DNA from: Nitrosopumilus sp. | GTDB lineage: Archaea > Thermoproteota > Nitrososphaeria > Nitrososphaerales > Nitrosopumilaceae | Reading direction: 5' to 3' | Assembly: GCA_965249555.1 (NCBI GenBank) | Contig: OZ252243.1 | Span: 768,001 to 832,000 of the forward strand | Length of the DNA stretch: 64,000 bases | In this document: positions 1-64,000 of the stretch, in pieces | Position numbering within the stretch: the first letter of the stretch is position 1 | Layout: each line of letters begins with the position of its first letter | Translations under genes and position numbers: made by a program | The notes under the pieces: model-generated | The model's input: only the letters and a program-made list of their open reading frames with translations | The model's database searches: none | What the model was told of the DNA's origin: nothing

Positions 1-41
1 AAAAATTATTACAAAGGCAAACCCATGGCATTTGTGAGATA

Positions 42-518
42 ATGGTTACAAATTTTATTTCTGAAAAAGCAAAAATCGGTCAGAATGTACAGATTTGGCA
101 TTTTTCATATGTTGGGGATAACGTAGAGATTGGAGACAATGTCAAAATTGGTTCTCTTGCACATATCGATTACAATGTAAAGATTGGTGAAAATACAAAG
201 ATAGAAGGTCAGGCATACATTCCACCTTTATCTATAATCGGAAAAAATGTCTTCATTGGCCCGGCAGCTGCATTGACAAATGATCCTTATCCCATGTGTG
301 ACAAAATGGTCGGAGTTACAATTAAAGACAATGCAATAATTGGCGCACGTGCAGTAATCAAGGGCGGAGTCACCATAGGAAAGAACAGCGTTGTTGCAAT
401 GGGGGCAGTTGTAGTAAGAGATGTTCCTGAAGATACCGTGGTCGTTGGGTCTCCAGCTACAATCAGATACACCAGAGAAGAATACGACAAGAAGCAAAGA
501 AGGTGGAAAGAAAGTTAG
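42..518 (+). CDS. Hexapeptide-repeat (left-handed beta-helix) N-acetyltransferase, sugar-nucleotide modifying type
   Basis: Repeated [LIV]-G-x-x-[AV]-x-I hexapeptides, a LTNDPYP motif and a C-terminal VVVGSPA. Confidence 0.85.
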   Translation: MVTNFISEKAKIGQNVQIWHFSYVGDNVEIGDNVKIGSLAHIDYNVKIGENTKIEGQAYIPPLSIIGKNVFIGPAAALTNDPYPMCDKMVGVTIKDNAIIGARAVIKGGVTIGKNSVVAMGAVVVRDVPEDTVVVGSPATIRYTREEYDKKQRRWKES

Positions 519-745
519 GATTTTATCTCTTTTTTGAAAATCAAGTTTTTTAATTTAGATAAAATTAGAATCCATATTACAACTAGAATGATTGCAACTA
601 TCGCTTTAATTACAGATCCTAAAAAGAAATCAAGTTCGCCAAATCCAGAAACTGAAATTGGTCCCAATATTGTTACAACAATTCCACCCCCGACAAGTAT
701 CAGAATCCACATTGCAAACAAAAATCCAAAAAGACCAGACTTCAA
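515..745 (-). CDS. Small 2-TM membrane protein
   Basis: Two hydrophobic helices; start overlaps the stop of the upstream gene by 4 nt (last gene of the minus-strand operon). Confidence 0.7.
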   Translation of the reverse strand: MKSGLFGFLFAMWILILVGGGIVVTILGPISVSGFGELDFFLGSVIKAIVAIILVVIWILILSKLKNLIFKKEIKS

Positions 746-1734
746 AGAGAGACACCCATCATAAACGCAGTAATTATGGCCAAAATTCCTGAAAACATGG
801 CAAGTTTAAAGATTGCAAGCCCGACCTGCTTTTCGGATAATGGCCCTCCTGCAAGTATCAGTCTTACCAAAGTAACAGGAGCAGTCTTCTCATCAGTTGC
901 CTTTAGTAGGAAATCATCAGTATGCTCTACAGGCCTTCCCTTGACTTTTCTGTGCTCTACTATCCGTTTTACGCTTGATAGGAACAAAAATGAGTTGATT
1001 ACGGCAGGCAACAGTGCAACTGCAGCTAGTATTTCCACACCGCCTACAATTGCAATTGTACCATACATTGCACCAAAGGTTAGCGCTCCTGAATCCCCAG
1101 GAAAAATCTTGCTTGGAATTTTGTGGTATTTGTAAAATGCCAATGAGACAAATCCTAGCGGCAAACTAACTATTGCAATTTCATAATTTTGCACTATAAA
1201 CAGACATATCGACAATGAAAAACTTGCAATCACCATAAAACCGCTAGCGACTCCATTTAGAACATCAATTGAATTGATTGTGTTTCCAGTAATAGGAATC
1301 ATAAAGACAATCAAAGCAAGATAGAGCACAGGGATTTGTACCGTTCCAAATAATGGAAAGACAAGATTTGAATCATACGCACCCAATGCAATAATTGGAG
1401 TTGCTGCAAATGCAAGTGCAACAGGTTTGAACCAACCACTCATCACTTTTCTGTCATCAACGTATCCAATTACAAAAGCGGCAGATGTAGTAATAATTAT
1501 GGCAAGAATTTCATTTAACTGTAAAAATGCATAAAGGATGATTTCGGATGCAATGATTCCTACAATTATTGCCGGTCCACCCGGTCTGACAACCATTACA
1601 TCTTCTTTTTTGTTCACATCCTTTACTGCTAGATTTCTTTTTCCTAGAAATTTGATTAGGGGAGGAGTCATTACAAATACGGCAAAAAATGCAACGATAC
1701 AAGAAGCTACTGCCGGAAGTATTAATTCAATCAA
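742..1734 (-). CDS. Glycosyltransferase family 4 (UDP-GlcNAc:dolichyl-phosphate GlcNAc-1-P transferase, AglH/GPT-like)
   Basis: Polytopic membrane protein with GYVDD, NSIDVLNG and IFPGDSG motifs of the MraY/GPT family. Confidence 0.88.
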   Translation of the reverse strand: MIELILPAVASCIVAFFAVFVMTPPLIKFLGKRNLAVKDVNKKEDVMVVRPGGPAIIVGIIASEIILYAFLQLNEILAIIITTSAAFVIGYVDDRKVMSGWFKPVALAFAATPIIALGAYDSNLVFPLFGTVQIPVLYLALIVFMIPITGNTINSIDVLNGVASGFMVIASFSLSICLFIVQNYEIAIVSLPLGFVSLAFYKYHKIPSKIFPGDSGALTFGAMYGTIAIVGGVEILAAVALLPAVINSFLFLSSVKRIVEHRKVKGRPVEHTDDFLLKATDEKTAPVTLVRLILAGGPLSEKQVGLAIFKLAMFSGILAIITAFMMGVSL

Positions 1735-3861
1735 TTATCTAACCTTTCGTAATTCAGACTTTATGTTATCTGCAAGGGTTGAACCAATTTTATCTATTTC
1801 TGCTAATTTATTCACCGGAATCTTTGCCAAATCATCTAGACTCTTAATTCCGCGTTTGTAGAGAGTTCTGGCTCTAACCCTTCCAATTCCTTTGATTTTG
1901 ACTAGTTCAAGTAACTCCTCCCTAATTCCATAAACGATTCTTTCTCTTAGGTTACCGAGTTCCTCAAGCAAATCTGCCCTCTCCACATGCTTGGAAATCT
2001 CCCTGAGGCAATATGAGAGCCAATTTGCAGTCTCAGTCATCCTATGCATGTCCCCTGACTCTATTCCAAGGTTATCAGACAGGGATAACTCTGAAGATTC
2101 GCTAACCCATGCATGCAAGGCCAAAAGGCTTCTTGAGCAATCATACTCTGAAACTGGTTCAAGCAGTTCTGAAGAATTGTTTTCTATCAAGAGACTGGCA
2201 GATTCATAATCCTTTTGTCGAAGTGAAAATTTAGGGAAAAATTCTTCACAGTTTGAGATCAAATGCAGGAATCCAAACGTATGTCTTCTTTCTTGGGATA
2301 CGTTTTCAATAGCATCTCTAAAGTATGTTGCAGTCAGAGGATCAATGTACAGCATCGATGCCTCTTTTCCAAATTCAGTAGCTGCATATCTTTCACCTTT
2401 TTTGACTATCAGACATTCGCCGGACAAAAAACGCAGCGAAATATCAATTGCAAATTTTATTGTGGGCTTTCTTGATTGCAATCCTCCCAATGTTTGCAAG
2501 AAAAATTCCAAGATCTCAGCTTTTTTGATTCCAGGATGTGTAACTATAACGCTAAGTATGTGAGTACGTAGAGATTTGTCATCAGTGATCTTTGAAACTA
2601 TCGGTTCTGGTTCCCCGTTAACGTAATAGTCAATCAGGTCTTCAGCATTTCCATTTCCAACAATTATTGCTTCCCCATAGTCATCATATTGCGGTCTTCC
2701 AGCTCTGCCACAGAGTTGTTTGTATTCCAAGACACTAATGGGTCTGTTTGCCCCAACTTTTGCATTGTATCTATTGACACTTGAAATTACAACTCTTCTT
2801 GCCGGAAGGTTAACTCCTGCGGCTAAAGTTGGCGTGGATGAGAGTAGCTTGATAGTTCCCTTACGAAATTCTGTTTCTATTGTTGCCCTGCAATTCTGAT
2901 TCAGCCCCGCATGATGAAATGCAACCCCTTTTTTTACAAGAAATGCCAATGTCTTTATTAGTTCTGTATGTTCGTTTCCAGCTAGAATTTTTTTTGAGGT
3001 TTTTTCTAGTTCCCTCAAATCTTTTTTTTCCAAAATCTGAGAGATGGCATCTGCTGCTTTTGTTGCAAGGGATTTCGAACGGTTTCTGGTCGCTGCAAAT
3101 ACCAGGGATTGGCCGCCTTCTTTTACTGACTGTACGCCTAAATCAATCGGAGTTCCACATATGCTACGCTCGACTGAAAAGGTCTTGCCGTCATTCATGG
3201 TAACTTTGCCTGCATCACATACCCCTTCTGTTAGTGGCACAGGTCTCCAGTCGTTTTGCACTAGCTTGCAATCAAGCCAGTCTGCAATCTCATCAGAGTT
3301 TGAAATAGTGGCACTAAGACCTACAATCTGAGGTCTTGTCTCCAATAATTTTAGATGTGTAAGAATCATCTCAAGTGTCGGGCCACGATTTTCATCTCCA
3401 ATCAAATGGACCTCATCAGTAATTACTAGTCCAATTTCTTCAACCCATTCAGCACCATGTCTAATAATTGAATCCATTTTTTCATTTGTTAAAATTAACA
3501 CATTGCTTTTCTCCAAATGCTTTTCAATATTCTCATAGTCTCCAGTAGATATGCTGACTCTGACTTTATTTCCCAGTGCAACTTTTTCTAATTTTTTAAA
3601 TTCTGAGAATTTTTCAGCAGCTAACGCACGTAAAGGGCTAAGATAGATCACCTTGCCGTTATTCTTTGAAAGATAGCTAATCATTGCAAGTATTGCAATC
3701 AAGGTCTTTCCACTTGCAGTAGGAGCAGATACCAGAACGCTCTTCCCATCTAATAGTCCAGACTTTACACTATCAGCTTGTGGCGGATATAATTTTTCAA
3801 AACCTTGTGATTTTAAAAATTCAATTGCAGAATCGGGAAGATCTAGTTTCTCTATTTTCAT
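1735..3861 (-). CDS. hel308: Ski2-like SF2 DNA helicase Hel308
   Basis: APTASGKT, DEVH, SAT, HHAGL, TLAAGVNLPA and GRAGRP motifs; C-terminal HhH (KGIGRVRAR). Confidence 0.95.
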   Translation of the reverse strand: MKIEKLDLPDSAIEFLKSQGFEKLYPPQADSVKSGLLDGKSVLVSAPTASGKTLIAILAMISYLSKNNGKVIYLSPLRALAAEKFSEFKKLEKVALGNKVRVSISTGDYENIEKHLEKSNVLILTNEKMDSIIRHGAEWVEEIGLVITDEVHLIGDENRGPTLEMILTHLKLLETRPQIVGLSATISNSDEIADWLDCKLVQNDWRPVPLTEGVCDAGKVTMNDGKTFSVERSICGTPIDLGVQSVKEGGQSLVFAATRNRSKSLATKAADAISQILEKKDLRELEKTSKKILAGNEHTELIKTLAFLVKKGVAFHHAGLNQNCRATIETEFRKGTIKLLSSTPTLAAGVNLPARRVVISSVNRYNAKVGANRPISVLEYKQLCGRAGRPQYDDYGEAIIVGNGNAEDLIDYYVNGEPEPIVSKITDDKSLRTHILSVIVTHPGIKKAEILEFFLQTLGGLQSRKPTIKFAIDISLRFLSGECLIVKKGERYAATEFGKEASMLYIDPLTATYFRDAIENVSQERRHTFGFLHLISNCEEFFPKFSLRQKDYESASLLIENNSSELLEPVSEYDCSRSLLALHAWVSESSELSLSDNLGIESGDMHRMTETANWLSYCLREISKHVERADLLEELGNLRERIVYGIREELLELVKIKGIGRVRARTLYKRGIKSLDDLAKIPVNKLAEIDKIGSTLADNIKSELRKVR

Positions 3862-5945
3862 ACTCGGTTATAGTGACCGGGTCTTGATTCATAAATAGAT
3901 GCTTCTCTAAGCATTCGTCTGATATAGTCTCTTGCCTCGTCTTCAGTGAATTTTTCACTCTTTTCTAGTTCTTTGACAAATATCTTTTCTTCTACTGGCA
4001 CCTTGTTATCACCCTCAAGGCTTCTGAGAATATCCATGAATAATTGCATCTTTGAGACCTCACTTCTTGGCTTTCCTTGCAATACTCCAAGATCTACCTT
4101 TCCAGTATTGACATCTACCCCTGCATCCTCAAGCATATTCTGAAGCAAGAAGATTGCCCGTTCAGCATCTTCTAGTTCTACCTCGTTTTTCAAGAGTAAT
4201 CTTGCTCTTGCAGTAGAGAGTCTGATAATTCCCTCTAGTTGTCTTGGCGTAACTGTAATCATCTCTTCGGATTCTACATTTCTCATCTGTAGGTAATATT
4301 CGAGGATCTTTTCCTCAGCATCTTTGGTCATTTTAGGGGTACCACGTTTTGCATATGAGAGATATTTTGTCAGTAAATCAACATCAATTACAGAACGTTT
4401 GTCTATTCCTTGCGGAGTGTGCAGTTCTATAATGTGTCTGGCAATCTTTTCGTCTTTTTCCTTACTTGGAATATCCCTTACGACAAAAATCAAGTCAAAT
4501 CTTGTAAGCAATGGGATTGGCAAGTTTACATTTTCTGTAATATTTTTGAATGGATCATATTTCCCATACATTGGGTTTGCAGCAGCTAAAATTGATGTTC
4601 TAGCATTTAGTGTAGCTACAATACCGCCTTTTGCAATACTGGCTGACTGTTGTTCCATAACTTCGTGTAAGGCACTTCTATCTTCTGGTTTCATCTTGTC
4701 AAATTCGTCTATACATACAAGGCCTTGGTCACCAAGTACTACTGCACCTGCTTCAAGCATCATGATTCCAGTCTTGTCTTTAACTATAGCAGCTGTAAGT
4801 CCTGCAGCAGTTGAACCTCTGCCAGAAGTATACAGACCTCGTGGTGCAATTCTTGTACAAAACTTTAGCATCTCACTTTTTGCAGTACCGGGATCTCCAA
4901 CCAGAAATATGTTAATGTCCCCCCTAATCTTGCTTCCATCACCTAATATTTTCTGATTAGCACCAACGATAAGCAACATAATGGCTTCTTTGATTACTGA
5001 ATGTCCTTGAATGTGAGGAGCAAATGAATCAACTAGCTTTTGATATACATCAGGACTTTTACTTAACGCTTTGATCATTTCTTCTTCTTCAGGTGAAACT
5101 TCGTCTTTGGCTATCTTACGAGACATTTTAGAACCATGCCCACCCAAGAATTCAATGTTATTTCCTTCAATCCTTAATCGGTATAATCCACTATGGCCTC
5201 TCTGGACACCTGCAACTGATTCCTGCTCGATTCTGACTATACCTGTAAGAATAATTCTGTCTCCCGGCCTTGCATTGTCTACTAAATCCTGCCTAATTGT
5301 GACGTCAATATAGTGAGGAAGTTGTCCTGGAGGCAAGTCCTCAGGAAGTTCCTGTAATCTAAGAAGTTGAAAATCAATAAACTTGCTTGCTTCGGGTTTT
5401 ATCTCAAAATCCCTGTGTTTACAAGACGGGTTGTCACATACTACAGGAATTTTAACATCCATTCCTTTAAGCTGAATTACCTTGGTAGGGTGATCATCAG
5501 GACAGACAAAGACTAGTTCCTTTGCAAGAGGTTTTACTTCTGATGCCCTAACTACCATTCCTGAAACGCTTGTAATTGTTCCAATGGTTTCAGCATTGAT
5601 TTGTCTGAGACTTCGCTGAAGTGGAAAGTTAATCAGTCTTACACGAACTTCATCTTTTATTTTTTCAGCATAATCCGGAAATCTTGTTTGCAATGCTTCT
5701 TTGATTGCTCTAGAAAACGCATCAAAGACTCTGTCAGGACTTGCAGTGAATAATACCTCAATTTCTGGCTCTACAACCAAATCATTGTAATCAACTACAA
5801 TGTATTTCGCGTTTTTAGGCATCATCTCATCGATTGCCTCTACATAGATGTAGTTACCAGATTTATTTTTGAATCTAATAAGAAATTCTTTTACTCTATC
5901 TGACAATGCAGATTCTGTAAATGTACTAGTTTGAGTCTTGCTCAT
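3858..5945 (-). CDS. mcm: Replicative helicase MCM
   Basis: GDPGTAKS Walker A, IDEFDKM, AAANP, LLTRFDL and a Zn-finger; 695 aa with no intein. Confidence 0.97.
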   Translation of the reverse strand: MSKTQTSTFTESALSDRVKEFLIRFKNKSGNYIYVEAIDEMMPKNAKYIVVDYNDLVVEPEIEVLFTASPDRVFDAFSRAIKEALQTRFPDYAEKIKDEVRVRLINFPLQRSLRQINAETIGTITSVSGMVVRASEVKPLAKELVFVCPDDHPTKVIQLKGMDVKIPVVCDNPSCKHRDFEIKPEASKFIDFQLLRLQELPEDLPPGQLPHYIDVTIRQDLVDNARPGDRIILTGIVRIEQESVAGVQRGHSGLYRLRIEGNNIEFLGGHGSKMSRKIAKDEVSPEEEEMIKALSKSPDVYQKLVDSFAPHIQGHSVIKEAIMLLIVGANQKILGDGSKIRGDINIFLVGDPGTAKSEMLKFCTRIAPRGLYTSGRGSTAAGLTAAIVKDKTGIMMLEAGAVVLGDQGLVCIDEFDKMKPEDRSALHEVMEQQSASIAKGGIVATLNARTSILAAANPMYGKYDPFKNITENVNLPIPLLTRFDLIFVVRDIPSKEKDEKIARHIIELHTPQGIDKRSVIDVDLLTKYLSYAKRGTPKMTKDAEEKILEYYLQMRNVESEEMITVTPRQLEGIIRLSTARARLLLKNEVELEDAERAIFLLQNMLEDAGVDVNTGKVDLGVLQGKPRSEVSKMQLFMDILRSLEGDNKVPVEEKIFVKELEKSEKFTEDEARDYIRRMLREASIYESRPGHYNRV

Positions 5946-6456
5946 TTAGATCTCCTCTTATTTGTTTTTCAAACTCTATGCTGTTTTCATGGATGGTTTT
6001 ATAGAAGACACTTTCTTCAACAGTTAATTTGTTATAGAGTTCAGAATTTAGTTTGATAGTGTCTGCTATCTTTACTAGTTTACCTCTTCGCATCCTAAAT
6101 AATTCCAACATCATGCTTTCAACTTTATCAAAATCATTGCGATTCAATTCTTTCATAGTTTCTTTTAGTTTGATGTAAAAGTGGGAGTCTAGTGTAGAGA
6201 TTTGATATTCTCCAACCATCTTTTCTTTTGATAATGCTTGTTTTAATTCAGTAATCATATCTGGAGAATCAAGTGTTGCCAGTTTATTATCAGCCAATAT
6301 TTTTCCAATCCACTGAGGCATGTTAATTACCTCACCTGAAGTTCCTTCGGTCTTTATTCCTGCAACATTGAATTTGAAATCACGATTAACTGAGACTTTG
6401 GTATCCTTTAGGCGGTATCCAACTGAATGCACTTTTTCTATCTTGTCTATTTCCAT
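5926..6456 (-). CDS. gins23: GINS complex subunit (Gins23-like)
   Basis: Directly upstream of and overlapping mcm; MPQWIG, HFY, RRGKLVK and LTVEE motifs. Confidence 0.85.
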   Translation of the reverse strand: MEIDKIEKVHSVGYRLKDTKVSVNRDFKFNVAGIKTEGTSGEVINMPQWIGKILADNKLATLDSPDMITELKQALSKEKMVGEYQISTLDSHFYIKLKETMKELNRNDFDKVESMMLELFRMRRGKLVKIADTIKLNSELYNKLTVEESVFYKTIHENSIEFEKQIRGDLNEQDSN

Positions 6457-6461
6457 GGTGA

Positions 6462-6559
6462 GATCTTGATCCTCCTAGGGATCCTTCAAGAATCGGATCG
6501 ATCAATTGATCTGATCAAACAGCTCAATAGAATTGATCCGAGCGATCTCAAGGCTGATC
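6462..6559. promoter_or_regulatory. GATC-dense element (10 sites in 98 bp) in the divergent gins23/rfcS intergenic region
   Basis: GATC at 6462, 6468, 6480, 6496, 6500, 6508, 6513, 6535, 6544 and 6556; includes the perfect palindrome GATCAATTGATC (6500-6511). The function is inferred. Confidence 0.6.
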
Positions 6560-6650
6560 GCATAGAAAATACAACTAATTTGGATTTTAATTTGCTGTAT
6601 GTCACAATAACCAATTCGGATTTATTAATGGGAATTGAACCTAGAATTTT

Positions 6651-7601
6651 ATGTCTGCAACAGGTATGTGGGTAGAAAAATATCGACCGACAAAACTTTC
6701 AGAAATTGTAAACCAGACGGAAATTATTGGTAGCCTAGAAGCTCTAATCAAAGATCCAACAGACATGCCTCACTTGCTGTTTTCTGGCTCTGCAGGAGTA
6801 GGCAAGACCACTACTGCATTATGTCTTTCAAGACAAATTTTGGGGGAGTATGTCAAAGACTATACTCTTGAATTAAACGCATCAGACGAGCGAGGAATTG
6901 ATATGGTTAGAGAAAAGGTAAAAAAGTTTTCAAGATTTGCCGGAATGGTTGATGTTCCGTTCAAGATTATCATTTTAGATGAAGCAGATGAAATGACTTC
7001 AGCTGCCCAAACTGCACTTAGAAGAATTATAGAAGACGCTGCAAAAATTTGCAGATTCATTCTAATTGCAAACAATGTTTCAAAAATAATAGATCCCATT
7101 CAAAGCAGATGTGCAGCCTTCAAGTTCACAGCAGTTTCAGAAGAGGATGTCATGGGTAGACTAGAAGAGATTGCCAAAAAAGAAAAAGTACAGACTGACA
7201 AAAATGGTCTAAAGGAAATTTATGAGTACACAGAAGGGGATTTGAGACATGCAATTAATCTAATGCAGGCAACTGCAAGTCTTGGTGGAATCACTCAAGA
7301 GAATGTAAAGGCATCAGCCGGACTGACAAAGACCAGTGATGTCGATGAGGTTCTGAAAATGGCACTATCCGGAAAAGTTGCTGAAGCAAGAGAGAAGATG
7401 ATAGAATTAATCAAGGTTTATGGAATGTCAGAATCTGACTTTTTAAAATATTTCAATTCAGCTGTTTTCAAATCAAAGCATGACAAACTATCAGATATTT
7501 TGCAAGTGATTGCAAAGTATGATTACAGAATACTAGTTGGGGCAAATTCTGAAATTCAGTTATCTGCAATGCTTGCAGAACTTGCAAAATTAGAAAACTG
7601 A
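6651..7601 (+). CDS. rfcS: Replication factor C small subunit
   Basis: WVEKYRP, GSAGVGKTT, ELNASDERG, LDEAD and SRC motifs. Confidence 0.97.
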   Translation: MSATGMWVEKYRPTKLSEIVNQTEIIGSLEALIKDPTDMPHLLFSGSAGVGKTTTALCLSRQILGEYVKDYTLELNASDERGIDMVREKVKKFSRFAGMVDVPFKIIILDEADEMTSAAQTALRRIIEDAAKICRFILIANNVSKIIDPIQSRCAAFKFTAVSEEDVMGRLEEIAKKEKVQTDKNGLKEIYEYTEGDLRHAINLMQATASLGGITQENVKASAGLTKTSDVDEVLKMALSGKVAEAREKMIELIKVYGMSESDFLKYFNSAVFKSKHDKLSDILQVIAKYDYRILVGANSEIQLSAMLAELAKLEN

Positions 7602-7609
7602 TTCAAATT

Positions 7610-8521
7610 TTAAGGATCTAGAGATTTTAGATTTTTACATCTGTTTCTGATTGTGACTTCAGTTACACCTGCAGCCATGGCAATTGTTTTTTGGGTCGTA
7701 TTCTCGCCAGTCTCCATACTTGCAATATACAGGGCAGATGCCGCCATTCCCATCGGATCTTTTCCAGATATGATTTGACTCTGTTCAGCCTTTTTGAGAA
7801 GCTTCATTGCATGACGTTTAGTTTTTTCTGACAGGCCAATCTGACTTGCAATTCTTGAAATACACTGAACTGAGTCAACCACAGGCATCTTCAAGTCTAA
7901 TTCTTTTACTATCATTCTGTAACAAATAGCGAGATTTTTTCTCGTGATGTTAATTGAACCTGAAACGTCATTAAGAGTTCGCGGAGTACTAGTTTCACGG
8001 CAAGCAGCATAAAGTGTTGCAGCAATTAATGCATTAATTGATCTGCCTCTGACAAGTTTTTTTTCCAGAGCTTTTCTGTAAATGTAAGCTGCTTTTTCCA
8101 CGATAGCATCAGACAAAGATAATTTCTCTTTCATTTTGAGAAGTTCACTCAGTGCATGCTGGAGATTTCTATCAGCAGAATCCTTTGTACGACTTCGACT
8201 ATCCCAGATACGTAATCGCTTGATTGAGGATTTCATGGATGATGATAATGGGTTTCCAGAAGAGTCTTTGTTTATTGGGCTAATTATTGTACTTAGACCT
8301 TGATCATGTCTTGTTAGTGATGTTCTGTCTCCGGTTCTTGATTTGTTAGCACCGCTATCTGAGAATGTTCTTTCTGGTCCTTGACTGTCCACCCTATCAG
8401 TAATTACAAAGCCACATGTGCCACAAAACATTTCGCCTGTTTCATCATCAGTGATTATTCTGGTTTTGCCACATCTTGGACAGTTTTGCTTTTTTGATAG
8501 TTGCTGGTTTTGTTGTGCCAC
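7610..8521 (-). CDS. tfb: Transcription initiation factor IIB paralog
   Basis: CPRCG...CGTCG Zn ribbon, two cyclin folds, C-terminal AGVTEVTIRNR. Confidence 0.95.
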   Translation of the reverse strand: MAQQNQQLSKKQNCPRCGKTRIITDDETGEMFCGTCGFVITDRVDSQGPERTFSDSGANKSRTGDRTSLTRHDQGLSTIISPINKDSSGNPLSSSMKSSIKRLRIWDSRSRTKDSADRNLQHALSELLKMKEKLSLSDAIVEKAAYIYRKALEKKLVRGRSINALIAATLYAACRETSTPRTLNDVSGSINITRKNLAICYRMIVKELDLKMPVVDSVQCISRIASQIGLSEKTKRHAMKLLKKAEQSQIISGKDPMGMAASALYIASMETGENTTQKTIAMAAGVTEVTIRNRCKNLKSLDP

Positions 8522-8590
8522 GGCATTTTCTCTTAAATGTTAATGTCTAATAAATCGTCAAGATCGTGGCATTGATCTATTAACAAAAAA

Positions 8591-8674
8591 CGCAGAGAGA
8601 GGGATTTGAACCCCCGTATGCTTGCGCACACAGGCTCTCAAGGCCCGCGCCCTACCGAGCTAGGCGACCTCTGC
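8591..8674 (-). tRNA. tRNA-Ser(TGA)
   Basis: Cloverleaf with GCAGAGG/TCTCTGC acceptor, anticodon arm CGGGC-CTTGAGA-GCCTG, long variable arm, TTCAAAT loop, G discriminator. Confidence 0.93.
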
Positions 8675-8745
8675 AAAAAATAGTGCAAAAAAGTGATTAA
8701 AATTTGTTGATGTAAAAATAAAAAATAGGAAAAAAGAAAGTTTCT

Positions 8746-9294
8746 CTAATCGTGAGCGTGCGGTCCGCCGCCACCGGATGGCATTTTAACATATGTGCCA
8801 TCTGCTTTCTCGTGCCATTCCAAGTTAGCCGCTTCAATACGAATTGCTCCCTGAGGACATATTTCTTGACATGCCATACAAATCGTACAATCATGTTCTC
8901 TGATTGGCTGTGATTTGTCTGAAGCATCTAATCTTTCAGTTGCCTCTGTAAGACCAGTACCTTCAAAGGTTGCATTCATACAGTCTGCTGCCGGAATGTC
9001 TTGTTCGGTTCTATACCATTGAAAAGTTTGGACAGGACATACGCCAAAGCACTCACCTGCTGCAATACATGAATCCCAGTCAACTGCGACAGTTGTTCCA
9101 TGAATTCCTAAAGGAACCATTTTTTCTCCATGTTCTTCATAGGCTGCTTTGACATCCTCATTTGAGAATGCTTTGCCGTTTGGATCTCCTTTGCCCCAGA
9201 TAAAGTGCTTATTTTCTCCATCTGAATGGCTGGTTTTTCCTACTGGCTTTACGTCATTTGTACAAAAATCTTCTGGTATTACTAAATCTACCAT
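8746..9294 (-). CDS. 4Fe-4S dicluster ferredoxin (zinc-ferredoxin-like N-terminal extension)
   Basis: CIAAGECFGVCP and CTICMACQEICP motifs. Confidence 0.9.
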   Translation of the reverse strand: MVDLVIPEDFCTNDVKPVGKTSHSDGENKHFIWGKGDPNGKAFSNEDVKAAYEEHGEKMVPLGIHGTTVAVDWDSCIAAGECFGVCPVQTFQWYRTEQDIPAADCMNATFEGTGLTEATERLDASDKSQPIREHDCTICMACQEICPQGAIRIEAANLEWHEKADGTYVKMPSGGGGPHAHD

Positions 9295-9405
9295 ACTAGA
9301 ATTATTCTAGAATATTATTTAAAGCTAGACAAAATTAGTCGCGACTAAATCAGATATTACATAGGAAAAATATTGGTTCTTTATTTGTGAGAATTCTCAG
9401 AATGC

Positions 9406-9927
<522 letters not shown>

Positions 9928-9959
9928 TTATAGATAATATTTAAAGCTAAGCCAGAATG

Positions 9960-11401
9960 GTATGAATCAAGCACTTAGATGTATTTTGCCATCTCAGAAA
10001 ACATGTTCAATTCCCTTATTCTCCATGTCTCAAAGCATGTGAGAAAGACTGAGATCATCCTCATGCCCTGATCACTCTTCATCTGCCCGCGAACATTCCT
10101 CTGCATCACGCACTTTCGAATGGAATTCTCTGCATCATTGTTAGTTGACGGGACATCGCCATCCATGACAAACGTAAACATGCTGTTCCTTGCAGTCTTT
10201 AGCTTCTTGCCAAACTGAACCATCTCCATATCACCTTTCAAATATCGTGCAATGATACGGTCTAGCTGTTTTAGTAAATCATCCCTGTACGTTTCCCGCC
10301 GTTTTGTATGACGATTACCTACACTCCAAACCCTGGCATGACCTAGCATATCTGAGAGTTTCTCGTATAGAATCCTTGCCTTTTTGTCCTGTGATTTTAT
10401 TGCCAGATATTTGGCATCGCGCTGCAGGTGTGCAGTGCATCTCTGCTTTGTGTTATCACAAAATACTGTCCTGTACGGAGCATATCCGTCAGACACTAGG
10501 GTTCCTTTGAATTTCTTCCAGTACTTTTTTAGAACATTGGCACCTCTGCTGTACTCCAAGGCATACTGTGCACTAGTCTTGCTTCTTGCAACCCACATCC
10601 ATCCAGTATTTCCATCAATTGAAAATCCTGTCTCATCGATTCCGAGAATATTTTCAGTCACGATTTCGCTGTGGATTGTATTGTAAAATGACTCTAACAT
10701 CACACTACCGTTGCGAAGAATGGATTGTACGGTTGTATTGCTGATTTCTAATCCATATCTTTCATAGAGTGTGGTTCTGATAGCATCGTATGTCAATCTC
10801 TTTGAGAACAGTGAGACGACCTCACGTATCACTGAACCATCAAAACATCCATGTAGTGGAAGGTTTCCCGTGGTTTGAAAATTATCAGAACAGTCCATGC
10901 AGATGTATTGATTCAAAACATGCTCAGTTATACCGTAGGGTGTTGGTGGAGGAATCTCAACCATTATCCTTTTGCAGGTTTTGGTTTGATGAATATTTTC
11001 ACTACCGCATTTGGGACATGCATCTGATCTGTGGTGTTTGGTGCTAGTTGGTCTGAATTTCTGTGTCTTGCCAACGTGTCCTGCTATTCCACCACGTCTT
11101 GATTTGCCTGGCTGTCTGTGTTGTCTTTTTTGCTTTCTCCATTCAAGGGAATTCTTTGATGGCGGAGAGTGTGCATTCTCATAATATGACAGCTTTTTTT
11201 GCAGTTCCTTGTTTGATTCTATGAGATTTTCTATGATTAGCGGTAGTTGTTTTAACTTTTCTTGCAGTTGTTTTATCTCTGCTTGTAGCTGTATGATGAT
11301 TTTCTCATGACCACAACCTGACATGTTTTGTATGATGATTTAGTTGATCTTAGATCTTTTTGTGTAATGATATTGATTTGTGCGTGAAGGTTGATACATA
11401 C
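9960..11401 (-). mobile_element. IS66-family insertion sequence (single-ORF, ISBst12-like), 1442 bp
   Basis: Imperfect TIRs GTATGAATCAAGC / GTATGTATCAACC; 8-bp direct repeat CCAGAATG at 9952-9959 and 11402-11409. Confidence 0.92.
9975..11324 (-). CDS. IS66-family DDE transposase
   Basis: N-terminal coiled coil, SPPS, CPKCG Zn motif, GIDETG, LVSDGY, QRCTAHLQR and STNNDAENSIR. Confidence 0.95.
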   Translation of the reverse strand: MSGCGHEKIIIQLQAEIKQLQEKLKQLPLIIENLIESNKELQKKLSYYENAHSPPSKNSLEWRKQKRQHRQPGKSRRGGIAGHVGKTQKFRPTSTKHHRSDACPKCGSENIHQTKTCKRIMVEIPPPTPYGITEHVLNQYICMDCSDNFQTTGNLPLHGCFDGSVIREVVSLFSKRLTYDAIRTTLYERYGLEISNTTVQSILRNGSVMLESFYNTIHSEIVTENILGIDETGFSIDGNTGWMWVARSKTSAQYALEYSRGANVLKKYWKKFKGTLVSDGYAPYRTVFCDNTKQRCTAHLQRDAKYLAIKSQDKKARILYEKLSDMLGHARVWSVGNRHTKRRETYRDDLLKQLDRIIARYLKGDMEMVQFGKKLKTARNSMFTFVMDGDVPSTNNDAENSIRKCVMQRNVRGQMKSDQGMRMISVFLTCFETWRIRELNMFSEMAKYI

Positions 11402-11495
11402 CCAGAATGAATAACAGTCTGCCAGTCAGTGTGAGATCAATTACATAGGAGTAATTTCCTTACGTTCATAACGATCTACGATCAATTCCGGTGAT

Positions 11496-12161
11496 ATGGA
11501 TATTTTCAAATTTGATGTGTATAGGGGTCCTAATCTTGGAGTATACATCAGTGTTAATGATAATACGATTCTAGTTCCAATGGGTTATGCCAAATCCAAA
11601 GCAGAAAAACTTGAAGAATATCTTGATGCAGAGGTTTTATTCACATCAGTTGCAAACACCAGACTAATTGGAATATTATCTGTAATGAACAACAAAGGAA
11701 TTCTACTTCCAAAGACTGCATATCAGGATGAATACGATTTTCTGAAAAATGAGACTGACTTGGAAGTTGGTGTACTTGATTCAAAATTTACCGCATTAGG
11801 AAATGTAATTTGTGCAAATGACAAGGGAGCAGTTGTATCTCCTTGGTTGTCAGATAAGGATTGCCAGACCATCAAAGATGTGCTAGGAGTTGAGGTGATT
11901 CAGAAAAGAATTGCAGGATTCAACCAAACAGGAGTAGTCCTTGTTGCAAATAATTCTGGTGCTGCTATCCATCCGGAAGCCGATGAGGAAGACATGAAGA
12001 CATTTTCTAATCTGCTAGGCGTAAGAATAGAGCAGAGCTCAATTAATAATGGAACACCATATGTCTCATCTGGAATTCTTGCAAATAACCATGCTCTAGT
12101 TGTTGGGTCATTAACTACGGGTCCCGAGATTATGATGTTAACTAGGGCTTTTCTAAATTAA
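11496..12161 (+). CDS. eif6: Translation initiation factor aIF6
   Basis: NLGVY, GNVICANDKGA, ANNSGAAIHP and TTGPEI motifs. Confidence 0.95.
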   Translation: MDIFKFDVYRGPNLGVYISVNDNTILVPMGYAKSKAEKLEEYLDAEVLFTSVANTRLIGILSVMNNKGILLPKTAYQDEYDFLKNETDLEVGVLDSKFTALGNVICANDKGAVVSPWLSDKDCQTIKDVLGVEVIQKRIAGFNQTGVVLVANNSGAAIHPEADEEDMKTFSNLLGVRIEQSSINNGTPYVSSGILANNHALVVGSLTTGPEIMMLTRAFLN

Positions 12162-13422
12162 GAATAGAGTTTGGGTCTTCGGTAAGTTTCTCCAAAGATA
12201 TTATTTCTTCTGCTCCGTCATTCATGTCACGCAGTACGACATTTCCTTGCTCCAGTTCCTTTGGTCCAACAATAATTGAGAATCTTGCATTTGTTGCAAT
12301 CTCCATCTGTCTTTTTAGATTACGTCCTGCCAAATCAATGTCAGTTGGGATGTTTGCCAATCTTAGTAGTGATGCGATGGATAGTGCAACTTTTTGCATC
12401 TCATCATTAATGTACAATACTGCAACGCGCTTTTGTGTTACTTTGGGAACTATTCCTTGCTCATCCATTGTTAGTATGATTCTCTCCACACCACCTGCAA
12501 CTCCAGTTGCACCAATGTCTTTCCTGCCAAATGCCTTGGTTAGAGAGTCGTATCTACCACCACCAGCAAGTGCTCCCAGTGTAGAGTTTTTATCAAATAC
12601 CTCAAAGACAACACCAGAATAGTAATCCAATCCCCGAACTATGCCAAAATTAATTCTAACATTTGAGACTCCGCGATTCTCTAAGGAGTCAATTAACAAT
12701 TTTAGTTCATCCCAAGACTCTAGCTGTGATACATCAAATGCCTTTTCTACTTCAGAAATGGTTCCCTTGATTTGTGAGAACTCTAGAATCTTTTCTAGCT
12801 TGTCTGTGTCATATCTGTCTTTGAACTCATTTAGGATATCGTCTTTTGATTTTTTTGCAATCTTATCTACTGCTCTTAGGATATCTGCCACCAGTGTTGT
12901 ATCTATAGAGTCAAAGATTTTGTTAATATAGGATTCTACAAGATTTCTATGGTTAATGTCAATTGTAATATTTTTGAGCAACAGTGAATCAAATAGTCTG
13001 GATGTCAACTCTATAACTTCGGCTTCAGATTCCAGGGTTGGTTTTCCGTAAATTTCAATATCCCACTGATGAAAGTAGCGATATCGTCCCTTTTGAGGCT
13101 CGTCGTATCGAAATACTCCTCCAAAACTAGAGATTTTTGCTGGGAGTTTCATTGATTTTTGAGCAGCGGCGTATCTGGTTAATCCAATTGTAAAGTCAAA
13201 TCGTAGTGCTACATCTCTGTCTCCTTTATCTTTGAAATAGTAAATTTCATCTTTGATTGCAGGACCTGACTTGGTTTCAAGTACTGATAGTAACTCGATT
13301 GGGGATGGATCCATAAATGAAAACCCGTACAGATTTGATAGTTGCTTGAAATGATACCTGATATGCTCAATGTTTGCAGTCTCTGCTCCTTCAAAGTCCT
13401 TCATTCCGCGTGGTAATTCCAA
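12142..13422 (-). CDS. hisS: Histidine--tRNA ligase
   Basis: PRGMKDF, LRFDFT, FRYDEPQKGRYRYFHQ, RGLDYY, GGGRYD. Confidence 0.97.
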   Translation of the reverse strand: MELPRGMKDFEGAETANIEHIRYHFKQLSNLYGFSFMDPSPIELLSVLETKSGPAIKDEIYYFKDKGDRDVALRFDFTIGLTRYAAAQKSMKLPAKISSFGGVFRYDEPQKGRYRYFHQWDIEIYGKPTLESEAEVIELTSRLFDSLLLKNITIDINHRNLVESYINKIFDSIDTTLVADILRAVDKIAKKSKDDILNEFKDRYDTDKLEKILEFSQIKGTISEVEKAFDVSQLESWDELKLLIDSLENRGVSNVRINFGIVRGLDYYSGVVFEVFDKNSTLGALAGGGRYDSLTKAFGRKDIGATGVAGGVERIILTMDEQGIVPKVTQKRVAVLYINDEMQKVALSIASLLRLANIPTDIDLAGRNLKRQMEIATNARFSIIVGPKELEQGNVVLRDMNDGAEEIISLEKLTEDPNSILNLEKP

Positions 13423-13623
13423 GATGATTCTGTGTGTAATGATTAGGATTTAGATTTTACTAAATTTGGTGAAAGTATTTACTAGACTTTTAGAGAACAT
13501 ATGATTTGATCATTAAATTAAAATGCTTTGAAGAAATAATTGTATCATCTAAAAAATTATCAGATAAATTTTGACACTGATGAATTATGCGTAAACACAT
13601 TGTGATTATACGGCATAATCGTC

Positions 13624-13888
13624 ATGGTGGATGTTCTAATTGTTGGGATTGTTAAAGAACGAGGATGTATCATTGCATTTGTGATCAATGGTGGGTTGTA
13701 CGATAAAGACGATGTGGTATCAACCATATTGTTAGACAAGATGATGGATGGGAACATGTTTACATATTTGTTGAAGGTTATACAAAAGCCAGAGTTTTGT
13801 AAAAACATCATACACTGGAACCAGTTTTCTATGTACTCCTCCTGATGGGATACTGAAAAACAACCTCGGTGAACTTCCTCAGCATTGA
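13624..13888 (+). pseudogene. DUF3892-like protein, two frameshifts
   Basis: Joined frames read MVDVLIVGIVKE...VEGYTKARV...TGTSFLCTPPDGILKNNLGELPQH*, resembling the DUF3892 C-terminal L-x-T-x-P-D...NNL-x-x-LP pattern. Confidence 0.6.
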
Positions 13889-13913
13889 TTTTTGAGTCTG
13901 CTTCAAACCAAAA

Positions 13914-14390
13914 CTAGACTATTTTTGGATCCAAAAATACATTCAAAAGATAAACTAACAAAATAATAGAAATCCATGCAAATTTCCCCATTTCTGCAGC
14001 ACCAAACCCAAGTGCTTCTAATTCAAGTGGTACTTTCATTTTATCATATGTTGAAAATTTCCTGATGGCTTCTAAGGCATGTTCGTGAGGGTATAGATTA
14101 TGAGCATAAAGATTTCGAATTTCATTTAAAATTTTTAAATCTCGATTGTAGGTTTCATCGATTAACCCTAACTCAAACAAACGCTGTTGTTTTGTTGCAA
14201 ATCCATCCTTACTATAATCTTCAGAAATCTGATGTAAAATCCCGTTGAAGAACTCTTCGGCCTATAGATGTGTGCGCATAATCTGACCAATCAAATCAGA
14301 AGTCTCAGTAATTGAATTCATTACAATCAACATTGCATCTTTTGGTTCCATGGATTTCCATGATTTGATTATTTCATCTGGAGTTGTCAT
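13914..14390 (-). pseudogene. HEPN/MtlR-like helical protein with one in-frame TAG (14262-14264)
   Basis: ATG at 14390 is in frame with the 13914 stop; reads ...MRTHL*AEEF...LKILNEIRNLYAH (RxxxxH). Confidence 0.6.
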
Positions 14391-14454
14391 GGTTTTTCTC
14401 ATTTTGTAGGATCATGATGTCTCTAAAGCCATATGATCAAGTTTTTCAATAATT

Positions 14455-14976
14455 TCATTTAGAATTTTGTTTGGTAATATCTTTATCTAAAAAATGTTTT
14501 ATAAGTATGAAAATTTGACATGTGAACAAAATCATCGCAATAACAAGAAAGATTACTAAGCTTAGATGTATATTTTCAAAGTGCTCATCTGCGGATTTAC
14601 CTTCTATTTCATTTGAACGTACAATCAAATCAATATTGTCTTCTTTCTCTTCACTGTCTACATAAAAAAATGCTCTGTCTTTTGGATACATGTGTGATAT
14701 GTGGTATATTTTTTGATCATGATTTGTGTAATTTGTGATTATTTCTCCAGACAGTTTTGTATGATTGATATAATTGATTGTCAATTTCTGATTTGGATCA
14801 AATTCTATAGTTACATCGGTTGCTTGTTTGAAACCAACATTTTGGATTGTTAGATATGTTGCATCCCCATAGTATATCAGCGTAGGTGTAAGGGGTGAAG
14901 CAAAAATCCACAAAATGACACTGATTAATCCACTTATTCCAAGTAGCGTGATATTCTTTTTTGTACTTTTTTTCAC
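14455..14976 (-). CDS. Hypothetical membrane protein (N- and C-terminal TM helices around a beta-rich domain)
   Basis: 173-aa ORF with two hydrophobic segments. Confidence 0.65.
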   Translation of the reverse strand: MKKSTKKNITLLGISGLISVILWIFASPLTPTLIYYGDATYLTIQNVGFKQATDVTIEFDPNQKLTINYINHTKLSGEIITNYTNHDQKIYHISHMYPKDRAFFYVDSEEKEDNIDLIVRSNEIEGKSADEHFENIHLSLVIFLVIAMILFTCQIFILIKHFLDKDITKQNSK

Positions 14977-15255
14977 ATGTTTAGAAAATATTTGAACTAA
15001 ATAAGTTTTCTAATTTACCTGTGAAGAGTAAAAATGTGGATCAGTCAAAATTTGAACATTGAAAACTCTCAAGATGCAGTTAAAACATGCTGATGAACGA
15101 TTAGCAATACTTGAATCGGAATTATCCAATTTCAAAACTACTCGAATACAAAAAATACACATCCTAAATTGTTAGATGTTAACACTAAATTTTATATCTA
15201 AATTCATACAAGTATGAATGAACTAGTTATAAATTCGTCATAATATAATAATGAC

Positions 15256-16731
15256 ATGCCTACATCAAATGCATGTCAGTACAATCATGACTATTACTCT
15301 TCAATTTTAAAAAAAATTATTCCTTTCAAATGTGTACATAATCCCCTTTCCTCTGGTTACTGTATCTTTCATGATGAAGATTATTTAATTGGGCATGAAG
15401 ATGAAATTCGTGAATTTGTTGAAAATTATTTAGAGGAATGCCAACAACGTGGATTGCCATTTGAATGTGTAGGATATCATTTACCTGAACTAGATTTTGA
15501 AGATACTCGATTTTTAATTTCTGTTAATTTTACAGATGCTAAATTTTATGGGGAAGTTATATTCGATAATTCAGAATTTACTCAATATTCTGATTTTTCA
15601 CATGCTACTTTTTTTGAAACTGCCGGATTCACTAATACTCTATTTTTAGATGATCTGAATTTTAATTATGTGCCACAGGCTAAAAATATTTTATTTAGAT
15701 ATAGTAAATTTAAGAAAAAAACTGATTTTAGATATTCGCATATTAAAAATGGCTCATTCTTTCATTGTGAATTTGAACATGTGGATTTTTCTGAATGTCA
15801 CTTTTACACTTCTATTAGTTTCGCTTCTAATTATTTTCATAATAGGACTGATTTTACTGGTTGTATTTTTGATGATAAAGTATATTTCTCGTCATCACAA
15901 TTTTCTGAAGAATTGATATTTGACAAGCCTGAGTTACACGATAAATGTATGCTACAAAATGTTGTTTTTCTAAAACCTAAATCTGTCTATGTTGCAGGGG
16001 ATTTATCATGGGTTTCTTTTTTAAATACTGATTTATCCAGAATACATTTTGGAAATTATTTAATTTGGAATAACACTGCAAAAGATTCTAAATTCCAAAA
16101 TCAACAATTTATTATTTATGATGAAAAATTATTGGATGACGATGTTGAAAGTGGATTAGAATTAAATGCTGTTTTAGATGTATATCGAAATTTACGTGAA
16201 AATTTTGATTATTATTTGAGATATGATGATGCTGGTGATTTCTTTATTCGTGAAATGGAATTAAAACGTAAGTATAAACAATCTGCCAATAAAATTGGAA
16301 AACAAACATCAAAAAAAAATTGGGTAATTAGTAGATTTTCCATTATGGGGTGGTATGGTTTAATTTCTCAGTATGGTCATTCATTATCTAGATCCTTTTC
16401 TTCTTCATTGATTGTTTTTTCATTTTTTGTAGTTTTCTTTGGAACTAGTAATTTTTGCAATGTGGATTACTCTACTTGGCACTTAGATGTTTCTTCATCT
16501 TGGTACTGGGATTTTTCTTCATCTTGGTACTTAGAACCAATTGTGAACTGTAAGTTACTACCATTGGACTTTGCTTTACAGAGAGCATTTTCTGGATTTT
16601 TTCCCTTCTATTCCTCAAATCCTGAAGATCTGGAGTTGTCTGATATTCTTTTACGTGTGATATTATTGCCAATTTCGGGTTCTTTCTTTATTTCGCTTAA
16701 AAGAAAACTTGAACGTAAATTCAGACATTGA
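15256..16731 (+). CDS. Pentapeptide-repeat protein with N-terminal Cys/His motif and C-terminal TM helices
   Basis: C...C...YCIFH N-terminus; ~10-aa-periodic F-x-x-[AST]-x-F repeats; YRNLREN...AGDFFIREM helix; YGHS followed by TM segments. Confidence 0.8.
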   Translation: MPTSNACQYNHDYYSSILKKIIPFKCVHNPLSSGYCIFHDEDYLIGHEDEIREFVENYLEECQQRGLPFECVGYHLPELDFEDTRFLISVNFTDAKFYGEVIFDNSEFTQYSDFSHATFFETAGFTNTLFLDDLNFNYVPQAKNILFRYSKFKKKTDFRYSHIKNGSFFHCEFEHVDFSECHFYTSISFASNYFHNRTDFTGCIFDDKVYFSSSQFSEELIFDKPELHDKCMLQNVVFLKPKSVYVAGDLSWVSFLNTDLSRIHFGNYLIWNNTAKDSKFQNQQFIIYDEKLLDDDVESGLELNAVLDVYRNLRENFDYYLRYDDAGDFFIREMELKRKYKQSANKIGKQTSKKNWVISRFSIMGWYGLISQYGHSLSRSFSSSLIVFSFFVVFFGTSNFCNVDYSTWHLDVSSSWYWDFSSSWYLEPIVNCKLLPLDFALQRAFSGFFPFYSSNPEDLELSDILLRVILLPISGSFFISLKRKLERKFRH

Positions 16732-16766
16732 GGTAGATTTATCCAATAGATTGTATTAAAAAAATA

Positions 16767-17960
16767 ATGGTTAAAACCAACGATCCCATATTTTTGGAGG
16801 CAAAAAAAGAATTTGGAAAGAAAACCTCTGTTGCATTTATTGGAAGAACATATGATGGTAAAACAGTTGCGTCCACTTTACTGTATGATGCAATTTTTAA
16901 TCATTTTTATCCAAAAAATAAAGATAAAGTAAATGTTCGACCTATATTTGGTACAGACAAATTAGTGACAGATCATAAACGCATGTTTCTCAAAGGACGT
17001 TTTCCAGCGCCAACTCTTCCTGGTTCAAAATTACAAATTGTTGTTAGAATTGCAAGCAAATCTAGTTTTGGGCCGAAAATTGATTTAATGTTAAAAGATG
17101 CTTCTGGAGAAGATTTGATGAAAATTTTACGAAAAGGTGACAAGACTGATGAAGAACTACTAACACTTGTGTTGAATGAAGGTCTTTCTGACTCTGAATC
17201 CTATGGCCCTTTAAGCTATTTGCCTTTTGTCGAATTATATGTACTTTTAATTGATTGTGAAACTCATAAGGATTGGATTAGTGAACAATACAATTATGCA
17301 AAAATCATTAATTCTATTAACCAATTAAAAACAATAACTAAAGAAGTAGACAAGCAAGGACGTTTTAAATCTGCAATTGCCATAGTTTTCACTAAAGTAG
17401 ATAAATTGCCCCCTGATATTCTAAAACCCCAAGGTAAGAAAATATCTGCTAAAGAAATCGTGGCAAATAAGTTACTTGCTTTAGAATCTACTTTATCTGA
17501 TAGTCATGATGGCAAAGTCGGTTATTTTATGATGAGTGTTAACAATGTACATGAAGCATCTCCTGAAGAAGCAAGTGAAATTGCCCTTGAAGAATCCGAA
17601 GAATTATCGTCACAAATAGAAGATTCAGAATTAGAAGAAAGAGAAATAGCAAAACGCATGATTGAACAAAAAATTGATGAACGCGTTCAAAAAGTGATTA
17701 GTAAAATTCGACAACAACGAATCGCCGAAGGACATCCTGTAGATGTTGCAGAAAAACATGCACAGACTGCAGGTAATGTTGAATTAGAAATAGCAAAAGA
17801 AGAGTTAACTATTGATGAAGAATTCATTGCAAAACAAAACATATTGGATAAACTCAGAAATCCTGATAAGAAACACTATACGATCTTACTCCCATTAAAA
17901 TACAGTTCAAGAGAATACATCAGGTTTATTTCATGGATGCATGAAGTATTGACAGAATAA
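16767..17960 (+). CDS. Atypical TRAFAC-class GTPase (Double-GTPase/DO-GTPase-like) with acidic coiled-coil insert
   Basis: G1 GRTYDGKT, G2 FPAPT, G3 DASGE, G4 TKVD. Confidence 0.8.
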   Translation: MVKTNDPIFLEAKKEFGKKTSVAFIGRTYDGKTVASTLLYDAIFNHFYPKNKDKVNVRPIFGTDKLVTDHKRMFLKGRFPAPTLPGSKLQIVVRIASKSSFGPKIDLMLKDASGEDLMKILRKGDKTDEELLTLVLNEGLSDSESYGPLSYLPFVELYVLLIDCETHKDWISEQYNYAKIINSINQLKTITKEVDKQGRFKSAIAIVFTKVDKLPPDILKPQGKKISAKEIVANKLLALESTLSDSHDGKVGYFMMSVNNVHEASPEEASEIALEESEELSSQIEDSELEEREIAKRMIEQKIDERVQKVISKIRQQRIAEGHPVDVAEKHAQTAGNVELEIAKEELTIDEEFIAKQNILDKLRNPDKKHYTILLPLKYSSREYIRFISWMHEVLTE

Positions 17961-17963
17961 TTC

Positions 17964-19703
17964 ATGTTACACAGTCAACATTTTATCTATACTACTGCAT
18001 CATTAAAAGACAAATCGGGATATCAGATAGTTGCTCAAAGCAAGAATATCTCCCCACAATTATTATCTAAACTCAGTGGAAATTTCTTACCTGTGGGTGT
18101 GGATCCAACTAATATTAAAAAATGTTACATGTTTTTTGTATTTGAAAATGATGTTGTATTTAGCACAATTAAAAATATTGGTGTCGGATTTGATGGCAGA
18201 AATAACACGTTATACAACCATTCGATTATTTTATCCAAAGATGATTTTTTAAAAATACATAATAATCCTAGAGTCATGTCTGAATATTTCATTGATGATT
18301 ATTCTATGCATGGTAACTTAGACCCTCTAATAATTAATGAACAAGATATTAAAAATTATGATTTATCCTTTTTTTCTAATTGGCCAAAAACAATATTGGA
18401 GAATGTCTTTGACGGGATTTTTAATAACAAAAAGATTGCATTATCGGGAATATCTGATGATCAGTTCCTTCTTAATTTAATTTCAATACTACCTAAATCT
18501 TTACGTTTAAAGTCATTTTCCACTGGAATTTCAGATTCTAATAAACAAACCATGTTTGATATTTTTCAAATAAACCCTGATGTAATTTTCAACAAAAATC
18601 ATAATTATGAAATAATCCATGTTTCAAAGCTACGTCCAATCTATACCCATGATGCAGATACCGTTTTTGAACGAAGCATTAAATTTTTTACAGATTTAAT
18701 AAAAAATCAACATGAAAAATCTTTAGAATCTGTGAACATGTTATTTGATGAAATTATTGATGTATCTGATGTTAACAAATTAAAATTGACAACCTATTTT
18801 GAACGTGTAAAGACGATCTCTGACGACTCCACAAAACAACGATTGTCTATAGAAATTTTTACCATGTTGGATAATTTTGAAATTAACACTATTGGTAAAA
18901 TACTTCCAACGATAAAAAATTTTGTGTCTGTTGATGTATATGACAAATATTCACTCCAATTAGAAATTCTACACCTCGTTAAATCTACCATGAATACTGA
19001 TATTGATTTTGCATATGTGTCATCATTATTTCATCGCCTTTCTCATGATAATTCTGAAAATAGATTGTTGTTATTGGATGAGCTTATTAAAACTAGATTT
19101 GATGAAATGAAATCTGTAGGTGATAAACTGTTGTTAGATTCTAAGTATGTATTGTATTATGGGGATGATATTGTTAATAAAATTCTTACTACTCCTTCAC
19201 TACATTCCTGTATTTTTAAATTGTTTGTACCAAGAAACAATTTTCCAAAAATTTACCAACAACCATTTTTTGAATTAATAATTAAAAACTCTCTTACCAT
19301 TGATGCATCTATTACTTTAAAACTTCTTCAAACATCAATTTTTGATTTCAATAACCAATTTGAAAGTAAACATTACAAGGAGATTCTTGGCAATGTATTT
19401 GATCATTTGATTTTATCCAATATGAAATACATGAAAGAAATTCTCAATTTATCTCTCTTCTTATATGAAAAAATATTTACAATTACTAATCACGTTCCGT
19501 CATCTGATACTACTAAATCTAATCTTGAACAATTTATCCAAATTATTAATATTCTTCATAACTATTTTGAAACTCACAAAAAATCTATTCCTAAAAATAT
19601 TCGTTTACATGAAAAAATATCTGCACATTTTGAATCTTTATCAAATTATTTAGATCAGCATCATATTGAACCAGAACCTAGACCTTGGTGGCATTGGTTT
19701 TAG
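17964..19703 (+). CDS. GTPase-associated protein (GAP1-N2/GAP1-M-like, DENN-like N-terminus plus helical C-terminus)
   Basis: N-terminal QHFIYTT..GYQIVAQS..G.DGRNNTLYNHSIIL; middle KKIAL..LISILPKSLRLKSFST; starts 3 nt after the GTPase stop. Confidence 0.65.
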   Translation: MLHSQHFIYTTASLKDKSGYQIVAQSKNISPQLLSKLSGNFLPVGVDPTNIKKCYMFFVFENDVVFSTIKNIGVGFDGRNNTLYNHSIILSKDDFLKIHNNPRVMSEYFIDDYSMHGNLDPLIINEQDIKNYDLSFFSNWPKTILENVFDGIFNNKKIALSGISDDQFLLNLISILPKSLRLKSFSTGISDSNKQTMFDIFQINPDVIFNKNHNYEIIHVSKLRPIYTHDADTVFERSIKFFTDLIKNQHEKSLESVNMLFDEIIDVSDVNKLKLTTYFERVKTISDDSTKQRLSIEIFTMLDNFEINTIGKILPTIKNFVSVDVYDKYSLQLEILHLVKSTMNTDIDFAYVSSLFHRLSHDNSENRLLLLDELIKTRFDEMKSVGDKLLLDSKYVLYYGDDIVNKILTTPSLHSCIFKLFVPRNNFPKIYQQPFFELIIKNSLTIDASITLKLLQTSIFDFNNQFESKHYKEILGNVFDHLILSNMKYMKEILNLSLFLYEKIFTITNHVPSSDTTKSNLEQFIQIINILHNYFETHKKSIPKNIRLHEKISAHFESLSNYLDQHHIEPEPRPWWHWF

Positions 19704-19902
19704 GATCCAAACTCATTAGATCAATTTCACTTAAAGATTCAAAATATTATGATTGTACAAATCTGTTGAGATTTGGTATTTTCTAAACCTAAATCTTTTT
19801 TGAACATATTTTACAGCAAATATTTGTATGTCCTAAACTATCTAATTCCCTCATAGGGATTCATCATTCTAGTTCAATACCCTAAAAATAAAAAAAGAAA
19901 GA

Positions 19903-20775
19903 TTAGTTATCAGGAACTACAATTCCTCTATCTATCATCTTTAGTGCAGTATCTGCTTTTAGACACATTGCCACACCGTTTGATGCTTTCATTACAAAGC
20001 TGAATCCTTCACGACATTCAACGTCTGCAGCATCAAAGCCGGCAGTCATTTGAGTACGTGGGAAAATCCATGCTAGTTGCATGTCTTTGGCCTTTTCAAT
20101 TAAATCTGCTCCAAGTTCTTGTTTTTCCTCGTCAGCCATATCAGATGCTCTTTCTCGAAGATCAGCTTTGAAGGCTCTCATCTCAGCGATTCTATCATGA
20201 ATCTCTGATTTGCGCTCCTCAGTTGGATTGACTGTTGACATGTATTCTCTGTATTTCATTTTGAGTTCAGACTTTTTTGCATCGGTCCAATCACCATGCT
20301 TTTCTTTGAATTTCATCTTGATTTCATCCATTCTCTCGTCCGTAATGTCATGCTTTTCCATGATCATTGCTTTGAGTCGTGGAGAAATATCAGACATTTT
20401 CATTTTGTCATGTAGTTTGTCTTTTGCGACATCAGACATTCTGTCTTTTGCCATATCTGACATTCCATCAAAGTCATGTTTTTTGTCCATCATTCTGTCT
20501 TTCATGTCGCCTTTGTGATCTCGCTTGTAGTCTTCTCTTTCTTCTGGTGTCATTTCACACCATTTAGAGATTCTATCAAGTTTTGCTACATCAATGATTT
20601 CTAATACACGATCAGATGCTGCCATATCACATAGTCTATCATAATTCATGTGAGGTCGTTTGTCAGACATTTTGTCTTTCATATGATCTTTGATGAAATC
20701 CGTTCTTGCATTGTCATCTAGTGAACAGTATTTGTTCATCTTTTCGACATGATCTGCTGCTTTGTCATGTTCAGG
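19903..20775 (-). pseudogene. 5'-truncated Met/His/Lys/Asp-rich helical repeat protein with C-terminal C-x-EG...C domain
   Basis: Frame stays open to ~20775 with no proper start or signal peptide; repeated YC/LC/WC-x-M-x-x-x-x-R units; CREGF...VAMCLK tail. Confidence 0.6.
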
Positions 20776-21046
20776 TCAAGATGTACTCAAATTTACTGAA
20801 ATAATGTGGCACAAGGCAGCAATGCTAGAGGCCAAAAAAGACCGAATTAAATCAAGACTTGAAGAATCATTTGGACCAGCACTAGACAGAGGTGCAGACG
20901 CAGTAGTTGAAGCAGTTGGTAAAAAAATTAGCTCAGCAGTTCAAAGCGCCAATTCAGAGCAAGAATTGCACAACAAACTATCTTCAATATTAAAAGAAGC
21001 CACAAACCAGATTTTTTTATTCAGTTTTTTTCTTTTTTATTTTTAG
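20762..21046 (+). pseudogene. 5'-truncated hypothetical helical protein
   Basis: Protein-like helical sequence begins abruptly head-to-head with the truncated minus-strand gene; 3' end runs into a T-tract. Confidence 0.45.
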
Positions 21047-21076
21047 AATCTTTATGATTAAGATAGTTACATGTTT

Positions 21077-21628
21077 CTAAGTGGTAAGATTCAGTGCCTC
21101 GCCAAAGTAATATCCAGCCAAAATTGTTGCAGCAGACCAAATACATGAACCTGCAAACGTATACAATACGAATTTAGGAATTTTCATTTGTAGTAATCCG
21201 GCCGGAACTGAAATCATCTCTCTCATTACTGGAATCATTCTTCCCAAAAATACTGCCTTGTCTCCATACTTTTCAAACCAAATCTCAACTCGTTCTAATT
21301 TTTTTTCTGATACCTTGACATACTTCAGATAACGAAGTAAAACTACCCGTCCAAGTTTTAATGCAACAAAATAGATTGCAGAGGTTCCAATGGTAGCACC
21401 GATTGCGCCAAGAATGATCATAGGAATTACACCAATCAATGGAATTCCTTGTTGTGACGCCAAGAATCCTGCTGTTGGAAATATTGCCAGAGTGGGAATT
21501 GGCGGAATTATAGTCTCAATTAGAGCAGCTAGGAATATGCCCTCATAGAGATGTCCTCCTAAAAATTCTGTAACCCATGCCAAAAACGAATCAAATGGTT
21601 CCATTTGCTTCTGGCAACGAGATCCCAC
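21077..21628 (-). CDS. DedA family membrane protein (likely start ~21604)
   Basis: ETIIPPIP, F.KYG.KAVFLGRMIPVMR..ISVPAG motifs. Confidence 0.92.
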   Translation of the reverse strand: MGSRCQKQMEPFDSFLAWVTEFLGGHLYEGIFLAALIETIIPPIPTLAIFPTAGFLASQQGIPLIGVIPMIILGAIGATIGTSAIYFVALKLGRVVLLRYLKYVKVSEKKLERVEIWFEKYGDKAVFLGRMIPVMREMISVPAGLLQMKIPKFVLYTFAGSCIWSAATILAGYYFGEALNLTT

Positions 21629-21669
21629 TAAATTACTTTACGAGTAAAAACTTGCAATGATTAGTCATA

Positions 21670-21929
21670 TTTTGTACCTAAAGATTGAGGATGAAAGTAC
21701 TGTATTAAGACTAGAGAACTTTGAATCTGCTAACTGTCCAGACTTGTTTGTCTACTTGCCAACATACGATAACGCATCAGAGTTCATCAATCCAGGAGGG
21801 CGCTAAAGGCAGACAATGGGAATCAAAATTATGAAATCCCGGATGACACTGATCTTAGCAAATACAAAAGTTTTGATTTGGTATAAATCATTTAGTGTTT
21901 TGTTTGAAAGTGCTGAATTATCTTCCTAA
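21670..21929 (+). pseudogene. DM13-domain protein remnant
   Basis: Joined frames give VLRLENFESANCPDLFVYL...LKADNGNQNYEIPDDTDLSKY..VLIWYKSFSVLFESAEL*; no start codon; frameshifted. Confidence 0.75.
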
Positions 21930-21943
21930 TAATTTTTTTTAAA

Positions 21944-22384
21944 ATGGCTCAAAAGGAATTTTTTATATCCAATACCAGTTGTAAACAATCAGTGTTTGTG
22001 TTAACTACTAATTTTCCTGTCTTTTCATTTTCAGAGATTATTCCAAAGAATCTGTTTTCTTTTTCAGGAACAGATGGTGGGGAATCAGCACCAAATCCCA
22101 GATTCAAAATGATACTTTGGTTTATCATTTCAGGCACAAAGGGGGGAATTAACAGAGCAAAAATCCTGAATTTGATAAAGGATACTCCAATGAATGCAAA
22201 CAAGATTGCAACTGTATTGAATTTGGATCATAAAACAATAGTCCATCATGTAAAAATTCTTTCAAAAAATGAACTTGTTGTAAAAGCAGAAAAAGACTAT
22301 GGAGCAGAATATCAATTATCGCAAATCATGAAGGACAATCATATGGTACTCGAGGAGATTATGCAAAAAATTGGAACAAAATAG
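21944..22384 (+). CDS. ArsR-like winged-helix transcriptional regulator (true start probably downstream)
   Basis: LWFIISGTKGGINRAKIL...MNANKIA..LNLDHKTIVHHVKIL; paralog of 53132-53434. Confidence 0.85.
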   Translation: MAQKEFFISNTSCKQSVFVLTTNFPVFSFSEIIPKNLFSFSGTDGGESAPNPRFKMILWFIISGTKGGINRAKILNLIKDTPMNANKIATVLNLDHKTIVHHVKILSKNELVVKAEKDYGAEYQLSQIMKDNHMVLEEIMQKIGTK

Positions 22385-22411
22385 ATTAACTATCAAGAGG
22401 TAAGATGCGTC

Positions 22412-22714
22412 ATGGTAGACTTTATGCTGGCTGCAGTAATATCTGCATTTCTTAACATTGGATTACTGTTAGTTACAATTGCAACCTATATTCAAAACAT
22501 GAGAGTTATCAGGTCATACTATACGTCCGGTTTGGTTCTGGTTGCATCCTTACTAATGATCCAAAATATCATGATTGTATTGTTTTGGTCAACACTATAC
22601 ATAGATGATAAGGCCTTGATGATGTCAGCTGATATGGTTTCACAGTACCTGTTTGCAATCAATGTAGTTCAGACAATTGGATTGTCAATTCTTGTCTGGA
22701 TTACCAGAAGATAG
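22412..22714 (+). CDS. 3-TM membrane protein
   Basis: Three hydrophobic helices; resembles 52822-53106. Confidence 0.75.
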   Translation: MVDFMLAAVISAFLNIGLLLVTIATYIQNMRVIRSYYTSGLVLVASLLMIQNIMIVLFWSTLYIDDKALMMSADMVSQYLFAINVVQTIGLSILVWITRR

Positions 22715-22784
22715 TCCAAAAAGTTGAACGAAAGCAGAGCAATACCATCTAAATTAATAATCAGAAAGAATTCAAAATGGATAA

Positions 22785-23201
22785 TTGAGTTATAGGTTTT
22801 TAGATCATGCAACTGACGCAATAATTGAGGTTACAGCCAAAGACCTCAAAGAGGCGTTTTCAGTAACGGCTGATGCGGTGATTAATCTAACACTTGATCA
22901 AGACAAAGTAGAGGAAAAAGATCAAAAAGAGTTTTCAGCAAATGGAAAAGACCTAAGATATCTTTTATTTAGTTGGCTTGAAGAGGTTACTTTTGTTCTA
23001 ATTACGCAAGGATTTGCAATAAAGAGAGTAGAATTTGATATTGAGGAAAAAGAGGGCTACAAAATTATTGCCAAAGCATACGGTGAGCCTCTTGATTTGC
23101 ACAAACACAATTTCAAAGTAGAGATAAAGGCACCCACATTTTACGAAATGGAAATTAAGCAAGATGAAGGTGTTTTTATGAAATTTTTACTTGATTTGTG
23201 A
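22785..23201 (+). CDS. Archease
   Basis: YRFLDHATD, EIKAPTFYEM and FLLDL motifs. Confidence 0.93.
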   Translation: MSYRFLDHATDAIIEVTAKDLKEAFSVTADAVINLTLDQDKVEEKDQKEFSANGKDLRYLLFSWLEEVTFVLITQGFAIKRVEFDIEEKEGYKIIAKAYGEPLDLHKHNFKVEIKAPTFYEMEIKQDEGVFMKFLLDL

Positions 23202-23279
23202 TTTTAGTTAATTATTCTTTGCAAGAAACAAGAAGAAATTATACGTGTTTTTTAAAAATAAACTCTGAAAACCAGTATT

Positions 23280-24749
23280 ATGCGCACAAGACTAGCAACA
23301 ATTGCAGTATTTTCGTTGTTTACACTGATGATGATGCCAGCCTATGCAAGTGTTACATCAATGTCACTTGAAAAGAACTTTTACACCACTAATGAGAGTT
23401 TCAAGTTCATTGGAATCCAAGATGGAAAGAACATAGTCCATATCATAATCCGTGATGCAAGGGGAAATTTTGAGGGAATGCTCTCAGACCCTAAACAGAT
23501 TCAAGGTGAATTTGATGCAATTCCCAAACCAGTATCAGATTACTTCAAAGATAATGGAATCTATAACGCAACGGGATTCACTGGTGATGAAAAAGAAGAA
23601 GACGGATTTACAATAAAACTAGAGTTTGACGGATACAAATTATTTGAAGTTCCGGATGCTGTGTTACAGCTAAATACAATTAACGACAAAACAGTAGAGG
23701 TGGAAAAAACTATTACATTTACAGCTAGTATTACTGATAGCTCAATTGATAATGCAGTGTTTAGTTTACAAAATGATTCTACAGGAGCTACAATAGATCC
23801 AAGTTCTGGACAATTTGTTTGGACTCCATCTAAATCGTATGGAAGTACACAAGACCAACCATATTATTTTGACATCATTGTAACTTATGAAGCACAAGAG
23901 GATAAAGAAAATTTCATAATTACTGTAATGCAAGCATATGTTGAACCAGAAAAACCGGAACCAACACCAGAGCCGGAACCAACACCGGAACCGGAAGAAT
24001 TGGAAATTCCAGCACCATTTGTAGATGAGGCAAAAGATCCGCAAAGTTATGTGGACAGATACAACAGTGAGGCAATCTACAAAAAGTGGTTTGATGATAC
24101 ATATCCAGAATATGATTCAATTTATGAGGCGATAGGACTGGATGGACCCAAAGAATTAGCACCATTTGTTGATCCAAATCTAGACCCCCAATACTATGTT
24201 GATAGATACAATAATGAAATTACATACAAGGATTGGTTTGATAAAACATATCCAGATACTACAATTTACGAAGCAGTAGGAGCAGAAGAACAAGTTGTTG
24301 AAGAACCAGAGTTTGGAGAATGCGGTGAAGGAACAGATCTTGTAAATGGAATGTGTGTTGTTGTTGATAATTCGGAAGGCGGCGGTTGTCTTATTGCAAC
24401 TGCAGCATATGGCTCAGAGATGGCACCACAAGTACAATTACTCAGAGAGATCCGTGATAATCAACTAATGAATACCGATTCTGGAGTGTCATTTATGACA
24501 GGATTCAACGAATTGTATTATTCATTCTCACCACATATAGCTGATATGCAAAGGGAAAACCCAGTATTCCAAGAAGCAGTAAAGATTGGGATAACTCCAT
24601 TGCTATCATCGCTATCAATAATGAAATATGCTGAATCAGACGCTGAAATTCTAGGGTATGGAATTGGCGTTATTTTGATGAATATTGGAATGTATTTTGC
24701 AGCACCAGCAATCATAATTTTTAAGGCTAGAAAATACATCAGAATCTAG
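23280..24749 (+). CDS. Secreted surface protein with Ig-like domain, EP linker, YVDRY repeats and CFI-box-CTERM anchor
   Basis: Signal peptide, FVWTPS, GGGCLIATAAYGSEMAPQVQLLREIRD and a C-terminal TM. Confidence 0.85.
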   Translation: MRTRLATIAVFSLFTLMMMPAYASVTSMSLEKNFYTTNESFKFIGIQDGKNIVHIIIRDARGNFEGMLSDPKQIQGEFDAIPKPVSDYFKDNGIYNATGFTGDEKEEDGFTIKLEFDGYKLFEVPDAVLQLNTINDKTVEVEKTITFTASITDSSIDNAVFSLQNDSTGATIDPSSGQFVWTPSKSYGSTQDQPYYFDIIVTYEAQEDKENFIITVMQAYVEPEKPEPTPEPEPTPEPEELEIPAPFVDEAKDPQSYVDRYNSEAIYKKWFDDTYPEYDSIYEAIGLDGPKELAPFVDPNLDPQYYVDRYNNEITYKDWFDKTYPDTTIYEAVGAEEQVVEEPEFGECGEGTDLVNGMCVVVDNSEGGGCLIATAAYGSEMAPQVQLLREIRDNQLMNTDSGVSFMTGFNELYYSFSPHIADMQRENPVFQEAVKIGITPLLSSLSIMKYAESDAEILGYGIGVILMNIGMYFAAPAIIIFKARKYIRI

Positions 24750-27500
24750 AGAAATCTTCAGATATTGTAAACCTCAATTGATCAAATGGGTAGTGAAATT
24801 TATTACTTGATTTATTAAATTTGTACTAATGTGACTAGTTACAAATTGGGAAAAAAAATAATTTTTAGTCTTTTATTCGTGCTTTGTATTGCATCTATTC
24901 AGATTGCATATGCTGAACCAGAATTTGCTTTCAAATTTGGCTCATCTGGTACGAATGTTGATGAACTAGATAATCCTACAGATGTGATATTAGATGAGAA
25001 GAGAAAGAAGGTCTATGTAATAGATAACAAGAACAATAGAGTTAGTGTGTTTGAAGATGATGGAGATGATGAATTCATTTATGGATCATTTTGTGACATT
25101 GAATCTATTCAAGACTGTAATAACAATGCAAATGGGGCAAATGATGATGGGGATGGTCAATTCAATGATCTAATTAGTATTGCCAGAGATGCATTAGGAA
25201 AATTTTTTGTTGTAGATGCAGGTAATTCAAGAGTACAGATATTTGATGATGATGGTGAATTCCAATCAAAGTTTGGCTCATCAGATAGTGTTGATGATGA
25301 ATATCTTGGCCTAGCTGTAGGAATTGTAATACAAGAATCATCTAGGGATATTTTTGTTTCAGATGTTGAAAGAGATTCAATATCTGTTTTTGATTCAACA
25401 GGTAGCTTCAAGTTTAAATTTGATTCATTTGATGGAAGCGATAACTTTCAAAATCCAACAAACATGATAATTGATAATTCAGAAGAAATGTTGTTTGTTA
25501 CAGACACAGGAAACGATAGAATCATCATCTTTGAACTAGTTGATGACACAACTTGTCCTAGTGGAACAGTAGAGTCAGTTGATGGCATTTGTTTTGTGAA
25601 AGAATTTGGTTCTGCAGGTGTAGGAAATGGAAAATTTGATGAACCAGCAGGACTTGCGTATGATTCTGTTAATGATTTGTTGTATGTGGCAGATACAAAT
25701 AACGATAGAATTCAGATCTTTGAGATAATTGATGATGATACTTGTCCTAGTGGAACAGAGGAAATAGTTGACGGGGTTTGTTTTGTTGAAGAATTTGGTT
25801 CTTCAGGTGCAGGAAATGGAAAATTTGATGATCCAGTTGGAATAGCACTAGATACAACTAGTGATTTGTTGTTTGTGGCTGATGCGGATAATGATAGAAT
25901 TCAGGTATTTGATCTAAACACGGCGCCACGAGTTCTTACTCCAGATGTGCCTGATAATCTAAAGGCATTTCCAATTTCACCAACGTCAATAGTAATTTCA
26001 TGGAATGAGCCAGAAATGGAAGAGAACGTACCTGCAATTTCAGGATACAAGATAGAATACAAGACTGGTTCAGACGATTACATTACAATCGCTGAAAATA
26101 CAGCAAGTACGGTAACATCATTTATTCATCAGGGACTTAATTCTGGTGAAGTTTATTTTTACCATGTTTATTCAATTAATTCAGAAGGAACAAGCGTTTC
26201 ATCATTGGTGTCAACTAAACCAGAACACACTACAACACCTACATTATTAACTGCAACAGCAATTTCGCCTAGCCAGATAAAACTTTCTTGGTCACCACCA
26301 TCAGAAACTTTTAGACAATCAATTAGTGGTTATGAAATTAAAAGAGAAGTCATTCTAGAAGTTTATGATGTTGTAGGAAATACGAATGCACAAACCACCA
26401 CATACATTGTAAGTGGTTTGGAAACCGATAAGACATACACATATGTAATTAGTGCAAATATTGGATATGGATCAACACAAGAATCAAATTTGCTATCTGT
26501 TACTCCACGAGAGGATTCAGTAGATTCATCAGAAGAACCAATGACATCAACTGAGGTACGAATGACAGTTTCCACACCACCGATAAAATTAACGGCATCA
26601 GTTGTTTCGGCAACTCAAATCAACTTATCATGGAGTCAGCCGGTAAAAGATGGAAATTCATCAGTTACAGGTTACAAAATTGAAGTGAAGAGAGATAGTG
26701 GTTCATACACTACACTAGTTGCAGATACAAAAAGTAGAACTAGGGCATACTCACACACAGATCTCATAACAAATTCAATGTATACCTACAAGATTTCAGC
26801 AATAAACATTGTAGGAGTTAGTGAACCATCAAATGAATTTTCTACTACACCAAAATCATCAAATGTGCAAATCAGCCCCATGGGTAAATTAACAATAGAC
26901 GAAGGAAAATTATTATCTTTCACAGTCAATCTTGTAGATAATTCAGTCAAAGATGTAATATTTAGTTTGGATGAAGATTCACCATCAGGTGCAAACATCA
27001 TATCAAATACAGGCATGTTTTCATGGACACCATCAGGTTCTGATGGTGGAAAAACATACACATTTGATGTGGTAACAAAAAAAGATGAAAACTCAGATAG
27101 GGAGACAATAACTATTACAGTCAATGACGTAATGAATGATTCACAGTCAACAACAGAGCCTGAACCAACAACAGAGCCTGAACCAACATCAGAGCCTGAA
27201 GAGTTAGGAATTGCATCATTTGTAGATGAGTCAAAAGATCCGCAAAGTTATGTGGATAGATACAACAGTGAGGCAAGCTACAAAAAGTGGTTTGATGATA
27301 CATATCCAGAATATGATTCAATTTATGAGGCTGTAGGGCTAGAAGAGCCATTAGAAATTCCAGCACCATTTGTAGATGAGTCAAAAGATCCGCAAAGTTA
27401 TGTGGATAGATACAACAGTGAGGCAAGCTACAAAAAGTGGTTTGATGATACACACCCAGAATATGATTCAATTTATGAGGCTGTAGGACTAGAAGAGCCA
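24000..27500 (+). repeat. Four copies of a ~135-bp coding module in two adjacent genes (~24000-24140, ~24156-24282, ~27205-27345, ~27352-27495)
   Basis: Encodes PFVDxxKDPQSYVDRYNSEAxYKKWFDDTYPEYDSIYEAxGL; three copies are nearly identical at DNA level. Confidence 0.9.
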
Positions 27501-27611
27501 AAAATTAAAGAGAAGAAATTTGGAATATGCGGTCCTGGAACAAAGTTGATTGACGGCGTATGTACAATTATTCAAAAACCAATTGTAAAGCCATGGTGGA
27601 AATTTTGGTAA
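24831..27611 (+). CDS. Secreted NHL-repeat / fibronectin type III / Ig-like surface protein
   Basis: Signal peptide; NHL blades (FDEPAGLA..LYVADTNNDRIQIF); three FN3 domains (LSWS.P, GYKIE); two YVDRY repeats; KPWWKFW terminus. Confidence 0.88.
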   Translation: MTSYKLGKKIIFSLLFVLCIASIQIAYAEPEFAFKFGSSGTNVDELDNPTDVILDEKRKKVYVIDNKNNRVSVFEDDGDDEFIYGSFCDIESIQDCNNNANGANDDGDGQFNDLISIARDALGKFFVVDAGNSRVQIFDDDGEFQSKFGSSDSVDDEYLGLAVGIVIQESSRDIFVSDVERDSISVFDSTGSFKFKFDSFDGSDNFQNPTNMIIDNSEEMLFVTDTGNDRIIIFELVDDTTCPSGTVESVDGICFVKEFGSAGVGNGKFDEPAGLAYDSVNDLLYVADTNNDRIQIFEIIDDDTCPSGTEEIVDGVCFVEEFGSSGAGNGKFDDPVGIALDTTSDLLFVADADNDRIQVFDLNTAPRVLTPDVPDNLKAFPISPTSIVISWNEPEMEENVPAISGYKIEYKTGSDDYITIAENTASTVTSFIHQGLNSGEVYFYHVYSINSEGTSVSSLVSTKPEHTTTPTLLTATAISPSQIKLSWSPPSETFRQSISGYEIKREVILEVYDVVGNTNAQTTTYIVSGLETDKTYTYVISANIGYGSTQESNLLSVTPREDSVDSSEEPMTSTEVRMTVSTPPIKLTASVVSATQINLSWSQPVKDGNSSVTGYKIEVKRDSGSYTTLVADTKSRTRAYSHTDLITNSMYTYKISAINIVGVSEPSNEFSTTPKSSNVQISPMGKLTIDEGKLLSFTVNLVDNSVKDVIFSLDEDSPSGANIISNTGMFSWTPSGSDGGKTYTFDVVTKKDENSDRETITITVNDVMNDSQSTTEPEPTTEPEPTSEPEELGIASFVDESKDPQSYVDRYNSEASYKKWFDDTYPEYDSIYEAVGLEEPLEIPAPFVDESKDPQSYVDRYNSEASYKKWFDDTHPEYDSIYEAVGLEEPKIKEKKFGICGPGTKLIDGVCTIIQKPIVKPWWKFW

Positions 27612-27659
27612 AATACATTGAAAGTTAAGTTTTAATCACAATACTTTTTCATCATCATT

Positions 27660-27806
27660 ATGGGAGAATTAGGCAAGAATCTTCGAATTTGTGGTGATTG
27701 CGGTATTGCATATACTTCGACTAGTTATACAAAATACATCGATCAGTGTCCCATATGCAAATCAAGAAGATATGAGAAAATTTCAATAAATACAGAGGAT
27801 AAATAA
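27660..27806 (+). CDS. Small zinc-ribbon protein, 48 aa (not in the ORF track)
   Basis: MGELGKNLRICGDCGIAYTSTSYTKYIDQCPICKSRRYEKISINTEDK; two CxxC motifs; TATA-like TTTTAAT upstream. Confidence 0.7.
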   Translation: MGELGKNLRICGDCGIAYTSTSYTKYIDQCPICKSRRYEKISINTEDK

Positions 27807-27850
27807 TTTTTCAACATAGATTTTTTAGTAGAACTGATTTTTCAGACATA

Positions 27851-28252
27851 TTGTCTGATGACCCAGAAATTGAGAAAATAAAGCAGCGAAGACTAGAAGA
27901 GATGCTCAAACAACAAAATCAGCCCAAAATTGAGCCTGGAATCATAGATTTGAATGACTCTAATTTTGACCAAACAGTATCAGCTGAGAATCCAACATTA
28001 GTGGATTTTTGGGCAGAATGGTGTGGCCCATGCAAGATGATGCATCCCGTTTTTGAAAGTCTGTCAAAAACGTATCCAAAAATAAAATTTGCCAGAGTCG
28101 ATGTTGATAACAATCAAAACATTGCAAGAAGATTTGCAGTTCAATCAATTCCTACATTTATCATGTTCAGGTCAGGACAGATTGCAGACAAAATGATGGG
28201 AGCAGTTGGCGCACCTGGAATTCATATGATTTGTAAAAAATATTCAAACTAG
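27851..28252 (+). CDS. Thioredoxin with N-terminal helical extension
   Basis: DFWAEWCGPCK, SIPTF. Confidence 0.93.
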   Translation: MSDDPEIEKIKQRRLEEMLKQQNQPKIEPGIIDLNDSNFDQTVSAENPTLVDFWAEWCGPCKMMHPVFESLSKTYPKIKFARVDVDNNQNIARRFAVQSIPTFIMFRSGQIADKMMGAVGAPGIHMICKKYSN

Positions 28253-30030
28253 TAAGCGTATACTGGCTCTTTTTCTCGTTGAATCCTAACTATCTCATTT
28301 AGAATTTGTTGTTCTTCAGTGCTGAGTTTATGCATGAATCTATTTAGTAGTTGTTTTGCTTGGTGTGATGGCGGAAACGTATAGTAGACTTCTTCTTCAA
28401 AGATTTGTCTCCCAATAGTTACATCTCTGACAGAGCATGCTACCTCATCGCCAGTTTTTGCAGAAGTGACCGTCTTTTTATCAAGCTGAAGTTGATGGAT
28501 ATTTCCAACCTTTCTTCCACTCATGTTCATAAATGGAATTTTTTGTTTTAGGGTTCCCACATCTATGCGAATTCCAAAAACGGCAGGATCGTTATTTCGG
28601 AAAACCATTCCTTTGAGAAAAGTAAACTTTACGATTGGAACTAGTTCTGAAAATATTGCATCCTCCTCATTTGCACTGTCTTCTTCAACCCATGCATTGT
28701 AGTTGTCAATTAAACTGTAGATTACTTTGTCTTCAAACACTTTGATATGACTGTCTTCTGATTCATCTTTTGCATCAGGTAGAACCCTAACATTAAATGA
28801 CAAAACAACTCCTAGATGTCTGTCTTTTTCTTTGATTGCTCTGGCCTCTATGACATCTCGTCTGGTAACAGGACCAATGTCGGCTTTGGCAACAGGTACT
28901 TGTGAACGTCGAAGCATCTCAATTATGGCCTCAAGTGAGCCTATAGTATCACATTTTAGTATAATACCATCAGTTTCAGTATCAATAAACATAGATTTCA
29001 TCTCAGATTCGATGAGTTTGGTAAATTTTTCAATCTCTTGTTGGTTTGATGCGACATAAAGAGTACTTCCTGGAAGAACTCCTTCAAGATCAGGTGATGC
29101 AATTTTTAGTCCAGCAGCAGCATCTACTTGTGTAACTGGTTTGAATTTGTCCCGAGGATCTCGCATCTCATCAAGAGGTTTTGGCAAAAGCAGTGCTTTT
29201 GGTTTTATAGCGATAACAGAATCTCTTTTAGCTACAACAATGCTGTTTTCTTTTTTGATTGTGCCATCAATTAGAATAATATTTGCCGTCTGTCCCAATC
29301 CCACCTCGTCTTTTACCTCCAAGATAATGCCGCGTGGATCTTTCTCTTCTTTACTTAGTCTTTTTTGAAGATATTGTTGTGTCAGTCCTACTAGTACGCT
29401 AAGTAGCTCTGGAATGCCAACTCCAGATCGTGCAGAAATTGGAACTATTGCAATCTCGGATTTAAAGTCCTTAACACGGTAAAATGCTTCTGATTTATAT
29501 CCCAAAATAGAAAGAGTTCCTACTACATCATAGAGCTTTTGATCAAGATCAGCTTGAATGGATGCATCTTGTTCTTTTAATACCTGTGAGATGAATGAAG
29601 ATTCTGATTTTCTCCATCCAGAAATTTGATCACATTTGTTTAGTGCAACAACAAATGGAACTTTTCTGTTCTGTAAAATTTTCAAGCTTTCGTTTGTCTG
29701 TGGTTGAAATCCGCGATTAACATCAACTACAAGAATTGCAATGTCAGCTGCTGAACCTCCTCGAAAACGAAGGTTTCTAAAAACTTCGTGTCCTGGAGTG
29801 TCAATAACTAAAATTCCTGGAACTTGGTTTTCTGATTCTTCAAGTTTCTTGTATAGGATACCACATGTTTCTTTGATGGTCTCAGTTGGAAGAAAGCTAG
29901 CACCAATATGCTGAGTGATTCCACCTGCTTCTCTACCTTGAACACCTGTACCACGAATTCGATCTAAAAGGGATGTTTTACCAGAGTCTACATGACCAAG
30001 AACTGCCACTATGGGCTGACGAATTTGCAA
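28249..30030 (-). CDS. infB: Translation initiation factor aIF5B (IF-2)
   Basis: GHVDSGKT, GGITQHIGA, DTPGHE and NKCD motifs. Confidence 0.97.
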   Translation of the reverse strand: MQIRQPIVAVLGHVDSGKTSLLDRIRGTGVQGREAGGITQHIGASFLPTETIKETCGILYKKLEESENQVPGILVIDTPGHEVFRNLRFRGGSAADIAILVVDVNRGFQPQTNESLKILQNRKVPFVVALNKCDQISGWRKSESSFISQVLKEQDASIQADLDQKLYDVVGTLSILGYKSEAFYRVKDFKSEIAIVPISARSGVGIPELLSVLVGLTQQYLQKRLSKEEKDPRGIILEVKDEVGLGQTANIILIDGTIKKENSIVVAKRDSVIAIKPKALLLPKPLDEMRDPRDKFKPVTQVDAAAGLKIASPDLEGVLPGSTLYVASNQQEIEKFTKLIESEMKSMFIDTETDGIILKCDTIGSLEAIIEMLRRSQVPVAKADIGPVTRRDVIEARAIKEKDRHLGVVLSFNVRVLPDAKDESEDSHIKVFEDKVIYSLIDNYNAWVEEDSANEEDAIFSELVPIVKFTFLKGMVFRNNDPAVFGIRIDVGTLKQKIPFMNMSGRKVGNIHQLQLDKKTVTSAKTGDEVACSVRDVTIGRQIFEEEVYYTFPPSHQAKQLLNRFMHKLSTEEQQILNEIVRIQREKEPVYAY

Positions 30031-30036
30031 ATCAGA

Positions 30037-30438
30037 TCACTCAAACGCTACCCTCGATTCGTGATCAAAACTTTCCTGGCAATCAGATGCATGGATAATA
30101 TTTTCACTTAATCCTAATCCAAAGTCTCCCCTAATGGAACCGGGTTCTGCTTCAAATGATTTAGTTGCACCAATCATAGTTCTTGTAGTAGCAATTGCAT
30201 TGTTTCCTTCAATGATTGCTGCAACTACAGGTCCTGATGTGATAAATGATGTTAGTTCACCAAAGAAAGGTTTGTCTTTGTGTATATCATAGAATTTCTT
30301 TGCCTGGTCTAGAGTAAATGTAAACATCTTTAATTTCAAAATTTTAAATCCTTTTTTTTCAAATCTTGAGATGATTTCACCAACTAGATTTCGAGCCACT
30401 GCATCTGGCTTTACAATGAATAGGGTATTTTCAGACAA
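30037..30438 (-). CDS. ndk: Nucleoside-diphosphate kinase
   Basis: IVKPDAV, PGSIRGDF, NIIHASD. Confidence 0.97.
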   Translation of the reverse strand: MSENTLFIVKPDAVARNLVGEIISRFEKKGFKILKLKMFTFTLDQAKKFYDIHKDKPFFGELTSFITSGPVVAAIIEGNNAIATTRTMIGATKSFEAEPGSIRGDFGLGLSENIIHASDCQESFDHESRVAFE

Positions 30439-30440
30439 TT

Positions 30441-30641
30441 CTACTTCTTTCTAATTCCGCCTTTAACGTGTTTTTTAGTCCATTTTAATTTTCTTGGATC
30501 ACGTTTTAGAACTAGTGCATTTTTTTTACATTTTGAAGAACAGAACCATAAAACAGTTCCATCATTTTTAGCAAGCATCGTACCAGAACCTTTAGCAACA
30601 GGTCTATCACAAAAACTGCAAGGCTTGGTTAAGAGACTCAT
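30441..30641 (-). CDS. rpl24e: 50S ribosomal protein L24e
   Basis: CSFC...FCSSKC...PRKLKWT. Confidence 0.96.
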   Translation of the reverse strand: MSLLTKPCSFCDRPVAKGSGTMLAKNDGTVLWFCSSKCKKNALVLKRDPRKLKWTKKHVKGGIRKK

Positions 30642-30649
30642 CTAATCAC

Positions 30650-30862
30650 CTATTTGATCTTTTTTGCTTCTCTCTCTGTTTCTCTTAGCATGAGAATCTC
30701 GCCCACTCTAACAGAACCTTTGACATTTCTTGTAAGAATTCTTCCTTTATCATTTCCTGTAAGAACTTTTACTCTAACTTGAATTACCTCACCGGCAATG
30801 CCAGTTCGTCCAACAATTTGAATAATTTCAGATTGAACTACTTGATCAGTTGTGGAGCTCAT
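30650..30862 (-). CDS. rps28e: 30S ribosomal protein S28e
   Basis: [27 protein letters not shown]. Confidence 0.96.
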
Positions 30863-31245
30863 TGATCAGTCTTGCCACCTTTGATTTTAGAAATTGTTTC
30901 AATAATTTGATCTACGATATGTTGTGCATCACCAGCATCCAAAATTGCTGCAGCAGCAGAAGTTATCTCAATGCCCAATGAACTACCTAATTCTTTCTTT
31001 GTTGGAACAAATACAAATGCTGCACCTTGCTCCTCACACAGAATTGGAAGATGAGCTACTACCTCTGGCGGTTCAACATCCTCTGCTATAATGATTAGTT
31101 TACTTGTACCACGTTCGATTGCCTTGGTGGCTTCATTGGTTCCTTTCTTGACTTTGCCGCTAGTAGATGCTACTCTAAGTGCCTCTAAAATTGGACTAAC
31201 AAGATCCTCTGGTGTCTCAAATTTAACGTAATATGCTTTTCCCAT
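30859..31245 (-). CDS. rpl7ae: 50S ribosomal protein L7Ae
   Basis: [29 protein letters not shown]. Confidence 0.97.
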
Positions 31246-31306
31246 ACTTTGTCACCCTAAGGTTCATTCTCCATTCTCTCAGTCGATTCGTTTGGTATTA
31301 AAAGTG

Positions 31307-32665
31307 TTATCTGGAAATAATCGACTTTACTTTTTTGAGATATTCAGATATCAAAGCGTCTAGTTTCTCCTGACTTTCAGATTCTGCATATACTCTAACT
31401 ATTGGTTCTGTTCCACTAGGTCTGATCATTACCCAATTTTTAGAATCGATTGTAATTTTGATACCATCAGTTGTATCAGAACTTGGAAATTCTTCTTTTA
31501 GTGAAAAAATCAGTTTTGAAACATTTTCAGGAGAGCATGAAACCTTGTCTTTTGTGGTAAAAGAAGGAGGTAAACTGGCAATCTCATCTGATAGTGATTT
31601 TCCCGTAGCCAAGAGCTCAAGCATCAATGCCAAAGTCATGCAGCCATCTCGAACCTGATTATGTTTTCCATACATGAATCCACCATTTTCTTCAAATCCT
31701 ATTAGTGCACCAGTTGAAACCATCTTTCTTGATACCTCGACACTTCCTACTTTGGTGCGAATAACTTTTGAGTTAAATTTTTCAGTTAAAACTTCAATGT
31801 TAGAACCAGAATTCAAACAAGTAATAATCAAAGAGTTTGGATTCTTCTTTAAGATATGTTGAGTAAGAAGTAACGCAGATTTATCACCAGATAAAACACT
31901 ACCTTTATTGTCACAAAAAATACTTCGATCTCCATCTCCATCAAATGCAATTCCAAAATCAGCATTGTTTTCCATCACAGTCTTTGAAAGTTCTGAAAGA
32001 TTTTGTGGTGTTGGCTCTGATCCACGTCCTGGAAAGTTTCCATCAATGTTTTGATTTACTAAGAGTACCTTACAGTGAAGCATTTTACAAAAATCAGGTG
32101 CAGAAACTGCCTGTGCACCGTTTCCTAAATCTAAAACAACTTTGAAATTTTTTGATTCTATTAATTTGGAATCAACTTGAGATACAATTCCTTTAAGATA
32201 TGTTTCAACGGCTCTTTCTTCTTTTCCTGTCATACCCCAATTTTCAATATTCTTTATCCAACTTTTTTGCAGGTAAATATCTTCAATTATTAATTCGTCT
32301 TCTCGTGAAATCTCAACTCCATCTTTTGCAGCTGGCTTGATTCCATTGTATTGAGATGGATTGTGAGATGCAGTAATCATAATTCCGCCAGAATATCCCA
32401 AAGTCTTTACTGCAAATTCAAGACATGGGGTTGGAACAATTCCTGCAACATTACAATTAATTCCAATTGAATTCAATGCAGAGATTATTACTTTGCAAAT
32501 TACTGGACTTGATTCTCTTCCATCAAAACCAATCAGTATTGGTCCTCTTTCAAAGTAAGTTCCAATAGCTAAAGTCATATCATGAACAAATTCTAATGTA
32601 AAGTCTTCAGAGAACACTCCACGAATTCCATTAGTTCCAAAAAATTTCGCCACGATATTATTCAA
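31307..32665 (-). CDS. glmM: Phosphohexomutase (phosphoglucosamine mutase / phosphomannomutase)
   Basis: FGTNGIRG, ITASHNP, DGDGDR, RPSGTEP. Confidence 0.88.
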   Translation of the reverse strand: MNNIVAKFFGTNGIRGVFSEDFTLEFVHDMTLAIGTYFERGPILIGFDGRESSPVICKVIISALNSIGINCNVAGIVPTPCLEFAVKTLGYSGGIMITASHNPSQYNGIKPAAKDGVEISREDELIIEDIYLQKSWIKNIENWGMTGKEERAVETYLKGIVSQVDSKLIESKNFKVVLDLGNGAQAVSAPDFCKMLHCKVLLVNQNIDGNFPGRGSEPTPQNLSELSKTVMENNADFGIAFDGDGDRSIFCDNKGSVLSGDKSALLLTQHILKKNPNSLIITCLNSGSNIEVLTEKFNSKVIRTKVGSVEVSRKMVSTGALIGFEENGGFMYGKHNQVRDGCMTLALMLELLATGKSLSDEIASLPPSFTTKDKVSCSPENVSKLIFSLKEEFPSSDTTDGIKITIDSKNWVMIRPSGTEPIVRVYAESESQEKLDALISEYLKKVKSIISR

Positions 32666-32700
32666 TAATAGATAAATTTGTGTTTAATGGCATGTCCGTT

Positions 32701-32785
32701 GCGGGAGTCGCCCAGCCTGGTCAAAGGCGTAGGGCTTAGGACCCTATCTCTTAGGAGTTCGTGGGTTCGAATCCCACCTCCCGCA
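32701..32785 (+). tRNA. tRNA-Leu(TAG)
   Basis: GCGGGAG/CTCCCGC acceptor, TAGGG-CTTAGGA-CCCTA anticodon arm, variable arm, GGTTCGAATCC. Confidence 0.95.
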
Positions 32786-32813
32786 CCTTTTTGATTTCTG
32801 TGAATGATTAATA

Positions 32814-33683
32814 ATGAGAAAATTCCCAACAAACAAAGCCATGAAAAAGACAGTCATCGGAATTACAGTAGTTGGAAAAGATAGAGAGGGAATTGTAGCC
32901 GCATTTACAAATTTTGCATTCTCAAAACATGGAAACATCGAGAAAGTAAACCAAAATGTAATCAAAGGTCTTTTTGGAATGTATCTAGAAATATCTTTTT
33001 CAAAAACAGTTGATGTAAAGAGATTTGATGCCGAAATACAAAGTTTAGCTAAAAAAGAGAAGATGGATGTAAGTACACATCATGAAACAAATTCGCAGAA
33101 AAATATTGCAGTATTTGTAGCAAAAGAGCAACTTTGTCTTAAAACAATTCTGGATAATGCAAAATCACTCAAAGGAAAAATATCAGTAATAATTGGTTCA
33201 GAAAAAACACTTGGATCACTAGCAAAAAAAGCAAAGATTCCATTTGTTGTGGTACAAGAAAAGGATCAACAAAAGGCAGAAGAAAAAATTATTGAGATAT
33301 GCAAAAAGTATGAGATAGACTTGATCTCACTTGCAAGATACATGAGAATTCTTAGTCCTAACTTTGTTTGGAGATATCCAAACAGAATAATTAACATTCA
33401 TCCATCAATATTACCTGCATTCCCAGGAGCATTAGCATATGCACAAGCTTATGAAAGAGGTACAAAAATTGTTGGTGTAACTTCGCATTATGTTACAGAG
33501 AACTTGGATCAAGGACCAATTATCTTCCAAGATTCATTCAAAGTGGATCCAAATGATACGTTAGAAAAAATTAAAACAAAAGGACAAAGACTAGAAGCAG
33601 ACACATTGCTTAAAGCAATGAAGATGCATCTAGAAAATAAATTGGAAGTTCGTTGGAGAAAGGTTCACATCAAATCAAAGTGA
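32814..33683 (+). CDS. purU: Formyltetrahydrofolate deformylase (likely start 32841)
   Basis: N-terminal ACT domain; LARYMRILS, INIHPS, GVTSHYVT..LDQGPII. Confidence 0.92.
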   Translation: MRKFPTNKAMKKTVIGITVVGKDREGIVAAFTNFAFSKHGNIEKVNQNVIKGLFGMYLEISFSKTVDVKRFDAEIQSLAKKEKMDVSTHHETNSQKNIAVFVAKEQLCLKTILDNAKSLKGKISVIIGSEKTLGSLAKKAKIPFVVVQEKDQQKAEEKIIEICKKYEIDLISLARYMRILSPNFVWRYPNRIINIHPSILPAFPGALAYAQAYERGTKIVGVTSHYVTENLDQGPIIFQDSFKVDPNDTLEKIKTKGQRLEADTLLKAMKMHLENKLEVRWRKVHIKSK

Positions 33684-33688
33684 ATTAA

Positions 33689-34411
33689 ATGACAGATATC
33701 AAGGCACAATTTGATCCTAATCTTAGAAAATCAATTAAAAAGAAAAAACAAGTGGCAATAATTCCAATAGGCTCAATTGAGCAGCACGGTCCACATTTAC
33801 CCATATCAACGGATTCAGATATTGTAACTGAAGTAGCAAAAAGACTGTCTGAAATGAAAGGATATCTTCTTCTTCCAACACTAACCTATGGAGTTTCATT
33901 TGAGCATGCACCATTTTTTAATTTGAGTGTTAGAGAATCAACCTTACGAACTGTTCTAACTGATTTGTGTTCATCACTTTTAGCAAACAACATTAAGACA
34001 GTTTTCATAATTAATGGGCATCATGGAAATCTAAAATCAATCAAAAACATTGATGTGAAGCTCCAAAAAATCTCAAAAAACAATCTCAAAGTATTTCCAT
34101 TATCTTATTGGCATTTTATGAAAAGAGAGTTTGATCATGCAGGATTTGTAGAGACATCACTAATGTTAGCAATTTCAAAAAACGTCAAAATGAAATTGGC
34201 AAAAAAAGGGTTAATCACAGACGGGATGACAAAACAAGAAATCAAAAAACTTGGAAAACTTGCTAATCAATCATTTCCCAAAGCTACCAAAAACGGAATT
34301 TGGGGCGATCCTACAAAAGCCACAAAAAAGGATGGACAGTCAATTTTAGCTGAAATCGTTAAAAATCTGGGAAAAAAGTGTCAAACTTGCCTTACTGGGT
34401 ATAGCTCATAG
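33689..34411 (+). CDS. Creatininase-family amidohydrolase
   Basis: PIGSIEQHGPHLP.STD, NGHHGN, DHAG..ETS, GIWGDP. Confidence 0.92.
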   Translation: MTDIKAQFDPNLRKSIKKKKQVAIIPIGSIEQHGPHLPISTDSDIVTEVAKRLSEMKGYLLLPTLTYGVSFEHAPFFNLSVRESTLRTVLTDLCSSLLANNIKTVFIINGHHGNLKSIKNIDVKLQKISKNNLKVFPLSYWHFMKREFDHAGFVETSLMLAISKNVKMKLAKKGLITDGMTKQEIKKLGKLANQSFPKATKNGIWGDPTKATKKDGQSILAEIVKNLGKKCQTCLTGYSS

Positions 34412-34468
34412 TTACACCAATGAAATTTTAATATAATCCCTCAATATCAAAGCCAATAAGTGAAATAG

Positions 34469-34705
34469 ATGTCCGTTGATATGGCAGTAAAAGTATTGGA
34501 TGAGAGTATCAATCAAGTTGTATTGATAAAGCTCAAAGGTAACAAAATACTTAGAGGTAATCTTCTTGGTTTTGACCAACACATGAATCTGCTACTCGAC
34601 TCTTCAGAGGAAATTCCTGCTGAAGGCGAGACAAACAGCCTTGGAACCATCGTAGTTAGAGGAGACAATGTAGTTATGATATCTCCTCCACCACCAAAGA
34701 AATAG
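34469..34705 (+). CDS. Sm-like (LSm/SmAP) protein
   Basis: [13 protein letters not shown] and VRGDNV; upstream of rpl37e, the conserved archaeal arrangement. Confidence 0.95.
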
Positions 34706-34715
34706 GTGATTTGAG

Positions 34716-34883
34716 ATGGTAAAAGGCACAACTTCTATGGGTGGTTTTACAAAGAAGAAAGTTCACATCAGGTGTAGAAGATGTGGTAAAAACTCGCTTC
34801 ACAAACGTCATCATCAATGTGCAAGTTGTGGATTCCCAAAGGCTAAACGCAGAAAGTATTCCTGGATTAAATGGTATACATAG
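34716..34883 (+). CDS. rpl37e: 50S ribosomal protein L37e, 55 aa (not in the ORF track)
   Basis: MVKGTTSMG...HIRCRRCG...CASCGFP...RKYSW. Confidence 0.96.
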
Positions 34884-35834
34884 ATGCAAGAAATTGTTCT
34901 TATTCTTAGTTCATTAGCGGGTGTAGCTACAGCTGTTGCTGCACGAAAAATGCCAAGAGGTAAAAAACAATTACTCAGCCTTGGTGCTAGTTCACACATT
35001 AAAAGTAAAATTAATACTCTAAAAATTGAAAAAGATATTCTTACAAAAACAATTACAAGGCTATACCAAGCAGACTCTGAATTTTCTAAAATTCAAAAGG
35101 ACAGACTATTACTGAGATATCAACACCAATTAGGAATTGTTTTAGCTAAACTAGAAAAACTCGAGCAAGCAGGTAAACATCCAGACTTGGGTCCAGTAGG
35201 AGATGGTTTGATAACTTTGATGGATCAAAAATTATCAAAACTAGATGATAGATTGTATGAATTATCATCAAAGATGACAAGTGCAAAAATAGAAAAACCA
35301 GAAATTAAAGAGACAAAGAGCGAACCGAAACAAAGTGTATCAAAATCATGGTTCAACTTTGAGAAGCCAAAAGAAACAAAGAGCGAACCAACTGTAATTC
35401 CCCCAACAAAATCAAAACAGTCATTTGAATTTTCTACCTTAACAAATATTCCAACAAAGGATTCAAAATTTCCATTATTGGAAAAAGAAGAATCAAAACA
35501 AGAAATTACAAGCCCAATACCACAGCCAAAGACAGTTCAGACTGAAATAATTAAACCAAAAGAAGAGATTGTCCAGGAAATTATTCAACCAAAAACTGAA
35601 GATGAAATTGAGGTTATTCAGTCAGTTACACCAAAACCAGAGTCAGTATTAGATACAAAGCCTGACATAGACAAAGAAGTTGCAAAGATTACAGAGCACA
35701 AGGCACTACCAGAACCAGAACAAAAACCAATAACATTGGATGATGACTTTGATGATGATGCAGACGATCTAGACAAAATCAAAAGTAATATCATGAGAGT
35801 TCTATCAAAGCTTGATCAGGCAGAGGTAGAGTAA
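34884..35834 (+). CDS. Hypothetical protein (N-terminal hydrophobic anchor, coiled coil, E/K/P-rich linker, acidic conserved tail)
   Basis: 316-aa ORF abutting rpl37e and rpiA. Confidence 0.8.
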   Translation: MQEIVLILSSLAGVATAVAARKMPRGKKQLLSLGASSHIKSKINTLKIEKDILTKTITRLYQADSEFSKIQKDRLLLRYQHQLGIVLAKLEKLEQAGKHPDLGPVGDGLITLMDQKLSKLDDRLYELSSKMTSAKIEKPEIKETKSEPKQSVSKSWFNFEKPKETKSEPTVIPPTKSKQSFEFSTLTNIPTKDSKFPLLEKEESKQEITSPIPQPKTVQTEIIKPKEEIVQEIIQPKTEDEIEVIQSVTPKPESVLDTKPDIDKEVAKITEHKALPEPEQKPITLDDDFDDDADDLDKIKSNIMRVLSKLDQAEVE

Positions 35835-36509
35835 TTGTCCTATGATAGTGCCATTACGACATTATCAAGTTATGCACTAAAACATGTCAAAGACTATTCC
35901 ATAATAGGATTAGGAAGTGGAAGAGCAGCAACTGCACTTGTAAAATCACTTTCAAGACTAATCGAAATAAAAGATTATCACATTGTTGGAATTCCAACTT
36001 CATTACAAATCAAACAAGTTGCAGAAAACGAAGGCATACCACTAATAGAAGCTGATCAGGTAGATCATATTGATGTTGTATTTGATGGTGCAGATCAAAT
36101 TGATTCTCAAAAATTTGTAATCAAAGGAGGAGGAGGTGCTTTACTGCGGGAAAATGTTTTGTTTAGTCTTGCAAAAAAAGTTGTAGTTATGGCAGACAAG
36201 AGCAAGTTTGTAAAAAATTTTACAAGAACTGTTCCAGTAGAAGTTCATCCATTTGCTAGAAGTTCAGTAATAAATGCAATTGAAAAACTAGGAGGAAAAG
36301 TACAACTACGAACAATGGATAGAGGCTATTCATTTTTTACAGAAAATGGTAACATAATTTTAGATTGTGATTTTGGAACAATAAGGAATCCAAAAGTACT
36401 TACTCAAAAAATCAAACAGATTGCTGGAGTTTTAGAGTCCGGAATTTTTCTTAGAAAACCAGATGTAATTTACAGAGCCAAGACAGGTGGCAAATTTGAT
36501 ATTCTCTAG
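35835..36509 (+). CDS. rpiA: Ribose-5-phosphate isomerase A
   Basis: GLGSG, DGADQ, IKGGGGALLRE, TENGNIILD. Confidence 0.95.
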   Translation: MSYDSAITTLSSYALKHVKDYSIIGLGSGRAATALVKSLSRLIEIKDYHIVGIPTSLQIKQVAENEGIPLIEADQVDHIDVVFDGADQIDSQKFVIKGGGGALLRENVLFSLAKKVVVMADKSKFVKNFTRTVPVEVHPFARSSVINAIEKLGGKVQLRTMDRGYSFFTENGNIILDCDFGTIRNPKVLTQKIKQIAGVLESGIFLRKPDVIYRAKTGGKFDIL

Positions 36510-36524
36510 AATATTGTAACAAAT

Positions 36525-37229
36525 CTATTCTTTTTTACCAAATTTTCCCAGTAGAGGAACAAAAACATAGTTTGATTCGTTTTTGATTTCAATAATTCCT
36601 TCAGTGGTCTTTTTTAACAAAACTAATGACTGAGATGAGCCTCCTACAGGCGCAAGTATGAGCCCATTTTTATCTAGTTGTTCAAGTAATGGCAAAGGAA
36701 TTTCTGTACATGCTGCAGTAATTATGATTCTATCATACGGTGATTCTTGTGGATAACCCATACTACCATCACCGAAAATCACATGAGTGTTATCTAGTCC
36801 AAATTTTTCTAAATTTTCTCTTGCAAATTTTACTAGTTCTGAATGTCTTTCAAGAGAATAAATAGTACCTGTTCCTACCAAGTAAGAGAGAATTGCAGTC
36901 TGCCAAGCAGATCCAGTACCAATCTCAAGAATTTTTTGCCCATCTTTAACATCTAACCACTCTGTCATTCTTGACACAACTCCCGGTTGAGAAATGGTCT
37001 GATCTTTCATAATTGATAGTGGTTCATTGTAATATGCTACATCTAATGCTGATGTAGGAACAAATTCATGTCTGGGAATGTTTCTAAACGCAGATTCAAC
37101 ATTATCGTCATTAAGAAATCCTGAATCCCTTAGAAAATGGATTAAATTATCTAGTGCTATCTGATATTTTTTCTCAATTTTAGTTCCATTCAACCAGTAT
37201 AGGTAGAATTTTTTATCATTTAAACCCAA
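36525..37229 (-). CDS. pcm: Protein-L-isoaspartate O-methyltransferase
   Basis: PRHEFVP, QTISQP, LEIGTGS, PYDRIIITAA, FVPL. Confidence 0.94.
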   Translation of the reverse strand: MGLNDKKFYLYWLNGTKIEKKYQIALDNLIHFLRDSGFLNDDNVESAFRNIPRHEFVPTSALDVAYYNEPLSIMKDQTISQPGVVSRMTEWLDVKDGQKILEIGTGSAWQTAILSYLVGTGTIYSLERHSELVKFARENLEKFGLDNTHVIFGDGSMGYPQESPYDRIIITAACTEIPLPLLEQLDKNGLILAPVGGSSQSLVLLKKTTEGIIEIKNESNYVFVPLLGKFGKKE

Positions 37230-37233
37230 TTTG

Positions 37234-38637
37234 TTATTTTGAAAATAAGTTAATTTTTCGTTCTACCAATTTACCATGACCAGGTTTTCCAATCACTTCA
37301 AAGTCATCAGCAACTATTTCTCCTCTAACAATTGTTTTAACAGGCCATCCTTTTAGATTTCTTCCTTCATATATGATATAATCAGAAAAGCCTCCAAACA
37401 AATCAGATGTTACTTTCTTTTCTTTTTTCAAATCTATCATAGTAATGTCTGCATCAGAATTTTTTTCCAGTGTTCCTTTTTGCGGATACATTCCAAAAAT
37501 TTGAGCGGCATTTTTACTTGTAAATTGCACAAACTGCTCAAGTGTTATTCTGTTTTGGTTTACGCCATCATTGAGTAATATTGGAATCACAGTTCCAATT
37601 CCCGGAAATCCTGCCAATGCTCCCCAAACATCATCTCCATCTAGTTTGAGTTTGAGTTGGTTTGCAACATGATCTGTGCCTATAGTATCAATAAGATTTT
37701 GAGAGAGAGCATTCCAAACTGCCTTGTTGTCATTTCCAGTTCTTATTGGAGGCATAACTTTAGCAAGATATCCTTCTTGTTTTTCAATGGACAGTGTAAG
37801 ATAGTGTGGACATGTCTCAACAAAAATTTTTGTTCCAAGTTTTTTCTCTTCTTGAATCTGTGCTAGTGCTATCTCTGAGCCAATGTGAACAAAGTAGATT
37901 ACACAGTCATAATTTCGTCCAAACTTTGAGACAGTCTTAATTGCTTTTGCCTCAAATTCTGGAGAACGACTTTGAGACCACGCAGAAAGTCCGTCTTGTT
38001 TTTTTTCTCTTGCAGTTTTAATTCCACATCCACATGACTCATAGTCTTCTGCATGGACTAGTACTGGACAGCCAAGTGAAGCTGCAGTTTTTACAATCTG
38101 TTCAACTAGTTCATCAGTAACATCTACCTTAGCTGCAACAAGTTTAGAGGAGTTTGGTGGCATGTCCATATACACATGACCGACTTCGCCGCCAAGATTC
38201 ATGTAAATTTTAAAAGACGTGATTCCTTTTTCAATACAAAAATTCATCTCATTGACTTGTTGAGTAGTGAAAACAGAAGCATGAATTGCATAATCAATGT
38301 AATGACTCTGAGATGATGCATCAAGCTGAGCTTGTAATGAACTAGAAAATGAATTTTCTAATCTAAGCATTCTCATCATAGTTGTTATTCCACCAATTGC
38401 TGCAGCGTGAGATTCAGTTTTTGCTGATTCATTTATTGAAGAATACACACCATAATGAACATGAGTGTCAATTGGACCAGGAATAGAAATTAATCCATTG
38501 CCATTGATTTTGTTATCACAGGCAGGGGTATCATTTGTAAATCCAACAATTTTTCCCTCATCAATTAGAATATTTTTGTAAATCATTCCCTGAGGAAGTA
38601 CAATGTGTGAATCAATAATCACAGTATCATACGTCAT
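37234..38637 (-). CDS. Cyclic amidohydrolase (dihydroorotase/dihydropyrimidinase/allantoinase family)
   Basis: DTHVH, GGITT, FKIYM, HAED, ETCPHYL, PPIR, GTDH. Confidence 0.88.
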   Translation of the reverse strand: MTYDTVIIDSHIVLPQGMIYKNILIDEGKIVGFTNDTPACDNKINGNGLISIPGPIDTHVHYGVYSSINESAKTESHAAAIGGITTMMRMLRLENSFSSSLQAQLDASSQSHYIDYAIHASVFTTQQVNEMNFCIEKGITSFKIYMNLGGEVGHVYMDMPPNSSKLVAAKVDVTDELVEQIVKTAASLGCPVLVHAEDYESCGCGIKTAREKKQDGLSAWSQSRSPEFEAKAIKTVSKFGRNYDCVIYFVHIGSEIALAQIQEEKKLGTKIFVETCPHYLTLSIEKQEGYLAKVMPPIRTGNDNKAVWNALSQNLIDTIGTDHVANQLKLKLDGDDVWGALAGFPGIGTVIPILLNDGVNQNRITLEQFVQFTSKNAAQIFGMYPQKGTLEKNSDADITMIDLKKEKKVTSDLFGGFSDYIIYEGRNLKGWPVKTIVRGEIVADDFEVIGKPGHGKLVERKINLFSK

Positions 38638-38713
38638 TTGAAAATTTTATACCTGGCAGTCTATTATGCGTTAAGAAAATGAATAAAAATACAACTAAAA
38701 AGAAGTGATTCAG

Positions 38714-38785
38714 GGGCCGGTGGTTTAGGGGTATGATGCCTCGTTCGCAACGAGGATGTCGAGGGTTCGATTCCCTCCCGGTCCA
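38714..38785 (+). tRNA. tRNA-Ala(CGC)
   Basis: GGGCCGG/CCGGTCC acceptor with G3:U70; CCTCG-TTCGCAA-CGAGG anticodon arm. Confidence 0.95.
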
Positions 38786-38790
38786 CTACT

Positions 38791-39039
38791 TTGGTGTCCT
38801 TTTTATGGTTCCGCTACAATGGTGATCACTTGAAGATAACAAAAGAAGAACTATCACATTCTACAGAAGAGTTGGTCCTAGACTTGTGCTTGCAAGTAAT
38901 AAAGGCTGACGCTACCAAGAAAAAATACACAAGGACATTACGAAAGATAGTTTGTGATATCTTTGAGGACGTTTTAGAGGGGGATTTTGAGCAAAGAGTC
39001 AATCAACTAGCCAAACTATCAAGTGAGAATCCAAAATAA
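38791..39039 (+). pseudogene. N-terminal remnant of a putative tyrosine integrase
   Basis: IKADATKKKYTRTLRKIVCDIFEDVLEGDFEQRVNQL recalls N-termini of nitrosopumilid integrases; begins right after the tRNA 3' end; no catalytic domain. Confidence 0.55.
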
Positions 39040-39291
39040 CCTGTTAGAACATGAAAAACACATCAAATCAGAATTAGAGCGATGGATTAAGAATCTAGAA
39101 ACAGAATTGAATTTTAGATTAGAAGAGGCGTTTAGAAATGATAAAAGCCATATTCAATCACTAAGCAAATCATAATGTCATAATCTTGAGTAATAAAAAA
39201 AATTATTGCCATAGGTGTAAAATAAGAGTATATGCTATCTGTTATTCAATATTTTAGATCATTTTAAAGAAAGTACGTTGATAACAATTTC

Positions 39292-41310
39292 ATGGTCTGT
39301 ATCCATAAATTAGAATTTGAAAATCTTTATTCTTATTCAAATGGAAACAGTTTAGAGTTATCAAACAACAATATAATTGTCGGTCCAAATAATTCGGGCA
39401 AATCAAATATTTTTAGAATCATTAAATTACTACAAAATGTATTGTCAGAGAATCATTCATTAGGAGATTCTGAATTATTCTCCAATACATCCACAGCATT
39501 TCTAGAAATTGACATGACACTATCCTCTGATGAATCAGACATGCTTGTAAAACATATGAGTTTCTATCAAAACCCCAACAATAGCTCACTACGATTTTAT
39601 GAATTTCAAAACTTTAAGAAAATTTCTGAATTATTTAGAGATTTAACCATAAAGTTGACGTGGAAAAAAAGTTTCAATAGAGAAGGATATAAACTATTTA
39701 TCGAATTAAAATTTACAAAAATGAACTTGATTTTTCTTGGCAAATATTGGCCAAGCTATTTTATGATTTCTAATAGCAGCGTAAAACAAGAATCATTTCC
39801 AAATGTTGAAAATATTCATCTACATGAATTTTTAGATTCAATGATTGATTCTGATGCAATAGAATATACAAATAATTTTTTTAATGAACATAAAGAAAAA
39901 ATTTTAAAAATAGAGTCCATACGAAGAGATGCAAATTATGAAATGTCTGATAGGGGGCGCGAGATTTTTCAAGACATAGTTCAATTCTTAGATATTACTG
40001 AAAAATCAAATTCAGACATGGCTTTTTTTCAAATAATTGAACAAATTCTGAAAAATGGGATAAAAATTACTAGAGGAGGTGTTAATTTGAATCAAATTAC
40101 AATGGCAGAATTAGTAAAAAGAATACAATTTGGAACCAATAATTTTGCTAGACAAGATTCGGATAATCAAAAGACACTATTCAATCAAACACTTGAAACA
40201 CAAGCATTAAAAAAAGATTTAGAATTTGTCGATTATTTGAGAGATGATGGGAGTAACATCGCCCAGTTTTTATTTAGTCTTAGAAATTCTCCCAAAACCC
40301 ATGACAGAGAAAAATATCGGATAATAAAAAAAACATTTGAAGAACTTTGTTCATCTGAATTTCTTGAACTTGACATAATACTTGATTATGATATTGAGAG
40401 AAAAACAGGCTGGAGAACTTTAGAAATTTTAAGTGAGCCTAAATTTCCAAAAATCATTATCATTAACAAAAAGACACGAATTCATTATTCCATTGACAAG
40501 ATTGGGGCAGGTATATCTGAGATTCTTTATCTTCTTACTACTTCCTATGGATTTGAAAATACGATAATTTTGATGGATGAGCCATCAGTAAACCTTCACC
40601 CGACAAAAGCCAAAGAAGTAATGAGAAAAATCATAAAATTTAATCCAAAAAATCAATTTATCATCATAACTCATTCACCAGAATTAACACATACCATGAT
40701 TTTTGAAAATCATGCAGACCTATGTTATGTGAGAAAAACTGATGGAGTCAGCAAAATATTTGTCATGAAAAAAGAAGAAAAAAGTGAATTTGATGAAGAG
40801 CGAGGCAGATTGAAGCATCAAATAGATAGCAGGGTTTTTTTTGGAAAATGTGTAATTCTATGTGAGGGTGAATCCGATAGGAATCTTTTTGGAATTGTAG
40901 AATATCTGACATCTACAGATAGAAAGTATGATCTTGAAGCAAATGATGTTTTGATTACAAGTATTGGAGGACACAGTAATTTTCCAAAATATATAAAATT
41001 ACTATCCAGTTTAGGAATTCCATATGTTATATTGGCAGACATTCAAGCCAAAAAATTCCTACCAGAGTCATTTGCAACAATGACAAAAAATGGAATTATC
41101 GGTGATAGCAGTGTGATTGTGATAGATGGAAATTTGAAAGATTTGATGAATGAAATTGACGGTGAACTATATTCTAAAATAAAACTAAAGGTAGGAAAGT
41201 CAAAGCCTACAGTGTCATTTGAATTTGCAAGTCAAATTTATGAAAAAAATCCGGATGCTCTAAAACCTGTAGAAGATTTTTTATCTTTAGCTATTGAAAA
41301 AAGTAAATAG
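39292..41310 (+). CDS. OLD-family ATP-dependent nuclease (ABC ATPase + TOPRIM)
   Basis: GPNNSGKS, IGAGI, LMDEPSVNLHP, ITHSP, CEGESD, GGH, YVILAD. Confidence 0.88.
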   Translation: MVCIHKLEFENLYSYSNGNSLELSNNNIIVGPNNSGKSNIFRIIKLLQNVLSENHSLGDSELFSNTSTAFLEIDMTLSSDESDMLVKHMSFYQNPNNSSLRFYEFQNFKKISELFRDLTIKLTWKKSFNREGYKLFIELKFTKMNLIFLGKYWPSYFMISNSSVKQESFPNVENIHLHEFLDSMIDSDAIEYTNNFFNEHKEKILKIESIRRDANYEMSDRGREIFQDIVQFLDITEKSNSDMAFFQIIEQILKNGIKITRGGVNLNQITMAELVKRIQFGTNNFARQDSDNQKTLFNQTLETQALKKDLEFVDYLRDDGSNIAQFLFSLRNSPKTHDREKYRIIKKTFEELCSSEFLELDIILDYDIERKTGWRTLEILSEPKFPKIIIINKKTRIHYSIDKIGAGISEILYLLTTSYGFENTIILMDEPSVNLHPTKAKEVMRKIIKFNPKNQFIIITHSPELTHTMIFENHADLCYVRKTDGVSKIFVMKKEEKSEFDEERGRLKHQIDSRVFFGKCVILCEGESDRNLFGIVEYLTSTDRKYDLEANDVLITSIGGHSNFPKYIKLLSSLGIPYVILADIQAKKFLPESFATMTKNGIIGDSSVIVIDGNLKDLMNEIDGELYSKIKLKVGKSKPTVSFEFASQIYEKNPDALKPVEDFLSLAIEKSK

Positions 41311-41320
41311 TTACAACAGT

Positions 41321-41622
41321 TCAAACCTGTATGGGTTTGGTACTACCAAAGTACAATAAAGATAGAATTGATAAAGCAACAACAAATTTTCCAGTCTTTC
41401 CAAAAATTGCTTTTTTCATTTGCTTTTCAAAAATACTACCAATTTTTCCCAGTTTTCCTTTTTTGATTAAAATCAACAAGACTAGCCCCAATCCAGAAAT
41501 TAGACCAAAATTACCTAACCATTGATCAGAAACATATTCAACAAAAATTAATCTTAGAGGTAGAAATATTCCTAAAGAAATGCCATTACTATCAACTTCT
41601 CCTTAAAGTCATCCTTTTTCAT
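41321..41622 (-). pseudogene. Frameshifted, truncated membrane protein
   Basis: MKKDDFKEKLIVMA / ISLGIFLPLRLIFVEYVSDQWLGNFGLIS...LLYFGSTKPIQV*. Confidence 0.5.
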
Positions 41623-41714
41623 ATGCGCCTCTCCCAATTACTGTATAAGCTCATTTGGTTGAAACATTTCGAATGATTTCAACCCAGAAACCATATTATA
41701 CATAAACAAAGAAT

Positions 41715-42083
41715 ATGGACATTATGGAAGTCTTTGATGGTAAAAAAGCAGCTACTGATTACATGTCAAAGCATACTCTGGCATTTTCTACTCCAGAATT
41801 AACTCTAATGAGATTTGCATTTTGGTTAGGGGATTCAGTCCCAGATCCAAAAAATGAAGGAAAGGGAGTTCCAAGAATGATGACATTTTTGACAGAGCAA
41901 GATTTTGAACCTGTTTTAATTGATGATGACAAATATGAGCCATCAGGTGCAGTTCTAAATTCGGCAAATGTTGGAAATGCATACAGTGAAGCAAAGACAG
42001 ATGGAAAGTTTTGTCCTGAATGCGGCACAACTCTTTCAGCAACAGCAAAGTTCTGTCCTGAATGCGGTACAACTCAAGAATAA
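41715..42083 (+). CDS. Zinc-ribbon domain protein
   Basis: C-terminal FCPECG...AKFCPECG. Confidence 0.85.
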   Translation: MDIMEVFDGKKAATDYMSKHTLAFSTPELTLMRFAFWLGDSVPDPKNEGKGVPRMMTFLTEQDFEPVLIDDDKYEPSGAVLNSANVGNAYSEAKTDGKFCPECGTTLSATAKFCPECGTTQE

Positions 42084-42108
42084 GAAAATAGTTTTTTGAT
42101 TTTTAATT

Positions 42109-42648
42109 TTATGTTTTAGTTCCACACTTTGTGCAAAACTTTGCATTTGGTCTTAGTCCAGCACCACATGAAGAACATCCATTTCCACTAGGTTGTGTAA
42201 CATCTCTAGGTACCAAACGTGGATCGGGTGTTGGTAAAGTTCCAACGTCTCCAAATGATTCTTGTGCAGAAACAATTCCTGGCGGACCTCCAACTGGATT
42301 TTCTGCAGTTCCGGCTCTTGGTGGCATTCCCATTCCACCTGCCATACCTCCAGGGTTTCCCATTCCGGGCATCAAACCAGGAGACTGTGTACTTCCAGAA
42401 CCTGAACCCATTGCTTTTTTCATCTCAAATATTACTTTGATTGCTAGAAATTCTAATGCAGAATATGCCACTACGTAATCACCAAGTTTCTGGAAGAATT
42501 GTTTGTCACTTAGTTTACCTTTTTTGTACATATTGTTAGTATCTAGAAATGTTTCATAGTATCCTTGAGATTCATCAAACAAACTTTCTAGTTTTTCATA
42601 TAGCATGTTTAGTGTATCTACTTCACCAAATGACATGAACCTCCTCAA
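42109..42648 (-). CDS. Zinc-ribbon domain protein with G/P/M-rich linker
   Basis: Helical N-terminus; CSSCG...AKFCTKCG. Confidence 0.85.
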   Translation of the reverse strand: MRRFMSFGEVDTLNMLYEKLESLFDESQGYYETFLDTNNMYKKGKLSDKQFFQKLGDYVVAYSALEFLAIKVIFEMKKAMGSGSGSTQSPGLMPGMGNPGGMAGGMGMPPRAGTAENPVGGPPGIVSAQESFGDVGTLPTPDPRLVPRDVTQPSGNGCSSCGAGLRPNAKFCTKCGTKT

Positions 42649-42912
42649 TTTTTGGAATATTAATTACTTTAGGATCAAAATGTGGGCTAGCATTTGCTGT
42701 TTGCCTTTCTGCATTAGAATATCAATTGGATGTTAAACATGCTCAATAGGCTCAACACAGTAACAAGCTATCAATAAATCGATTTTTCTTATCAGAAGTA
42801 GGTTCAGCTAATTTATGAAAATGAAAATGTGTTTATTTTTTTTTGATTATTTTTACAATAATTAAGAAATTCAAGAATCAAAGTTATTTTTAATACTGTT
42901 TTTAGGATACTG

Positions 42913-43167
42913 ATGCCAGTGGATATTCGTCAAGACATCAATGATTTGGAAAATGATATTTTACAAGTAGAGGATAACATTGTAGAATTTTTGGGATTAA
43001 AGTATGATGAAGGAATTAAAAGATCACTTCATAAACTAGAATCGGATCTAAAATATCTCAGCATTCTTGCAAATGGCGCCCCAATTGATAAAAATGAAGA
43101 CATGAAGATTATGAATTTTTTGAGAACTCACTATAACTATCTGCGAAAATTATCGGTTCCTGCTTAG
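42913..43167 (+). CDS. Hypothetical helical protein
   Basis: 84-aa ORF with a TATA-like element upstream. Confidence 0.7.
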   Translation: MPVDIRQDINDLENDILQVEDNIVEFLGLKYDEGIKRSLHKLESDLKYLSILANGAPIDKNEDMKIMNFLRTHYNYLRKLSVPA

Positions 43168-43233
43168 TTCGTTAAACAATTATTCAGTTTTTTTATAGTT
43201 AAGCTTATCTAAAATGCATTTCTTGTAATGTAA

Positions 43234-43656
43234 ATGGACAAATCTTCTCACCAATCAAAAGACCTCTTTGGCGTATCTAAAAAAAATATTGACAGGTTTT
43301 TTAGTGAAGTTGAAAAGTCTTCTCCCAAATATCATCAATCAGTAGCAAAACTTCAGCAAGACTACATAGATGCATGGAAAACTGTGATTAATTCAGCTAT
43401 TTCTTTGGAACAAGAATATGCAGTCAAGGCAGGTTACAAGACAGATGTTCCTGAATCTGTTCTAAAAACAATTCGTGACATTACTGATTTCTCTCTTCAA
43501 GCATATGCCCATCAAAATAAAATCACCACAGATACAACAGAGGCAACAAAACAGGCGTTTAAGACATTTAATCAAAATACAAAATCGTTTGCAACTCTAA
43601 ACAAAGAGATCATGGGATACATCATGTCGGTATTTGAACAGAAAGTAAATACATAA
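43234..43656 (+). CDS. Hypothetical amphipathic helical protein
   Basis: 140-aa, apparently all-helical ORF. Confidence 0.75.
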   Translation: MDKSSHQSKDLFGVSKKNIDRFFSEVEKSSPKYHQSVAKLQQDYIDAWKTVINSAISLEQEYAVKAGYKTDVPESVLKTIRDITDFSLQAYAHQNKITTDTTEATKQAFKTFNQNTKSFATLNKEIMGYIMSVFEQKVNT

Positions 43657-43706
43657 TCTATTTTTAATGAATCTAGATCAAAAAATAGGAAAAACTATTT
43701 TAGAAC

Positions 43707-44033
43707 TTATGCAAGTGCTCTATCAATCATACTTTTGTATGATTCTTTAGAAGCAGCGCCTACTTGTTGGCTAACTATTTCACCTTTGTTAAGGATGATC
43801 AAAGTTGGAATACTAAAGACATTGTATTTTGATGCCAATTCATTGGCCTCATCAACATTAACCTTGACAAATTTTACTTTGCCATCATAGTCATTTGCCA
43901 ATTCTTCAACTACTGGACTTACCATTCTACATGGACCACACCATTCAGCCCAAAAGTCTACAAATACAGGAATGTCAGAATTTATCACGTCGACTTCCCA
44001 AGACTTTGCATCTGAAACTTGTGTAACTGCCAT
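43707..44033 (-). CDS. trxA: Thioredoxin
   Basis: VDFWAEWCGPCR, SIPTL. Confidence 0.96.
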   Translation of the reverse strand: MAVTQVSDAKSWEVDVINSDIPVFVDFWAEWCGPCRMVSPVVEELANDYDGKVKFVKVNVDEANELASKYNVFSIPTLIILNKGEIVSQQVGAASKESYKSMIDRALA

Positions 44034-44148
44034 TGTACTGATACTTTATTGACCGTACCTAAAAACGTTCACCAGAATTAACACCATATTTTTTGTTGGA
44101 AAATTAATTTTGGTATATATTTAAATGACGTTTTAATAAAATTCAGAC

Positions 44149-44883
44149 ATGAGTTCAGAGCTTAGACTTAAAAAATTAAGAGGTTCCGGAGGATATGTTA
44201 TGGCTACAGTTACTGATGAACAACAGATGAAAGGAAATCTAGGAGGTCCTGATCTGTTTTTAGCGCCAATAGGCAGATTAGATGTAGCAAAAATCACTAA
44301 ATATTTTTGCAATACCTGTGAAAAAGAATTTGAAGGTCCTCCAAAAATAGAATTTGAGAATCCCAATGAAGAAGTTGCAGAGAATCTAGTTCTTGCAGAA
44401 AAAGGACAGTACATATGCAATTCATGTAATGCCTCAATTGCAGAATACAGAGAATTCAAAAAACAAGACGAAGCAGGAGAAATTGGTAGCGCAAAACCAA
44501 TAGTTGAAAATACACCACCACAAGTTGAAAGTGCACCACAAGTTGTAGAACCTGCAGCACAAACTCCACAGGAAACAGTTACACAACCAGGTCCAGTAAC
44601 TTCGGTCAGTTCAATTGAAGGAAGAACAGTATATGATGAAAATGCTAACAAGATCGGAGTTGCAAAACAAGTAGGTATTGATTCTACACAATCAATGGTT
44701 CTAGTATTAACTAAAAATGACGGTACAGAAGGTAGCATTCCATGGAATGGTATCAAAAAGATTGGGGAAGTGATTCTTTTAGGAAACCCAGAATCTGTCA
44801 CTCAGCCAGGAAAATGCTCTAATTGTGGATTTGGAAATAAAGAGGGTTCAAAATTCTGTGAAGAGTGTGGGACCCAGCTCTAA
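44149..44883 (+). CDS. Zinc-ribbon + PRC-barrel-like + zinc-ribbon protein
   Basis: FCNTC...YICNSC; IEGRTVYDENANKIG...IPWNGIKKIGEVILL; CSNCG..KFCEECG. Confidence 0.8.
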   Translation: MSSELRLKKLRGSGGYVMATVTDEQQMKGNLGGPDLFLAPIGRLDVAKITKYFCNTCEKEFEGPPKIEFENPNEEVAENLVLAEKGQYICNSCNASIAEYREFKKQDEAGEIGSAKPIVENTPPQVESAPQVVEPAAQTPQETVTQPGPVTSVSSIEGRTVYDENANKIGVAKQVGIDSTQSMVLVLTKNDGTEGSIPWNGIKKIGEVILLGNPESVTQPGKCSNCGFGNKEGSKFCEECGTQL

Positions 44884-44924
44884 TAGCTAACAAATTTAAT
44901 CAATGAAAATAGGTGATGATATAA

Positions 44925-45650
44925 TTGGTAAAATCGATCTCAAAAGGAGTTATCAAAGATATCGTTATCGTTGGTGTAGGAGTTTTAGTAATTTGGATAG
45001 GTCTACAAGTAGCATTTGGAACACAAAATCCATTTTATGTAGTTGCAAGTGGAAGTATGATTCCAGAATTAGAAGTATATGATGTCTTGATAGTTCAAGG
45101 ACATGAGCCTTTTGAAGATATTGAGACAGGGGACATTATTGTGTTTAATCGGCCATCAGACCATAACAGAGTAATTGTACATAGAGTAGTATCAATAATT
45201 AGTGATGATCCAAAAGAGATTAGAACAAAAGGAGATGCAAATCCAGCATCAATTCCTGGAACTGACTTTCCAATTACTGAAGAGGAATACATAGGAAAAG
45301 TAGTGTACACGCTTCCACAAGTAGGATATGTTACGCAGTTACTAAAACCACCAATCAACTACATCATAATTGCAGTTGTAATTGGAGTAATGATTGTAAA
45401 ACAGATTACAAAGAAGAAGAGAGAAGAAGAGACTATACTCTCAGATCCATTAGATTCAGAAAATCCAGATACAGTTGAAGAATTATCAGACATTGATAAA
45501 ATAGAAAAAGATTCTGAATATTCTGAACATGTAGAAAAATCAGAGGTTACAGAAGAGGAAAAAGTCGAGTCTGATGAAGAATCTAAATTAGATTCGGATG
45601 AAACGCCCAAAAAAGATGATAAAACATCTGAGAAAGACAACAAAGAGTAA
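44925..45650 (+). CDS. Signal peptidase I (Sec11/S26B type) with acidic tail
   Basis: VASGSMIP, GDIIVF, IVHRV, TKGDAN. Confidence 0.93.
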   Translation: MVKSISKGVIKDIVIVGVGVLVIWIGLQVAFGTQNPFYVVASGSMIPELEVYDVLIVQGHEPFEDIETGDIIVFNRPSDHNRVIVHRVVSIISDDPKEIRTKGDANPASIPGTDFPITEEEYIGKVVYTLPQVGYVTQLLKPPINYIIIAVVIGVMIVKQITKKKREEETILSDPLDSENPDTVEELSDIDKIEKDSEYSEHVEKSEVTEEEKVESDEESKLDSDETPKKDDKTSEKDNKE

Positions 45651-45871
45651 ATTCAGTTTAATTCAAGCAAACAGGTTCACATTATGCGTAGATGAAAGCA
45701 CTAGATCGTCCTGTTTGCTTGGTGATGTTAATTACGTAAAATTTACTAAAAAAGGATTCGGATAAATTGCTAGTTTCAAGAGTAGAATCATTTATGAACT
45801 ACCTGTAATGTTAATTTTAAAATCTATAGTTTTGTATAGTTTAGTGCGTATTTCATTAAAATCCCAATTAT

Positions 45872-46132
45872 CTAATGAGCACATGCAATTTCAGATAACT
45901 TGCGGATATGACTAGTATCGTTTTTTGCTGCCAAGTTTAGTGCTTCTTGCATTTTATTTTTGATTTCATCAAAGTCTTTTTGTTCCTCTTTGATTACCTC
46001 GCATTCTGCGACAATTGGCAAGTCTCTAAAGTTCTGAAACTGCACATATGTCACAACACAGGTATAGTATTTTTTGTCTTCCTTGAATTTGTACCTAACT
46101 TTAACTGGCATACCATTTTCAATGTAATTCAA
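45872..46132 (-). CDS. Hypothetical protein (start may be at MPVKV)
   Basis: 86-aa protein-like ORF downstream of the dehydratase gene. Confidence 0.65.
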   Translation of the reverse strand: MNYIENGMPVKVRYKFKEDKKYYTCVVTYVQFQNFRDLPIVAECEVIKEEQKDFDEIKNKMQEALNLAAKNDTSHIRKLSEIACAH

Positions 46133-46259
46133 TTATGAGATTAAATACTGTTAGTTAGAAAAATAAATAACATCCTTATGATCGCTATGCTGTTTTTAAT
46201 AATTTGATCTCACCAAATTGTATTACAAATTTAATGACCCATTTCAGAAATTTTAAAAT

Positions 46260-47786
46260 CTATAAAATGGAATCTTTTGTTTGAAATATTCGTTTAAAGT
46301 AATCAGAAGGTTCTGATGGTTCTTCAATATCATTTGTAATACCAGCTAGTTTCTTTGCAAGATTCTTTTTGTAACCAATCTGCATCTGTCTCTGAATCTG
46401 AATTCTTTGTGCTTGTGGGGAACCAGCACCATGCATAGATTCTGTAAGATATCCCACAGAATTTCTACCAAGTGTCATGTTTTCAATTAGTCTAAGAATT
46501 CTCATTCTGTTTTCAACATCAACTCCTTTTCTTCCCACAAGGAATCTTTTCAGTAGTGGACCAGCCACTGGATGTCTAAAGTCCTTTTCAGATGGAAGAG
46601 TCACTACTAATCCACCTGCAATGTCTTGTGCAAGTCTACTAATCTCATATGGGAATCGAGTTACATTGTGTTTGCAAACTTGTGCAAGCATATCCTCATT
46701 AATATATACGCCTGATTTCATCTTGTGTGCTAGGTAAGAGGATGCTATTCCTGCAGCAAAGATTGATTCATTAAGATGAGTCATCTCAACAATTTTGTCT
46801 TTGATGTGAGATACCTTTGGCACTCCATTATAGTCAGCAATCGTTGCTGCAGCACCAATGAGTACGTCACCAAGTCCTGTTTTGCATACATAACTACGTC
46901 TATGATAACAAGTAAAACGCTCAATCAGCATAGATGCAAACTCATATTCCCCATGCATGAAGACTTTGTCCCATGGGATAAACACTCTTTCTAAAATCAT
47001 CAAGGCCTCTTGCCCACCATATTTTGCATTACCATCATCAATGTCACCTTCTTCCATGCTTCTAGTGTCACAAGACTGTCGACCATAGATGTAAGTGACT
47101 CCTTTTGCATCTGCTGGAATTACACCAACAAATGCCCAGTCTTTGTCACTTTCTGTTAGTCTAACTGTTGGCATCAAAATTATCCAATGTGAATTTATAC
47201 AACCAGTTTGGTGTGCTTTTGCACCAGATACATAGATTCCTTTATCATCTGTCTCTACTACTCTAGTAAACATGTCTGGATCATCTTGTTCTGATGGTCC
47301 TTTACTTCTATCACCTTTAGGATCAGTCATTGCGCCACCAATTACAAGATTTTCTTGTTGAACCATTTTTACAAATTCTAAGAATCTTTTATGATAGTCT
47401 GTTCCATGTTTCTCATCTATTTCAAAAGTTACAGAGTGTAAAGAATTCAATGCATCCATTCCAACACATCTCTGGAAACATGTTCCAGTGTTTTGTCCTA
47501 GTGTTCTCTGCATTTTATTTTGTAAAACTAAATCTTGTGCACTTTCTGCAATGTGTAAAAATCTGTTAACTTTCAATCCAGTAATTGATGAATCAGCTGT
47601 AGCCAGAGATTCTTCACGCACTGCAAGATCATAAGTTTCTGCAACTGCGTTAATTGATGGTCTAATCATCGGATGATCTACTGGCTCTTTTACTAGTTCT
47701 CCAAATAGGTAAACTGTAAGATCACGGCCTCGAAGACTTTCAATATAATCATCACCTGTTCTAATTGTCTTTAAGACATTAGCCAT
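46260..47786 (-). CDS. abfD: 4-hydroxybutyryl-CoA dehydratase (3HP/4HB cycle)
   Basis: GTCFQRCVGMD, MTDPKGDRS, GAKAHQTG, HRRSYVCK, ESMHGAGSPQAQ. Confidence 0.95.
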   Translation of the reverse strand: MANVLKTIRTGDDYIESLRGRDLTVYLFGELVKEPVDHPMIRPSINAVAETYDLAVREESLATADSSITGLKVNRFLHIAESAQDLVLQNKMQRTLGQNTGTCFQRCVGMDALNSLHSVTFEIDEKHGTDYHKRFLEFVKMVQQENLVIGGAMTDPKGDRSKGPSEQDDPDMFTRVVETDDKGIYVSGAKAHQTGCINSHWIILMPTVRLTESDKDWAFVGVIPADAKGVTYIYGRQSCDTRSMEEGDIDDGNAKYGGQEALMILERVFIPWDKVFMHGEYEFASMLIERFTCYHRRSYVCKTGLGDVLIGAAATIADYNGVPKVSHIKDKIVEMTHLNESIFAAGIASSYLAHKMKSGVYINEDMLAQVCKHNVTRFPYEISRLAQDIAGGLVVTLPSEKDFRHPVAGPLLKRFLVGRKGVDVENRMRILRLIENMTLGRNSVGYLTESMHGAGSPQAQRIQIQRQMQIGYKKNLAKKLAGITNDIEEPSEPSDYFKRIFQTKDSIL

Positions 47787-47859
47787 GTAACAATATTCGT
47801 CTTTATGATGTATAAATATTCTAGAGAAAAATGAGTGAAAATTTAGGAATGAATTGTTA

Positions 47860-49956
47860 TCAGAGGCCTATTCTGACATCTAGAATGCGACAGCCCTTAC
47901 CCTCCTCCATTACTAGTACAGGGTTCATGTCTAATTCTTTGATCTCTGCAAAGTCAGAAACTAGTTGAGATAGTCTCTGAATGCATTCAGAGAGTTTTGA
48001 TATGTCTGAAGGTTTTTCGCCTCTTACACCAAGGAGTATTTTTTGGGTCTTTATTGATGCTATCATGTCGTCTGCTTCCTTGTCAGTTACAGGTGCTATC
48101 TTGAATGTAACATCCTTGAGAACTTCGACATAGATTCCTCCCATTCCAAGCATGATTACTGGACCAAATCCAGGCTCGAGTTTTGAGCCAATGATTAGTT
48201 CTTTTCCACCTTTTACCATCTCTACAATCAAGACACCTTTAATCTCAGCTTTCTTGTTGTAGTTTTTGGCATTTTTGATAATTGTTTTGTATGCATCTTT
48301 GATCTCAGAATCATTTGTCAAGTTTACTTTAACACCACCAGCATCAGACTTGTGAACAATCTGAGGTGATGCAATCTTCATTACAACTGGATAACCAATC
48401 TTCTTGGCAATTTTTACTGCTTCAGTTTCTGTTGCAGCAAGTGCACTTGAAGGTAGCGGCAATCCATATGCTTTAAGAACTTCTTGTCCTTCTTCTTCTA
48501 GAAGATTTGGTCGTTTCTCTTTTTTTACCTTGTCAAAGATTTTTTGTGCTTTTGCTTTGTTTACTTTGAATTTAGTGATTTTCCCAGTAGGAGATTTTAT
48601 CCAGTTAGAAAATCTAGTCATTGCTGCAAGAGTTCTGATTGCACCTTCTGCATATGTATAATATGGAACATTTCCAGCAGCTAAAATTTCTCTATTGGTA
48701 ATTCCTTCATCTAATCCCATCAAACTTGCAAGCATTGTCTTTTTGTATTTCTTTGACATTTCAACAATAACTTCTGCAAGTTTATCATAATCTAGAGTTC
48801 CAGAAGGAGTACACATTGTAATTACAGAGCCAACTTTTGGATGTTTGAGAACGCGGTCCAAAACATTATCGAATCGGTTAAAATCAGCATCACCAACAAT
48901 GTCAACAGGATTTCGAGAGCTGCCCCAAGGTGGAATTACCTGGTCAATCTTTTTTCTAACACTTGTAATATCTGCCATCTTGATTTTAGCCTTTGAGCAT
49001 GCATCAGTTGAGATGATTGCAGGGCCACCTGCATTTGAAACAATTACAAGATCGCCATCTGATGGTAGTGGTTGTTTTGAAAATGCTGTTGCATAATCAA
49101 AGAGTTCTTCCATGGTATCAACTCTGATTGCACCAGATTGTTTTAGCAAAGCATCATAGATTTCATCTGAGCCCATCAAGGCTCCTGTATGAGACATTGC
49201 AGCTTTTGCGCCTTCAGGGCTACGTCCAGATTTGAGAACAAGAACTGGTTTTTTGAGTTTTTTAGTAATATTTTTACAAACTTTCAGGAATTCTTGACCA
49301 TCACCCATGTCTTCAAGATACATTACAATAACTTCGGTTTGTTTATGATTTGCAAGTGTCTTTAGAACATCAACTTCACTCATTACAGCTTTGTTTCCAA
49401 GACTAACCACTGCAGAGAAACCTATTCCTTGAGCACTAGCGTCTTCGACTAATGCAGCACATATTGCACCACTCTGAGATATGAGTGCAATCTTTCCAGA
49501 TTTTGGTGTAATTTTAAGAAAAGTAGAATTCATCATTGTCTTTGGATCAAGATTCATGACACCAAGACAGTTTGGTCCAATGACTTCTATGTGATATTTT
49601 TTAGCTATATCCTTGATTTCTTGTTCACGTTTTGCACCTTCTTCATCAACTTCTTTGAAACCAGCTGTGATGATAATGACGCCTTTGATTTTTTTCTTGC
49701 CACATTCTTCTAACACTTGTGCAACCAGTGTATTTTTGATAACAATAACTGCAAGATCAATTGGTTTTGGAACATCCAAGACACTCTTGTATGCTTTTTT
49801 GTAAAAGACTGTATCTCTTGAAGGACTAATTGGATAAACAGTTCCTGTAAAACCATTCATAATGTTTGAGGTTATGGTAGCTCCAACACTTCCTCTCTTG
49901 TCAGATGCACCAATTACTGCAATGGATTTTGGTGATAAAAAGACAGATTCTGCCAT
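47860..49956 (-). CDS. ADP-forming acyl-CoA ligase; likely 4-hydroxybutyrate-CoA ligase
   Basis: PKSIAVIGAS, GPNCLG, SHTGAL, NPVDIVGDA, HKSDAGGV ATP-grasp; adjacent to the dehydratase as in Nitrosopumilus. Confidence 0.88.
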   Translation of the reverse strand: MAESVFLSPKSIAVIGASDKRGSVGATITSNIMNGFTGTVYPISPSRDTVFYKKAYKSVLDVPKPIDLAVIVIKNTLVAQVLEECGKKKIKGVIIITAGFKEVDEEGAKREQEIKDIAKKYHIEVIGPNCLGVMNLDPKTMMNSTFLKITPKSGKIALISQSGAICAALVEDASAQGIGFSAVVSLGNKAVMSEVDVLKTLANHKQTEVIVMYLEDMGDGQEFLKVCKNITKKLKKPVLVLKSGRSPEGAKAAMSHTGALMGSDEIYDALLKQSGAIRVDTMEELFDYATAFSKQPLPSDGDLVIVSNAGGPAIISTDACSKAKIKMADITSVRKKIDQVIPPWGSSRNPVDIVGDADFNRFDNVLDRVLKHPKVGSVITMCTPSGTLDYDKLAEVIVEMSKKYKKTMLASLMGLDEGITNREILAAGNVPYYTYAEGAIRTLAAMTRFSNWIKSPTGKITKFKVNKAKAQKIFDKVKKEKRPNLLEEEGQEVLKAYGLPLPSSALAATETEAVKIAKKIGYPVVMKIASPQIVHKSDAGGVKVNLTNDSEIKDAYKTIIKNAKNYNKKAEIKGVLIVEMVKGGKELIIGSKLEPGFGPVIMLGMGGIYVEVLKDVTFKIAPVTDKEADDMIASIKTQKILLGVRGEKPSDISKLSECIQRLSQLVSDFAEIKELDMNPVLVMEEGKGCRILDVRIGL

Positions 49957-50018
49957 GTAAGTTGGATCAAAGGATTTTACATAATAAAGTTATTCATATA
50001 AATTTCTGATCTGTGATT

Positions 50019-50105
50019 TTAGCTTCCCAACATTTTTCCTGCTAGATTCTCTTTTCTTGGAATCCATACTATTGAGAGATTAGAAAATTTTCCCATAATG
50101 CCCCA
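50019..50105 (-). pseudogene. rnhA: RNase HI-like gene, C-terminal fragment
   Basis: Reads WGIMGKFSNLSIVWIPRKENLAGKMLGS* (W-I-P-R-x-x-N-x-A motif). Confidence 0.85.
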
Positions 50106-50281
50106 GCAACTGAGACTGCAGCTCTTTTGGTGGTAATGTTGAGTTGCAACCACAAGAGAATAACACACTATACAGATGGCACAAGAAAAGTAAAGGGACT
50201 AAAGGGAATGCCTATTCTGTTGATTAGGGTTTCACCGTCTTCAAGCAGACTAATATACTTAATCGATCGGGATCAATCAAA

Positions 50282-51709
50282 TTGAATAGGGTAAAAAATT
50301 CGAAAATAAAAAACAAGGATCAGTTTAATATTAATAGTTTATCAAATAATTCAATGACTAGAATGACAGTGCTGGGATTACTAGTCTTAGCTCTAGGAAT
50401 CAGTGCAATACCTGCACTTGCAGAGACAGAAATCTTATCACCATTCAAACAATTCAATTCTGGAATACCAATTAATGAAATTCAATGTAATGATTCTAAA
50501 ATTTTAATGGAATCACCACGAAATACTCCAGCTTGTGTAAATGAAACATCTGTGGATAGATTACTACAAAATGGATTTTATGTTATAGCAATTACTGTTG
50601 ATTCTACAAATATGGATGTAGAAGAACCTGATTCTACAAATATGGATGTAGAAGAACCTGATTCTACAAATATGGATGTAGAAGAACCTGATTCTACAAA
50701 TATGGATGTAGAAGAACCTGATTCTACAAATATGGATGTAGAAGAACCTGATTCTACAAATATGGATGTAGAAGAACCTGATTCTACAAATATGGATGTA
50801 GAAGAACCTGATTCTACAAATATGGATGTAGAAGAACCTGATTCTACAAATATGGATGTAGAAGAACCTGATTCTACAAATATGGATGTAGAAGAACCTG
50901 ATTCTACAAATATGGATGTAGAAGAACCTGATTCTACAAATATGGATGTAGAAGAACCTGATTCTACAAATATGGATGTAGAAGAACCTGATTCTACAAA
51001 TGGAAAATTAACAGTTGATAATGTAAATGATGAGCCACAAATTACAGTTTTGAATGTGTCCTCTCCTGTAGAATTTGTTGATGATGGGCAAGAAGTCAAA
51101 AGAGCAATGTTACAAAAATCCCCTGCACCTCATAATGTTTATGAAAGAATCACTAATGCAATAGAGACTGGACTTACTGCTAATGAAGAAGATGGAATTG
51201 CAAGAATTCCTACACCAGTTCCTCACGAAAAATATTCTAGACATTCAGATGGATTTTATCCTATTGATTGGATGCCAACACATATTCCAGATGGACAAAA
51301 ATTACTGTATAGTGAAACTTTTTGTTATGAAACTGTAGTTGTTTGTAAATTATATCTTGTCTTTGTACCAACCACATTTGTTTTGAATGCTAATGTAACA
51401 AATTTTGATATGGATATATCTAAAGGATTTACTGTGTATGTAGAGTATGAAGCTAGTGGACAAGATGAGATTGAAGATGTAATTGAAATGTTAAGGGAAA
51501 ATTTTGAATCACAAAGTGGTAATTATGCAGAATTTAGAGATATGACTCGAGACGGTAAAACCATTATGGCTATAGAAGGTGGTACTGATTATAATCATTA
51601 TCGTGCCAGTGTAAGTATGAATATAGATGAATACACTGCTTTTGGTGCTAATTCTAACTATCACACTTTGGATGAAATGATTTTAGTTTTTGATAGCTTA
51701 TGGAATTAA
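50282..51709 (+). CDS. Secreted acidic protein with 13x DSTNMDVEEP repeat (likely start MTRM ~50353)
   Basis: Signal peptide; SPFKQFNSGIPINEIQC...PACV N-terminal domain; tandem repeat; acidic C-terminal domain. Confidence 0.8.
   Translation: MNRVKNSKIKNKDQFNINSLSNNSMTRMTVLGLLVLALGISAIPALAETEILSPFKQFNSGIPINEIQCNDSKILMESPRNTPACVNETSVDRLLQNGFYVIAITVDSTNMDVEEPDSTNMDVEEPDSTNMDVEEPDSTNMDVEEPDSTNMDVEEPDSTNMDVEEPDSTNMDVEEPDSTNMDVEEPDSTNMDVEEPDSTNMDVEEPDSTNMDVEEPDSTNMDVEEPDSTNMDVEEPDSTNGKLTVDNVNDEPQITVLNVSSPVEFVDDGQEVKRAMLQKSPAPHNVYERITNAIETGLTANEEDGIARIPTPVPHEKYSRHSDGFYPIDWMPTHIPDGQKLLYSETFCYETVVVCKLYLVFVPTTFVLNANVTNFDMDISKGFTVYVEYEASGQDEIEDVIEMLRENFESQSGNYAEFRDMTRDGKTIMAIEGGTDYNHYRASVSMNIDEYTAFGANSNYHTLDEMILVFDSLWN
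50600..51001 (+). repeat. Perfect 30-bp tandem repeat, 13 full copies plus a partial copy
   Basis: Unit GATTCTACAAATATGGATGTAGAAGAACCT, with no mismatches and no spacers. Confidence 0.98.
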
Positions 51710-51766
51710 AATTTATAACTTTATTTGCCCTGATATTTACTCTAAGTTTATTTGTAATAGAACAAG

Positions 51767-52102
51767 ATGCTTTTGGTATTGCTGGTTGTGATAATCACTC
51801 ATTGTTACTCCCTTGAACAATCAACTAGATCCTACTCTATTGATGGTCTTGAATATCAGTTAGATTCTCCTGATTTATGGGTTGACAGAAATGCTTGTTT
51901 AAATATTTCATCTACAACTGGATGGCTTTCTGATTATGTTAGTGGTGAATGGGTTGAAAGTGGATTGACTAAAGGGGATGTTAGAAATGTTGGATGTGTT
52001 ACTCTATTAAAAACATATTATGCTTATAATTCTGTTTCAGATTTTGGAAATAACTATGTTGAGTATTTAGTTCCAAATGGCATATACTTTCTGATTATTT
52101 GA
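51767..52102 (+). CDS. Hypothetical secreted beta-rich protein, probably a fragment
   Basis: Hydrophobic start and a WVESG motif; ends close to the insertion boundary. Confidence 0.45.
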   Translation: MLLVLLVVIITHCYSLEQSTRSYSIDGLEYQLDSPDLWVDRNACLNISSTTGWLSDYVSGEWVESGLTKGDVRNVGCVTLLKTYYAYNSVSDFGNNYVEYLVPNGIYFLII

Positions 52103-52167
52103 AAAGAAAGTAAATCTTGGAACAAATCATAATAATCCTGTAAAATCAAATCATTGAAAACCACGTA

Positions 52168-52353
52168 TTAAATAGTAATTTCATCATTTGAATCAACATA
52201 CCTGTTTAATGCAGAAATTATTGCCAAGTATTCAGCTTGATTGTTAGTTAGCTTGGGTTTTTTTTCATAAAATGATTCTCCTGTCTCTTTTACGAAATAT
52301 CCGTATCCACTATTAGAACCTCCAGAACCGTCAACATAAACACTAATTTTCAT
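52168..52353 (-). pseudogene. rnhA: RNase HI-like gene, N-terminal fragment
   Basis: VYVDGSGG...TNNQAEYLAIISAL...EITI*; stops just before the expected (Y)SDS motif. Confidence 0.88.
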
Positions 52354-52786
52354 CTTTGTACAACCTCACCAACTTTACATTTAGATTTACTACTATCAAA
52401 AAAATCATTGCGGATATACTTTGTGATATGATTGATGCCAGATATGGGTCATAGTCTAGTGTCAGAAAATAGTACTGTAAAATCCATCTAGCAATGGCAT
52501 AAACAACTTCAGCAAGTCCAAGCGAGGTAACTAATTTTATAAGATCATGTTTTAGTTTAACAATATCTGTATCGCCAGATTCAACACGATATTTTTTTCT
52601 GTTATCAAAATAGTATAACACACCAAAAACTGAAAAGTAAATAGAATAATCTGCAATTATAGTATATGTTGAGTTGAGATAGTCTTCTTGATCAGATAAA
52701 AGTTGGGCAATTGCTGCAGAAATAATTATCGATGTAAAAATTGCAATTAGAATATTTTTGTTAAGTTTAAGATAATCCTGTAACAC
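52343..52786 (-). CDS. Hypothetical 4-TM membrane protein (GtrA-like topology)
   Basis: Four hydrophobic segments; overlaps the rnhA start. Confidence 0.7.
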   Translation of the reverse strand: MLQDYLKLNKNILIAIFTSIIISAAIAQLLSDQEDYLNSTYTIIADYSIYFSVFGVLYYFDNRKKYRVESGDTDIVKLKHDLIKLVTSLGLAEVVYAIARWILQYYFLTLDYDPYLASIISQSISAMIFLIVVNLNVKLVRLYKDEN

Positions 52787-52821
52787 AATTTTTGTTATTT
52801 TTTGTTACAATTAAACTAGGG

Positions 52822-53106
52822 TCAATCCAAAGTAATCTTTAGGAATATTATCAATCCGGCAAGTTCTGCAATTCCTACCCCTAGCATATATGGGAATATT
52901 TCATTAGAGAAAAGCATCTCCATTGAGAAATATGCCAAGGCACCGATGACATTATGTAAAAATAACATCACAGTAACTACGATCATACCTAATGGAAGCT
53001 GTGCTCGAGTCTTTCCATACATCTTTCCAAATATACAGATCAGAATTCCAAGTATGCCCATATTTGCAATTGAAACAATAGACAAAACTAGTGAGGTAGG
53101 CTCCAT
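52822..53106 (-). CDS. 3-TM membrane protein
   Basis: Three hydrophobic helices; downstream of a wHTH regulator. Confidence 0.78.
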   Translation of the reverse strand: MEPTSLVLSIVSIANMGILGILICIFGKMYGKTRAQLPLGMIVVTVMLFLHNVIGALAYFSMEMLFSNEIFPYMLGVGIAELAGLIIFLKITLD

Positions 53107-53131
53107 TTAGTGAAAAACACCTCTTGAGCTT

Positions 53132-53434
53132 TTATTTACTTTTATCCAATTTTCTTTCAATTTCTTCAAATGTCTCTATATTTACTTCAAGAAAGGTGGA
53201 AATGAAAAATATAATGCCATATTTTTCTCCAACTTTAGTAATCATGTTATTTTTTTCAAGCACCTTAATGTGATGTTGAATGGCCTTGTAATCCAGGCCT
53301 AACTCTTTTGCTAATTGATTAGTATTAAGCGGATTTTCCTTTAATTTTGAAATAATTTTTAGGCGATTTAATCCTCCTCTAGAAGCTGCAAAAACAAACC
53401 AAAGCAGCCTTTTTGCATCAGGATCATTTGCCAT
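53132..53434 (-). CDS. ArsR-like winged-helix regulator
   Basis: MANDPDAKRLLWFVFAASRGGLNRLKII...NTNQLAKELGLDYKAIQHHIKVL. Confidence 0.88.
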   Translation of the reverse strand: MANDPDAKRLLWFVFAASRGGLNRLKIISKLKENPLNTNQLAKELGLDYKAIQHHIKVLEKNNMITKVGEKYGIIFFISTFLEVNIETFEEIERKLDKSK

Positions 53435-53536
53435 GAGTAACGAAAAATCTTCTAGTTCACTACTAAAAGGTATTTTGGGATTGAGTGATAATAGAAAGTA
53501 TAAAAACACAATCAAGCAAATTTCTTTGAATTAAAA

Positions 53537-54418
53537 ATGATGTTAAATTATGATGCTCCATTATACAGACCACCTTCAGAAGCAAAGTCATTAATTTTCC
53601 AGGTTACATTGGGTTGTTCATTTAACGAATGTTCTTTTTGTGATATGTATAGATCAAAAGAATATTCTGAAAGGACATGGGACGAGATAAAAGCAGAAAT
53701 TGATATGATGGCAAATTATTTGCCTGATACTAAAAGAGTGTTTCTTGCAGATGGTGATGCATTGAATCTTGATGCAGAATTTATAATAAAAATTACAAAA
53801 TACATTAAAGAAAAATTTGCAAAGCTTGAAAGAATTTCTTGTTATGCAATGCCGATGAATATTCTAAAGAAAACACCTGAAGAACTAAAGAAAATGAATG
53901 AAGCAGGACTTGATATGTTTTATCTGGGAATTGAAAGCGGTTCTGACATAGTTCTAAAAAAAGTAACAAAGGGGGCAATTGCAAAGACTATCACAAAATC
54001 GGTCAACAAGGCAAAAGAAGCGGGTTACATAATGTCATGCATGATAATTTTAGGACTGGGTGGAAGAACATACTCTAAAGAACATATCAAAGGTACTGCT
54101 GAAGTGATTAGTGCATGCTCACCGCAGTATGTTGGAGCTCTGACTCTATATCTAGAAAATGGAATAAAACAAGAATTTCTTGACAAGTATGAAGAGCCAT
54201 TCATAAAAATTAATGATGATGAATCATTAGAAGAACTTCATGATTTGATTAGCCAGATAGAAACCGAAGATGATATTGTTTTTCGAGCAAATCATGGCTC
54301 AAATGCATATACAGTCAAGGGTACATTCCCAGAAGACAAACAAGAAATGTTAGATAAAATAGAATGGATGAAACAACATCCAGAAATTATCCGTCCAGAA
54401 GGACTACGAGGATTCTAA
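53537..54418 (+). CDS. Radical SAM protein
   Basis: YRPPSE; CSFNECSFC (CxxxCxxC); GIESG. Confidence 0.93.
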   Translation: MMLNYDAPLYRPPSEAKSLIFQVTLGCSFNECSFCDMYRSKEYSERTWDEIKAEIDMMANYLPDTKRVFLADGDALNLDAEFIIKITKYIKEKFAKLERISCYAMPMNILKKTPEELKKMNEAGLDMFYLGIESGSDIVLKKVTKGAIAKTITKSVNKAKEAGYIMSCMIILGLGGRTYSKEHIKGTAEVISACSPQYVGALTLYLENGIKQEFLDKYEEPFIKINDDESLEELHDLISQIETEDDIVFRANHGSNAYTVKGTFPEDKQEMLDKIEWMKQHPEIIRPEGLRGF

Positions 54419-54419
54419 A

Positions 54420-54671
54420 TTAAAGATTATCAATTACAGGCTTGAGATTGTCGGGTAATTCTGGTAACTCAGTATGGCTTTCATTGTTTTGAAGTATTTC
54501 AGGTCCTATGCGTCTAACTCGTTGAGTTCCAATGAGGGTATCAATATTTCTTTGAATGTCTTTTTCAGATAAGATAGTCTTTAATTTTTCAATTACAGTA
54601 TCTTCATTTTCATATTTTTTTATTCCATATTGAACAAGAATGATTTTTTCTTCTGAGGAAAAATCTGTCAT
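54420..54671 (-). CDS. Hypothetical protein
   Basis: 83-aa protein-like ORF. Confidence 0.7.
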   Translation of the reverse strand: MTDFSSEEKIILVQYGIKKYENEDTVIEKLKTILSEKDIQRNIDTLIGTQRVRRIGPEILQNNESHTELPELPDNLKPVIDNL

Positions 54672-54728
54672 ATTTATACCAAGAAGTTCACGGCTAATAA
54701 CCGTTGATTAGTGAAAAATAATTAAAAT

Positions 54729-55244
54729 ATGATGAATTGTAAATTATCCTACTTGGAAAGTAAATTACAATTAATCTCAAACGTATTGACTACGAAAAGA
54801 TATGCTACTATTGCAATAATTAGTGGTGTAGGATTAGGAATAATCTATTACTTTTTGACAATGTCAATGCTACCTACTCACTTTGATGGCGTAGTGAAGA
54901 TAATGCCATCATACATTGCTACATCAATTGTGCTAACAATAGTAATTTCAGCTTTGGCTGGAATCAATTTTGCGTTGATGGCATTTAAGATAAAGAGAAT
55001 GAAGATGATGAATTCTGTAAAATCAAACTCTTCAGCTCTATTAGGTGGAGCTTTTGCAGCATTTACTCCGGGATGTCCTGCATGTACTGCGCCTCTAGCA
55101 GTGATTCTAGGTGCAGTTGGAGGATTGTCATTGTTTCCAATGCAAGGATTAGAGCTGAAATTCATTTCAGTTGGAGTCCTAGTTTTTTCCATCTATTGGA
55201 TTACAAGAGGACTTCAAAGTAAGAGTTGTTGTAAGATAGGATAG
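54729..55244 (+). CDS. Membrane protein with CPAC and terminal CC motifs (possible metal transport or redox role)
   Basis: Four TM segments; PGCPACTAPL; KSCCK. Confidence 0.7.
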   Translation: MMNCKLSYLESKLQLISNVLTTKRYATIAIISGVGLGIIYYFLTMSMLPTHFDGVVKIMPSYIATSIVLTIVISALAGINFALMAFKIKRMKMMNSVKSNSSALLGGAFAAFTPGCPACTAPLAVILGAVGGLSLFPMQGLELKFISVGVLVFSIYWITRGLQSKSCCKIG

Positions 55245-55352
55245 TTAGACCATACTCATGATAACTAATTTTGCATGCATACTAGCTGCTACTATCAATC
55301 CTAGATAGGGTAATTTGGTAGAGACCATCTTCTTTTTCTCTAAATATTTTTG

Positions 55353-55523
55353 TTATTTACTACCAACGCCACAATGAGGACAATATCCTAGTTTTTTGTT
55401 ATATTTACTACTACAAACCCCACAAATCATAGTATCATCAATATGGTTTTTCTTGATGTATGGAATAACTAGTTTGATGATTATTGCTATAACAATTGGG
55501 ATAACTATTAGATACCAGACCAT
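55353..55523 (-). CDS. Small membrane-anchored zinc-ribbon protein, 56 aa (not in the ORF track)
   Basis: MVWYLIVIPIVIAIIIKLVIPYIKKNHIDDTMICGVCSSKYNKKLGYCPHCGVGSK. Confidence 0.65.
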   Translation of the reverse strand: MVWYLIVIPIVIAIIIKLVIPYIKKNHIDDTMICGVCSSKYNKKLGYCPHCGVGSK

Positions 55524-55611
55524 AAGTAATTGAAATTAAATAATGCGAGGTTCATAAAGTGTTCTACTCTTTTAGGCCATCAAAGAGGATGATTCGTAAT
55601 CCATAGTAAGA

Positions 55612-56139
55612 TTATGAATTATTTCTGTATGCCAATACAAAACCTAACCCACCACACATTACTCCCATTGCTAAAAGTGCAATAAATCCACCAATTGGTT
55701 CTATGAATGAATCCAGAATGGCAAGATCTTTTGGACCTATTTTTCCTTCAGTAAAAACTGTAAGCAATCCAGTGCCTGCTAAACCTGCATATGTCATTAT
55801 CATCATAGATCCTGCACCTCCAACATTCATTCCAATCAAATGAATTGCAGCCAACACATTTGATCTTCTTGAGAATTTTTTCTTCAAAGTAATTTGAAGA
55901 TGACTGTAAAATAATGCAGTAACTGCTACTGCAATTATTATGATAAGATGAAATATTACTCCTAAAAAGAACCATTTGCCAGTTCCTTCAAAAGATAATG
56001 AGAGATATTGAATTATGTTAATATCATTATTAGCTACTTGGATTGCTACAATAACTACAGCCATTATGGCAATTATTGCACCCTGAATTATAGCTGCAAT
56101 AATGAATAGATCTACCCATCTAAATTCTGTAGTTGTCAT
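55612..56139 (-). CDS. Hypothetical 4-TM membrane protein
   Basis: Four TM helices with intramembrane His (FHL, AIHLIGMN). Confidence 0.75.
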   Translation of the reverse strand: MTTTEFRWVDLFIIAAIIQGAIIAIMAVVIVAIQVANNDINIIQYLSLSFEGTGKWFFLGVIFHLIIIIAVAVTALFYSHLQITLKKKFSRRSNVLAAIHLIGMNVGGAGSMMIMTYAGLAGTGLLTVFTEGKIGPKDLAILDSFIEPIGGFIALLAMGVMCGGLGFVLAYRNNS

Positions 56140-56254
56140 TTGTCTGTTATCATCCTAATTCATCGGTAATATGATGGTGTTAGTCGAAATTTATTGATTA
56201 TTGCGTAATCTCTACTAGGATTATGAAATTTTATTCGTGTAGTAAAATTTGGGT

Positions 56255-56642
56255 TCAAGTGTTTTCCAGTATAACACTAGTTGACTCTTGTAATATTTTT
56301 TGTATGTCACCGATTAATTTTGGTGTTTCTAATATGTTATCAAGGGTAATCAAAAGAATTTGATATTCATTTAAAGGAATAGTCAATCGGATTATCTTGC
56401 CATATACTGCCATAGCATATTGACCTTCTCCTATCTTTTGAGAAAATTTTCTACGAGTTTGCCAAGAATGTATTGCTTCTCCCATTAATTTTTCAGTATC
56501 CTTTTCATCAAGAAGGAGAGTTATTCCCACTCTGTGCTTTTTCAGTAATTGTACCAAAATTACCACAAATTGCTGCAAGTCGTATATTGTCATTTGATTG
56601 AATTATTTTTTCTAATAGGTCTTTGTAATTATTTTCACTCAA
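56255..56642 (-). pseudogene. DUF6659/roadblock-like protein with a single frameshift (~56540)
   Basis: NIRLAAICGNFG (one frame) joins HRVGITLLL...IGEGQYAMAVYGKIIRLTIPL (other frame) at an A5 run. Confidence 0.65.
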
Positions 56643-56735
56643 TATCTGATGACCACCATAAATTGAATTATGAATTTCATGCATTACCATCAGTATGTTA
56701 CATTAGATAACATGACCATGGACACAAAATTGAGG

Positions 56736-56756
56736 CTAAAATGGGTTCACGGGATT
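56736..56756 (-). repeat. Degenerate copy of the tRNA-Val 3' end (att-like)
   Basis: ctaaaatgggttcacgggatt versus ctaaaatgggcccacggggatt at 57688-57709. Confidence 0.55.
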
Positions 56757-56834
56757 CAGCCACCATATTGGGATAGAAATGGACACGGGTAGGCATAGAA
56801 ATTGATTTTAAACACCAAACTGGGATGAAATTCC

Positions 56835-57641
56835 TTGACGAAAAAGAGAATATTCATCAGTATCGTTATGGGAATTATTGCAATATTAGGATTAGATGCA
56901 TTTGTAATCGAACCTAACATGATTGAAGTTAATGAAATTGATATTTCAAATGCTGGAACTGAAATGAAAATTGGTTTTATTTCTGATTTTCAAAGACAAA
57001 ATTCTGATCCTGCATTTGTTCAACGTGTAGTAGACATAATGAATGAGAAAGATCTTGATGTAATTTTAATTGCAGGTGATTTTATAGATAGAAATCTAAG
57101 TGAATTACCATCACTTGAACCATTAAAAAAATTAGAAACCAAGTATGGAGTGTATGGTGTTTTAGGAAATCATGACTATAATGTATATTTTCTAAATCGA
57201 GACAATGCTAATCTAGAACTTGGAGAGAAGGTCAAAGAGTTTGTTGAAAGTAATGGGACAGTCAAAATTCTCAAAAATGAAAATACTGTAATTAAAGACA
57301 TTGTAATAATCGGTCTTGATTCTTACTGGGCAGGACTAAGAGATATTGATAAAGCTTTTACAAATACTTCAAATGAATTTAAAATTTTATTGGCACATAA
57401 TCAAAACGACTTGGAAATCGACAAAGAAATTGCGGATGTTTATTTATTTGGACATACTCATTGCGGACAAGTTAGACTTCCATATCTTGGTTCAATACCA
57501 AAAATAATTGGATTTGAAGGAGATTATGACTATAGACATTATGTTGTAAATGATGCTGATGTCTATACAACATGTGGTTTGACTCCTGCACCAAGATTTT
57601 TCAATCCTCCAGAGATTACAATAATAAACTTGTTAGAATAA
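56835..57641 (+). CDS. Calcineurin-like metallophosphoesterase (YkuE/YaeI-like) with N-terminal TM
   Basis: ISDF, AGDF, LGNHD, LAHN, GHTHCGQ. Confidence 0.92.
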   Translation: MTKKRIFISIVMGIIAILGLDAFVIEPNMIEVNEIDISNAGTEMKIGFISDFQRQNSDPAFVQRVVDIMNEKDLDVILIAGDFIDRNLSELPSLEPLKKLETKYGVYGVLGNHDYNVYFLNRDNANLELGEKVKEFVESNGTVKILKNENTVIKDIVIIGLDSYWAGLRDIDKAFTNTSNEFKILLAHNQNDLEIDKEIADVYLFGHTHCGQVRLPYLGSIPKIIGFEGDYDYRHYVVNDADVYTTCGLTPAPRFFNPPEITIINLLE

Positions 57642-57693
57642 GCTAATTTTTCCTTTAATTGAAAATCAGTATTCCTACTAATAGGGACTAAAA

Positions 57694-57768
57694 TGGGCCC
57701 ACGGGGATTTGAACCCCGGATCTTCGCCGTGTAAGGGCGACGTCATAACCGACCTGGACCATGAGCCC
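57694..57768 (-). tRNA. tRNA-Val(TAC)
   Basis: GGGCTCA/TGGGCCC acceptor; TCGCC-CTTACAC-GGCGA anticodon arm; GGTTCAAATCC. Confidence 0.95.
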
Positions 57769-57847
57769 AGAGACCTACCTTGTTAAAATCCATTTAAACT
57801 TTGAGACAAAGGAGAATCTAGAAATTTGATAAAAAATAAAGAAATTC

Positions 57848-58864
57848 ATGAACGTTCTTGATTATTTTTCTAGTCCAATTGGATTGGGTCATGTTACTCG
57901 AGATATTGCAATTGTAAATAATTTTGAAAACATGACAACTAACTTTGTAACAGGTAGTGGAGCTGCAAAAATTCTAAAAAATCTAGATTTTAAAGTACAA
58001 GATGTATACAATCCACCTTCATTTATTGTTGAAAATGGTACATTAAAGAGTCCAGCAAAATGGTTGTGGAATTATTTTCAATACTATAAAGACTGTAAAA
58101 AAATTTCACAAAGGATCATTCAAGAAGATAATCCAAGTTTGGTGATTAGTGATGAGGATTTTGCATCATTAACTGTTGCACAAAAAATGAAAATTCCAAC
58201 AGTACTTGTCACAGATGTTTTAGAGACTCGTTTCACTACAGGATTAGCATCACTAATTGAAAAAAAGATGAACAAATCAATGCTTGAAATTATTAAAAAA
58301 TGCGACATTGTAATTCTTCCTGAAAATGGAAATGATCAAGACAATATCAAAAGAGTGGGACCAATAGTTAGACAAACAAAGTTTTCAAGAGAAGAACTAC
58401 GAAAAAAATTCTCATTTGAGAAAAAAACAATAGTTATTTCAATTGGGGGAACTGATGCAGGAATGTTTCTTATCAAAAAAGCATTAGAATCTGTTTCAAA
58501 AATCAGTCAAGATATAGAAGTAGTTCTAGTGTCAGGTCCAGCAGTTAGTGAAAAATTTGAAAATGTTAGAAATTTGGGGTTTGTGGATAATTTACACGAG
58601 TTAATTTTTGCTGCAGATTTATTAATTTCTCTTGCTGGAAAATCAACCATAGATGAGGCTAATGCTTATGGAACACCTGCAATATTTATTCCCATAAAGG
58701 GTCATTTCGAGCAAGAAGATAACGCGAAAGAAGAGGGATTTGTTTTTGAGGATATCAATAGGCTTGATGTATTAATTTTAGAAAAACTTGAAGAGGAAAG
58801 AAATCAAGTAAACACAAATGGTGCAAAAAATGCATCAGATATTATTAGAAAATTGATGAATTAA
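57848..58864 (+). CDS. GT-B glycosyltransferase (GT28/MurG-like)
   Basis: GLGHVTR, ISIGG, ADLLISLAGKSTIDEA, HFEQEDNA. Confidence 0.88.
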   Translation: MNVLDYFSSPIGLGHVTRDIAIVNNFENMTTNFVTGSGAAKILKNLDFKVQDVYNPPSFIVENGTLKSPAKWLWNYFQYYKDCKKISQRIIQEDNPSLVISDEDFASLTVAQKMKIPTVLVTDVLETRFTTGLASLIEKKMNKSMLEIIKKCDIVILPENGNDQDNIKRVGPIVRQTKFSREELRKKFSFEKKTIVISIGGTDAGMFLIKKALESVSKISQDIEVVLVSGPAVSEKFENVRNLGFVDNLHELIFAADLLISLAGKSTIDEANAYGTPAIFIPIKGHFEQEDNAKEEGFVFEDINRLDVLILEKLEEERNQVNTNGAKNASDIIRKLMN

Positions 58865-58909
58865 CGATCAAATGCTTAATAGATGGTCATTTGATTTTGA
58901 TAAGGTACC

Positions 58910-60325
58910 ATGACCAAGCTAGTAGTAATCAAATTTGGTGGAAGCGCAATAGGCCCAGATGGAGCATCCATTACAGAAATTGTTAAGCGAATTAATGATT
59001 TGAAGAAAGATTCCAAGGTAATTGCTGTTTTTTCAGCTCCATTAACAATGCATGATGGAAAAAAATGTTCTCTTACGGATGTGGTTTTAGAGCAAGGAGA
59101 AAATGCAGAGAATGGAAAAACCCCATCCCTGGATATTGTGAAATCAACTTATCAAAAAATTCTAGAAATGGTAAGTGCAGAAAATAAAGATAATTGTCAA
59201 AATACTATTAATTCACATTTAGAAAAGGCACAAAAAGCACTAGACGAAGCAGTTGAAAGTAAAGAATTTGCAGAGGAGATGCGTTCAAGGGCATTAGCAT
59301 TTTCAGGTGAGATTTTGATGTCTCATGTGATGAACCACATTCTAAAAAGTAATGGCATAAAGACAGATGCCGTAGGATTTGATGATTGGCCAATTATCAC
59401 AGATAACAACATAGAATCAACAAATTTTCTTACATCTGAATCCAGAGAAAGGATGGATAAAACAGTGGAATTACTGGAAGCAAATGAAGTAGTTACAATT
59501 GGCGGATTTATCGGAAAAACAGTAGATGGCGTTACAACTACATATGAGCGAGGAGGCTCAGATAGAACTGCCGCAGATCTAGGAATATTATTTCATAAAA
59601 AATATGAAACCAGCATAGACTTTGAGAAAGACAGCGCAGTAGTTTCTGCAGATCCAAAAATTGTGGCATCACGATTAAGTGAGGTATTTCAATTGTCATA
59701 CAATGAAGCCAGATTGGCAGGAATGTTTGGAATGAAAATTTTAGATCCCATTGCAATAAAGGAGATTGTAGAAAATGGAATAGATATGCCAATTACCATT
59801 ACAAACATGAAAAATCCGGAAAAAACAACTACAATAAAGAGAGTATTAGATGAACAAAAGGGGCATCCAATTAAGATAGTTACAGGAAAAGAAAATTGTG
59901 CAATTTTTAGAATTGAAACAAGCTGTATTCAAAAATTGTTAACATCATTAGAAAAGGACAAACGTTACAGTGAATTTGTAATTTTATCACCATTTACAAA
60001 AGATGGAATTGAATTTTCCAGAATATTGTTCTTAGATGGGGATTATGTTAAAAGAAATGAAAAATATTTGTTAGGATTTGATTCTCTTGCTACAATTACA
60101 TACAACAGAGGAGTAATAACGTTAATTGGAGATGAGATGTGGAGGGTTCAACAAGTTGTTTCAAGAACTAGTACAAAGATTGGTGAGTCAGGATTAAACA
60201 TTTTGAATATAGATGCACAAGAAGAGACATCACGAATAATCATTGTTGTAGAAGATGCAGAAAATAACATTAGCAAGGCCATTAATGCAGTACACGAAGA
60301 GATTTCAAAGATTGATTTTGTTTAA
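58910..60325 (+). CDS. lysC: Aspartate kinase
   Basis: VIKFGGS, GGFIG, RGGSD.TAA, SADPK, LSYNEA, C-terminal ACT domain. Confidence 0.92.
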   Translation: MTKLVVIKFGGSAIGPDGASITEIVKRINDLKKDSKVIAVFSAPLTMHDGKKCSLTDVVLEQGENAENGKTPSLDIVKSTYQKILEMVSAENKDNCQNTINSHLEKAQKALDEAVESKEFAEEMRSRALAFSGEILMSHVMNHILKSNGIKTDAVGFDDWPIITDNNIESTNFLTSESRERMDKTVELLEANEVVTIGGFIGKTVDGVTTTYERGGSDRTAADLGILFHKKYETSIDFEKDSAVVSADPKIVASRLSEVFQLSYNEARLAGMFGMKILDPIAIKEIVENGIDMPITITNMKNPEKTTTIKRVLDEQKGHPIKIVTGKENCAIFRIETSCIQKLLTSLEKDKRYSEFVILSPFTKDGIEFSRILFLDGDYVKRNEKYLLGFDSLATITYNRGVITLIGDEMWRVQQVVSRTSTKIGESGLNILNIDAQEETSRIIIVVEDAENNISKAINAVHEEISKIDFV

Positions 60326-60475
60326 TGAAAAGAGTGGCGTTACGGGCTTTCACCTGTAAACGCCATCATGGGTTTGTTCTTGGACCATTATCTAGATTTA
60401 GTCCGGCGTTACCCAAAACACGCGATACCATACATTGAATTTTCTAGTATTTAGAGCTGATCTATATAGTTCAGA

Positions 60476-60682
60476 TTAGGCACGCTCGGCTGCATACCAT
60501 AGGACTATTCCAATACCAATTAGTGCATACCACTTGAAGTTTTTCTTATTCATGAAAGTATTTGCAGAGCCTAATTCACCATCTTTGGACGTACTCAAGT
60601 GAATCTTTCTCATTTCAAATGCCTGACCAACTAAGCCTATTGCAAGAAGGATGATTGCTGCAAAACCCAAAGTCCACTCCAT
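60476..60682 (-). CDS. Small 2-TM membrane protein
   Basis: 68 aa with two hydrophobic helices. Confidence 0.72.
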   Translation of the reverse strand: MEWTLGFAAIILLAIGLVGQAFEMRKIHLSTSKDGELGSANTFMNKKNFKWYALIGIGIVLWYAAERA

Positions 60683-60779
60683 ACTAGAATTTGTGGTTTA
60701 TCAAATATGTAGTTTCTAAATTCAGAAAAAATGCATTAAAAGATAATTCTTTAAATTAGCAGAGTTTTTTCTCTCTCCT

Positions 60780-61694
60780 ATGAAAGAGACTGGCAAAATA
60801 TGGATGAATGGAAAACTAGTGCCATTCAAAGATGCCAAAGTTCATGTACTAACTCATGCATTACACTATTCAACGTCAGTCTTTGAGGGAATCAGATGCT
60901 ATAACACGCCAAATGGTTCTGCAATATTCAGACTACCAGAACATGTTGATAGATTATTCAAATCTGCAAAGTTGTATTCAATGAAAATGCAGTTCTCAAA
61001 AAAAGAAATTTCAAATGCCATAATAAAGACTGTAAAGACAAGTAGACTCGAAGAATGCTACATTAGACCATTAGCATACTATGGTTATGGAACAATGGGA
61101 CTAACTCCTACTCAAAACAAAGTGGATGTTTCAATTGCATGTTGGGAATGGAGAATGGGAGAATCAAAAGCAGGAAAGTTCTCCGGAGCAAAATGCAAAG
61201 TATCAAGTTGGGTGAAAATTGATTCAAGATCTCAACCAATGCAAGCAAAAGCAGCAGCAAACTATTCAAATGCAGCACTTGCAAGAATGGAAGCATTAGA
61301 AAATGGATATGACGAAGCAATTATGTTAAATTCACAAGGAAAGATCGCAGAAGGAAGTGCTGAAAATATCTTCATTGTAAAAGATGACATCATTCAAACA
61401 CCACCACTATCAGCAGGAGGATTGGGGGGAATAACAAGAGACAGTATTATTCAAATTATTGAAGAAAATAGTGGATTTGTAATTGAGCGAGATCTAGAAA
61501 GAGATGATCTCTATACAGCTGATGAAATTTTCATGACAGGTACTGCTGCTGAGGTAAAGTCAGTGACACAGATAGACAAAGTAAAGATTGGAAATGGCAA
61601 GATGGGCAGCATTACAAAAGCATTACAAAAGTCATTTTCGGATGTTGTAATGGGCAAAGATGAAAGATTCTTGCCATGGTTGACATTTATCTGA
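60780..61694 (+). CDS. ilvE: Branched-chain amino acid aminotransferase
   Basis: HALHYSTSVFEGIR, AKAAANY, EGSAENIF, GITRDS, FMTGTAAE. Confidence 0.96.
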   Translation: MKETGKIWMNGKLVPFKDAKVHVLTHALHYSTSVFEGIRCYNTPNGSAIFRLPEHVDRLFKSAKLYSMKMQFSKKEISNAIIKTVKTSRLEECYIRPLAYYGYGTMGLTPTQNKVDVSIACWEWRMGESKAGKFSGAKCKVSSWVKIDSRSQPMQAKAAANYSNAALARMEALENGYDEAIMLNSQGKIAEGSAENIFIVKDDIIQTPPLSAGGLGGITRDSIIQIIEENSGFVIERDLERDDLYTADEIFMTGTAAEVKSVTQIDKVKIGNGKMGSITKALQKSFSDVVMGKDERFLPWLTFI

Positions 61695-61735
61695 TTTTCC
61701 ACGAAGTTTTTTACCCACAAAAATGATCAGATACC

Positions 61736-61897
61736 ATGGATTCATGCGCTACAGGTGATACTCATGAGATCTGCTGGTTTTGCAGAAAAGGACGACACCA
61801 AGACTGTATGAAAGAGATTCCAACACAAGGAAAATCAGATGGGCCACACGATTGTACTTTTGATACAAAACTCATCCCATGCAAATGTAAGCACTAA
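61736..61897 (+). CDS. Small Cys/His-rich protein, 53 aa (not in the ORF track)
   Basis: MDSCATGDTHEICWFCRKGRHQDCMKEIPTQGKSDGPHDCTFDTKLIPCKCKH; 7 Cys and 4 His; fills the intergenic gap. Confidence 0.7.
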   Translation: MDSCATGDTHEICWFCRKGRHQDCMKEIPTQGKSDGPHDCTFDTKLIPCKCKH

Positions 61898-61923
61898 ACA
61901 ACTAGTATCAAATACAGCTATGT

Positions 61924-62490
61924 TTGAAAAATTCTATGAGTTACAATAAGGAATTTTGGGACAAATATGCAAATGAGAATGAAGCAAGATACAATGAAGA
62001 ATTTACAAAATATACAAGAGATTTGGCAACTTCGTTGCGCTGCACAAGTGTTCTAGAAATTGGATGCGGGACTGGAATTGATTTAAGATTATTTCCAGAT
62101 ACATTTCAAATTCATGGAATTGATCTAAATGACAGTGCTTTGAATATAGCAAAAGAAAAAATTCCTTTTGCAAGTTTTAAGAAAGGCACTATTACAGATT
62201 TACCATTTGAGGATTCTTCAATAGATTTTGTTTTTACACATCAACTTTTGAATTATTTGGATGATGATACATTGGAGAAAGGAGTTGCAGAGATGTATAG
62301 AGTAGCTGGAAAATATATAATGAATTGTGAGAAATTTGACGAAACAGAAAAACAAATTGATGAAAATCACAAATTTCGTAACATGTACAAAAGATGGATA
62401 GATTACAAAGTAAAGATTGTAAGTAATGTAAATATGCATGAAGAGATAGAGCCTGACGAAGCTAGATTCACTCTATTAAGAAAACTGTAA
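61924..62490 (+). CDS. Class I SAM-dependent methyltransferase
   Basis: VLEIGCGTG, GIDLN, LPFEDSSIDFVF. Confidence 0.92.
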   Translation: MKNSMSYNKEFWDKYANENEARYNEEFTKYTRDLATSLRCTSVLEIGCGTGIDLRLFPDTFQIHGIDLNDSALNIAKEKIPFASFKKGTITDLPFEDSSIDFVFTHQLLNYLDDDTLEKGVAEMYRVAGKYIMNCEKFDETEKQIDENHKFRNMYKRWIDYKVKIVSNVNMHEEIEPDEARFTLLRKL

Positions 62491-62539
62491 TTTTATTTAT
62501 TTTCAAGTCGGTACAGATAACATTGATATAGATTAGTAC

Positions 62540-63169
62540 AAAAGATTGCAAAAAACCAGTATTTGCTAATGTCAGGCCAGCGAAGACTGGCTGCAATGAA
62601 GAGATTACACGCAAAGACCATATTCCTGTTCATTGTATAACAAAGAAATCTCAAATGTCACTAGAAGCCAAGGCCTCATCAGTTGTGGAGAATATTCATA
62701 GAAATGATATGAGTCACAAAGATAGTGATTGCTGCAACCATTCTAACTGAAAAGATGGGAAAGATGCAAGCTGCACAACATCTGGGCGTTACAATTGCAA
62801 CTTTATACAGATATCCTGGGTTTGGGGCAGTACCTGACTCCCTAAAGGAGTTGGTTCCAAAAATGATATCTAGAGATGATATCACAAAACTATACTTGGC
62901 AGTGCCAAACATCAGACGTGCAAAAAACATTGCAACAAAGATATAAAATTTGGATTCGCAACTAAAAAAGCACTATATCTCTTTGTTATCAAGGCATCCC
63001 AAAATGTCGCACCCTAAACTGCTCAAACTCTCAAAGAGACTAATTCGGCAAAACGTGTCAGTGAAACTATCAAAAGGTGTTAGCCAAAAAGCTAAAAGCA
63101 AAGGCAGAACGAAATGGTCTGCCTGTTAATGACATGGCAAAACAGATTCTGGCAAAGCATTTTAAATGA
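62540..63169 (+). pseudogene. ParB/Spo0J-like protein, degraded
   Basis: Joined frames give YLLMSGQRRLAAMKRL...ASSVVENIHRNDMS...AAQHLGVTIATLYRY (HTH); several frameshifts and a stop. Confidence 0.75.
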
Positions 63170-63273
63170 CAAATAATGTCGTTTTAAGATAAACTGAAAA
63201 ACAAAACTGCATCATTAAACAAATAAAGATATTCTTTCAATCCTTAAATCTCATCATCCAAGGAAAATATCAC

Positions 63274-63729
63274 ATGACATCAAACAATGAGATAGTAATG
63301 AGTCTGGATAATCAATATCTAATTGATACAAATGAGAAAATTCTCAAAAGACATTCGCAAATAAAGAAAGCAAGGGTATGGATTGAGACTACTAAGAATA
63401 TTGATGTTGTAATTCCTAAAGTAAACAGTGTTGGTAATTCTGGAAATAGAACCGAAGATTTGATTGAAAAAGCAACATGTATAATGACTGTGATTCCTTG
63501 GGCTCAAGCATTTTTTGATGGTGATAGAAGAACTGGAATTATTGCTGCAGGTAAATTTCTACATGATAATGGGTATGAATTAGATATTGATCCAGAAGAT
63601 GAGAATTTGAAATTAAGAGACATGCTAAGTGAGATCAAGAAACATAGTCGTGACCTTGATCCAAATCTTATGGAGCAGATGTCTTTTTATATTTCAAAAA
63701 GAATCAAACCATATGAGCCCAGCAGATGA
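63274..63729 (+). CDS. Fic/Doc-family protein with degenerate motif
   Basis: EKATCIM...AQAFFDGDRRTG...FLHDNG (cf. HPFxDGNKRT). Confidence 0.78.
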   Translation: MTSNNEIVMSLDNQYLIDTNEKILKRHSQIKKARVWIETTKNIDVVIPKVNSVGNSGNRTEDLIEKATCIMTVIPWAQAFFDGDRRTGIIAAGKFLHDNGYELDIDPEDENLKLRDMLSEIKKHSRDLDPNLMEQMSFYISKRIKPYEPSR

Positions 63730-63796
63730 AAAAATAACTAATAAACTCATTGAGAAATACTCTAAACTTTTAGATGATCTCGCTACTGACGATTAA
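63713..63796 (+). CDS. 27-aa peptide, candidate Doc antitoxin (not in the ORF track)
   Basis: MSPADEKITNKLIEKYSKLLDDLATDD; overlaps the Fic stop by 17 nt. Confidence 0.45.
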   Translation: MSPADEKITNKLIEKYSKLLDDLATDD

Positions 63797-64000
63797 TTAA
63801 AGCCGTTTTCATATCTTCACACCTAAATGATTTTAATGATGCATTTTTGCTATTCATTAAGAATTACCGATACATCATAAATTCAGAGCATGACAGAAAA
63901 AGATGATAATGGTCAACCTTAAAAGAATGAATAAAGATATCAAAATCAGTAAACGAGTTTAATAGGATTCACAATAGTATTAATTTCCAAATTATCATTT

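Follow-up and report, generated by a model that had tools for sequence, protein, structure and literature searches.

An archaeal variant of the predicted DO-GTPase/GAP1 systems, with a pentapeptide-repeat membrane partner, in Nitrosopumilus

Background

GTPase-centric conflict systems of the GAP1-N2 type were described by Kaur, Burroughs, Iyer and Aravind (eLife 2020, PMC7159879), and the portion of that paper available to us gives a conserved Walker B glutamate as a hallmark of the GTPase family. We found no experimental test of any DO-GTPase/GAP1 system in the literature, which makes the very name conflict system a prediction. A small GTPase with a dedicated partner is also seen in MglA-MglB, a prokaryotic Ras-like GTPase with a Roadblock/longin-like GAP. 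In eukaryotes, folliculin-FNIP, C9orf72-SMCR8 and GATOR1 belong, in the available text of PMC12290439, to the DENN-family or longin proteins; their longin domain carries an arginine finger with which they act on small GTPases. The Hailong effector HalA (PDB 9nyi) is, according to the part of PMC13434031 at hand, a gated ion channel whose activity depolarises the infected cell.

Here we analyse a three-gene operon in a stretch of 64,000 nucleotides (the window; contig OZ252243.1, positions 768,001 to 832,000) of a Nitrosopumilus genome. The operon is an archaeal variant of a known predicted GTPase/GAP1 system, and we hold its membership of the DO-GTPase/GAP1 class to be very probable. An earlier note on this DNA had treated its single GTPase as a departure from systems that usually have two; this does not stand, since the consulted part of PMC7159879 gives two GTPase genes for only 38% of the systems, and a single GTPase is hence not unusual.

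Results

The operon is the most AT-rich segment of its surroundings. It consists of three co-oriented open reading frames of 491, 397 and 579 aa, all on the + strand and separated by 35 and 3 nt in the ORF listing, exactly as the earlier note had them. Its GC content, 29.2%, compares with a mean of 34.7% (sd 2.5) for the window and is the minimum among 298 sliding windows of 4448 nt, so the AT-rich island proposed before is real. This low-GC variable island (13423..19902, no strand assigned; 29.6% GC versus 34.7% for the window) is bordered by two core genes, one for HisRS (12142-13422, - strand; Pfam) and the other for an acidic 278-aa protein (19903-20739, - strand); the Pfam names for the genes flanking the island are eIF-6 and HisRS. 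A TATA-box-like element, TTATAAAT, can be read at 15227..15234 (+), 22 nt ahead of the first ATG, and is a candidate archaeal promoter from which a leaderless or short-leader operon transcript might start. The host genome encodes archaeal AmoA (E 1.5e-117), as expected for the ammonia-oxidising archaeon that had been suggested, and the relatives bearing organism names are Nitrosopumilus.

The middle gene (gene 2; 16767..17960, +) encodes a predicted TRAFAC GTPase of the DO-GTPase family with 397 aa. It matches PF19993 (DO-GTPase2) at E 3.8e-5, scoring 23.9 bits where the cut-off is 27, and PF19975 at E 2e-3; the window GTPase and the window GAP1 lie 3 and 5 bits, respectively, under the Pfam gathering cut-offs. 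Among 20 relatives, 19 match PF19993 and 13 match PF19975, which supports classing gene 2 as a divergent DO-GTPase, in line with the earlier reading. The G1-G4 motifs are complete, as claimed, and their key residues are invariant in 20/20 aligned homologues: G1/Walker A, GRTYDGKT (residues 26-33, 16842..16865, +; G26, G31, K32, T33); the candidate G2, PAPTLP (residues 80-85, 17004..17021, +; T83); G3/Walker B, DASGE (residues 111-115, 17097..17111, +; D111, S113, G114, E115); and G4, TKVD (residues 209-212, 17391..17402, +; T209, K210, D212). Residues 261-372 (17547..17882, +; 29 D/E versus 16 K/R) are counted as the acidic insert that had been noticed ahead of the last segment, because the relatives of a short subtype skip profile positions about 267-360 and thus do not have it. 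The conserved C-terminal segment LPLKYSSREYIRFISW (residues 375-390, 17889..17936, +) is retained in the short forms, with P376, K378, Y379, S380, E383, Y384, F387, I388 and W390 nearly invariant.

The third gene (gene 3; 17964..19703, +) encodes a 579-aa GTPase-associated protein 1 (GAP1) of the N2 type (PF20013, E 1.4e-3). Twelve of its 13 relatives match GAP1-N2, and in an hhalign comparison with bona fide GAP1 proteins the N and M domains align over 303 columns at 99.8% probability and E 2.3e-28, so both domain assignments of the earlier note are borne out; the Pfam GAP1-M model itself has no match in the genome at E<=10. Out of 1.84 billion proteins, a search with the GAP1 profile recovered 161 at E<=1e-3, and when 10 distant matches were scanned, five scored above the GAP1-N2 cut-off and three above that of GAP1-M. 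From predicted secondary structure and the DENN matches reported below, the GAP1-N2 domain (17964..18293, +) appears longin-like in the model, with the element order beta-beta-alpha-beta-beta-beta-alpha. It holds GYQ (18018-18026, +) within GYQIVA at residues 19-24, and GFDGRNNTLYNHSI at residues 75-88, with the GFDGR loop that contains the codon of R79 (18198-18200, +). The GAP1-M domain (18294..18713, +), which aligns to GAP1-M of the GAP1 proteins P0258, P0270 and P0275, is alpha/beta and central-DENN-like in the model, and contains LPKSLRLKSFST (residues 176-187, 18489-18524, +). All three motifs had been pointed out before and are present. In 80 sequences G19, Y20, Q21, R79 and H86 are nearly invariant and P177, within LPKSLRLKSFST, is invariant; all of them pair with invariant residues of bacterial GAP1. 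The C-terminal half (18714..19700, +) is predicted to be all-helical and found generic helical matches only in the structure search; short GAP1 forms do not have residues about 267-455.

The N and M domains of GAP1 probably have a DENN-like fold, and the uDENN/cDENN likeness raised in the earlier note is supported at the level of the predicted structure. When the gene 3 model was searched among 48,161 chains, DENND1A ranked first and DENND10 third, a likeness resting on one AlphaFold model (13 sequences) and one aligner. The alignments span 239-246 residues at rmsd 4.4-4.8 A and 6-7% identity and cover residues 1-271/275. The Pfam DENN and uDENN models found nothing at E<=10, and no DENN protein was among the matches of the PDB profile searches. 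The likeness could also be generic or convergent, a longin/roadblock-like sheet that happens to lie beside a small Rossmann-like domain, and GAP1 would then be a scaffold devoid of GEF or GAP activity. We consider this unlikely on several grounds: the two DENN proteins, one of them the best of all chains, are the only ones in the top 50 rows confined to the N-terminal 275 residues; both lobes are aligned; the modelled order of longin, alpha/beta sandwich and alpha-hairpins fits the DENN description as far as given in the accessible part of PMC3521125; and the partner of gene 3 is a GTPase, as in the DENN modules. A GAP role for gene 3 seems no less plausible than a GEF role because R79 is nearly invariant in the longin-like domain, and longin-domain arginine fingers act in the GAPs folliculin, SMCR8 and NPRL2 (PMC12290439, in the text available). 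A link between prokaryotic GAP1 and DENN proteins, should there be one, might be important.

The first gene (gene 1; 15256..16731, +) encodes a 491-aa pentapeptide-repeat membrane protein (PF13576, Pentapeptide_3, E 2.1e-14) with two hydrophobic segments, in agreement with the earlier description, and has 220 homologues at E<=1e-3. Its N-terminal Cys/His motif C7, C26, C36, H39 (15274..15375, +), with the last three residues invariant and C7 nearly so in an alignment of 23 sequences, is a candidate zinc knuckle that may bind zinc. The repeat region (residues about 76-270, 15481..16065, +), marked by the Pfam match and a ladder of invariant Phe at every fifth position, matches MCBG-like, Qnr and HalA repeats. 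Across 82 sequences the segment YRNLREN...REMELKRKYK (16183..16278, +), ahead of the membrane domain, keeps Y310, R311, L313 and R338 invariant. Y373 and G374 are likewise invariant in the membrane domain (16366..16701, +), which was located by hydropathy and holds an SQYGHSLSR motif and FFPFY. Hydropathy places TM1 at 16381-16464 (+; residues about 376-403) and TM2 at 16636-16701 (+; residues about 461-482), the Trp-rich loop of this domain contains a tandem duplication of 24 nt found by a repeat scan (16475-16522, +), and a basic tail, LKRKLERKFRH (16696-16728, +), follows TM2. No recognisable toxic domain was found in this protein.

The DO-GTPase and GAP1 genes form a constant, co-inherited pair beside a variable third gene. 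GAP1 follows the GTPase in 21 of the 22 assessable loci, and is directly downstream in 13/14 genomic loci (those with a full-length GTPase, one split gene and one fragment included) and in 8/8 metagenomic loci. The main clades are common to the GTPase and GAP1 trees, and pairwise distances over nine loci correlate at r = 0.78, 0.76 and 0.63. The pentapeptide protein adjoins the pair in 14/23 loci (8/15 genomic, 6/8 metagenomic) and is missing from the other nine; the three genes do occur together in other genomes and metagenomes, as had been claimed. The third gene is instead a multi-wHTH protein of about 700 aa at L039, L040 and L042 and a RelA/SpoT protein at L043, and these two kinds of protein have a C-terminal domain of about 110 aa in common. 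Genes for ThsB-TIR, 8xMP and HNH are among the neighbours at related loci.

The operon belongs to the strain-specific content of a variable hotspot that core genes enclose. Of 251 family genomes, 11 encode the GTPase; they fall in 4 of 27 genera, and four of the 26 sampled congeners have it. GAP1 is encoded in 7/401 phylum genomes, where five matches are strong and lie in the family and two are weak (one inside the family, one outside) and touch the helical part only. In 11 congeners the hotspot interval is 1.4-11 kb long and is occupied by other genes, and none of the six congener intervals retrieved contains the operon. Copies often decay to pseudogenes (broken in G207, G177, G195 and G000), and one genome has two systems plus remnants. 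These properties bear on whether the operon could be a physiological membrane-signalling switch and not a defence, the GTPase and its longin/DENN-like regulator controlling the pentapeptide membrane protein (e.g. a channel or receptor) on a cellular or environmental cue, in the manner of MglA-MglB in polarity control or of Rag/folliculin-type nutrient signalling, as found in eukaryotes and Asgard archaea. Such a role would suit the best fold matches, which are regulators of trafficking and signalling GTPases, the three intact window proteins with mean identities of 34-37% across nine loci, and the lack in them of classic effector domains such as a nuclease, protease or NADase. In Asgard archaea, an operon that joins Roadblock, a Rab-like GTPase and a DENN protein is itself read as a signalling module in the available part of bioRxiv 10.1101/2020.10.19.343400. 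However, the rarity, the hotspot with unrelated genes in relatives, the decay, the exchange of the third gene for unrelated proteins, including a RelA/SpoT-like enzyme, and the multiple copies are marks of accessory, fast-turnover genes, and we judge the signalling role rather improbable.

The operon might also be cargo serving a possibly degraded mobile element, with the pentapeptide protein as toxin or exclusion factor and the GTPase-GAP1 pair as its regulator in addiction or superinfection exclusion. The low island GC would agree with this, as would the transposase-like repeats and defence or toxin-antitoxin-like genes around related loci and the stand-alone gene 1 relatives, which occur in genomes without the GTPase and directly adjoin Phage_integrase-family genes at L055 and L056. 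But the island borders in the window have no integrase, tRNA or flanking att-like direct repeats, neither the GTPase nor the pentapeptide protein had a relative in pattern-based scans of 2.9 million viral contigs, and none of the three operon proteins has a PHROG match; we hold service to a mobile element to be the least probable of the roles considered. PADLOC, which had been proposed as a check of the defence reading, did not back it: the five island proteins gave no meaningful match, only weak ones at E of at least 0.009.

Discussion

On balance we favour an operon of the DO-GTPase/GAP1 class that would gate a pentapeptide membrane protein and bring about growth arrest or death of the infected cell. 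Its parts deserve unequal confidence. That GAP1 binds and regulates the GTPase is quite likely; for a role against viruses or mobile elements the balance tips only slightly in favour; and taking the pentapeptide membrane protein for the effector is tentative. GAP1 would dock the GTPase on its longin/DENN-like platform and set its nucleotide state, either with Arg79 as an arginine finger, as in folliculin, SMCR8 and NPRL2, or, like DENND1, by exchange. In turn, this switch would gate the membrane protein, whose beta-helix might be a bait or regulatory surface and whose conserved membrane domain might be the output that permeabilises or depolarises the membrane, so that the infected cell stops growing or dies.

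The membrane partner resembles HalA in having cytoplasmic pentapeptide-type repeats followed by a membrane domain (as far as the accessible part of PMC13434031 describes it), and both have [YW]G-x-S-x-x-R before a hydrophobic helix, in a stretch whose alignment is not significant. The pentapeptide profile matches the HalA chain 9nyi_A at E 0.005, whereas the NCBIfam HalA model gives the membrane partner 8.9 bits where 250 are required, and there is no HalB nucleotidyltransferase partner. The likeness is largely due to the repeats, since HetL is matched by more of the relatives than the HalA model (29/82 versus 19/82).

On the regulator side, residues 1-275 of GAP1 are modelled as a longin-like sheet, an alpha/beta domain and helices, as in DENND1A-Rab35 (PDB 6ekk) and DENND10 in Commander (PDB 8p0v), and GAP1 is genetically paired with a P-loop GTPase. 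Unlike the DENN modules, it has no detectable sequence similarity to them, its partner is a DO-GTPase and not a Rab, and the operon is accessory and prokaryotic. R79, in a loop of the longin-like domain, may correspond to the arginine finger in the longin domains of folliculin-FNIP, C9orf72-SMCR8 and GATOR1, and the conserved Gly-containing GYQ motif, placed by the model between the first two strands, may likewise be compared with longin-domain GAPs; the eukaryotic ones are longin heterodimers in the available text of PMC12290439, but the present operon has just one GAP1 gene. MglA-MglB and the Asgard operon (bioRxiv 10.1101/2020.10.19.343400, as far as available) also join a small P-loop GTPase to a longin/Roadblock- or DENN-type partner, but their GTPases are of a different family, and the present GAP1 is large, three-part and accessory, not lineage-wide.

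The GAP1-N2 systems are the closest relatives, and our comparison with them is drawn from the part of PMC7159879 available to us. The present operon is unusual in its archaeal lineage, in a GTPase without zinc ribbons, in having no FNIII component and in its pentapeptide membrane partner. Its host is a thaumarchaeon, where that text names 'a few archaea', e.g. Methanosarcina and Cuniculiplasma; in place of a zinc ribbon on the GTPase, the pentapeptide protein carries a Cys/His motif; the FNIII-repeat component described there is absent from the six ORFs scanned, and the themes of tubulin, HSP70 or kinase are lacking. The GTPase also has its acidic insert, about 110 aa long, the window GAP1 did not align with bacterial GAP1 in its C-terminal half, and the commonest third gene here is the pentapeptide-repeat membrane protein. 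In common with the GAP1-N2 systems are a TRAFAC GTPase with Walker B DxxGE, a GAP1 gene directly after it whose N2 and M domains are homologous, a constant pair with a variable component, a membrane-proximal setting, and a patchy, mobile distribution in which several paralogous systems per genome are possible.

Organization and genomic setting of the operon

The three genes are co-oriented open reading frames separated by gaps of 35 and 3 nt: gene 1 encodes the pentapeptide-repeat membrane protein (15256-16731, 491 aa), gene 2 the DO-GTPase (16767-17960, 397 aa) and gene 3 the GTPase-associated protein GAP1 (17964-19703, 579 aa). An earlier note on this DNA placed them in an AT-rich island of an ammonia-oxidising archaeon, and our data agree with both statements. 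The GC content of the operon is 29.2%, where the window averages 34.7% (sd 2.5), and the lowest-GC of 298 sliding windows falls on it. The name of ammonia oxidiser holds as genomic potential, since the genome encodes an archaeal AmoA and its named relatives are Nitrosopumilus.

The operon is flanked by the HisRS/eIF-6 genes on one side and by the gene of an acidic protein, followed by VTT-domain and archease genes, on the other. The interval between HisRS (12142-13422) and the acidic protein gene (19903-20739) is a hotspot, spanning 1.4-11 kb in 11 congeners and 6.5 kb here, and its cargo differs among the congeners (loci L048-L053), including aldo/keto-reductase-like, HD-domain and small membrane proteins. 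The operon was found in none of the six congener intervals fetched, that of the closest relative (HisRS 92% identical) included, with one marginal match of 12.7 bits. The island borders carry no integrase, tRNA gene or att-like repeat, a direct-repeat scan giving short imperfect pairs only, and Rfam gave no match over 13300-20100. A scan for sigma-70 promoters and terminators returned 42 sites with 41.3 expected; it is uninformative and not applicable to archaea.

Other ORFs lie close to the operon. An 88-aa ORF of the same island (13914-14180, minus strand) has an R-N-x-x-x-H motif and matches Cas13b models weakly in their HEPN region (NCBIfam, E 0.0027; PADLOC, E 0.009), and it may be the remnant of a HEPN-domain protein. 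Between it and the operon is an ORF of 172-173 aa (14455-14976, minus strand) with hydrophobic segments at both ends, which matches no Pfam family and has one weak PHROG match to a tail fibre (E 1e-3). The acidic protein on the far side (19903-20739, minus strand, 278 aa) is highly charged and rich in Asp, Lys and Met. Its C-terminal domain, with the sequence ...CLKADTALKMIDRG..., is conserved, and congeners have many copies of related C-terminal domains in each genome.

Family assignment of the GTPase and GAP1

Sequence comparison shows that the GTPase-GAP1 pair belongs to the DO-GTPase and GAP1 families, as the earlier note had proposed. The motifs of the GTPase, GRTYDGKT (26-33), T83 within PAPTLP, DASGE (111-115) and TKVD (209-212), form the complete G1-G4 set that had been read from the sequence, and all 20 aligned homologues share them without change. 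GRTYDGKT and DASGE correspond to the TRAFAC-type Walker A (GxxxxGK[ST]) and Walker B (DxxGE) of DO-GTPases. The window GTPase itself matches PF19993 (DO-GTPase2) with E 3.8e-5 and 23.9 bits, which misses the gathering cut-off of 27 by 3 bits, and PF19975 (DO-GTPase1) with E 2e-3, just under the Pfam gathering cut-off. At E<=0.01, PF19993 is matched by 19 of the 20 family members (best 2e-11) and PF19975 by 13 (best 1.2e-11). Similarly, the window GAP1 matches PF20013 (GAP1-N2) with E 1.4e-3 and 19.1 bits against a cut-off of 24, and 12 of 13 relatives match GAP1-N2 at E<=0.1 (best 1.2e-7). We consider the DO-GTPase and GAP1-N2 assignments settled because the relatives match, though the window proteins score under the cut-offs.

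The GTPase carries an acidic stretch at residues 261-372 (29 D/E against 16 K/R). It is an insert ahead of the conserved last segment, as anticipated, because it is precisely this part of the profile that the shorter relatives leave out. The operon has a single GTPase gene with no second paralogous GTPase, and the first 60 residues of the protein contain no Cys and hence no N-terminal zinc ribbon.

The motifs quoted earlier for the third protein are present in GAP1. Only 161 proteins were matched at E<=1e-3 when the GAP1 profile, whose conserved core occupies positions 1-270, was searched against 1.84 billion representatives. A Pfam scan of 10 distant hits found five above the GAP1-N2 cut-off, three above the GAP1-M cut-off, one with a sub-threshold N2 match and four with no Pfam match. 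The 13-sequence GAP1 alignment was compared using hhalign with eight of these distant proteins, five of them verified above the Pfam cut-off, and aligned with 99.8% probability (E 2.3e-28) over 303 columns; the span, columns 1-310 against 1-318, covers both the N2 and the M domains. Pfam GAP1-M (PF20014) gave no direct match in the window protein or the genome. The GAP1-M domain is borne out by this comparison and by the profile, positions 1-199/257 of which align to three distant GAP1 proteins (P0258, P0270 and P0275) across GAP1-M regions scoring above the cut-off. Sequence searches of the PDB gave nothing informative for the GTPase or for the N and M domains of GAP1.

With regard to a GAP1-C domain, the hhalign alignment stops at column 310 and leaves the helical C-terminal half of GAP1 unaligned, and this half has otherwise only generic helical matches. 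In this half (window 18714-19700), the 80-sequence GAP1 profile matches the PDB entries DP622 and DP221 (~1500 aa) with E about 4e-6, a match to the helical region that is probably compositional.

Linkage and distribution of the three genes

The pair is tightly linked and its linkage to the pentapeptide protein is frequent, in line with the expectation that the three genes co-occur in other genomes. We collected loci from species-representative genomes (5 loci, all Nitrosopumilus/Thaumarchaeota), 251 genomes of the family and metagenome contigs (10 loci). The genomic set has 15 loci with a full-length GTPase and four with broken or fragmentary copies. As in the window, GAP1 lies directly 3' of the full-length GTPase in 21 of 22 assessable loci: on the same strand downstream in 13 of 14 assessable genomic loci (11 intact, one split, one fragment) and downstream in all eight assessable metagenomic ones. 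L036 is the genomic locus without GAP1, and locus L014 ends at the contig edge. A pentapeptide protein is encoded next to the GTPase at 8 of 15 genomic loci and at 6 of 8 assessable metagenomic ones; of the eight genomic cases, six are co-oriented upstream, one is divergent and one is a 76-aa remnant.

The trees of the GTPase and GAP1 have their main clades in common, with pentapeptide-linked loci on either side of the midpoint root. Over nine loci, the three proteins have correlated pairwise distances (r = 0.78, 0.76 and 0.63), which is no proof of contact because co-inheritance suffices to explain it. The rule that a long GTPase (the form with the insert, as in the window) goes with a long GAP1 looked clean in the genomes and was given up, being weakened by two metagenomic loci; length matching is 17 concordant against 3 discordant, among loci that are not independent.

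The distribution of the operon is that of an accessory, fast-turnover system. It is rare: of 251 family genomes, 11 encode the GTPase (11 of the 174 high-quality ones), and these fall in 4 of 27 genera. Across the phylum, GAP1 occurs in 7 of 401 genomes: five strong hits, all within the family, and weak hits to the helical part only (E about 1e-4) in G219, of the same genus, and G375, of another family. Copies with stop codons or truncations are seen in three sampled genomes (G207, G177 and G195) and in the window's own genome.

The pentapeptide membrane protein

The first gene had been described as encoding a pentapeptide protein with transmembrane segments, and so it does: the product matches PF13576 (Pentapeptide_3) in four stretches with E 2.1e-14 and 53.9 bits against a cut-off of 27, has tandem repeats of the A(D/N)LXX type, and has two strongly hydrophobic C-terminal segments. 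A Cys/His motif near the N-terminus is conserved in the family, as is a beta-helix region with a Phe ladder. The segment YRNLREN...ELKRKY is invariant, and the first hydrophobic helix opens with a YG-x-S-x-x-R motif; an FFPFY motif and another hydrophobic helix, followed by a basic tail, are likewise conserved. In the window gene, the loop that connects the membrane helices is Trp-rich and repeated, being encoded by a 24-nt tandem duplication (16475-16522, 83% identical); this insertion is absent from the closest relatives.

A PDB profile search with this protein found repeat proteins of the MCBG-like and Qnr kinds as well as HalA, the effector of the Hailong system (E 0.005), and in a non-significant second stretch its YG-x-S-x-x-R motif and helix were aligned with WGSSISR and the following helix of HalA. 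HalA is described in a review (PMC13434031, section 11) as a membrane ion channel that depolarises infected cells. Among 82 relatives of the pentapeptide membrane protein, 19 match HalA (best E 4.8e-9) and 29 match HetL, so the HalA signal is mostly cross-matching of repeats. For the way in which the protein might act, HalA serves us as a working analogy and no more. Direct identification of gene 1 as HalA was rejected, with 8.9 bits (E 0.77) against NF051894 of NCBIfam, whose equivalog threshold is 250 bits.

Near-full-length pentapeptide membrane proteins are encoded in about 10 of the 251 family genomes, and four genomes (G201, G214, G121 and G122, the last with a broken copy) have the protein with no GTPase match. 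Stand-alone pentapeptide genes adjoin genes of the Phage_integrase family in genomes that lack the GTPase (L055:98-2914 and L056:4055-7073). The protein is a separable module, given its presence in GTPase-less genomes beside Phage_integrase genes. Its architecture is widespread and unstudied, and may have a parallel in the Hailong channel HalA.

Predicted fold and possible function of GAP1

The earlier note suggested that the N-terminal and middle regions of GAP1 may be uDENN/cDENN-like, and the predicted fold agrees with this while the profile searches do not. We predicted the structure of GAP1 with AlphaFold2 from the 13-sequence alignment (mean pLDDT 84.1, pTM 0.74). Residues 1-106 of the model run beta-beta-alpha-beta-beta-beta-alpha-alpha, which is the longin order (E2-13, E18-26, H31-37, E53-59, E63-74, E80-91, H92-97); strands and helices alternate in residues 117-230, the remainder is helical, and the central alpha/beta domain is predicted to pack against the longin-type domain, an arrangement shared with solved DENN structures. 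A DENN module is described in PMC3521125 as a longin domain followed by an alpha/beta three-layer sandwich and then an all-alpha dDENN, and the order of elements in the model fits this description. Counting against the DENN reading, the identity between GAP1 and DENN matches is 6-7%; Pfam DENN (PF02141) and uDENN (PF03456) have no match in the genome at E<=10, and PDB profile searches with GAP1 returned no DENN protein among their matches. Since membership by sequence profile is lacking, we call GAP1 DENN-like in its modelled fold and not a member of the DENN family.

Thirteen positions are nearly invariant in 80 GAP1 sequences (G19, Y20, Q21, S26, P43, N71, G73, R79, H86, F95, P177, R181 and F185), and several of them align with invariant residues of the bacterial proteins. 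In the model, R79 sits in the loop that joins strands four and five of the longin-like domain. The catalytic devices of folliculin, SMCR8 and NPRL2 are arginine fingers of the longin domain, according to PMC12290439. Because of this position of R79 and these arginine fingers, we would consider it, by analogy, at least as likely that GAP1 acts as a GAP as that it is the GEF proposed in the earlier note.

The DENN link is the part of the finding that most deserves attention. Phrases such as 'bacterial', 'prokaryotic' or 'archaeal DENN' are absent from the literature searched, which nowhere combines DENN with DO-GTPase, and the main text of PMC7159879 (Kaur et al. 2020) mentions none of longin, Roadblock and DENN. 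Asgard archaea are reported to have DENN proteins (bioRxiv 10.1101/2020.10.19.343400). If the DENN-like fold holds, the uncharacterised GAP1 family would gain a concrete biochemical role that can be tested, as GEF or arginine-finger GAP, and a large non-Asgard prokaryotic family would bear on the origin of the eukaryotic DENN/longin regulators of small GTPases.

Short subtype and variable modules

The window's genome encodes a second system outside the window, at ~1.82 Mb (G000:C1:1822126-1826300, minus strand; loci L001 and L042). Its genes encode a multi-winged-helix protein of 715 aa, a GTPase of 292 aa that has no acidic insert, and a short GAP1 of 395 aa. The same genome retains further remnants, at G000:C1:151839-152192 and G000:C1:1780564-1781070: an N-terminal fragment of a GTPase (138 aa) and a C-terminal stretch of GAP1 interrupted by four stop codons.

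The gene upstream of such short-type GTPases encodes a multi-wHTH protein of ~700 aa at three loci (L039:4838-6946, L040:7866-9941 and L042:8149-10296) and a RelA/SpoT-like protein (E 3.8e-20) at a fourth (L043:8122-9108). All four upstream proteins have in common a C-terminal domain of ~110 aa (blastp E 4e-7 to 1e-9) that matches no Pfam family. Judged from these alignments, it looks like a candidate adaptor joining variable modules to the constant GTPase-GAP1 pair; the same idea was proposed for the GAAD domain in PMC7159879. The neighbours at other loci include ThsB-TIR, 8xMP and HNH genes. On one short contig, ThsB-type TIR and 8xMP genes (L014:1377-2374) lie between two GTPase-GAP1 systems, an arrangement resembling a defence island.

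Proposed mechanism and comparison with known systems

We propose that GAP1 would bind the GTPase and set its nucleotide state, and that this switch would either gate the membrane protein as its output or read it as a sensor, possibly in defence against viruses or mobile elements. We found no meaningful PADLOC match for five island proteins, no PHROGs match for the three operon proteins and nothing of note in NCBIfam beyond the weak HalA match, and a pattern-based scan of viral contigs turned up relatives of neither the GTPase nor the pentapeptide protein. A bolder combination, which we regard as rather unlikely in its entirety, is that the N and M domains and first helical hairpins of GAP1 are a true homologue of the tripartite DENN module, with R79 as its arginine finger, gating in this operon a HalA-like pentapeptide ion channel. 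If true, DENN-GTPase pairs would not be an invention of eukaryotes or Asgard archaea and would be widespread in bacterial and thaumarchaeal conflict systems, with GAP1 as the prokaryotic counterpart of the longin GAPs of folliculin/SMCR8 type.

The DO-GTPase/GAP1 systems were predicted in 2020 by comparative genomics (PMC7159879), and the literature searched holds no experiment on any of them. That paper describes the GTPases by their Walker B glutamate and by a GAP1 gene that lies downstream or is fused. Frequent and not obligatory features are a second copy of the GTPase, which it gives for 38% of systems, and zinc ribbons, for 60% of GTPases. It counts GAP1-N2 in 904 organisms, notes 'a few archaea' as hosts, and describes GAP1-N2 systems as carrying a component with FNIII repeats. 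A Pfam scan of six ORFs of the island and flank found no FNIII domain. The operon has neither this component nor zinc ribbons, and a single GTPase; for lack of the FNIII-repeat component it is classed as a variant of the GAP1-N2 type of PMC7159879. Its compact three-gene form makes it convenient for reconstitution, and it comes from ammonia-oxidising archaea, which are abundant and have a little-known antiviral repertoire. We file the operon as an archaeal variant of the already predicted DO-GTPase/GAP1 systems.
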